From contig NW_002060945.1 of assembly GCF_000150275.1 (NCBI RefSeq), forward strand, positions 4,389,397-4,453,396: a stretch of DNA of 64,000 nucleotides, read 5' to 3'. The position numbers and the translations under genes are program-made. The notes beneath the pieces were generated by a model. That model made no database searches, had not been told where the DNA came from, and saw only the letters and a list, made by a program, of their open reading frames with translations. The stretch comes from Trichoplax adhaerens (lineage: Eukaryota; Animalia; Placozoa). Shown here piece by piece: positions 1 to 64,000 of this stretch; the stretch's first letter is position 1; every line of letters starts with the position of its first letter.

Positions 1-3000
1 ACATGATAATTGCGAAAAACATAATTCAACACTTACACAACTTAGTATGAGAATAAAATTCTATGACTAGTATCATATTCTACGAAGCTGAAATCAACAT
101 ACTTGAATTATCACAAACATGACTTATATATACCTCTTATTGTTAACAACCCTAGATTTTTTATATTATTATTAAGTTATGTCTAATTCACTTCTACATA
201 ACATCTTGACAATAATATTAGCTTGTCTAACAGCTTCACTGCTCGCCTATTTTAGACAAATCCCCTTTATTTTCATGCTATGCTCATTGTAAAATAGTCA
301 CGTTATGCTAATATACTAAAGCAGAAAGAACTAGCCTTTATGAATATTAAAATTGTAAAAGATCAAATTCATTTAAGCTTGAAATAGCGCACTAACAACT
401 CTTTATTATGATCATTAATCTGAGTCATTGTGGAGTGAGCATTGGCTATCTTCTTGAATGTTGTCATACTCTCCCATCAAGTAATTAAAAGCTGCTTTTA
501 AGTGCCATTTATGACGGTTAATGCCCGTCAAATTATATCACGTTGTGCTAATTTTTTCTACAAAAATATAAGCAATAAAGTTCTACATTTTACAATGGAT
601 TCAGCTTTATTAATATTAGCCAACATCTGCAGTATTTTTTAGAAAGGTACGTCATATCGCTATGAAGAAGGAAATATTGAAATTAATCGTCGGCAAACTT
701 ATTTGATTACAGACATATTTAGATCTCAACATTTTGAAAACAAGTTATTATCATTATTATATATCTTAATTAAGATTCTACAAAACTAAGAGAAATTTAA
801 TTATGATCTTATGCCTAGTTCTGATTTAACCATATTTCTTGTCAAAGCCAATCGTTCAAACTCGCTATATCAAACAGGGTTATTAAATTAAATTTATTAC
901 AGTAGATATAACCATATTGCTATCCACTTTAGGTTTCAATAAACAAATATAATCAAACAAAAGTAGATATATATCAACATTCTACATTCATAAATGTCTC
1001 ATGGCTTATGCTATTTTGATAATATACCTACTGCAAGATAAAATCTCACATAGGAGAGAATAATGAATAGAAAAGAGTATCTGTAACCTTTGTCGATCTT
1101 AATTAGGGAAAAGATCAAGTGCATTTAAGCTTGAAAAGATTTCTTCATTTATTAATTGATTAATTTCATTTTAAATTGTACACGGGTTAAACTATTTCTT
1201 CTATTTTGTTACTGTCTTGACTAAAACACATATACTCGTGGCATGACCAGAAGTAAAAACTCATAAACTAATCTTACAACCAGCCGCTTATTATGCTTGT
1301 GAGGAAGTTGTTAGTCTTGCGTACAGTATCTCTCCATAGTTAGTTGGTGACTAAGTAGCTAGTAAGTTAGTTGATCACTCACATTAGAAGAGAGTAGACA
1401 GTGGTATAACTCGTGTGAGTGACAGGTATTTAGACAGATTCATGTTGTTGCTACGTTATGCTGTAAAATGATATCTTCATCTTACAAGAAAATAGTGAAG
1501 TAGAAAGTAAGCAACCATTACTGATCTAAACTTGAAAAAAATCCAGTTCATTTCAAGTTTGAACGAATATGTTGATGAATAATTTTATCTTGAAAACTAT
1601 TCAAACTGTTTCTTTCTAATATATACACATGAAAATCATTGTTATGCATTGAATCGTAGTACACTACATTTTTAGTACTCATATTAATGCTGTAATATTC
1701 TCGAGTTTTTCTTATTTATCTATATAATAGTATATCATTTTCTTAACAAGTAAATTCCATTTCATATTCTAGTAGTTTTACAGCCAAATAGGATTTCTAT
1801 TAATACAAGCCTAACTATGCCTTTTTACTTTATTAATCAATCGTAGATACTATTTATCAAAGCAAGTATTGTATTTGTATTTTACGAGTGTAAAGATATC
1901 GATATTATCATATTCGATGATTTTAACAAGCGTTAATATATACGATCATTAGCAATTTTTATGGCCCTTGCAAAATTTCATTTGTAGCGATGGCTTATAC
2001 TGTAGTACAGAGCTATCACAAACCTTAGTAGGGTTGGTATTCAATAATTTTAGTTACTATTAGACCTAAATCCATCTATTATATATCTACATTTTAATGC
2101 TAATAAAATCGCATAGCCGTTGATATGAAATCAAGTTACAAATACTATTATCTTTTTTTATTAATTCTGCAATAGGTATTGCTTTTAAAGGTTGCTACCG
2201 AATTTCATGAAAACTTGACAAGTTTTGTCTTGCGGCAGAAGTAAATATATGATATTTAATAGAAACGCCATGATATGGCTCCGCATTCTTCCATAGGTAT
2301 TGAAAATAATATAATGAGTACGCAATTACAATTAAGTCCTGTTCATTATATCCGATACTCTACATTATGTAACTATAATATTTATTCTTTTATTGTTTAT
2401 TATTAAGAAATTATTAGATGAAAAGCATTCAAGTACTGCATAAGTTCTGTTTAACTTTAGATAAGATAGTGCGCTAAGTAGCCTAATATGCAAAAAGACA
2501 ACATTTTAAATTAATTATTTTGATAATATACTTACTAATGTGCGTGTAGGTGTTACTATTTTATTAAGCTATTTGAGCATAATCAATAGCAACAATTAAT
2601 ATTACAATAAAAATTCGAATTCTTTATAAGAATTATCCAAAATATTTTTTCAATAAATAAAAGTTCTGCATCATATTTTTATTACCATGATGTATATACA
2701 AAACAAACTTGTTTTGCTACTTCGTTGCCGTAGCAGAGATGAACTATTGAGTTATGCTGGTATCTAAATTTTAAAAATTTTACTGATAAGATTGGAAACT
2801 ATTCCAAATTAACAGGATTATCATAAGAAAATTATAGATCTACTTTCGTATCGAATACACGGATTTTTGCTAATTAGATAGTAAATTGTAGAATAAGGCG
2901 AAAAAAGAACTTCGGTATTGTATTACTACACAGTCATTGAACATTCACTGTATGACAATGCATAAATGCTAGCCTGCACTTGTCATCTAATAGTTATAGT

Positions 3001-4769
3001 AAGCTAAGTTACAACAACTTTTAATCTTATTTTTTACAATTATTACTAAGCTGCAGTCCTGTGTTATGTCACGACCCAACGTTGTAATAGGATAGATCCT
3101 ATAATATTAGTACGGCAATAGACCTTGTACAATATAATGAACTCAGACACATAGTCAAAGGTTAAATCTAGAACTGTTCGTCGTTAACAATCTGGAAAGA
3201 TCCCAGTTACTTGTCGAGAAAATCGTCTATATATAAACAAGTGATTATTGTCATTGCTGTTGCCAATTTAGATTTCATAACACTGGTAAACATGTTCTAT
3301 GACAATAATGTACTTTTCGAAATTTGCCTACAGCAATCTTAGAATAGCTTTTAGTAAATTTAATTTTAATATTCATATCACCATATGTTGTATATATGGA
3401 CTTTCTAAGTACATAAATGTCATTATTAGGGTGTGCTTCTGCTGTACGTAAATATATTTCAATTTCTAAGTTACTAGATTTGCGTTTTACGATATTAACA
3501 CTTGGTCTTACAGTACTGTATAAAGTGCTCTCAGATACAGAAGACTTTCTCTATCTGCTCTCAGCTATAGATTTAGGGTACAAACTGCAAACTCTTTAAT
3601 GATTTCGGTTACTACATCTATGTGTGACTTAAAGTTAATTAAAATTAGTTTTATTACGATCAATACGATCGTCACTGACATTTCTAATTTGCTACCAGGT
3701 ACTCAATGCTTCAATTGTTATAATTCTGGACTATAACTATCGTATTCTATGAAATCAATCCACCTGATTTGTTATTAAAATGATGAAATAAAAAAACAGA
3801 TTCAATACCCGTATTGTTCACAGTTTTTATTCTACTAAAAACGAATGCGAGATTAAATTAATTATTGAGTTATAACTCTTTATAGAAAGCCGAATATAAT
3901 TATTCACAATTTTTCTAATGCAATCGCTTTATTGCGTATACATTTTAAAGCGCGGTTTACTAATGTCATAACGATATCAATAAAATCAGTGATTAGTGTA
4001 TACGATTGGAGCATTTTTGATAATTTCTTGCAATAATTATATTTTGGCAATATTGTTAAGATGGCAATAATAGCTGAGTATATTCGTTATTACGATTAAT
4101 TATAGTTGATATATTTGGCAATATTATTGTACTGTAAAGGTATACTTTTTTATATGGTGTCATACGAATGCTAGTATTACTGTACCTGTTGGAGTACGAA
4201 GTTAAGCGTATTTGCAAAATCACGATACTATTGCGCTATGGATAATTAATTATAATTTGTTACGCTGAATAAAGTATTACTGAAGATTTAGAAACTAATC
4301 ATAGATATGCTTCATGGGAGATAGAGTTATCTATCTCTCTCTCTCTCTCTAAACATATTCATATTGATGTATTTAATAAGGCAAATTAATCTGAAAATGA
4401 TATATTATAGCATATATTAGCTAGTCATTTATAGTGCTTTATTAAATTCTAGGAAAGTACCTAGGCTTTCGGTGATTATTCATGATCTACGTAAATAAAG
4501 AAAAGAAAACACTATTCAATTACTTAACTTCAATAATAAATCAATTCTTTTCCTGAAGCCTTATCTTTCCTCTGTAACACAGGTTACCAAGATTTGCAAT
4601 TGAAACGGTCACACTTTTATACTAAATTCGCCGCTTCTTTCCTTGCCATGGCAATAATTGTTAAGTCTTATTATTGAAGAATAGCTTTAATTTTGATCAA
4701 GCACGGGTAGTTAGATGATTGTACTTCAATATGATAAATAGAAATAATCGCAGCTCAAAGATTTTCGCA

Positions 4770-5849
4770 TTAATCGTGAACACTTAACTGATTAACCGGC
4801 CTCAATACATTTATAGGTGTAATACGATACTTATTTGATAAATGTCGGTGAATTACTTCAGTAGAAGTTGCTTCTACTGGAACTTTAGGAGTATTTGAAT
4901 CAGTAATATTAGCAGCTACAAAAACGTTGCCAAAGGAGCAATTGCATGGAAAGTATAATTGGCGAATTTTTCGATTGAAAATACAATAAATGATAGGATT
5001 GTAAAATACAGATATTGAATATGCCACCGGACCGATTCCTATAATCAGATTTCTCACCGGGTACCTTTTATCATTAAGTAAATCTAAGGAGCTCAAATTA
5101 GTAGTAGCTTCAATACATAAAGTTAATCCCCAAGGCAGCATGCATATTACAAAAGCCCCTGTGGTAGTAAGTAACATATACGTTGTTTTACGCTTTGCTC
5201 TCCTGCTTTTGCTAGAATTATTTGCTAATATAGACCTTTTGATATGAAAATGATACAACACTATGCCATACAGAATTCCCATTGCCGTAAAGGGGAAACA
5301 GAACTCGGCTAAAACTAGCAAAAAATTTATGACAATATTCGCAGTTGTTCCACTGAATGTAGAGTGACATCTATTTTTAAATATATTGGAAAGGATCAAA
5401 AAAGGGAAGCTTATTACGGTAGCTAGCAGCCATGAAATGAGGCTCAGAGTAAGAGCTCTTTTAGAGGTTAATTTCTTCGTCGGTTTAAGGATAGCCAGAT
5501 ATCTTTCAAAACTTATTATCACTAAAGTTTGCATAGATTGTACAACAGATAAATTCATCGCGAAGTTACTAAATTTACAAAGTGCTATTCTTGTACCAAG
5601 CGATATTTGGTCTCTTACTGCCGTTGATCTTGTTATCGCTGTATTGATAAATGTAGCAGCTAATAAGATGTCGCTAATAGCTAGATTAGCCACCAGAAAA
5701 TATGTTGGCGTCCGTAAGCTCTTTTTTGCCATTACTCCTACAGTTAGGATTAAATTATTAATAATTGAAATAACTAAGAGTATTACCACTGGAGCTGGAT
5801 TCTTCTCAAACCATCGATCTTGCAATACTGGTGAACTTGAATTGTTCAT
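4770..5849 (-). CDS. Rhodopsin-like (class A) GPCR, intronless, 359 aa
   Basis: Seven hydrophobic segments with class A motifs: TM2 NLAISD, TM3 Cys (LCK) and SFERY, TM4 W, ECL2 Cys, TM5 P, TM6 CMLPW, TM7 YNPIIY, helix 8 FNRKIR; N-terminal N-glycosylation sequons. Confidence 0.95.
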   Translation of the reverse strand: MNNSSSPVLQDRWFEKNPAPVVILLVISIINNLILTVGVMAKKSLRTPTYFLVANLAISDILLAATFINTAITRSTAVRDQISLGTRIALCKFSNFAMNLSVVQSMQTLVIISFERYLAILKPTKKLTSKRALTLSLISWLLATVISFPFLILSNIFKNRCHSTFSGTTANIVINFLLVLAEFCFPFTAMGILYGIVLYHFHIKRSILANNSSKSRRAKRKTTYMLLTTTGAFVICMLPWGLTLCIEATTNLSSLDLLNDKRYPVRNLIIGIGPVAYSISVFYNPIIYCIFNRKIRQLYFPCNCSFGNVFVAANITDSNTPKVPVEATSTEVIHRHLSNKYRITPINVLRPVNQLSVHD

Positions 5850-8652
5850 AATTGATTAGTTTTAAAACTTAGGCTAGTAATCACTTAAGAAATTGATTTT
5901 TGGGGGGATGAAAGAGGTGACAAAGCAGTCGAAATGGCAACAAAATTCTGTCTAGAGAAATGTGTAATTCAGCGTATCTTCAACTAAGGGTGACTGACTT
6001 CAAAAATTATCTTACAATCCATATTAATAGGCATATATAATTAATCACCAGTAATAAAATTCATGCCCAGTCATGACGACGATAAGATTTATCTCACAAT
6101 TTATGGTCTACAATTATTAAGTTTTAAATTACTGATAGCTTAATCAATGGAATAGTGATAACAATACAGTTATGATCAAATTTCCTTAATGCCAATTATA
6201 TAATAATAAAATTTCTCTTTCATATATTGAAGAAATAAAAAGTTATCATGACAGTTCCTTTCCGGCAAAAATAACAAACTCATCAATGGCTGAAGTCAAC
6301 AAAATTAATTCAAACATTAATTATAATTTACAATTGATTAAAGTATTAATCCAATGACATTAATACAATAAATTGAGAAATAAATTATAATTTATAGTTA
6401 ATAAAGGCACAACACAAATAACGTTATCTTATATAAATCCAAATATTAATTAGAATTTACAATTGTAGCTATTTTGTATTATAATCTAGCAGTAGATAAA
6501 ATTATGCGATTTTTCTTGTCGATTGATAGCATGTAATGGGAGATACTTTATGCTACAAATAATATAAAGCTTTAAGATCATGACCAATAAGTTTTAAACA
6601 GCATTGAATAATTACGCTAATTAACCCAATAATTGATCAATTTATCGAATTTTTAAATGATTTTACATTTTTTCAACATCATGCTGCATTAAGCTACTTA
6701 AGAGCACTAATTTGTTATAACTACAATACAAATTAATTATTAGAATACGCATATATAAAAGTAATATTTACCCAGGTAATAGTTTATTCTCTCTACATGT
6801 TGTAATTGTGAACTACTTGAATTATAAATGGAATCAATACTGAATTATTTGGAGATGAACTTAAGTAAACTATTATAAGGTTAAAAAGTTTATATGAGCA
6901 GTTCTTTAATGAAATAGCAATAAATATAAGTTATAGTATTTCAATAATTAACGTCTAATAATTTGAATATGCGCACATACATATGTATTTATTTGATATA
7001 AACATATTCATACAGTCTTATATGAATGTTTAATTATAGTTTTATATCAGTAAAAACGTACGATCAGATGTCTGGGATTAATATTATATAAAGAACAAAC
7101 TGGGTTGAAGATTGCTTTCTATTAAAAGGAAAGAAAGAATTCGAGGAATTTAAAGAAATGGTAACGTCAGGTAATTGCCGTATACTTGGTTATTTCTAAA
7201 AATTTTATGGATCTGACAAAACCCTTAATAGTAAGCAATGCGTAAGCTATTCATAATGACTACAAATTTAGCCATAACCTCTGCGAAGGTAATAACTAAA
7301 TGATACCATTATTAACTTCACTTAACTAACGTTAGAATATAGAAATTAATTTTTGTAACTTCTATATTACTAAGATGGAATATAGGAGATCTCTCGCATG
7401 AATATCCAGTTCTGGTTTTGATTATCGAAAACACTGGTTCTCTTTGTGGTACTACCGAAAATTAAGTTTAAGACACCGTATAAAATCCTAACCCTAACCT
7501 ATAATGCTATGTATCTTTATCGAGTAGTTTTTTAGCTAATATACCACCAAAACCCAACCTTTACTTTCCTGTAATACTTGTAAATAGTTAAGATTATCTT
7601 CTATTCACATAATCGCATAAATAACTACTAGTGTATTATAAACAGTAATTGTCGTTAATTTAAATGTCTTAATTTAGTACGATTAGCGATTTTGCGTTAA
7701 TAAAATTAATGCACGATTTACTTATTAATTACGATTTACTGCCATCATAATTGTGATTCTCTTAACAATTACAATATTTCTTATCACGAGTATCTACTTC
7801 TTAAGAGTGGGTATGCCCATACCCAATTACAAGCCTTAAATGTAACTATCACTGACAATTAGAATAAAAGTGTGTATCTAATGCGTCTTTTCCTTGATAT
7901 TACATGAGTCTTATGATGTGTCTGCTTTGATATCGACATTGTATTCTTTGCTCTAATGTGCACTTTTATCAGTCAGTATACTATAAATCGATTTACATTC
8001 CATACTAAGTACAGTGCTTGATATTTAAAGGAGTATCGCTAGATTAACTTAAGTAAATACAATATTAAAAGTATCAACTGCTCTGAATATTTAAATACAT
8101 TAGCAGTAATGAAAGTACGAAACGTAACGTAACAGAGTAGTAGTATTAAAATGATTCTAATATTCGAGGTCTTCGTGTAATTGTAAATGAAAATTATCAA
8201 ATCGATCAATTTCCTACTACTCTACTAATCATCGATAAGAAACAATGGATATAAAAATCGTAACACTATTAGTAATTTAATCAGCTATAGTTTAAAAATT
8301 TATTTTACTAAACTATACGTTTAACGAGGAGTTGATGTAGCCAGCCCATTAGTAGCAACGGGATAAATAAGTACAGCTATATAAGGCTTGCGATATCAAG
8401 TTTCAAACCAAATTGAATTTATGCATGTGTTTGGATAGATACTACGGGTATAATTATCTAACTATATCACTAACTTTACAGTCTTTTATTGCTAGAATAG
8501 ACAAGTAGACATTTTAACTTTGAGAAAAGACAACTTTTCAATTTTTTATTCGGCTCTTTCTGCTCAAAGCCACAGTAAGAATGTCAATAGTATTTATCAG
8601 TGCCTTTTTTCATTCAGATCATGAATTGTTAAATGCCTAGTAGTGACGGAAT

Positions 8653-9660
8653 CTACTGTCCATCAGCAACTGCTACACGAAATATCTGAACGTTATTTCC
8701 GCGATAATTGCGACATGGTAAGGATAAGTTACGAATACGTTGATTGAAGAGGCAGTAAATTATCGGATTATAAAAGACACAGCTAGGAAATGAAATTCTG
8801 CCTAACTGAGCTATTATTTGTGCCCATGGATCGGTATGATCAAGAGCTAAAGTAGTAGAATTTTTACCTGTATAGGCTGATAACAGTAATGTAATCGCCC
8901 AAGGTAATGAGCAAGTTATAAAAATAAATGTTATCGTGGTTAACATAAGAGTTGTAATATTTCGTTTCGACCTAATGTTACGATTAGTGCTTGTAGGTAA
9001 GTTTCTAGAGTTCAGCTTTATTAAGATTAGGGTATATAAAATGATCATAACAGCAGAAGGGATTGCAAATTGAATAGCAAAGAGTACGTGAGCTAGAAAT
9101 TTCACTACAACCAAATTGTTATTTAGAAAGTATCGACATTCGTATTGTTGAGTATCGGCGGTGAGGATAATTGGAAACGAAGTTATGCCTGAAGCTAGCC
9201 ATATTAGAGTGCATGATATCTTTGATTTACTTAGGGCCACCTCTGTCATAGGCTTCTCGAGGACTATGTATCGCCAAATACTAATTACCGTTAAGGTTAG
9301 CATTGTAGCCATATATGACCAATATAATGGGAATACGATGATAATTTTACATAGTATGTTGAAGCTCCTCGGATGCGGTTTTAGTATAGGCATAATTCCA
9401 ATCAGTATCGTGGATATTATTAGAAATAGCCCCAAAACAATACCGCAAATGGCTAAATTCACTATTAAATAAAATGTTGGTTTATGTAAAGGTTTTTTAT
9501 AATAAATGCTGAATAGAAAGATAAAGTTCAGTAGAATACCAAATAGAAGTACCGAGCAGGTTACGACCAAATTTCTTCTAAAAATAAAGTGATTTGCAGT
9601 ATCGTTAATAATATTAAGTCTACCTTTGGTTGTATAATTATTTGATGATAATTGTTCCAT
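8653..9660 (-). CDS. Rhodopsin-like (class A) GPCR, intronless, 335 aa; tandem paralogue of the 4770-5849 receptor
   Basis: Shared segments with its neighbour (PTFYLIVNLAI vs PTYFLVANLAI, TLTVISIWRY vs TLVIISFERY, CSLPW vs CMLPW, VFYNPIIYC in both); 7TM pattern. Confidence 0.93.
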   Translation of the reverse strand: MEQLSSNNYTTKGRLNIINDTANHFIFRRNLVVTCSVLLFGILLNFIFLFSIYYKKPLHKPTFYLIVNLAICGIVLGLFLIISTILIGIMPILKPHPRSFNILCKIIIVFPLYWSYMATMLTLTVISIWRYIVLEKPMTEVALSKSKISCTLIWLASGITSFPIILTADTQQYECRYFLNNNLVVVKFLAHVLFAIQFAIPSAVMIILYTLILIKLNSRNLPTSTNRNIRSKRNITTLMLTTITFIFITCSLPWAITLLLSAYTGKNSTTLALDHTDPWAQIIAQLGRISFPSCVFYNPIIYCLFNQRIRNLSLPCRNYRGNNVQIFRVAVADGQ

Positions 9661-12220
9661 TACAAATTAATTTCGCATTTCAGACATAGATTTGTTGCTT
9701 GAATTGTTTTATGGTAATCGTGCTTTATTTTCTTAGATAGTGTTTCTACAATTGGTTCAAGCAGTGAATGATAACATATATAAATACATCTATATGGATT
9801 GACCTTGACATATATATGATCAAGTTGTCTTTAAATAATTTCAGCGAGAAGAGGAATGATAACGGCTTGGTTCTTGAGTTTGAAATAATTTCGAAATTCA
9901 ATTTTTGGAGATTAGCATTGTTCGGAACTATTAAACCGGAAAGTTTGTACGTGGAACTACTTAAAAATCAATCTGATTGTGCCATTGATATGTTAAAGTT
10001 TTTTTAAAAAGAGCTATAAAATTCATTATTGATTGGCACTAAGGCGGTATTGTCTTATTTTAAAGATCGAAGTTACCAAATAATGAGACGCCGAAAGTGA
10101 TATTTGGCGGCTAGTTCCCTTATTATGGGCAACTTATACCTACCAATTTAATTCAGACCATGTATGTGTAGATTAGAGTTGCTAGGGTCTCTAGTGTACA
10201 TATTATACACTTTCTAGTTAAAATACGCAAACTTTATAAACGATCGTGAAAAAATATTAAGAGAATTATTGTCAATTTGTTTTTGCCGTTTCATGTGTCG
10301 TTTTATATGAATATGGATTTTTTCTATGCTTTATGATACATGAATAGATAGAGAATTGTCTTTACTACTTTTAGCCATTTGACGTGTTGAATATTTTTAT
10401 ATTATTCATGGCAAAAGCGAAATGTGATATTATAAGTATGACATTTTACAGGCTATAATTGAATGTGGTTGTCGTATCAATGAGAGTTAATTTTAAAGCT
10501 GCTCATATTCTGTACCGTAGCCATTGTTGATATGCTGTTAAACCTACCATGGAAATCATTCAATGACTATTTTCGCCGCATTATTGCGCAGCTCTTATTC
10601 ACTACCAAATAAAATACAGTATGTATGCTGTTGGATAATAATGATACTAATGTAAGAGATAAAGCTGCATGAATTTGGAGAAAATAAAGATGCGAAAGGA
10701 ATTATTATTTTTAAACTTAATAGCAACATGTATTGTAATAGATATGCCCTACTAGTGTACTTTTGATTCATATCCTATTGTACGGTACATGTAGATGTAT
10801 TATTCCTGGAGTCCTCAAAACAGGCAACGATTTTCATTGGAGTCTGATTAGAAGGTGGGCATATCGTGATAGTTTATTTTTTCGCTGCTTTATTTCTTAA
10901 GGAGAAATTTTATTGCGTCTATCTTCATAAGCCGTCAGTACTATTGTTATGAATGTATAAATGTATACGTAATACCGAATCTACATAGGAGTGCATGCTC
11001 TATGTTTTTTTCCACCTCTATGATAGCGACGATGACATAAAAGGCAGAAATGCAATACGTGTATAGGTGTTATATGATTCCGTTTTAATTGACCGTACAG
11101 TGAATAGTAACGCGAAGAAAATATCGACATTGCACATCTCTGGTATGCAGGTCGTAGCGGATGGCGGAAATATTTTACCCATCTTACCATATTACAGTAC
11201 AGCCAGGGACTACTGGATAAAAAGCGAGTGTAAAAAAGGAAAGTAAAAAGGTCCATTGATGTGAGACTGTGACCCAATTGCCACCACCTAAAACGACTGA
11301 TGAGATCTGTGTATGATTTCAAGTTGTTTTTAAACTTTCAAGGCAGTCATCATGATGGACTTTTCATAGTAGATGAGACCGAAAAATGTGGCAAAATAGT
11401 TACTCAGTCTAGATCTTGCGTTTCTGTTTTGGAAATCATTGGTGTTAATTTAAATACCATTTATGGTATAAGTTACTGCTTGCAAGTAGAGTTTAGCAAT
11501 AGGCAATGGAATACAAGGTAATGTTGGTTCATTTAGAACGATTAGTCCATTGAGAATCGACTGTCTGCATACTAAAGTAGCATCATCACCAAGTGTTATG
11601 ACACAATTTGTTCAGGAAATGAGGCCCAATGTCCGTCCGTGCAAAGTGGAACATACTATACTGGACTGTACTTGAGAGTAAGTTGAAGTTTATAACTTTA
11701 CTTTTGATTGAGATCTTTCAGAATCTCTCCATCACCCTAATATATCATTCTACAGTATGATAGTTTTACTGTATTTTGAAAGAAAAATATTACCGGAAAG
11801 TGGCAAAATGTTATGATCCATACTGTACAGTAAGTGCACAGTACTCATAGAGTTTAGAAAAACTCTTCTAGCTGTCGTTGCTTTACAGTTGATCCGCTTG
11901 ATTCCAGTACTGTATATCTACATACAATATACAGTACTAGTCCTACACCTCTTTAGTCACGTTTTGACGGATAGTGAGTGAGCTCAAAGCACTTTGTTGA
12001 TAAAGTCATTTCAAGTTATGAAGACTTGAGAATGTTAGCCTTGATGGAAATTTTATTATCCATCCTACACAGCGTGGATGAATTACTTTGAATAATTCAT
12101 GATAATATTTCATCTCGTCATTGCATGATCCTTATGCGCGGCAGCAGCCTTTGGATGTTGATGAATCAATCATGAATGATTGATATTGAATAATAATAAT
12201 AATAATAATTATTTATTGCT

Positions 12221-12848
12221 GTCAAAGGAAGAGGACTTGATTGATCTTGTACGCATGTGCAGAATCGAGCTGTAGAGGAACAGACTGAGTGTACCATACA
12301 CTAGAGACAGCACACTAGTGTAGTGTAGTGTTCAGTACAGCAGTGTGAATGCTACAATCTACACTACTGTATTCCAGTCTGAATGATTGTTATTGAATAA
12401 TAATAATAATTATAATTATTTATTACAGTCAAAGGAAGAGGACTTGATTGATTTTGTACGCATGTGTAAAATAATTATTTATACTCTTTATTTAATAAAA
12501 AATATAATTACGTCTTATTACAGTCAAAGGATGAGGAATTGATTGATTTTGTACGCATGTGCATAATCATTAATTTATAAATTTACAGTCAAAGGAAGAG
12601 GACTTGATTGATCTTGTACGCATGTGCATAATCATTATTTATTTATAATTACGTCTTCCAGTCAAAGGAAGAGGAATTGATTGATCTTGTACGCATGTGC
12701 ACAATCATTATTTATTTATTTATAATTACGTCTTACAGTCAATGGAAGAGGACTTGATGGATCTTGTACGCATGTGCATAATCATTATTTATAATTACGT
12801 CTTCCAGTCAAAGGAAGACGACTTGATGGATCTTGTACGCATGTGCAT
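12221..12848. repeat. Minisatellite: 7 copies of a ~40-bp core (gtcaaaggaagaggacttgattgatcttgtacgcatgtgc) with AT-rich linkers of variable length
   Basis: Core starts at about 12221, 12428, 12523, 12588, 12661, 12738 and 12807. Confidence 0.95.
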
Positions 12849-12991
12849 GAGTGTACGGTACATTTGTTGTCACGTTTTCTGCTGTGGTCAGCTGTTTTGT
12901 AAACGTGCCGCAATCAAAGCACTCTAACTGTCAGCCAATCACAACACTCGTGGAAAATGTGTCAAGTCAGCAAAGCCTAGCTGTACTCTAC

Positions 12992-13492
12992 TGTAGTTTG
13001 CCACTACCGATAGCAAATCAACTAGCAACCAACTGGCTGGAAACAACTGCTTGCTCAATCCTTATCCAAGCTAGTTGTAGTTTACCACTACCAATAGCAA
13101 ATCAACTTGCAACCAACTGGCTGGAAACAACTGCTTGCTCAATCCTTATCCAAGCTAGTTGTAGTTTACCACTACCAATAGCAAATCAACTTGCAACCAA
13201 CTGGCTGGTAACAACTGTTTGGCCAATCCCTAGCCAAGTTATTTACAGTTTGCCACGACCAATAACAAACAAATCAACTTGCAACTGGGCTGGTAACAAC
13301 TGCTTGGCCAATCTCTATCCAAGCGATTTGCAGTTTGCCAGGACAAATAGCAAATCAACTTGCAACTGGGCTGGTAACAACTGCTTGGTTAATCCGTACC
13401 CAAGCTATTTGCAGTTTGCCACTACCAATAACAAATCAACTTGCAACCAATTGGCTGGAAACAACTGCTTGGTTAATCCGTACCTAAGCTAT
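12992..13492. repeat. Tandem repeat, ~84-bp unit x ~6
   Basis: Unit tgtagtttgccactacc...aatcaacttgcaaccaactggctggaaacaactgcttg... recurs at about 12992, 13076, 13160, 13244, 13328 and 13410, giving the repeated peptide in ORF 12851..13513. Confidence 0.95.
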
Positions 13493-13544
13493 TCGTATTC
13501 ATTAAAAGCGTGAGATCGATTTGGAACCAGCTCTGATCGTGATT

Positions 13545-16316
13545 ATGGACGAAGATAAAAAAGCAGGACATCCCCCTGCAGGTAAAATGCAAAGAATGAC
13601 TTCTCCATAAGTTATCGTCCACAGCAAGTATAAAGCTTTGTTGACTTGTGCGATAATCACCATCCATCCATAGAAGGGGGCAAAAAAAAAATTGGCACGG
13701 GTCCAATCCACACCGATCGAACGCAGTTGGAGCGCCAAGCGATACAAATTGTATCAATGTAGATATACTGTATATCAAAAGTGTCGAATAGCGCGTTGGT
13801 ATGCAATAAAATTGCTCAATTTGACTCAGTAATCAATAATTCTCCATGTGGAATAGCCAGGCCATATATATATCCCTTTTTACTTTTTTGTCATACAGTA
13901 TGCAAATAACAGAATAACATTGAATTGCATCATGTCCATCATACAATCTGCTGGTGGACGCCGGCATGATGGAGATATGGATTGAAGTAGGCCATGCCAT
14001 GCAATATTCATCATCAATGGATAGATACATTGGCATGCATGATGATGGATTGATTTGTCGTCATCGATGAAAGGAGAGGTATTCCACGATACCAAAGTAT
14101 ACTCGTATATACACACTACAATCACTTGATGACTAATGTTGATCATGCAAACCAATATGGGTACAACTTATACAAGCATGTACACAAGTACAAGTGGAAT
14201 GCTGTAGACCGTACAAAGCAACTCTTTTTGGTCGTCTTCATGTAGCCATGATAACTAGTGTAAATAAAAACACAGGATATACAGTACCTTACTGACTTGA
14301 TCATTGTATTTTGATCGAGTCTTTTCTTAGAGGTCAATCCCATAATCTTTCATGTTTCAGTTGAAGATACACAAGTTATTAGCTCTCTTAACTGTACCAG
14401 TATTCCATAATCAATGGAAGCTGTGTTGCACCCACTCGACTGTTGTGGACATCAGGGACTTTTTTTTTTAAATCAAATTGAAAAACTGAGACACTTCTTA
14501 CACCAACCATCGATACTGTATTTTTCATTTTGACTCGGCTACCAAACGCAACCTATTCCATAGTCTTGATCATTCTACGCTAGATTCTAGGATACTTCGA
14601 CCAAGTTGATGATCAATATGCACTTGTCTTAGCTAGAAAGGAATGATGAATCCCAGGTTGTGTTACCATACAAGTAACTTATCCAACAGACTGAAATTGG
14701 ATGGTAAAACATGATCTACATGTCAATGTTCAACTATTGATTTAATTGTCAACCATCAATGAATCATATACAGCATATTACGACAAGTAATTATCCACTA
14801 AGAACTATTTTAGTATGTATGCTATATTATTTTTTGTCCAATTATCTCAATTGATCATATCAGCGACGTGCAACTTGATGTACTCGTAGGACGTATCATG
14901 CAATTAGTAATGATATATAATCAAATAACTGATATATATGCGTGTGTATGGTATTATAGCTAAAATGGCTGGCGGTGTTAGAGTAAAAGGCCACGCTCAT
15001 AAATACCCCGCTGAAGAGAAAAATACTACAGAACAAGCTGAAGATAACAACCAAGAAAATCCAGCTGATGTTGAACCACCAACCAAGTAAGAATTACCAA
15101 TACACAAAATATGTTTTGAATCCATCACATAGCTAAACATTTTTGATACGTTCCATCTCTTTTACTCTAAAATACTTTGAGCTACTAGTATTTATTTCCT
15201 TTTTACCTATTGCTAAACTGTATTGGGCCATTTTTGACACTTGTAATTGACGCGTACACATAGAGTGTAAAAGTCCAAAATTGATAGTATTGCAAGCACC
15301 AAATTGTACGATAGGTTATATCGTACAAGATAATCCCAATACTTATAGTACCTTTTTGACCATGCTTCTTTCTGCAACCAACACGTAATGACTCCAATAC
15401 AAATTGAAATACAGTCAATAGTTGTATGCTATGCACCAACTACTTTACTTTATTTTTAAAGATACAGTAAGCATGTATCTCGTAGTACCTCAAAGCTTAG
15501 TAGGCCATAGCACCCTATCGATGAGCCTACCATACAAGTATTGCAATATACCTTGTCAAATTGAATGCCATTAATTGTGTACTTTAGTGAAAACAAATTT
15601 CGATGCTACTACAAGCTATCTGTACAACGGATCGCAATTAAATCTATCCTCATTCTAAAATATATATCGTACATGTCCTGATTCTAATAATAATCCTTTT
15701 TTAATTAGGAATGAATCAAGCGTCACAATTTCTGGATATGCCTCGAAGGTAAGTAGACGTTGATTACTCGACAAGTCTCATGATTGATCCTTTATACTTT
15801 ACTAAAATTTAGTAATGAGTTAGATCAAGCTGCTACTGTACGTATAGGAGGAAGATATTAGAAAAGTGTACAGTACCTTTTATTCTACTCTTGAACAGCA
15901 TTGTAGATACGATATATCTTATACGTATACATGGCTGTTATCATCGTGATAATTGTTTTTTATGGTAGAAATCTGTTAACGCAATTTCTCCAAATTGGAT
16001 AAGCCATGAATTAGATCTATAATATGCTTCTAACGATACTTTCACCTCTACAGTATAATGCTTATATACTGTAGAGGCATAGAGATCGCGTCATCAGATA
16101 TTATTCGCAGCTGCTGCAGATGATATTTGTGTAGAATCGATTGAAGTTATGTAATCTTTCCATCATAACCTACTATAACAGGGTAATAAAGATTTCACGG
16201 CAGAAGCTATCAGCAGCTATCATGAAAAACCTCGACCAACGGTAGATAAACGTATTGCAGATAAGAAAGGGCCTGCATCCAAGCAAAATTTTACCATTCA
16301 ACAACCACGGAAGTAA
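13545..16316 (+). CDS. DAP: Death-associated protein 1 (DAP1/DAP) homologue, 4 exons (13545-13581, 14960-15086, 15709-15748, 16182-16316), 112 aa
   Basis: Exons join in phase through GT-AG introns to give MDEDKKAGHPPAAKMAGGVRVKG...SVTISGYASKGNKDFTAEAISSYHEKPRPTVDKRIADKKGPASKQNFTIQQPRK*. This matches the DAP1 hallmarks KAGHPPAVKAGGMR, ISG...GDKDF, HxKP and the C-terminal IQQPRK. Confidence 0.95.
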
Positions 16317-18167
16317 ATAGCTGATATCGAAGAAGAGTTTTAAAGTTTTAGATGGTAGATTGAAGAGAGATGTAGAACAGTACTATCCGATTGCTAGTGA
16401 TAAAAAGACAGAGGATTAATTGAATCTGTTAGATAAGTCTTTAATTCATTAAATGTTGAACCGGAATAATTAAAGCAGGTTATAAAACATATAGTCTAGA
16501 AACCTATAACCCTTAATCTAGAATAAGTATTCGATCTGTCAGTAGACTATCATTTTTAGTCTAGATATTATCTCCTCTCATTCATGCAACGTCTGTTACT
16601 CTACATTTAATGATCAACTATGGCATGATACAACCATGCAGCACTAATCTAATCCACATCAATGTTGATTCCTCAAGGCTTTGATGATAAATTGTAGAAA
16701 TTCAGTAGTTACCAGACATTAAGCAGGCTTAGCGATTAAAGGATGTATGCTGTAAAGATTTTCAATAAAAAATGACGTGATTTGCATGAAATAGCAGTTA
16801 TTTATTTGTACCTAGGTGGAACTTGTTGTTCTAGAATGACTTCTTGATCTAATAGTATAGCCTATATAAGATGAATTTCAATTTAAAAGGGCCGAATATT
16901 GTCGTCAATCATGCGTAAGCTATAGAAACTCTATTCGACAATTGATACCGAGTTATGCTCGCAATGCAGGATATGTTCGGCCTGTATCATCATCAACTGG
17001 AGCATCGTTCTAGACGTTTTAGATAGCTTTACAACAAGTTTACAACATAAACTGCTAATAAGCTATTCGTTGTCACTAAGTTTAATCTTTTTCACTACTG
17101 CACTGTACTCACAACCAACACAGTTCACTATTTGTTCCTATCACTTTAATAAAAGCAATGCCAGAATACCATTGCGTTGAACCAATTTAGAGCAGATGAG
17201 TTTAGCCTCTCATAGTGGGACATTTTACAACGTAGACAACAAGTTAATAGTAATCAATACTAAGTACAGATCTACATTCTATGTCAATACTCAATTTACT
17301 GTCCCTTATATATATATATATAATGAAAGTTTAACTTAAACATTAGGTAAATTACGCTTCAAGATACATAAGCGTGACTAAAATAGAATAGCAAGTGAGC
17401 CAATTTTTCATAATAATTCATAAAGTGAAAGATAGAATCTGTCGCTACACGCCGCTGATAACATTAGAAGATCCCCTATATAATTAATCAGCTTTCACAA
17501 GTTAGTTAATAATATTGTAACCATAAAACTCGATTTACAGAGCTTTGGATAACAAATGTTCTACTGTATATAGCCGTAAGAAATGAACATTTTCAATCTT
17601 TGACAATAAATATCGAATCCGCATAATCAATTTAAATCATGTCTCATCAAATTGAAGGAATTGAAATGGTCAAAGTAAAATAGCGCTATAGACCATTTTA
17701 ATAGCGGCTACCCAAAGTGGGTAAAGTTTGCTGTGAAGAAGGTCTGCATAAAAATGAACCTTATCGTTATGGAAGTTTTATCAGCATGAAAACTTGAACA
17801 AATTAGGAAAGAAACGGCTACTATACAGCTTTTATCCACACGCAATATGAAAATGAAAGATATTAAACACATAATAACAACGCAATATTGCATCTTTACC
17901 ATAGCACAGTAAATAATCTTACTAACATCGTTGTCAAAATAATAATGATTCTCATTTTAACGGCTTAATTGGATATTTTTAGGCTCTATAATATGACGAG
18001 TTAGGAATATTTGGTCGAAAAAAATTAAGTTAGTAATTGAATAATAGCTCAAATGGAGTTGGCTTAAGCTAATCATTTATCTTGAGTATCATCTTCTGAC
18101 GTCTTCTCCGCTGAAGGATTTATCTTTTTCTGACGATCTAAAGTAGCTTTCTTAATGGATTGAACAA

Positions 18168-20476
18168 TCATATCCGTTTTTCCAAATCAGGTGATTGATT
18201 GTCACCAAATGATCTTGATTGCTTTAATGTGTCTATACCAGAAGAATCGACAGTTAAACTCTTGGAAAGTCTCTTTCTTTTATCGTCTGCCGACAATTCC
18301 AACCAGTCATCAGTCTTCTTTTTATCATATAACTCCGACAGGCACTCAGTGCTACCATATTCAACAGCAGCAATTTCCAAATCGGATGCCTCTTCTGATG
18401 ATGCTTTACCTAGGAACTCATCGTCTAAAGCAGTAACATGCTTAAACATACAAGGTTGTGATATTTGTTCCTTTCGAATACGTAGTGATGACGACTTTGA
18501 GATATCCTTACGTTTGGTGCGACGTAAGAGGGCATTTTTAAGGAATCCGGCTCTCTTTTTGGCTATAATTGAGTCATATAATGGGTACCATTTGATAACA
18601 TAATATAAAAAAAAAGATTCAACATAAAAGAAAACGTATCAGTTGCAATCTCTTTCCATGTATGTCAGATAGAAATGACGAAATATCACTTGCTAAATTA
18701 GTTCTTGTCGATACAGTATGGCTAGCTGCAATTAATACTACATGTAGAAGCATTAAGATTAACGTTTATAGTTGTAAAATGAGACATCAATTATTTTATG
18801 AACTGATTGAAACTTGGACAATATGCTAATGTATGGTCAACGAAGGATTAACAAGTCAACATGCGGCTTTTCCATGCAAGAAATTTATGCTGTATTTAGA
18901 TTATTAGATAGCTTTAGACTTGAGCTATCGATGGATCGACTCATTACTGAGCGTTCGAGTAGTATAGCAAGCTGATCAATCTCAATCGAAATAAATGTAA
19001 AATGTTAAACGGCGACCCATATCCTCAATTGGATATAGAATTTAACTTAAGTTCAAAGTTCAATCAATAAAGAAGTTGAATGTATGACTCATTATGAAGT
19101 CCCTACACAGTCCAATCCAGTTCAATTCCTGCTCTAGACTTACGAGTTAATACTGGAATAAAGTAGACAACACGGCAAACTACATTATTGACCAATTCGA
19201 GGAAAATTAAATCGCTTCTAAATTGATCTCTCTGTGACTTAGAGTTAATTAATAGTAGAATAAAGTAGACAACACGGCAAACTACATTATTGATCAACTT
19301 AAGAAAAATCAAAATCGCTTCTAAATTAATCTCTCTGTGACTTAGAGTTAATAGTAGAATAAAGTGTAGACAACACGGCAAACTACATTGTTGACCAACT
19401 TAAGGAAAATCAAAATCGCTTCTAAATTGATCTCTCTGTGACTTAAGAGTTAATAGTAGAATAAAGTAGACAACACGGCAAACTACATTGTTGACCAACT
19501 TAAGGAAAATAAAATCGCTTCTAAATTGATCTCTCTGTGACTTAAGAGTTAATAGTAGAATAAAGTAGACAACACGACAAACTACATTATTGACCAACTT
19601 AAGGAAAATCAAAATCGCTTCTAAATTGATCTCTCTGTGACTTAGAGTTAATAGTAGAATAAAGTAGACAACACGGCAAACTACATTATTGACCAACCTA
19701 AGGAAAATTAAATCGCTTCTAAATTGATCTCTCCGTGAAATCTGAAGAATTGCACATTTGTCTGAATTAATCTACACTAGCAGATCGTCTCATAGGTGCA
19801 CTATTTACAGCAGAAAGGCGCTTTTGGACGCCATTCCAGAGACTAGTTTACTGTCCATGTTAACATTGGAACAGCTTGGCTATTATAGTATGATCATGCA
19901 GAATAATATTTTACCGCAATATTCTATACTTTAAGTTGAACGAATTTGCTATCCTTGAGTCAATTCATAGTCATGTCGAAAGGTAGCCCTATCCTTTTCC
20001 TACGTATCCAGTTCAATTTAGCAAAAACAAAAATGGCGGTGAAACTCACCGTCTCTACTATTGCTATCAGCGATTATTTGCTCTATTTCTCGGTAATGTG
20101 ATGCAGCAGCTTCTTGACTTGCAAATTTAAAGCCAAAATATTCTCCTTTAGTCTTGCAATAGGTATGAAAATCATCTTGTATCGATTGATACTTTAAGCC
20201 TGGTTCGATGCTATCTCTCCAGATGATGAAACCAGTCCCAATTTCGACAAAACATAGTTCAATTTCTCTCTTGCTTTTAGTTTGTTTCTGAACGATAGCC
20301 GGTACGCCTCTACCGATCAACTTCCATCCATCGATGCTTGTATTAGCCACGTCTTGGCTAGCACTAGTAGATTGAAGGAAATGAATTGTTGCTGTAGTCG
20401 GGCAAACATGAACTTGACTGTTATACGATGAAACGCTTAAAGTAACTTGAACTATTTCTTCTTGAGTTAATGCCAT
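18168..20476 (-). CDS. WH1/EVH1 domain plus CRIB-like motif protein (MESR3-like family), 2 exons (20476-20050, 18562-18168), 273 aa
   Basis: Exon 1 has the WH1 pattern (GWKLIGRGVPAIV...ELCFVEIGTGFIIWRDSI...YQSIQDDFHTY...FGFKFASQEAAASHY). A phase-1 donor G|gtgagt joins acceptor ttatag|CC. Exon 2 has a basic region then KEQISQPCMFKHVT (ISxPxxFxHV). True ATG is at 20476; the ORF track starts at a TTG. Confidence 0.8.
19140..19740. repeat. Intronic tandem repeat, ~100-bp unit x ~6
   Basis: ataaagtagacaacacggcaaactacatt...aaatcgcttctaaattgatctctctgtgacttagag recurs about every 100 bp from ~19158 to ~19659. Confidence 0.95.
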
Positions 20477-22320
20477 AGCCAAAAGTCAACTATTGAAAAA
20501 GGAGAGTACTATATTATTTATCTGTACGCATCAAAGTGAATGCTCTAACTTTTTCCTCGATTGTACCTTTCAAAACAGTGTACAAGAGGGTTGTTTTCTA
20601 CAGGAAATTTGAACATTAACGCTGCAAAACTGATCAACCAACTGTTTAGAACGAGTCTATTACGTCGAGAGGTAGGGAAAAAAACTCTTTGAGCGATATC
20701 GATTTAATCATTGATATAGAGCTATCGATGGTGACATATTTGCAAGAAGAAATACAAGATGGTGTTAAGGATAGGATCAAAAATAGGGTTATATCAGGGA
20801 TAATTATATATTTGATGAGTAATCCATGACTATCATTGCAGCTTTGTTACCCTAATTATGTCGCTATGAGTCTATAGAATTTGTATAGTACTATTTCGAT
20901 TCCATAGATGAATTCACTTTAGAAATGTTGCTGCAATACCTTCAAATTTTCATCGAAATACATGGTAGGATACGATTCAATATCGAATAAACGCGTTGAT
21001 GCTTCATATTGGATGATTTCGTTTTTCGATCAATTTTATGCTGATTCACTGCCCAAAAGGACTAAAAAAGGGTTCTCGATGCCTCCGTTTCTAGTTAGAT
21101 GGCAGCGCCCTAATGGATGCATGGGATCAATACTGAACTCAATAGCGATATTTTACATTTTAAATCGTCCAGTTTCATCAATTTTATCTCATACATATGT
21201 TCAAAAGGATAAAATATGTATCCTCAACACATCCTTTTCTCACTAAACGATGAAATTTGCGGCGATATTTTAGGTTCACTATTGCAATTTCGCGTCCCTG
21301 TTATCCCATATTCAATATGGTACAACTACTTGAATGGTCCAATTAGTCGGTCATATTTTACATTTCCTGCCACGATTTTCATCCATTTTATCCTACAGGT
21401 ACAATTTCTCGCTCAATGTAAAAGATTTGGATCCATCTTTTATCCAATACTGTATGAAATCAAAAGTATCCAAAAATGTGCTGTGAACACTCTCAATTTG
21501 ACGTTCAATGATAGAACTACAATCTATAGTAAATGAAAGTAAAGTCAATTAACATGCAAACATCCAACGAATATCGCACGTTGATCCAAATCAATAATTT
21601 GGATCCATTTTATCCAGTTTGGAGTAGATGGATTTAACGAAAAATTAAAATAAAAAATGGACAGACATGCAATGAAATTGCTTTGTTTCTTACTAAGGTA
21701 TAAAAGATTGAACATGTAGGAAGTCAATCCTCAATCCTAACTTGCTAACGTGGATAGAGAGCAAGAGAGAAAGTTATTTAGAGTAGATAAGTGCAAGGGA
21801 ATCGAAAAAAAATGGCCAAATGCGCAAAGAATTGTTTTGTTTCTTACCGAAGGCAAGAAAGATTCAACACGTAGAAAGTAAATTAAGTAAATACTATTTT
21901 ACTCTTACTTGTTAACGAGTGATGAGAGAGAGAGAGAGAAAGTTGAAGTCTATCTCAGATTCGCGATTTGGATAGACTTGATTTAAAGGCAGAAAGTGGA
22001 TTTTAAGCGATCTCTAGCAGTAGCAATACTATCACAGGAATGCGCAAAAACATGCTGCTTTAATATTAATGCGCGTCCATGTATCAAGCCGCGAGGAGAT
22101 GACATCAAATCGTCAACAAACATGCAAGTAAAATGATTACTCAGCGCTCGGGAATGGCTTCAAAGTCAATAATAACTAAACTGTTACGTAATGGATAGGA
22201 AGTAACAGCAGAAATTAGAGTAAAAATGGGCTAGGATTCTATCAAAACTTCTCCATTTCATCTTCTACCTTACCGAAAGGAATTGCTAGAGGTGTCAAAG
22301 ATGACTTGAAATACTTTCAG

Positions 22321-25300
22321 ATTGCTGGATAAGGTCCAAATTCTCGGTGATAACAATTTCCTGCTTGGATCACTTGAAAGATGGTGAGGAGAAGGAAGAA
22401 AATATCGATGATATAACTTGCAACAATTACAGAATGAGTCTCAGCCAGTAATGATATAAAAATAGGCTGTAGAATAGGCTACACTATCAAAATTAAGCAG
22501 TTAAACAACTGAGATTTTGAGCGACATGATTTCATCAAACATCAACTACTGATGCTAATGGCCATTTGCTGTTCTTAACAGGAGTTACTGCTTCAACAAC
22601 GGATTGATTCTTATAGAACAAGCAAGTCAACAGTACAATAAATAGAATAATTCATCGAGACAAGTATATTAGTACTGGCAGACATGTATTTACTATTTTT
22701 TGCAATGGTTTCAATTAACTCGATTACCTTTGCGCGTAAATTAGCTTTCCACACCTCGATAGCGACTAGAATGGCAGTACAGTAAAATGCGCTGATTTAC
22801 CTCGATTTTTTTTATCTTGGATCTTGATACTATTTATAATACTTTAGCCTGTGATCAATAACAACAATAAGTGGCAATCCTAGGTAAGGGAGAGGATCCC
22901 GTATAGAATAATGAAGTGATTAATTAAAATGAGTTAATAGCCTTAAAATAACAGAACAACTGGTTACGGCGAAGACTGAAAATTCTCCACCATGACAGCA
23001 GCTCCATTAGTGTAGTCAATTTGATTATTTGACTTAACTTCTCTCGCGGTATGAGGTAGCTAATTTATGCAAAGTTATGTAGGGTAGTGACATGGCTATA
23101 CCTTAGCTTTAGTAGTAGTAAAGAATCCTGTTTAGATTCTATCCGAGATGATTCTTTCTCTTTTTTTCAACTTCATAAACTGAGGATAAGGAAATTCGAG
23201 ACGAGATTGGAAAGAAAACAAAACTACGCAGTGGTGGTCTATGGCGTGCAAACCACTGTCGCATAACTTGTCCAATTTAGCTATTCTCATTTCTTAGAGT
23301 AAAACATCGATTCAAGCTGATCTCTTTACAAGAGTTGTGCATGCCTTGGATCAAATTATGCATTTTCGTCTACTCTATATGTACTGTAGTTCTACGACAA
23401 ACGTCTTCGTATTTAGGATGGATTAAGCTTAGCGTCCGATGATTAAAAACTGCAAAACTACGATGGTGAATTGAACGATAGCTTGAAGAGATGATAAGTA
23501 CGGCATAATCAATAAGAACGATTCTAATTTTCAAGTATACTATGCAACAAAACTTGTATAGTAGCATCTTAATTTATTGATTTGTAAAACGGCAAGAAAG
23601 GAAGCCGATTCTGTTGTAGCACAGACCAGGGTAGACATACTTAAAAGGTACATAATTTGGACTTGATCCATTTGATTTAGAATTTAGAAGTGACGTGGAT
23701 GATCTGAATAGTTTTTATTATCGCATACGCCAAGTATTTGGCCGATGGTGCACAGCAAAATAGATCTACAGTAGTTCTATTCGCTCAGCACCACTGTACT
23801 TATCGCTGTGTATAAATGCAAATTGATTTGTTAACGAGGAGTATAACTCATTATTGATATTGCAAAAGCAGCAAAGCAACTGCAAGTCAAGGGTACGAAG
23901 CCATCATGTAATCTGGTAGTTGTAATATTTTTGCCTTCTTACCCAGGAATATAGTAGATAACATCAGCGATGTAACTCTCCAATTCTCAGCTATTGAAGA
24001 GTTAGTCTTTTTTAGATTCTACTTCAACTAGAGTGTACGTGTTTTTCGATCGACAGAAAGCGAAAAAGTGATTGAAATCAAGATTATGCAGCTATCATGC
24101 AAAGCTTATCAACTGGGGCGCATTTCCATAGATGGAAAAGCAAAAAAGCGCCTGGAAGCCATGAGGATGCAGCAGACCTGAACGCTTTCAGTAGAGATGT
24201 TATGGCGGACATAATTAGAGGGTTAAGTGGAAAATCCAAAATCCAAATGTAACAGTAATGAAAATTACTGGGAAAAAGTATAGGAGATGGATAATGGGTA
24301 CGTAGGCAGTGCTGCTAATACAAGTAGAAGTCCATTTCCCAGTAGATTGCAATTTTTGAATTCCTTTCCTGTAGTATCATGACTACCAGCAAGCAGCAAG
24401 AATGGCCATTAACGAAAGATAATTTAAGTTAGTATGCCGCTATTTGCCGATCCCTATTACAGGGATCCATTAATTAATCAAGTTCAGTTTGAAATCTCAA
24501 TATTCTCTACTGATGTCAAGAGCACCCTTCAAGTTTAGTTTTCGTTGAAGAAATATTAAACTGGTTCAAACAAGTCGATAAGCCTTGAACAGGTGTAAGA
24601 TTTACTCCTGACAACATGCAAGTAAGGGAATTAAAGGAAAATGGCACGGTAAAACTTAGACTTGAAGGAGAATACCCAAGTTAGAGCTTTTAAGCCAGAT
24701 ACCTGCTATTCATCAAGCTGAATTTAGATCGTTCAATTTATACAGTTGATTGCTATCGTCTTTGCTGATACCTTGACAGCAAGAAAGCAACTTGAATCTG
24801 TATAGGTAACCTATGTTATACATACAGTTGTCATACCAATGGAATCTCCACGGCAAAACCTCTAGTTCAACTTTTCCAAGCACTTTCTCAATACTGATAT
24901 TTCAAAATAAGGCATCACAAATAACAAAAATCTTCACACAGTCCTCTCAAGATTTCAAACCTATGTCATCCCCTCAGTCGATTTTTGGCAATTAGCCTCT
25001 GTCAATGTAGCTTACAAATCCAATAGTTAAAATACAACAAAACCCTAAAGATTACCTTGCCAAATGTCTATTCAACTTGCATAGCGCTTGCCAAAATGTA
25101 AGTTGTTGATTAAAGAGAATCTCTACAGTACAAGTAGGCATTGCATACCGCTAACGGATTGCAATCTTCGGCCAGCGATAAATTCGAATCACCAGCAACT
25201 GAATGGTATCCTTGTATGATAGACTATTTATGGACAATAATGAAATATTGATGGTCGCCATTTCCATTTTCTCATCCGATTGGCATATTGCTACCGTTAG

Positions 25301-25465
25301 AATGATCTCAATGGTATCCACTTCCAAGATGGATCAATGGAACACAATTTATTAGGCACCCTCGTTTTATACAAAGACAATTTCAAATCTCAAGCTGATC
25401 GATTAGCCGAGAAAGAATTATCCCTCTTAGCGAATCGCTTAGAAAATCATATACTATATTGCTAA
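22321..25465 (+). pseudogene. Probable decayed multi-exon gene of unknown family
   Basis: Series of AG/GT-bounded blocks with protein-like translations interrupted by stops, e.g. ELLLQQRIDSYRTSKSTVQ*IE*, DGLSLASDD*KLQNYDGELNDSLKRMI, FRSDVDDLNSFYYRIRQVFGRWCTAK*, FVEEILNWFKQVDKP*TGVRFTPDNMQ, LTNPIVKIQQNPKDYLAKCLFNLHSACQN, and a terminal NDLNGIHFQDGSMEHNLLG...ENHILYC*. Confidence 0.4.
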
Positions 25466-26449
25466 AAAGGATTATACTCTGCAATCATCGTCTCCTTACA
25501 TAGAATGAGAGGTTATTATTAATTTGATATTGATGGCAAAGCACATCATTAGACATACGCACTATAACGGATAGAATAAACTGACGAAAGCATGGCTATC
25601 TTTTGCCGCATAGTTTACATACTACCTAAATAGGATTATTACTGTATCCTAGAAATGCTGCTCGACACTGCTAAATTAGTAGAATTCTAATCTTACACTT
25701 CACTACTACCCTGCAACAGTAAATTAATTTTGATCGACGCGTAAACGAAGGATTCCAAATTAACAGCGTATACAGAAATGATGAGAAGAAGGTCTCTAAC
25801 TGAAGTCAATATTTTTGCAAAATCGATAAGATAGTATATTTCCCACGACCATTTGATTTCCATATCATTTCCTAAACATGGTTGCATAGAAAGAAACGGA
25901 GAGGAGAGCTCCAACTTAAGCCAATGTCTTGATGTCTTGTCTTAATGTAATATTTTAGTGTCAAGTTAGATACAACTTCGATACGAGATATTTCTCCAAA
26001 TACCGTGGTAGGTTTCCTTTATTAAAACAGTCTTAGCTTGTCAAGCCGTTTATTGTGATGAATAAAATAAAAATAGCAGATTATAAGATGATATGCTCGA
26101 GTCTGCTGCATCGAAGTTTACTTAAATACAACCAGTTACTCTTACCACAGTTGTATTCCAAAATCAAGGCTGCAGCAATATTTTACTACTTTGTGACGAA
26201 TCTAGATACAACCATAGACTATTAGACGAACGTATATCTAGTAGTTCGTAACCTGTAAAACGCTTTCGTTAGCTATAAATCAACTTTTAGACTGGTGAAC
26301 AACAATTTTAATACACTGGAAATTGCTTTTACTATCTCGACATACAACTCTCATGATCTAGATCCATAATTGACCAACATTGAATAACAACAACATTTTT
26401 TAAAAGACGGTGCACCAATAGGCTTACACCGTGCCGATTACTTTAAAAT

Positions 26450-38063
<11,614 letters not shown>

Positions 38064-39713
38064 GACTCTCTATTCTACCAACTCAAATTTCTGATGTCCT
38101 GATGGATTCTACAGTATACGAAAATGAATATAACTTTTTAAACTAGCTGACTCTTTACACATAGTCTATTTGAACTGGAAAGGATAATGATTTAGTTATT
38201 CTTGTCCATAGGTGAATAACAATCCAGGGGCGTCAACTTTTGTTACTACTCTCTCTGTTGATGCATTAATTAATAAAGTTACAACTGCCTCCAAACTATA
38301 ACACCAATACGCATCAATTAACACAATTTATGACGATAATACACTAATATAGCAACTGTTCATCATGATAGTTTCAATTTATCTAGCAGGGCCAGCAATT
38401 CATTGCTAACACCATCCAATTAACAAATTGTAAAGATTGGCCTATGCAAATAGGCGTAGACTAGATTATTTAGGAAGGGGGCAAGGCCATAAGATATGAT
38501 CCAGTATCACCTGTAATTAGTGTTAGAGTAAGAAAGCGTTTCCTTTAGGAGCAAGGATGATGTCAAAGCTAAAGCAAACATAGTGCATCATATACGCCAA
38601 ACGGTAATATGCTACAGTATGCTGGAAACTGGATTATCGTCAGCAATGATCTGATTTGGCAATCTATAGCAAATAAACCTAATTTTATAAAATTAAACGT
38701 TCAAATTAAATGTTAGTTTTTTGTATATAACATACAGTGTTAGAATACAATTGGAAAGAGAGAAATGAAATGTAGATCGGGTGATGAACGAGAAGGTACA
38801 TTACATTCACGAAAGGCATAGTAGATGATGGTAGGTAGGAGCCAGCATGAGCTACTAATTTTGCCGATGAAGGAATGGACCAACGCTTAATGCGGTTTGA
38901 GTAGTAGAATTGCTATTACCGAGGACTTCTCGATGAAAATCAATTTTATTTTATTCCATATTGTTTAGTTATACTATAAGTTCGTCTTCAGTCCCTCTCT
39001 TTTTCTCATTATTACAAAATGAGCTAAAATTGATTTTCATCCAGAACTCCCTGCTATTACTAACATGCCACGTCGAATTACTAGTTCTAATGTAAATCCT
39101 TACAACGCAAAATATCATTTTACAAGCAATTCACAACTAAGTAGGTAATTAATAAATTGATGTATTAGCTAAATTAGTCCTCATAATAATAATAAAAAGT
39201 AAAAAGCGAGGTTGCATTAATCCCTCTAAAATGTATTGCTATCCCAAATAAGTTCAATTGGATGTTGTCATTTATCATACTGTGGCAGTATGAGTTCAAG
39301 CGTGATGCTGTGAAATTAGTCAATTGCGATTATCATAAGAAAAAATCACGACTACAAATACTTTCAGCCTAATTGAGCATGAAATTATTAAAGGAAATTG
39401 ATATACTCATTTTTTTCCATACTGACTATCGCTTGAGGTCTTCTTTACACACTGTGAACTGTCAAACACACCCAAAATCATCCAATCCACTGATCTAATC
39501 TTCAACTACAGGCAATGGCTAATAGTGATTATTGACGATACCCACTTTATATCCTGTTAAACTGCTAAGCTACTGCAATAGGTTGTTATTGACTATTACA
39601 CCTCACGGCTCGTAGCCTTTACAGAGGAGAAGAACAGCTAAAAAGATGTGTTCTCTTAGACGCAGTCTTTGCCTTAATAAAACAACTCAATAATGATCTG
39701 TTTATCGCTACTC

Positions 39714-41165
39714 ATCTACCTTAGGCCTAACATCGACCTTTACTCTAACTTATTACAGACATCTCAATTAGTGCCGTAATCGGTTTGAATAGTGCGTGTT
39801 ATAATATACAGTTAGCTCACATTGCTAAACTATATTACGTATATCGCTAGTAATAGAAGATCGATAACTACATCGAAACTATCATCAGTGCCGTACCCTA
39901 CAGCTACAACAATCAATCAACCGATTCCAATCGTTTAAATCATTGAATTTTATAAAGCGTATAAGCTACATTGATATAAAATATGACTGTAAGGTATTTT
40001 AAAATCTACCTTAGGCCTAACATCGACCTTTACTCTAACTTACTACAGACATCTCAACTAGTGCCATAATCGGTTTGAATAATGCATACAATAATATACT
40101 GTTAGCTCACATTGCTAAACTATATTACGTATATCGCTAGTAATAGAAGATCGATAACTACATCGAAACTATCATCATTGTCGTATCCTACAGCTATAAC
40201 AATCAATCAACCGATTCCAATCGTTTGAATCATTGAATTTTATAAAGCGTATAAGCTACATTGATATAAAATATGACTGTAAGGTATTTTAAAATCTACC
40301 TTAGGCCTAACATCGACCTTTACTCTAACTTACTACAGACATCTCAACTAGTGCCATAATCGGTTTGAATAATGCATACAATAATATACTGTTAGCTCAC
40401 ATTGCTAAACTATATTACGTATATCGCTAGTAATAGAAGATCGATAACTACATCGAAACTATCATCAGTGTCGTATCCTACAGCTACAACAATCAATCAA
40501 CCGATTCCAATCGTTTGAATCATTGAATTTTATAAAGCGTATAAGCTACATTGATATAAAATATGACTGTAAGGTATTTTAAAATCTACCTTAGGCCTAA
40601 CATCGACCTTTACTCTAACTTACTACAGACATCTCAACTAGTGCCATAATCGGTTTGAATAATGCATACAATAATATACAGTTAGCTCACATTGCTAAAC
40701 TATATTACGTATATCGCTAGTAATAGAAGATCGATAACTACATCGAAACTATCATCAGTGTCGTATCCTACAGCTATAACAATCAATCAACCGATTCCAA
40801 TCGTTTGAATCATTGAATTTTATAAAGCGTATAAGCTACATTGATATAAAATATAACTGTAAGGTATTTTAAAATCTACCTTAGGCCTAACATCGACCTT
40901 TACTCTAACTTACTACAGACATCTCAACTAGTGCCATAATCGGTTTGAATAATGCGTGTTATAATATACAGTTAGCTCACGTTGCTAAACTATATTACGT
41001 ATATCGCTAGTAATAGAAGATCGATAACTACATCGAAACTATCATCAGTGCCGTATCCTGCAGCTATAACAATCAATCAACCGATTCCAATCGTTTGAAT
41101 CATTGAATTTTATAAAGCGTATAAGCAACAATGATACAAAATATAACTGTAAGGTATTTTAAAAT
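39714..41165. repeat. Tandem repeat, ~290-bp unit x 5, near-identical
   Basis: atctaccttaggcctaacatcgacc starts at about 39714, 40005, 40295, 40585 and 40874; copies differ by few substitutions. Confidence 0.97.
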
Positions 41166-41984
41166 TTTATAAAACCTAATATTGAGCTCATCTACTACCC
41201 TACATTTACTATACAGTTTTCACTTAAATTGAGTCTACTGCCTAAATAAACACTCGGCTACAGAGTTCCTTTCGGAGTCATTGTCTGGCTATAGCATCTA
41301 TGTAGATTACTAATAATGTGATCAATTTCAAATCAAACTTTTTATTAAAGTCATATTCTAATTGATTGTATATTACTTACGATATTATGTACATTCTAGG
41401 TAACTTAATTTCGTACAACAGTACTTGCTATTTTTCCATTACATTCATTCACTAATTCAACTAGGGAAATGTAGTATACAATATCAATAATTACTGTAAA
41501 CGACAGCAAGAGGCACTCGGGAGTAGTCGGGAGTAGTTCGGGAGAAGAGTCTATTCCTGTACGATTAATAAACATTTTGTAAAGATATTTACAATAAGTC
41601 CAAACTAATATTTAGATTACTATTTAATTGCTTTTGTAGAATCCAAATAAAGAGTTAATTTAAAGCATACAAGCGTCCCCAGGTGTATATATAAATGAGC
41701 TCGTTGAAGATTTTTTACTTTATGTATTCACATATAGGACTCAGTATTTACTGTAATATGCATGTCTCACACAAAATCTTTCTATATAATATACTGTAGA
41801 ATATATATAGTTATTTCGTCACGATTATGATTAGGTATAAGGCGAATCTTGGGAGTAATTTAAATCCAATTACTGTATATTACAAGTCTATTTAAAATTC
41901 ATCAACTCCATATAATTCATATCGAATAAAAGAATTTATTAGATTATCTTTCCTATCACATTTGTAAGTAATTTTGTAAAAATG

Positions 41985-42340
41985 AACCCTAACAGCCAAT
42001 AAAACTGAAATCCTATTTACTAGAATGATAACAATGATTTTATCATTTATTTGTTCTGCAGCTTCAAGTGATGCGAAGATCTCGAGATTTGAAATTAGGA
42101 ATATCGTTTTTGCCCCATAGCCAACAAAACTAAAATCCTATTTATCAGAATGGTAACAAGAATTATAATTTTATTATTTATACGTTCTGTAGCTTCAACT
42201 GATATGAAGATCTCGAGATTTGAAATTAGGAATATTACTTTTGCTCTAGTACCTAACAAAACTAAAGTTGTATTTACTGGAATGGTTACAACAAATTTAA
42301 CTTTTATTTATATTGTGGCCTAGAATGATATGAAAATCTC
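41985..42340. repeat. Degenerate ~120-130-bp tandem repeat x ~3 (second copy of the array at ~47730-48090)
   Basis: Recurring aacaaaactaaaatcctatttatcagaatggtaacaa and gaagatctcgagatttgaaattaggaatat. Confidence 0.75.
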
Positions 42341-45300
42341 GGCGATGATTTGGGTAAGTAAACAAATAGAACAATTAACCTACGAAGTACCTGGCACTTA
42401 TGCTTTTAAATATATTTCTAATAAGAAGATCCACTACTATATCTTGTAGTTTATCCAATTTAAAATCCTGCATTGACTTTGTCTAATCTTAATCCCAATT
42501 TACAGTCAATAATATTGCTTTCTTATAAGCAGACAATTTCGTGCCTTTCAATTACATAAATAATATTTTTCCCTATAGATTTTTGTTTATACGAAAGTAT
42601 TAAATAGCCGTAAAAATAGGCTTACATTACACAATGTCCCTACTAAACTGTAATTGATTTATTACATCCGCAGAATACCTAGTCATCTATTAATTATTTG
42701 AANNNNNNNNNNNNNNNNNNNNNNNNNNNNNNNNNNNNNNNNNNNNNNNNNNATACATAAGATTGTCGCTATAGTAATTCTCGTATGTACCATCAATTCT
42801 AATCTTAATTAATAGTTTATAACATATTCGCTATGGTGAAATATTTCTNTGCATTGTCGTTAAACGCCATCCTTCGATAAAATATAATCAGTTTTTCGTG
42901 TTATCATTGATTAAGATTACTGATTTACAGGCTGATTAAAATTTTCTTGTATCATTAATACGGTAATCTGAGTATGTACGTAATGAAAGCTTAAGGCATA
43001 ACATTCATGTACCTGTGCATGTATTCTTTTTTCACTAAAATCGATGTTACGGTTTAATTGCAAAGCCATTTAAGTTACCCATAGAATATTAATGTATAGA
43101 TAGCTAGCAAAGACCCTAGTAAGTTTTCTTTCTCACTCTTACCCTTACTCAGTGCATTTAATAAAGGACAGTAATAATGTATTCGTAAAATGACTAGCCA
43201 AGAGAGTTTATAGTTGATCGTATGCCAAAGTCAACGTGCCTAGCCTAACGATAACTATGAACTATTATATATTTGACAAATTATTAATCTATAATCTCTT
43301 AGAGAGTAGTACTTATATCGACGCGGAATCATCATAGCAATAAAATTCGATATCATATAATGCTTTAAATTTACTTGTGCAATAATCGACGCACTGTATA
43401 TGTCAACGAAGTCGTATTAGAGTTCTGAAAAATCGATTAAAATTTCGAGTAATTGTACTGTGTACAGTATATATCCTTTACTATTTACTTTTATACCTTT
43501 TAAATTAAAATTGCTTATCTACAGTTTATTATAAAATAGAGATGATAGCATATAGCATAAGATTGAAATTAATCGATCTTCATTGAAATAGTATTAAGCG
43601 TTAAACCTTATTCTATATCTGATACGTAGTTCTAGTTTACTTTAATAATTTCTGTGATTGCCTCGTACATACATTATAATCAATCTATGCTTGGATCTTA
43701 AATATGCGATTATAAGAAGATTATAATATATACCGTCGCAGTTAAAAGTTTTATCGTATTATACGCTTTCCATGTATCTAGATTAAACGAAACTATGATA
43801 AATTATATGTGCACAATGTTTCTATCTTTCTTTATAAAAGCGTTGACTATATTGGCAGCTGTTCTAATACTATGATATTAACTTTGAGCACTATAAAACT
43901 TTACCCCGATAGTAAATTCTGAGAAAAGTTTTATAATTACACCAAACTTTTATCAAATTAATTACGATTACATCGTTACTATATTNNNNNNNNNNNNNNN
44001 NNNNNNNNNNNNNNNNNNNNNNNNNNNNNNNNNNNNNNNNNNNNNNNNNNNNNNNNNNNNNNNNNNNNNNNNNNNNNNNNNNNNNNNNNNNNNNNNNNNN
44101 NNNNNNNNNNNNNNNNNNNNNNNNNNNNNNNNNNNNNNNNNNNNNNNNNNNNNNNNNNNNNNNNNNNNNNNNNNNNNNNNNNNNNNNNNNNNNNNNNNNN
44201 NNNNNNNNNNNNNNNNNNNNNNNNNNNNNNNNNNNNNNNNNNNNNNNNNNNNNNNNNNNNNNNNNNNNNNNNNNNNNNNNNNNNNNNNNNNNNNNNNNNN
44301 NNNNNNNNNNNNNNNNNNNNNNNNNNNNNNNNNNNNNNNNNNNNNNNNNNNNNNNNNNNNNNNNNNNNNNNNNNNNNNNNNNNNNNNNNNNNNNNNNNNN
44401 NNNNNNNNNNNNNNNNNNNNNNNNNNNNNNNNNNNNNNNNNNNNNNNNNNNNNNNNNNNNNNNNNNNNGGAAAAGACATGCATTGTTTTATTAGACATTT
44501 ACTATTCTAAGCTACTGTTCCGTAGTAATAAGTAACCAAATCAGAAGTATTTGCTATTTCATCTAATGTGATACGAGTATATCTCCTTAAATCTCCTCTT
44601 TAAGTTATCCATTAAATATCGCATTCTTCAATAGATGTCTGAATACTAATTTTCCACCAGGAGTAATAAATATTAATACTATGAAGTAAAGTATAAGAAT
44701 ATGACTTTGCATTGAATATTATGGACGCTAAACTCGATCTTAATACTGGATAGCTATACTAGATAGCTAATAGGCTATGGTATCATAAATTACTGACAAG
44801 GCTACCAAACTACGGTACATGTATTCATGAAATAATCATAATGTATTGCTTAACCAGTTCGCTATTACCAATAGCACGGTAATTGATATGTTGGGCAACT
44901 TTAACGTAGTAAATAAATAAACAAGTGCCGTAATAAAATGAAAGATAAAAGTCGAATTTTAGCTGATCAGCAGGACCTGAGATTCTATGTGTGTATCTAT
45001 TTTCTTATAAGCGATACGTCATGCCCGGAGAAAATTTAATAAGGTTAATAATGATTTACATTATAATAATAAAAATATCTTTAAAATTTACCGTACAATA
45101 TGCAACAAATCAACTTAATTGCCGTATTAATATTTATTATCTCAGTAATTGAAATGATGACATGATTACAAAATAACGATACTGAGACACGTTCCCCTCA
45201 TGACGTCGAGATGGGTGAACTTTATTAATTGTCCCTGGAAAGCTATAAATACGGTCAATTTACATCCAAAATTTTAATAATTGTCCAAACGATACTAACG

Positions 45301-48300
45301 TTATCTGCTCACTAAGCAAACCGTATTACTTTTCCGATCTCTGTCAAGAAATTTTCTATTTACAATACAGAAATTTATTGGAATCTCAAATATGAGTGGA
45401 TCAAAGCAAAACTTTTCAATTTTAAACGTCGTTTCTCAGCGTACATTTTTGGCTATGATGGTTAGCAAATACTTAGTAAATTATTTTATACTGTATCGTA
45501 AACGATATCACATTAATTTCAATATAAATGTTCAAATTTCGAGAGTAGCCGTAGCACTGTAAACTACATTAAGATATCATTTAAGTTGTAATTCCTTTAG
45601 CAATTCGCTTATGCAAAAATTTAGACGATATCTAACGTATAATTACTGTCGCTAGAACAAATACTACAATGATAATTAATCTAGAAATTAATAATATATC
45701 GTTTCCTGTCGCTAGAATAAATGCTGTAATAATCATCAATCTAGAAATTAATACATTAGTTTCAGTAGTATTCGAAAGGCTATAGAAGAGTTANNNNNNN
45801 NNNNNNNNNNNNNNNNNNNNNNNNNNNNNNNNNNNNNNNNNNNTTTATCAAATTAATTACGATTACATCGTTACTATATTTATAATCTTCCAATATCAGA
45901 CATTTCGATTACTAGTTAAGCTTACTCATCATTTTATAACGTTTAAAATTTACGGATACAACTAAATCGACGATAAAAATAAAGGGGAAAGTAATTAATA
46001 TACCTGTTCCGGTAAATACGAGTATCGTATTCTGTGCCGACTAGGTAACTACAGAAGTAATCCAACAACAGTACAGCTATAAATAGTTATAGCATTTAGC
46101 TAAACCGCAATATAATAGTAATTGCAATATATTTTTTCGGTATGATCAACTATTAAGAAATATAACTACGTGTATGAATATTTATCTTATTTGGAATACT
46201 GGTATGATCTGTAACAATATTCGACATAGGGTGCCATATGCGTATATTTATCTATGTGGGTACAATATCACTCATTATTAGAGGAAATCACTCAATTACT
46301 ATAAACAAGGTTAAATTACATATTATAAGGCTTCGTGATGATAATGGCATTGGATGAAAATTTTAAATCTGTTATTAATCTATAGATACTTATGGGTATA
46401 AAAAATTAAGGCTTGCTATTAATCTTAAATTATGATATTCTAAGACTTTGATTCGTCTTGTAAACGTAAAGGCAACATTTTTCATTTATTTACTTTTAGC
46501 CTATCAAATCCCAGTAATATATACAGACGATACTATAGCAAATATTTCGACTTAGTTACTACTTAAAATACCAAGAAACTGTAGAGCTATCTACGTGAAA
46601 CTCAAGTCAGTCAGTTTGGGCGAAAGGTATCCGTATTATTAAATTTACTTTTATTTAACAATGTAACTTTTAAGTATCTATTCCGTACCTTTATATTATA
46701 TTTCTTGTCAAGAATCGTTCATATAGCATGTTATTTGTAAGCATATCAGTAATCGATTTTCTTTTATTAGTACGTACTCATTATGTTAAAATTAAATATA
46801 AAAATGACATATGTTGGAATCTTAGTTCTAAAAACAGTTATTATGTTTATATCTATAGTCAACATAGGATCTGGAACAGCAATTAAAACAATAATAATGA
46901 AGTAGCATACACGTGTATTAGATTCTAATCCTAAACTACTTATTAATTATGAAGTAGTCAGGGCTGGTAATCTCAATTAACGGCGATAATTATAGTGTCC
47001 ATGTCAGCTGAGATTCTGAAATTGTACTTGAGGCTATAGCGAATACAGTATATTTCATATTCTAGACCCAAAACTAATTTTCAACTTGAAATAGATAATT
47101 TCAGTCAGTAGAGGTAATCTTACGAGTTCGGATAGTCAAACAGAGGGTCTAGTATCGAGATTAAACTTCATAATCGTACTCGTACACGTACAACTGTAGA
47201 CATTAATATAGTGAATGATTTAACTATTACGTAGTACTGCAACAACGCAATTAACAGTAAGTAGAGATATGTCGTATAGTAATTTGATGTAATGCCATGT
47301 TAACAGAATAGGCTTTCCCCTATGCTGATTCAATTATGTTTAAATCAGCTTTCAAATTTTAAATTTCTCTGCTTATTTCTAAATATAGTGCGGTAAATCT
47401 TTGAAGTCATTAGTTCACATTAAGAGTAAATTAATCGAATGACTTCTTAAGTAGCATAATGAGGACTGAGTCGGAATTGTCTAAATGTAAAATATACTGA
47501 TCGAATATGTGGTTCGACTTACTAGTGGCAAACGCACAGCCACATGTACAAGATCGATTAGNNNNNNNNNNNNNNNNNNNNNNNNNNNNNNNNNNNNNNN
47601 NNNNNNNNNNNCAATTACTGTATATTACAAGTCTATTTAAAATTCATCAACTCCATATAATTCATATCGAATAAAAGAATTGATTAGATTATCTTTCCTA
47701 TCATATTTGTAAGTAATTTTGTAAAAATGAACCCTAACAGCCAATAAAACTGAAATCCTATTTACTAGAATGATAACAACGATTTTATCATTTATTTGTT
47801 CTGCAGCTTCAAGTGATGCGAAGATCTCGAGATTTGAAATTAGGAATATCGTTTTTGCCCCATAGCCAACAAAACTAAAATCCTATTTATCAGAATGGTA
47901 GCAAGAATTATAATTTTATTATTTATACGTTCTGTAGCTTCAACTGATATGAAGATCTCGAGATTTGAAATTAGGAATATTACTTTTGCTCTAGTACCTA
48001 ACAAAACTAAAGTTGTATTTACTGGAATGGTTACAACAAATTTAACTTTTATTTATATTGTGGCCTAGAATGATATGAAAATCTCGGCGATGATTTGGGT
48101 AAGTAAACAAATAGAACAATTAACCTACGAAGTACCTGGCACTTATGCTTTTAAATATATTTCTAATAAGAAGATCCACTACTATATCTTGTAGTTTATC
48201 CAATTTAAAATCCTGCATTGACTTTGTCTAATCTTAATCCCAATTTACAGTCAATAATATTGCTTTCTTATAAGCAGACAATTTCGTGCCTTTCAATTAC

Positions 48301-51300
48301 ATAAATAATATTTTTCCCTATAGATTTTTGTTTATACGAAAGTATTAAATAGCCGTAAAAATAGGCTTACATTACACAATGTCCCTACTAAACTGTAATT
48401 GATTTATTACATCCGCAGAATACCTAGTCATCTATTAATTATTTGAATTGATTAATGTCTCTATCAGGGCTACGATAGCAAATAAGATTAGTCTTGCCGA
48501 TAAGTCTGACTTTTGGAGAAGATAAGCTCTGGATAATAGGTTTTTATGTCACAATAATCAGTAATACATAAGATTGTCGCTATAGTAATTCTCGTATGTA
48601 CCATCAATTCTAATCTTAATTAATAGTTTATAACATATTCGCTATGGTGAAATATTTCTTTGCATTGTCGTTAAACGCCATCCTTCGATAAAATATAATC
48701 AGTTTTTCGTGTTATCATTGATTAAGATTACTGATTTACAGGCTGATTAAAATTTTCTTGTATCATTAATACGGTAATCTGAGTATGTACGTAATGAAAG
48801 CTTAAGGCATAACATTCATGTACCTGTGCATGTATTCTTTTTTCACTAAAATCGATGTTANNNNNNNNNNNNNNNNNNNNNNNNNNNNNNNNNNNNNNNN
48901 NNNNNNNNNNAGTGTTTGTATAACATAATCAAGAAACATGTTAATACCAATACTACAGTTAAGTTACACGTGTAACTAGAGTACTACAATATATGCTTAA
49001 TTAATCTGTAATTAAAGCACGGTTGCCGAGACTATCAATGCCAGTAGTTATCCGCAGTTTAAGTGATCTTCTTCTTTTATTAGCTTTCCTCATTTATATA
49101 CTGTATAGATCGCAATAAATACTAACATTCTACAGGGATTACCTGTAATATGTGTTACTGTAACATAGTGTTTCCTGCATGAGCAACGTTCATGTGCTGT
49201 ACACGTAGCACAAAATACAGTATCGTACATGCTAAACGGTAATATGCTATACCCTTAGTTACATAAATAATGATTTTCTCTATAGATTTTTGTTTATGTA
49301 AAAGTATTAAATAACTGTAAAAACAGAGTTATATTATACATCATCTTTACTAAACGGTAATTAATTTATTATCTGCAGGATATTTTGTCATCCACTAATT
49401 ATTTCAACTTATTACACAATATCTCTGTCAGAGCTACGATAGCAAATAAGATTAGTCATGCTGATAGATCTGGCTTTAAGAGGAGAGAAGCTCTAGTTAA
49501 CAGGTCTTGAGGGTTTAATAGTAATCAGTAGTAAATAAGATTGCCGTTATAACAATCTTCGTATACATCATCAGTTTGCTTTACCTACAGAATACCGCTG
49601 TATTAAGAGGTAACAGAGACTCTAACAGGTTTTCTTTCTCATATTCACTTTTTATACTCTTATATATTGCTATATACGAGTATAGTTTATAGTATTGTAT
49701 TTTATGCTGTAGCCTGCAGATAAATACTTTTCTCTATATATGTTGATGTTGTTTCAGTACTGAGATATCGCGCTGTACTGCGATGCAAGTTGCCTTTCCT
49801 AACCCCTTTTCACAAACATTTCAACTTTGAAAAACGATATCTTAAAGCTTAATAAAGCATTCTACTGTAGATAGTTAATTCTTTTACATAGCAGAAACAA
49901 TGCAAAGATTCTTTTTCATGGATTTCTACAGAACAGTTACACTTTTGAAATCCTTCAGAGACAAATTTATGAATATACAATGCAATATAGTATACAAATA
50001 TGGCTGTTGTAGCTAAGAAATTAAATGATAGTATGAATAAATAGGGATATTACCCTAATTTGTATTTAAATGCATGTGTCTATTATACTGTAACGTCTGT
50101 AATATTACTATACTGTAGGCAAGAATATATTTCATAAAATTAAGGAAGTAGCCAACCTGAACTTTAGAAACAGAACAGTCTATACGGATGTCACTATTCG
50201 CGTATTATTAAAATAGAACTATCCAATGTATTTTTTCATGCTAACGAAGGATACGTTATCCTTTTCTTTGTCTAATGTCGATACATTCAAGTACCATTTT
50301 GTTGTAGTACTGCCGTTGTAGTACTGCTGCATTATTTATCTGTTGCTTCTTAATTAGAGCTTACTTAGCGCATTTAATAAAGGACAGTAATAATCTATTC
50401 GTAAAATGACTAGCCAAGAGAGTTTATAGTTGATCGTATGCCAAAGTCAACGTGCCTAGCCTAACGATAACTATGAACTATTATATATTTGACAAATTAT
50501 TAATCTACAATCTCTCAGAGAGTAGTACTTACATCGACGCGGAATCATCATAGCAATAAAATTCGATATCATATAATGCTTTAAATTTACTTGTGCAATA
50601 ATCGACGCACTGTATATGTCAACGAAGTCGTATTAGAGTTCTGAAAAATCGATTAAAATTTCGAGTAATTGTACTGTGTACAGTATATATCCTTTACTAT
50701 TTACTTTTATACCTTTAAAATTAAAATTGCTTATCTACAGTTTATTATAAAATAGAGATGATAACATATAGCATAAGATTGAAATTAATCGATCTTCATT
50801 GAAATAGTATTAAGCGTTAAACCTTATTCTATATCTGATACGTAGTTCTAGTTTACTTTAATAATTTCTGTGATTGCCTCGTACATACATTATAATCAAT
50901 CTATGCTTGGATCTTAAATATGCGATTATAAGAAGATTATAATATATACCGTCGCAGTTAAAAGTTTTATCGTATTATACGCTTTCCGTGTATCTAGATT
51001 AAACGAAACTATGATAAATTATATGTGCACAATGTTTCTATCTTTCTTTATAAAAGCGTTGACTATATTGGCAGCTGTTCTAATACTATGATATTAACTT
51101 TGAGCACTATAAAACTTTACCCCGATAGTAAATTCTGAGAAAAGTTTTCTAATTACACCAAACTTTTATCAAATTAATTACGATTACATCGTTACTATAT
51201 TTATAATCTTCCAATATCAGACATTTCGATTACTAGTTAAGCTTACTCATCATTTTATAACGTTTAAAATTTACGGATACAACTAAATCGACGATAAAAA

Positions 51301-53226
51301 TAAAGGGGAAAGTAATTAATATACCTGTTCCGGTAAATACGAGTATCGTATTCTGTGCCGACTAGGTAACTACAGAAGTAATCCAACAACAGTACAGCTA
51401 TAAATAGTTATAGCATTTAGCTAAACTGTAATATAATAGTAATTACAATATGACATATTTTCGGTATGATCAGCTATTACATATGAATNNNNNNNNNNNN
51501 NNNNNNNNNNNNNNNNNNNNNNNNNNNNNNNNNNNNNNTATTATTAAATTTACCCTTTATTTAACAATGTAACTTTTAAGTATCTATTCCGTACCCTTAT
51601 ATTATATTTCTTGTCAAGAATCGTTCATATAGCATGTTATTTGTAAGCATATCAGTAATCGATTTTCTTTTATTAGTACGTACTCATTATGTTAAAATTA
51701 AATATAGAAATGACATATGTTGGAATCTTAGTTCTAAAAACAGTTATTATGTTTATATCTATAGTCAACATAGGATCTGGAACAGCAATTAAAACAATAA
51801 TAATGAAGTAGCATACACGTGTATTAGATTCTAATCCTAAACTACTTATTAATTATGAAGTAGTCAGGGCTGGTAATCTCAATTAACGGCGATAATTATA
51901 GTGTCCATGTCAGCTGAGATTCTGAAATTGTACTTGAGGCTATAGCGAATACAGTATATTTCATATTCTAGACCCAAAACTAATTTTCAACTTGAAATAG
52001 ATAATTTCAGTCAGTAGAGGTAATCTTACGAGTTCGGATAGTCAAACAGAGGGTCTAGTATCGAGATTAAACTTCATAATCGTACTCGTACACGTACAAC
52101 TGTAGACATTAATATAGTGAACGATTTAACTATTACGTAGTACTGCAACAACGCAATTAACAGTAAGTAGAGATATGTCGTATAGTAATTTGATGTAATG
52201 CATTGTTAACAGAATAGGCTTTCCCCTATGCTGATTCAATCATGTTTAAATCAGCTTTCAAATTTTAAATTTCTCTGCTTATTTCTAAATATAGTGCGGT
52301 AAATCTTTGAAGTCATTAGTTCACATTAAGAGTAAATTAATCGAATGACTTCTTAAGTAGCATAATGAGGACTGAGTCGGAATTGTCTAAATGTAAAATA
52401 TACTGATCGAATATGTGGTTCGACTTACTAGTGGCAAACGTACAGCCACATGTACAAGATCGATTAATTAAAGGTTGGTTAGAGTGGGGAGGAAGGAAAA
52501 GACATGCATTGTTTTATTAGACATTTACTATCCTAAGCTACTGTTCCGTAGTAATAAGTAACCAAATCAGAAGTATTTGCTATTTCATCTAATGTGATAC
52601 GAGTATATCTCCTTAAATCTCCTCTTTAAGTTATCCATTAAATATCGCATTCTTCAATAGATATCTGAATACTAATTTTCCACCAGGAGTAATAAATATT
52701 AATACTATGAAGTAAAGTATAAGAATATGACTTTACATTGAATATTATGGACGCTAAACTCGATCTTAATACTGGATAGCTATACTAGATAGCTAATAGG
52801 CTATGGTATCATAAATTACTGACAAGGCTACCAAACTACGGTAAATGTATTCATGAAATAATCATAATGTATTGCTTAACCAGTTCGCTATTACCAATAG
52901 CACGGTAATTGATATGTTGGGCAACTTTAACGTAGTAAATAAATAAACAAGTGCCGTAATAAAATGAAAGATAAAAGTCGAATTTTAGCTGATCAGCAGG
53001 ACCTGAGATTCTATGTGTGTATCTATTTTCTTATAAGCGATACGTCATGCCCGGAGAAAATTTAATAAGGTTAATAATGATTTACATTATAATAATAAAA
53101 ATATCTTTAAAATTTACCGTACAATATGCAACAAATCAACTTAATTGCCGTATTAATATTTATTATCTCAGTAATTGAAATGATGACATGATTACAAAAT
53201 AACGATACTGAGACACGTTCCCCTCA

Positions 53227-53275
53227 TGACGTCGAGATGGGTGAACTTTATTAATTGTCCCTGGAAAGCTATAAA
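53227..53275 (+). promoter_or_regulatory. Candidate core promoter (CRE-like TGACGTC plus TATAAA) of the secreted cystine-knot-like gene; duplicate at ~45200-45249
   Basis: tgacgtc at 53227-53233 and tataaa at 53270-53275, about 145 bp upstream of the ATG at 53418. Confidence 0.45.
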
Positions 53276-53417
53276 TACGGTCAATTTACATCCAAAATTT
53301 TAATAATTGTCCAAACGATACTAACGTTATCTGCTCACTAAGCAAACCGTATTACTTTTCCGATCTCTGTCAAGAAATTTTCTATTTACAATACAGAAAT
53401 TTATTGGAATCTCAAAT

Positions 53418-55367
53418 ATGAGTGGATCAAAGCAAAACTTTTCAATTTTAAACGTCGTTTCTCAGCGTACATTTTTGGCTATGATGGTTAGCAAATACTT
53501 AGTAAATTATTTTATACTGTATCGTAAACGATATCACATTAATTTCAATATAAATGTTCAAATTTCGAGAGTAGCCGTAGCACTGTAAACTACATTAAGA
53601 TATCATTTAAGTTGTAATTCCTTTAGCAATTCGCTTATGCAAAAATTTAGACGATATCTAACGTATAATTACTGTCGCTAGAACAAATACTACAATGATA
53701 ATTAATCTAGAAATTAATAATATATCGTTTCCTGTCGCTAGAATAAATGCTGTAATAATCATCAATCTAGAAATTAATACATTAGTTTCAGTAGTATTCG
53801 AAAGGCTATAGAAGAGTTTACCGGATGTCAGAATATGATATGGTTAGAATTAAAATATTTGATCGAGAAAGTATATGAGTATAAGAAGCTATTGTAGAGA
53901 TAACTACTCGTATTAGCGTAAGAGTATATTATAGTCCTTTTTGCAGTCCTTGTGATACGAGTACTGATTATATATTATCATATATTCTGTACGGTAATGC
54001 ATCATAGCATGATTCTTCAGTTACAAAGAAAATTTTAGTAAGCTACGTATCAATAGTCCGAATCTACGGTATCCAATCACAATATTTCTTTTCTATAAAA
54101 TCGGTACTTTATATAATTGTAATATTGGGTACATTACAATAGATGATTGGATTTTTAAGTAGTAAATTAAACTAATATAGTTATGTCTTATTTGCGGTAG
54201 TTACGTATTAGAATAAAGTACTATTAATTTATTTTAGGCGTACAGTCAGTAAACACTAATAATAATCTGCACGGTGAAGCGTGCTGAGCAAAGCTAGACT
54301 CGCCCGCGCGCGTTTTTCACGGGTATCACGAGGCTAGTTAAATTAATTAAATCATCATTTATAGAAAGGAAATCAAAATACATATGGTATCGTAGATCTC
54401 CTTACAATACTGCACCGACAGAGAAAACTAGACTATTTATTATGATTTTCTTTAAAAACTGTTTGTTAAGATCGAGAAAAGTCGAAATATCGAATATCAA
54501 GTTAAATCTAATTTCTAGTCTCATCTCTTAATTAAATTTGAATTGATAATCTGGGAGTAATTTTTATATCTTAACTATACAGTATTGCTATAAGTATCGA
54601 TATTATATAGCGAATTACTGGTATTGATACGGTACAGTATTCTCTACGTGTCTAGATAACTACGAGAGAATTGTCGCTTTTTAGTTTAATTAATAGTTAA
54701 TTTGATTCATTAAAAATTACGAGTTGCAAGAGCGAGCACACTTCTATTGCTATCAATGTATATCTAGGCTTGAAAAGATAAGTCTTACAAGCCAGCAGGT
54801 GTCTAAATCCAAAATTAATCTAACCTTACAAATATATCAAATTCTTTTATTATTTAGATGTTTATGCTATCGATCAATCTTTACGGAGTTCTTCACTGCC
54901 ACGGCCGCTCTATTATTATTAAGAGAGATACTCCTGAGATGTTTCCTTTGGAGAATAAATTTATACAACCAGAAGTTTGTATCGATGGCGGAAATATTGC
55001 CAACGACTATCTTCACCAAATTAGACAACAAAATAAGTGTGCAATTATACAAGAAACAAAGTATTTTCGTATTCATTACGATGACTTCGGTTATCCTACA
55101 CCGACTGGATTCATGGCGAAAACTTGCCTTCCTATTAACTGCGGAGATACTGAAGACGTCAGCAAAAATTGCAGAAACTATGTTAACATGACCAGTCATC
55201 CTCTTTATATCCGTTATTCAGATAATCAGGTTGGAGTAACGCAATATCTTAGTGTCGCCAATTGTATAATACCGCCAACAAATAAAACTGTTATATTTGG
55301 TACTTTACAATCTAACAAGACGATCGAATTTCTCGATAATGAAGTTAATACTATAAATACTTGGTAA
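53418..55367 (+). CDS. Secreted Cys-rich protein with divergent TGF-beta/cystine-knot-like domain, 2 exons (53418-53486, 54858-55367), ~192 aa
   Basis: Exon 1 MSGSKQNFSILNVVSQRTFLAMM|gttagc joins in phase 0 to ttatttag|MFMLSINLYGVLHCHG, giving a signal-peptide-like N-terminus. RSIIIKR dibasic site follows, then six Cys, with C..FRIHYDDFGYPTPTGFMAKTC resembling the TGF-beta finger 1 pattern. Exon 1 is less certain than exon 2. Confidence 0.65.
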
Positions 55368-55836
55368 CTCAACACAATTTATTGTAATAATAATAATCAC
55401 GATATACGAATATATCGAAGATAACAAGATGGTTATCTGTCATATTTATACCTCAAATTTCGATTATTTCGAGTAATTATAAAGTATTTACGTAATGTTC
55501 TTCACGAGGATAATATTAAGTATGAGATTTTATCTCAGTACTACATTACTAATCTAAGATATTATGCAACTACTAAATTATATTACTATCATCAACTAAT
55601 TATTAATCAACTAATTATTAAGCTGCAAATGATAATTTAAATTAATCGAATCGAATAATGAAGTAGAAGTTAATTTTACTATTCTATTTGAACAATTCAT
55701 TGGGCTATTTATATAGTTTATTAAGTACCCAAAGTGAATCCATAAATACAGTATTATTGTAGTCGAATACATATACTGTATTACGTATTACTGAATATTC
55801 TATAAGGTAATCGATAGTAAAATGTATTCCTTTTAA

Positions 55837-56078
55837 AGTACTTATTTTGGAGATATATTTATTGACGGTGTGTTGATAATGGAATTAGAAATCTATTGTT
55901 ACTCAATATTTTTACCCTATTTATGTTGCACTATATATCTCGCACATCTAGCTTTTACAGTACTTATTTTGGAGATATATTTATTGACGGTGTGTTGATG
56001 ATGGAATTAGAAATCTATTGTTACTCAATATTTTTACCCTGTTTATGTTGTACTATGTATCTCGCACATCTAGCTCTT
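55837..56078. repeat. Tandem duplication, ~121 bp x 2
   Basis: agtacttattttggagatatatttattgacggtgtgttgat...ctcgcacatctagct occurs at ~55838 and ~55959. Confidence 0.92.
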
Positions 56079-57149
56079 TTGTATTACTAATAAATTTATA
56101 TTTTACATAATATTACACTTGTCTATCTAAGTGATTTAAATCGTTTAGCGGTTCAACCGATAGAGTAGATATTATTTACGATCGCGTCTTAAGATGTAGA
56201 TGATATGGATCATATCGAGTAATGCACCCACCTATTTAAGTGTTGAAATTACAGTAAACACGAATAAACAAGCTAACACATGCAGTACTATATGCTTAAT
56301 TAATCTTGAATAAGAATACGGTTGGCCAGACTATCGATGCTAGTAATTATATTAAGCGTAATATAAGTGATCTTCTTATTTTATTAGCTTTCCTCATTTA
56401 TACACCGTACAGATCTCAATAAATACTAGCATTCTACAGGGAATAGAGCGTTAGCATTAAGAGCTACATCAAAAATCCATACTAAAACCCTTTATTAAGC
56501 ATAGAAATACGTACTTTCCCAAAACTTTTATTGCATTTACAGCTGGATACTTTCATTTTAGAGGTAGGAAACATTACAAGTAAACGTATTGAAAGTTTTC
56601 TTGAAAGCCCGTAGAGTACATTACATTCGAAGCTATTTAATTTCATCTACCATTTTTTCCTGAAAACGACTTAAAAGCTGATGATACGGGTTAAATTATG
56701 TTGAGCCGTTTCAGCTAACTTGAATGCACTACTAATAAATTAAAAAAATTATTAATGGGTATACTACAGGTAACTTTTATATTCATGAAACTAAAATATT
56801 AAAGCTGAAGTCTATAACATAACAACATTTGGTCAGCATACGTACGATATACCTTAGGGATATAACATTCCGAAGTTAAGCATTTATCCTTATGCAGCGA
56901 TGGGTACTAGTTTGTGTTACTCGTATATTGCTAAATTTATTATAAAGAGAGTATTGGAGTAGTCCAAAAATCTTGACCGGCTTTCTCAATGCTGAGGTAA
57001 GCGTACAGTAGGCAGCGTGACAAAGGACAGAGGTAGTGTGAGCTCTCTTACGCATAGTACTGCTGGCTAAGAAATATTACAATCAGCTACAGTAATGCAA
57101 GTGCTTCCCATTACTTCCCATCTCTACATTTTCATTGGCAAAATTGCAC

Positions 57150-57270
57150 TTCGTAGGCTTTGCAAGCTTTGCATTTGCAGGATACCTTTTTTATATAGCC
57201 TTCCCTCCTGCGCCATTGCCTGAAGCTGGCGGCGTCGTGTTGTCGGTCCATCTTGCCGCACCGGCAAGGT
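57150..57270 (+). promoter_or_regulatory. GC-rich island upstream of ICE1: probable promoter or non-coding first exon
   Basis: Locally CpG-rich in AT-rich DNA; YY1-like CCATCTT at 57248-57254; ends in a donor-like aag|gtacag at 57268, ~400 bp before the ATG at 57667. Confidence 0.45.
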
Positions 57271-57666
57271 ACAGTGTACATTGTACTGTAGCATAACTAC
57301 AATACAATGTACAGTACAGTACAGTACTGTACTCGACGAAGTACAGTACTGCACATTACTGTATACCTTACAGTACAAAGATCTTACTGTATAGTGTGGA
57401 CTGTGTCCACTGACTTACTAAAGCCATCCAAAATTGTCCCACCTGTAAAAGAATAATTTAATATCATCTACCCTTTAATCAGACTTAATTATTGTTATTC
57501 CTTCCATCGTATGGACTTTAGGGTTATGAAATGGAATCATTGATGAATTGTAGCTCTTTTTCATAACAGATCGTTGATAGGAAACTCTCACTTAATGTGC
57601 GGTAATCAGGGCATCTGAATAGCAAGAGAAAGAGACCATCACCAGCCTCTTGTCCTCATCAGCAAA

Positions 57667-60600
57667 ATGCAAGACTTTGATGTCGATGCGGATCAGTTAA
57701 GGAAGCAGATTTTAACCATCAAGGAAGCAATATTCGATCGTGGAAAGTTATTGACATTGTATCAAGAGAAATGCAATCAAGTTCAAGCTATTCGAAAAGA
57801 ATTAATCGATGATGCTGCAACACAACAGCGATTAATAAGTGAATTGAAGAACAGTCAGTCATTACAACCAAAGTTAACACATGCAGAAGAAACGATACAA
57901 CAGTTGCAAGAGGACAAACGACAATTGACATCTTTGCTTGAACAGCAACAAAATGCAACTGCAGCTAGCCAAAAATATGCAGAACAATTACGCTTAGTCA
58001 TTACAGAAAATGAATCCGCTAGATTCAACCTAAAGTCGGAAAGCAGTAACTTGAAAAATAATATTGACAAATGGAAAGTAGAAGATAAAAAAAATAAAGA
58101 AAAAATTGAAAAATACGCCAGTAAAATTGAATATTTAACTAAATTTAATAAAGGTTCGTTGAATAGCCTGACATTTTAAAAATGGATTATTTCAAGCCTA
58201 TAGGCTGTACATAAGTGACTGTGACATAATGCTAAAATTAGTGTAGTATTCAATCAATAGATGAATAGACAAGTACACTGTACATTTAGCCGAGCACCAT
58301 TTCTCTTTTGATAATGTATAATTACAATATAATTTATTTCTACGATATTATAATACTCGTAAGCATAGTAAAATAATTACATCAAAATTTATATTTCAAT
58401 TTATTTACATATGACGTAGTCTTGAAAGAAGAGAAGCAACAGCAAGCTAAGAAAATTAAAGAACTAGAGAAAGAACTTTCCAGGCTAGAAAAATCATCTG
58501 CAAACTATAACAATAATAGCAGTAGGAAGAGGCAGCATAAAAGGAATAGCGTCTCTGTTACCAAATGCCACAAATTAGGCAGTCCTAATTTGGTTAATGA
58601 TAAAGTATCGGATGTACCAGAACCTGAAATTGGCGACTTTACATCATCAGATTCTGATTCTTCTGCAGAGTCTAGAATTGAAAAAGCCTTGGCTGATCCT
58701 TCGCAGCAATACTCCGGTGAACAGACATTGAACAGTCCTTGCAAATCAAATAAAGAGGAAGGAGAAATTTCGGACGCTACAGAGGATGGATCACAAAGTG
58801 GTCTCGTTGAAGGTCAAAACCATCATATAGAATATGACAACAACGAAATAGACATGGATAATGATCTCGCATCATTTGATCAAACCAAATCCATTGAATT
58901 TCCGATACGAAAAGACTCTCCTAAATATATTGCCAACCAAGAAAGTGAACAACACGACATTAAGCAAGATTCAGAGCCATGCACTGTTCGGCATAATCAC
59001 CGTAAACTATTGACCGATACTAAACATTCTCGTAGACAAAAGCTAACCCGGAGTTGTAAACCAGTTGCAAAGCTGCCAAGTGCTAATCAAATAATTGATT
59101 CACTGCCTAATCAAATCACTGATACCTCATCAAGTGCTGCTGGAGTCGATATCATCGATAAAAATAAAAAAGATCAAACGAATGATCAGAATACGAAACT
59201 GGTAGGAGATCATGGGTTAAAAAGAAAAAGAGTAGATAAGACTGCTATCGATAAATCACCTAGCAAAATTTTTTCTAACACCAATATAATAGCTGATGCA
59301 ACACCACCAGTGCCATTAGCGTATCATAAGAATGAAAATTATACGGATATTTTAATGAAGGTGCAAGAAGAGATTGATACAATTGATAATCTTGCATTAT
59401 CACCGCTATCATTTAATTCTGATCGTGAAGATGATCGCACTGCAAGAGTCTTACAAGATTTTTCAGAATTCTGTTCTGTAATCCTTGACGATACTATCTC
59501 ACCCATTTCTTCATCATCCAATGAAGAATATCAGGACGGTAACCGAGCAAACTTAGACGCTTGTTCAAACAAGGATCATGCTCAACAAACAAGTAAAATT
59601 CATGGCAATTTCAACGTAGATGCAACTAACACCATAGACACTGATGACACTTGTATCAGTAAGGAAGTAGGTTTATCTTCGCTAATTTAATTGAATTATT
59701 TATATCATAATACTATATTAAAATATTATTAAGTTTTTCATCGAAATCGATTGCAGGTGTCTTAATAAGAGACCTTACGGAGATTTTATTCGTAGTATTA
59801 ATAACAAGATTCTTTACTTCGTGTATATATTTAGAATGCGAATGATATAGATAAAGGAACGAATGTAACAAAAGTAGCTAAATTTATAGGAGTATGCCAA
59901 CAATCAAGAAACTCTTCAGAATCCTCCGAGAGTGATAAACCAAATCGCACTAAACCTGCTTTGCCTAATGAAAATGAACAAATAAACAAAACACCACAGC
60001 AACGAAAAAAAAATTTGAAAAATACACGTACGAGTGTAATAGAATACAATAATAATAGTATTATTAATTTTGTATCCTATCTTTTCATCATTTTCTAAAA
60101 ATTGTGTGGCTATGCTACTTCAATTAACTTTTATAGGCTATAATACTAGACAGCGAACCCGTTATAAAGACACCGACAATGTAGTAAAGTCTTCATCTCA
60201 TCGCAGTACTAGAATGAACATTAAATCGAATAAACGACAAGTCATAAGTTGCAAGGATCACGAGTCTTCTGATAGTGAAGACGATTTCCAGCCAAAATAT
60301 TGGAATGACTTATTTTTAGCTCTATACAGTAACAGAGTATCTGTCAGCGCAATAACTGAAAGAATGATACATGATAATGTTTCAACAACTAGGATGGTTT
60401 ATGTCCTTTTATCAAATTTACCGTCGCTTCTTGATTCAAAAACTGATAGCGAACTGGACCCACTTGAACATTTAATTAACGATGATTACTCTAAATCTAT
60501 TTTATGTGCACAAGAAAATCGATTTGTTGATGCTGTAATCAAGCTTGAAAGCAAATATGTAAGTCCAGATTAACATTTACTGCGGCTTTTAAAATCTGTG

Positions 60601-62694
60601 TAACAGAATGCTGATGTCGTACCTTAATGGCATGCTTATGAGGATTGTTTTATCACGAACTATGCATTGTTATCCTTACAGAAACCAGACTCTTCATTTC
60701 TATCTCAGTTCTTGCACATCATCTCAAGCTCTGCTTTCAGCCAAAATGACGAATGCAACCAATTACAATTATCCAAATGGTAGGATTACCCGGCAGACAA
60801 TCATTATTTTTTTATTTTCAATATTAACTGTTCTATAATTTAATACTTCTTGCTTCTATTTCATACAGTCGCTTAATGGTTGATATCTGTAAAAGATTAG
60901 GTAAGTAATGCAGCTATGATGTAGATAGCGGTCATGGATTAATAGGTGCATCTAGTAGTCCTTGATAATGACATACTTGTTACCATAAATGTTATCCCAT
61001 ACAGGTTTGATATCACAGTGTATGGATTTTAACTTCTTTTCTATATAGGATTAGCTAAGCCAATTATTGATTTCCTGACAAAAATTGTTAACGAAGGCCA
61101 TAAATGTAATAGAATTTATTTACAGCAAGTTTTCCTAACAGTATTTATTGTTTGGCCGGATTGTCTTAAGGAGGTGTGTCATTATTGATACAGAGACTGT
61201 AATCTAACTTTAGCAGCATGGCAGCAAATACGCGTATACATGGTTTTCATTGTCTTCAATTTTATTATATCGGTCAATCATCAATATACAATATACTTAA
61301 CGAAATTTCGAAATTTTTTTATTTGACTAAACAAGGATTTACACGTACGTAATGAACACCCATACCTATGGAAAGGTACGTCATTTTTTATACTCGTATA
61401 ATCTTGTACAAAATTCTTACCTAATACAAGATAATTCTTTGGTAAAAATCACCTTTTTTTACGCTTCGTACTGTAGATCTGTTTGATCCACAATTGGCCA
61501 CTATCGAAATTATATTAATCTACCTTATCAGTTGCACTGGTAATTTTACTATTCAAGTTAAGGAAAAGGTATGGCTTCTCTTGAGATAAATATTCAGTAC
61601 TTGAATTCAACTCTTATAATTACCACTGAAATGAAAAATTTTAATTTCTAGATGAAGAAAATACTAAATGTTACACAGACATGGAAAGAGGTTGATTCGT
61701 TATCTTCGTTGCTTACCGAGTTATATTATACTGTTATTATAATTCTCATTTATTTATAACCTCATTATTCTACCGAAGGTGATACAGTGTTTGTTCTCGA
61801 TTTTTTAGTTACACAACCACCGAGATTTGATAATTTTGGTCGTTATGAAATTCTTAGATTTGTTAAATGATCTAAATTTTGGCTCATCTAATGCCTTAAC
61901 TGGTAAATACGTATTTCTTCTGTTGTTTAATACACCTTAATAGAACCAGGTCATTTAATGATTTTAGTTGTTTATCGACTAAGATTCTTTTTTTAAAGGT
62001 GACAAATCTGACCAACAAATAAAGTTATTGGACGATCGTACGCTTGTACTATGCCATTGTATTGAGATTCTATGTTTATATGAAGAACCGCATAAAGTTT
62101 TTACGAAAATTATCTCGACTAAGATGTTCCCGACAATAACTCGATGGAAAAGTCATGCCCTAACACAGCGGTGGGTCAGAAGTCAAGCTTCATCACTTAT
62201 CACAGTTGTATCTATTGTATGGATATTAGGTAAGTATATCTGCTATCATTACAATGTAATAATGATTATGTACAAATGAAATTAATATTTTGAAAATGAT
62301 TACTACTCTGTGTCATTTAAAGGGAAAATTGGTAAGCAGTGGATTCACGATAACGCAACCACTGTAGACAAAATTGCCGAATTGTTAATTTCTTTACTGT
62401 TGGAAGTAGAATTATCCAAAGGTATAGCTCATAATGTTTATACTTTAATTAAATAGTATAACTTGAATAAGCAGCTCTCAATTGCTAACGTCAATGGACT
62501 TATGCTCATCGTTAGGTACTTATTCTATTCAAGCAGCAGCCGCTAGATCTTTGTTAGAGTTGCAATTGATGAGAAAAACATCCATCGAGAGGGTAGTAAC
62601 AACTTGGCTTGATCGTGTGAATAGTCATGTTGACTTTTCTTTTTCTACGCCCTTGAGTATTTCAACCTTTTGTAGTTTAGTCAATTTCAACTGA
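57667..62694 (+). CDS. ICE1: Little elongation complex subunit 1 (ICE1) orthologue, multi-exon
   Basis: N-terminal coiled coil LTIKEAIFDRGKLLTLYQEKCNQVQ resembles ICE1 LITLKQKIINTDNLLTEYQKKCDELQ as I recall it. A long low-complexity S/D/E-rich middle follows (58420-59666). C-terminal helical exons give CRLMVDICKRLG, IISTKMFPTITRW, VVSIVWILGKIGK and IQAAAARSLLEL, matching ICE1 CRVYVGICRQLG, IISKELWPVMDKW, ASILRLIGRLGQ and IQLAAVYALCDL. Exons include 57667-58153, 58420-59666, ~59835-60028, 60138-60558 and the last at 62517-62694. Confidence 0.85.
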
Positions 62695-64000
62695 GCCATA
62701 AGGTTAACAGCATCGATTAAAGACATAATACTTCAATCTTGTTATCCTTTTATTATAGTATTTTTAATTAGTGAAAGTGTACAAATTGTAAATGATGTAC
62801 TTTAACAGGCTTATTTCTGGCATATCTACAAGATACTATCCGTAATTACTTCCAGAATGTGTGTATGCCTTAAGAGATTTTAAATCTTGCTTTTGTGTCA
62901 TTTGATATTTTTATGTATAATAAACGATCGTATAACTAAACTGCTGCTTCTCTATTAAAAGTGTTGCAATGGCGTCTAAAATACGTCCTTTGTAAAAGTT
63001 GATAAAGTACAAAGTTATTTTGTAAAATTCAATCGTACCAAAGCATTACTGTATATCTTTTCTACCTTTTAAAGTGACTAGTGTGCGCAATTCAACTATT
63101 ATTGTATCACCTTAGGACAGAGTCACATTCTAAATATTACTTTTTGATATATTTATACGATGACCTTAAATCAGTCTATTAAAATAAAATGATAAATGTG
63201 TACTGTTGCAATACGGCTTACATCTAATGGAAAGATTCTAAAGTTTTTCTGTTATCAAGCGTCTGTTACAGTTCACAATAGTGTGGTTTATCGGGTGTTG
63301 TACTACGGTACAACCTAACAGTTATTATTAATAGTATAATGATGCAGCTTGATAATAGTTTAATGGCTTAACCAAAGCCAAAGTAGTGAATCTGAACATG
63401 CTAATAAATATAAATTTTTGAATGTGATTATATTTAAAAGCTAGTTAAATACTTTACTAGAGGCTTTTGCAATTTACTTGACATCATCGACATAAAATGA
63501 AATGTGTATTTCATATTAAGTGATGTTATTAAAGGGTATTTAAAGTATTTCATCGAAACAGTAGTCATTTTTGTCGCCTGCGAGTACGATATAATGATCA
63601 CTTTAACTGTCGAGTTTCTTCCATTAATGATATTATCTATGTTATAAACATCAGATATATCAGTTATACTTCAATAACTAGGAGAAAGGTAAAATTAATT
63701 TCAAACGTCACTGAACAAATATCAATTTATTATTCGTCTGCCTTAATAAATGGGCTTGTTGATTGGTAAAAATCATTACATTTGATCAAGTATAGTAAAG
63801 AAACAATTTCATAAATGAAATTGTAGGTCTACTCCTTGAGAAGTAAAATATACGAACTACAGTGCATATACAAAAGAGTACGATATTCGTCCATACAAAG
63901 GAGGAAATAAACTTATTATAATTATTATAATTATTACTATTATGACTTGTATTAATATTATTAATATTATAGTTGTTATATCATTTCATAAGAACATTTT

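What the first reader, a model, noticed from the sequence alone, without database searches (positions are those of the whole stretch)
53418..55367. Prodomain-less secreted protein with a rewired TGF-beta-like cystine pattern: candidate undescribed signalling ligand
Seen: a signal peptide, a 7-residue propeptide ending in KR, and a ~146-aa mature region with 6 Cys and three N-glycosylation sequons (NMT, NKT x2). Established: TGF-beta/BMP mature domains read C1-x..LYVDFxDLGW..IIAPxGYxAxYC2xGxC3...CC5...ISxLYxD..xV..Y.xMxVxxC6xC7, with knot bonds C1-C5, C2-C6 and C3-C7. Inference: NKC1AIIQETKYFRIHYDDFGYPTPTGFMAKTC2LPINC3 ... KNC5RNYVNMTSHPLYIRYSDNQVGVTQYLSVANC6II follows this template. It departs from it in having CxxxxC instead of CxGxC, no C7, no interchain Cys, a very short wrist, no latency prodomain, and an extra N-terminal Cys (EVC) that could pair with the orphan C3. 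It may be a monomeric divergent ligand or antagonist that standard TGF-beta surveys would miss.
Basis: partly seen in the sequence, partly recalled or inferred. Interest (0 to 1): 0.8.

Follow-up and report, generated by a model that had tools for sequence, protein, structure and literature searches.

The report
Orphan placozoan secreted cysteine-rich protein
This is a real Trichoplax gene for a small secreted, disulfide-stapled glycoprotein from a tiny family seen only in placozoan-like DNA; its predicted shape weakly resembles cystine-knot growth factors, but it is not a TGF-beta family member.

Summary
The window is Trichoplax adhaerens, and the two exons (53418-53486 and 54858-55367) encode exactly the annotated, unstudied 192-aa protein TRIADDRAFT_54497. 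It has a signal peptide, a KR site, 6 mature-region Cys and 3 sequons.

The TGF-beta reading is not supported:
- No Pfam hit at E<=10.
- Profile-profile probability against Trichoplax's own five TGF-beta domains is 0.26%; only a 12-column stretch aligns.
- It has no CxGxC, no CxC and no wrist helix.

The protein belongs to an orphan family of five lineages: one distant paralogue in this genome and three sequences from unidentified or marine-biofilm assemblies.
- All share a phase-0 intron inside the signal peptide and six invariant Cys.
- Four of five carry a fourth Cys pair, which the window protein has lost (Ala/Ser).
- Two relatives have a 30-90-aa pro-region ending in RSKR.

Best reading: a lineage-restricted, convertase-trimmed secreted ligand-like protein with a cystine-knot-like scaffold. 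The scan noted other non-canonical cystine-knot orphans elsewhere in this genome.

The parts
53418..53486 (+). Exon 1: start codon, n-region and first part of the signal peptide (23 codons)
   Evidence: Its translation equals residues 1-23 of TRIADDRAFT_54497. The donor is GTTAGC. The Trichoplax sp. H2 models include the same exon (P0001).
53487..54857 (+). Phase-0 intron (1371 nt) inside the signal-peptide coding region; it carries a dispersed repeat copy at about 54230-54400
   Evidence: GT...AG borders. All four relatives have a phase-0 acceptor at the same place, followed by a hydrophobic stretch without a start codon. The repeat has at least 4 other copies in the genome at 78-81% identity.
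54858..54905 (+). Second part of the signal peptide (exon-2 residues 1-16, ending HCHG)
   Evidence: The hydropathy maximum spans residues 18-31 of the 192-aa record. The cleavage site after Gly16 is inferred from the -3/-1 rule and was not computed with SignalP.
54906..54926 (+). Seven-residue propeptide ending in KR (candidate proprotein-convertase site)
   Evidence: This is the only dibasic site in the protein. Two relatives have RSKR at a matching distance: 20 residues before the first invariant Cys, against 17 here. Cleavage is inferred.
54927..55364 (+). Mature 146-aa domain with six Cys and three N-glycosylation sequons
   Evidence: Translation. AlphaFold2 model mcf91c666b7e2 has pLDDT 73.9 and pTM 0.67, with strand, helix, two long hairpins and two short C-terminal strands.
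55029..55280 (+). Two-finger core (mature residues about 35-118), the part that aligns with cystine-knot growth factors
55125..55148 (+). Most conserved family motif, C-L-P-I-N-C-G-D (Cys90 and Cys95 of the exon-2 product)
   Evidence: C90, P92, N94 and C95 are invariant in all five lineages. The motif has four residues between the Cys and no Gly, so it is not CxGxC.
55365..55367 (+). Stop codon TAA

Best explanation
The locus is a genuine two-exon Trichoplax adhaerens gene, TRIADDRAFT_54497. It encodes a small secreted glycoprotein of an orphan, fast-evolving family known so far only from placozoans and placozoan-like environmental DNA.

**Shown**
- The gene model matches the annotated record.
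- The family has six invariant Cys and a shared phase-0 intron inside the signal peptide.
- No sequence-detectable relationship exists to TGF-beta or to any Pfam or PDB family.

**Predicted**
- The mature domain has an N-terminal strand and helix, then two long antiparallel beta-hairpins joined by a 9-residue link, then two short C-terminal strands.
- All conserved Cys cluster at the base of the hairpins. This architecture is closest, though weakly, to cystine-knot growth factors.

**Inferred mechanism**
- The precursor enters the ER, loses its signal peptide, and is trimmed after KR by a PC-type convertase. Relatives use RSKR after a longer pro-region.
- Three disulfides staple the hairpin base, and the protein is N-glycosylated.
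- It then acts outside the cell as a soluble ligand or ligand-binding modulator. It probably lacks a covalent dimer link, because its Cys count is even.
- The window protein has lost the family's fourth disulfide (Cys to Ala87 and Ser132). If the relatives form a true knot ring (CxxC + CxxxC), this member would be knot-less, as IL-17 cytokines are.
For: **Identity and gene model:**

**Family**
- Exhaustive phmmer over 1.84 billion representatives finds only P0002, P0003, P0004 and P0006 as real relatives. A profile word search adds none.
- The own genome has one paralogue.
- Invariant Cys and motif.
- Shared phase-0 intron and hydrophobic exon-2 starts.
- RSKR pro-regions and a ninth Cys in P0002 and P0003.

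**Structure**
- Two separately run models built from the same five-sequence family alignment have the same topology.
- The paralogue-specific extra Cys pair falls in the two predicted fingertip loops, as expected if the fingers lie side by side.

**Not TGF-beta:**
Against: - Hsp40 C-terminal domains tie with Gremlin for the paralogue model.
- Foldseek finds nothing.
- The alignments behind the models hold only five sequences.
- Disulfide connectivity could not be read, because the tools return no coordinates. Non-knot pairings, such as C41-C61 and C95-C105, are equally possible.
- No CxC motif exists anywhere in the family.
- No transcript, cell-type or receptor evidence was reachable.
- A signalling role is an inference from architecture and processing sites only.
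Confidence: 0.5

Rival explanations
1. It is a secreted, lineage-specific effector that does not signal, for example a defence, toxin, digestive or adhesive granule protein. On this reading the resemblance to cystine-knot growth factors is only the generic look of long disulfide-stapled beta-hairpins.
For: - The family is tiny, fast-evolving (21-40% identity between lineages) and restricted in distribution. This is typical of defence or secretory-granule proteins.
- No known ligand family matches by sequence.
Against: - Cystine-knot growth factors make up about half of all neighbours in two separately run models, and they align in the same linear order as the conserved Cys.
- Furin-type RSKR pro-region processing in relatives is typical of hormones and growth factors, though not exclusive to them.
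Confidence: 0.3
2. It is a divergent, prodomain-less member of the TGF-beta/BMP family that acts as a monomeric ligand or antagonist of TGF-beta receptors.
For: - Finger lengths match: 28 and 30 residues between the Cys, against 28 and 31 in Trichoplax BMP-like domains.
- The stretch P-x-G-F-x-A-x-x-C mimics the TGF-beta motif P-x-x-[FY]-x-A-x-x-C and is the only part hhalign aligns.
Against: - PF00019 gives no hit at E<=10 for any of the five family members. The same model finds five ligand genes in this genome at 76-124 bits.
- hhalign probability is 0.26% with E 0.23.
- There is no CxGxC, no CxC, no CC, no wrist helix and no latency prodomain.
- That motif is only partly kept in the family: Phe is invariant, but Pro and Gly occur in three of the five lineages (the window protein, P0002 and P0003), the Ala position is Cys in the other four lineages, and the paralogue branch lacks P-x-G.
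- DAN, Norrin and IL-17 score higher than TGF-beta chains.
Confidence: 0.04
3. It is not a functional gene: a decaying or never-expressed open frame carried along by annotation pipelines.
For: - No transcript or literature evidence could be reached.
- H1 and H2 are too similar here (99.6% over 8.5 kb) to show purifying selection.
- The protein has lost a Cys pair that its relatives keep.
Against: - A 169-codon open frame stands intact in 30% G+C DNA.
- Six Cys and the CLPINC motif are invariant at 21-31% identity across five lineages.
- The lost Cys went as a pair, leaving an even count.
- Intron position and splice signals are intact.
- Independent annotations of two strains call the same model.
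Confidence: 0.06

Closest known systems
DAN-family BMP antagonists (Gremlin-1 5AEJ, NBL1 4X1J) and Norrin (5BPU, 9KHH)
   Different: - No PF03045 match, although the genome has three DAN genes above cut-off.
- hhalign probability against them is 0.12%.
- No CxGxC or CxC.
PDGF/VEGF family
   Same: - An N-terminal helix directly precedes finger 1.
- The heel between the fingers is short.
- The Cys order is similar: the family's C...CxxC...C...CxxxC against VEGF's C...CxxCC...C...CxC.
- VEGF-A, -B, -C and PDGF-B align over model residues 25-119, including the helix.
   Different: - No PF00341 signal in the protein or anywhere in the genome.
- No interchain Cys in the window protein.
- The ring would have 9 members rather than 8, and it is absent in the window protein.
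IL-17 cytokines
   Different: No PF06083 match in the protein or the genome. IL-17 keeps a C-terminal CxC, and the Cys spacings differ.
TGF-beta/BMP mature domain (PF00019)
   Same: Finger lengths match, and one short motif before the second Cys is similar. Both are secreted and cleaved at basic sites.
   Different: It fails every defining sequence feature tested; see the membership table.

Membership tests
TGF-beta/BMP (Pfam PF00019) | Significant match to the TGF_beta profile | tested here: not met
   hmmscan gives no family at E<=10 for the window protein, and no TGF_beta hit for any of the five members. The same profile finds five genes in this genome at 76-124 bits. hhalign against those five gives probability 0.26%.
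TGF-beta/BMP (Pfam PF00019) | CxGxC ring motif and C-terminal CxC | tested here: not met
   The family motif is C-L-P-I-N-C, with four residues between the Cys and no Gly. The C-terminus has a single Cys here and CxxxC in relatives. Trichoplax's own ligands have CxGxC and CxC invariant.
TGF-beta/BMP (Pfam PF00019) | Wrist alpha-helix of about 30 residues between the fingers, plus an interchain Cys (CC) | tested here: not met
   Nine residues separate Cys95 and Cys105. The model has no helix there, and the paralogue has only a 4-residue turn. There is no CC pair.
TGF-beta/BMP (Pfam PF00019) | Large latency prodomain ending in RXXR | tested here: not met
   About 7 residues lie between the signal peptide and KR. 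Relatives have 30-90-aa pro-regions ending in RSKR, but these match no LAP/TGFb_propeptide family.
Cystine-knot growth factor superfamily (structural) | Two antiparallel beta-hairpin fingers extending from a Cys-rich base | tested here: met
   AlphaFold2 places strands at 37-48/61-70 and 86-98/101-113 in the window protein, and at 45-59/65-78 and 94-105/110-122 in the paralogue. The conserved Cys sit at the strand ends. These are predicted models, not experiments.
Cystine-knot growth factor superfamily (structural) | Clear structural similarity to solved members | tested here: inconclusive
Cystine-knot growth factor superfamily (structural) | Ring closed by two disulfides and threaded by a third | not testable with these tools
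   No coordinates or SG-SG distances are returned. By Cys count, the window protein lacks one of the two candidate ring bonds (Ala87/Ser132). Four relatives could form a 9-membered ring from CxxC + CxxxC; this is inference.
DAN (PF03045), PDGF/VEGF (PF00341), IL-17 (PF06083) | Profile match | tested here: not met
   The protein has no hit. In genome searches DAN finds other loci, and PDGF and IL17 find none. hhalign against the genome's DAN domains gives 0.12%.

The most novel reading that the evidence does not exclude
The family is a previously unrecognised, placozoan-specific branch of the cystine-knot growth-factor superfamily. Its members would be convertase-processed ligands whose 8-Cys forms make a non-canonical 9-membered knot ring (CxxC + CxxxC) threaded by the C61-C105 bond. 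TRIADDRAFT_54497 would be a naturally knot-less derivative, parallel to IL-17. It could serve as a ligand for one of the many orphan placozoan receptors.
Probability: 0.25. Interest if true: 0.65.

Novelty: new variant of a known kind. Interest (0 to 1): 0.45.

Why it matters
Placozoans coordinate behaviour and body patterning without neurons, using secreted peptides and proteins. They also encode many orphan receptors. A lineage-specific family of convertase-processed, growth-factor-shaped proteins would add candidate ligands that homology-based surveys such as TGF-beta, DAN or glycoprotein-hormone searches cannot see.

If the 8-Cys members form a true knot with a CxxC/CxxxC ring, the accepted sequence rules for cystine-knot growth factors would widen. 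The loss of one ring bond in the window protein would be a second natural example, after IL-17, of the scaffold surviving without the knot.

If the resemblance is superficial, the family is simply one more fast-evolving secretory protein. The evidence here is predictive only, so the value is as a well-defined, cheap-to-test candidate.

Tried and rejected
**Sequence searches**
- Pfam hmmscan of the protein and of all five family members at E<=10 gave nothing relevant. One member hit RGS_DHEX at E 0.033, which is chance.
- A PDB sequence search gave only hexon noise at E 0.4 with the single sequence, and nothing with the profile.
- phmmer hits P0005 and P0007 are long, low-complexity repeat proteins, rejected as compositional artefacts.
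- A profile word search gave no new members.
- A JGI metagenome scan with the CLPINC pattern gave no relatives.

**Structure and feature searches**
- Foldseek against PDB for both models gave TM < 0.25, mostly Nudix noise.
- ESM Atlas gave CfaA_B_C at a score of 0.79, which is chance level by the tool's own calibration. The Atlas model of the paralogue is too poor to use, at pLDDT 0.40.

**Selection and origin**
- H1 against H2 cannot show selection: identity is 99.6% across exons and introns alike.
- In the 86%-identical H2 duplicate, exon 1 has 4 differences in 69 nt (2 synonymous), no clearer than its flanks.
- DNA of the Logan contigs against the own genome gave no match, so their placozoan origin is inferred only.

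**Literature and other**
- Gene identifiers turned up in no paper or held supplement.
- Rfam found nothing in the locus.

Full report
**What is there**

The window is AT-rich eukaryotic DNA. It lies in a 105.6-Mb, 1414-contig assembly. A protein word search identifies the locus as Trichoplax: exon 2 is 100% identical to TrispH2_011962 of Trichoplax sp. H2. The cluster also holds TRIADDRAFT_54497 / XP_002110462.1 / B3RS74 of T. adhaerens.

Exon 1 (53418-53486) and exon 2 (54858-55367) translate exactly to residues 1-23 and 24-192 of that record. Searches used exon 2 by reference or the database's own full-length records.

- The hydrophobic signal region spans the junction.
- There is a single KR at exon-2 residues 22-23.
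- Six Cys lie in the mature part (41, 61, 90, 95, 105, 136).
- There are three sequons.

No paper or held supplement mentions the gene.

**Is it TGF-beta?**

By every sequence test, no.
- Pfam finds nothing at E<=10 for this protein or its relatives.
- The same PF00019 profile finds five bona fide ligand genes in this genome at 76-124 bits, each with a long open frame for a prodomain.
- I aligned those five mature domains and compared them profile-to-profile with the family.
- That stretch is only partly kept in the family: Phe is invariant, but Pro and Gly occur in three of the five lineages, the Ala position is Cys in the other four, and the paralogue branch lacks P-x-G.
- CxGxC, CxC, the CC pair, the wrist helix and a latency prodomain are all absent.

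The matching finger lengths (28 and 30 residues, against 28 and 31) are real. Comparable finger lengths also occur in other cystine-knot growth factors (from my own knowledge; not tested here).

**The family**

An exhaustive phmmer scan of 1.84 billion representatives gives four true relatives. Two further hits are repeat-protein artefacts.
- P0004 is the H2 copy of a paralogue that T. adhaerens also has on another contig, at 28% identity and E 1e-17.
- P0006 and P0002 come from Logan assemblies of runs SRR30664515-17.
- P0003 comes from a marine-biofilm metagenome, SAMN08714533, a sample cited in PMC6355793.

Placozoans graze on such biofilms, so a placozoan origin is plausible. It is not shown, because there is no DNA match to this genome. 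Profile searches add no further members.

All five lineages share the following:
- A phase-0 acceptor followed by a hydrophobic stretch. In the four relatives this stretch has no start codon, so an upstream exon is required. This supports the two-exon model here.
- Six invariant Cys.
- The motif C-[LYR]-P-[IV]-N-C.

Columns 87 and 132 are Cys in four lineages but Ala and Ser in the window protein. The pair was therefore lost together and most likely bonds 87-132. The T. adhaerens paralogue has one more pair. P0002 and P0003 have a ninth, odd Cys just after an RSKR furin-type site, which ends a 30-90-aa pro-region. So 'prodomain-less' describes this member, not the family.

**Fold**

AlphaFold2 on the five-sequence alignment gives pLDDT 73.9 and pTM 0.67 for the mature window protein. 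It gives pLDDT 80.6 and pTM 0.71 for the paralogue.

Both models have the same order of elements: a short strand, a helix, two long hairpins joined by a short link, and two short C-terminal strands. The conserved Cys all sit at the hairpin bases. The paralogue-specific pair sits in the two fingertip loops, which fits side-by-side fingers.

Foldseek finds nothing. The Foldseek-independent VIA-align scan of 48,161 chains gives only weak matches.
- **Re-alignment.** The pattern recurs in a re-alignment of Foldseek's top 1000 chains.

The defining feature, a threaded ring, cannot be checked, because no coordinates are returned. My reading is a cystine-knot-like scaffold of no known family (about 50%). 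TGF-beta membership is about 4%.

**Mechanism (inferred)**

The protein enters the ER and loses its signal peptide. It is trimmed after KR, stapled at the hairpin base by three disulfides, and N-glycosylated. It then acts outside the cell as a soluble ligand or modulator.

If the 8-Cys relatives form a CxxC/CxxxC ring threaded by C61-C105, the window protein is a knot-less derivative, like IL-17.

The main rival is a non-signalling secretory effector (30%).

**Context**

The scan's notes list other non-canonical cystine-knot orphans elsewhere in this genome. I did not test whether they are related to this family. PF06083 finds nothing in the genome.

Noticed in passing
L016 (Trichoplax sp. H2 contig NOWV01000498.1), compared with window 48911-56281: H2 has a second, rearranged copy of the locus on an 11.6-kb contig. 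Exon 2 is 99% identical but is preceded by an 86%-identical copy of the exon-1 region and a shorter intron. Upstream window sequence follows, and a second exon 1 sits at the contig end (the partial model P0009). This could be a segmental duplication, a divergent haplotype or a misassembly. The main H2 contig (L017) is colinear with the window at 99.6% identity.
   Followed up: partly
L005:1507-1650 (G000:C1411:7692825-7692923) and L006:1507-1605 minus strand (G000:C1396:1230490-1230576): Two short stretches interrupted by stops resemble the family's core (F-x-C-L-x-C-x-x-x-N-C), matching P0002 and P0003 best (pairwise E 1e-4 to 1e-5; genome-wide E 0.2-0.6). They may be pseudogene relics of the third subfamily, which T. 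adhaerens otherwise lacks, or chance.
   Followed up: partly
window 54230-54400: A G+C-richer segment inside the intron is a dispersed repeat. At least four other copies at 78-81% identity lie on other contigs. It has no Rfam match.
   Followed up: partly
window 55830-56075: A 122-bp unit is repeated twice in tandem (95% match) about 460 nt downstream of the stop codon. The copies cross-match in the H2 contigs.
   Followed up: no
window 57667-60573 (+): The downstream neighbour consists of long open frames rich in coiled-coil and Ser/Asp segments. The H2 annotation joins them into a product of at least 1125 aa (cut at the locus end) with a weak ICE1_C (PF25817) hit, which suggests a little-elongation-complex subunit.
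   Followed up: no
window 43990-44480: An assembly gap (run of N) lies in the gene-poor stretch upstream. The nearest upstream coding signal is a kinase-like ORF at 37671-38063 on the minus strand.
   Followed up: no
window 53270-53277: TATAAATA lies 141 nt upstream of the start codon. It is partly kept (TATAAGTA) in the 86%-identical H2 duplicate and may be a TATA box.
   Followed up: no
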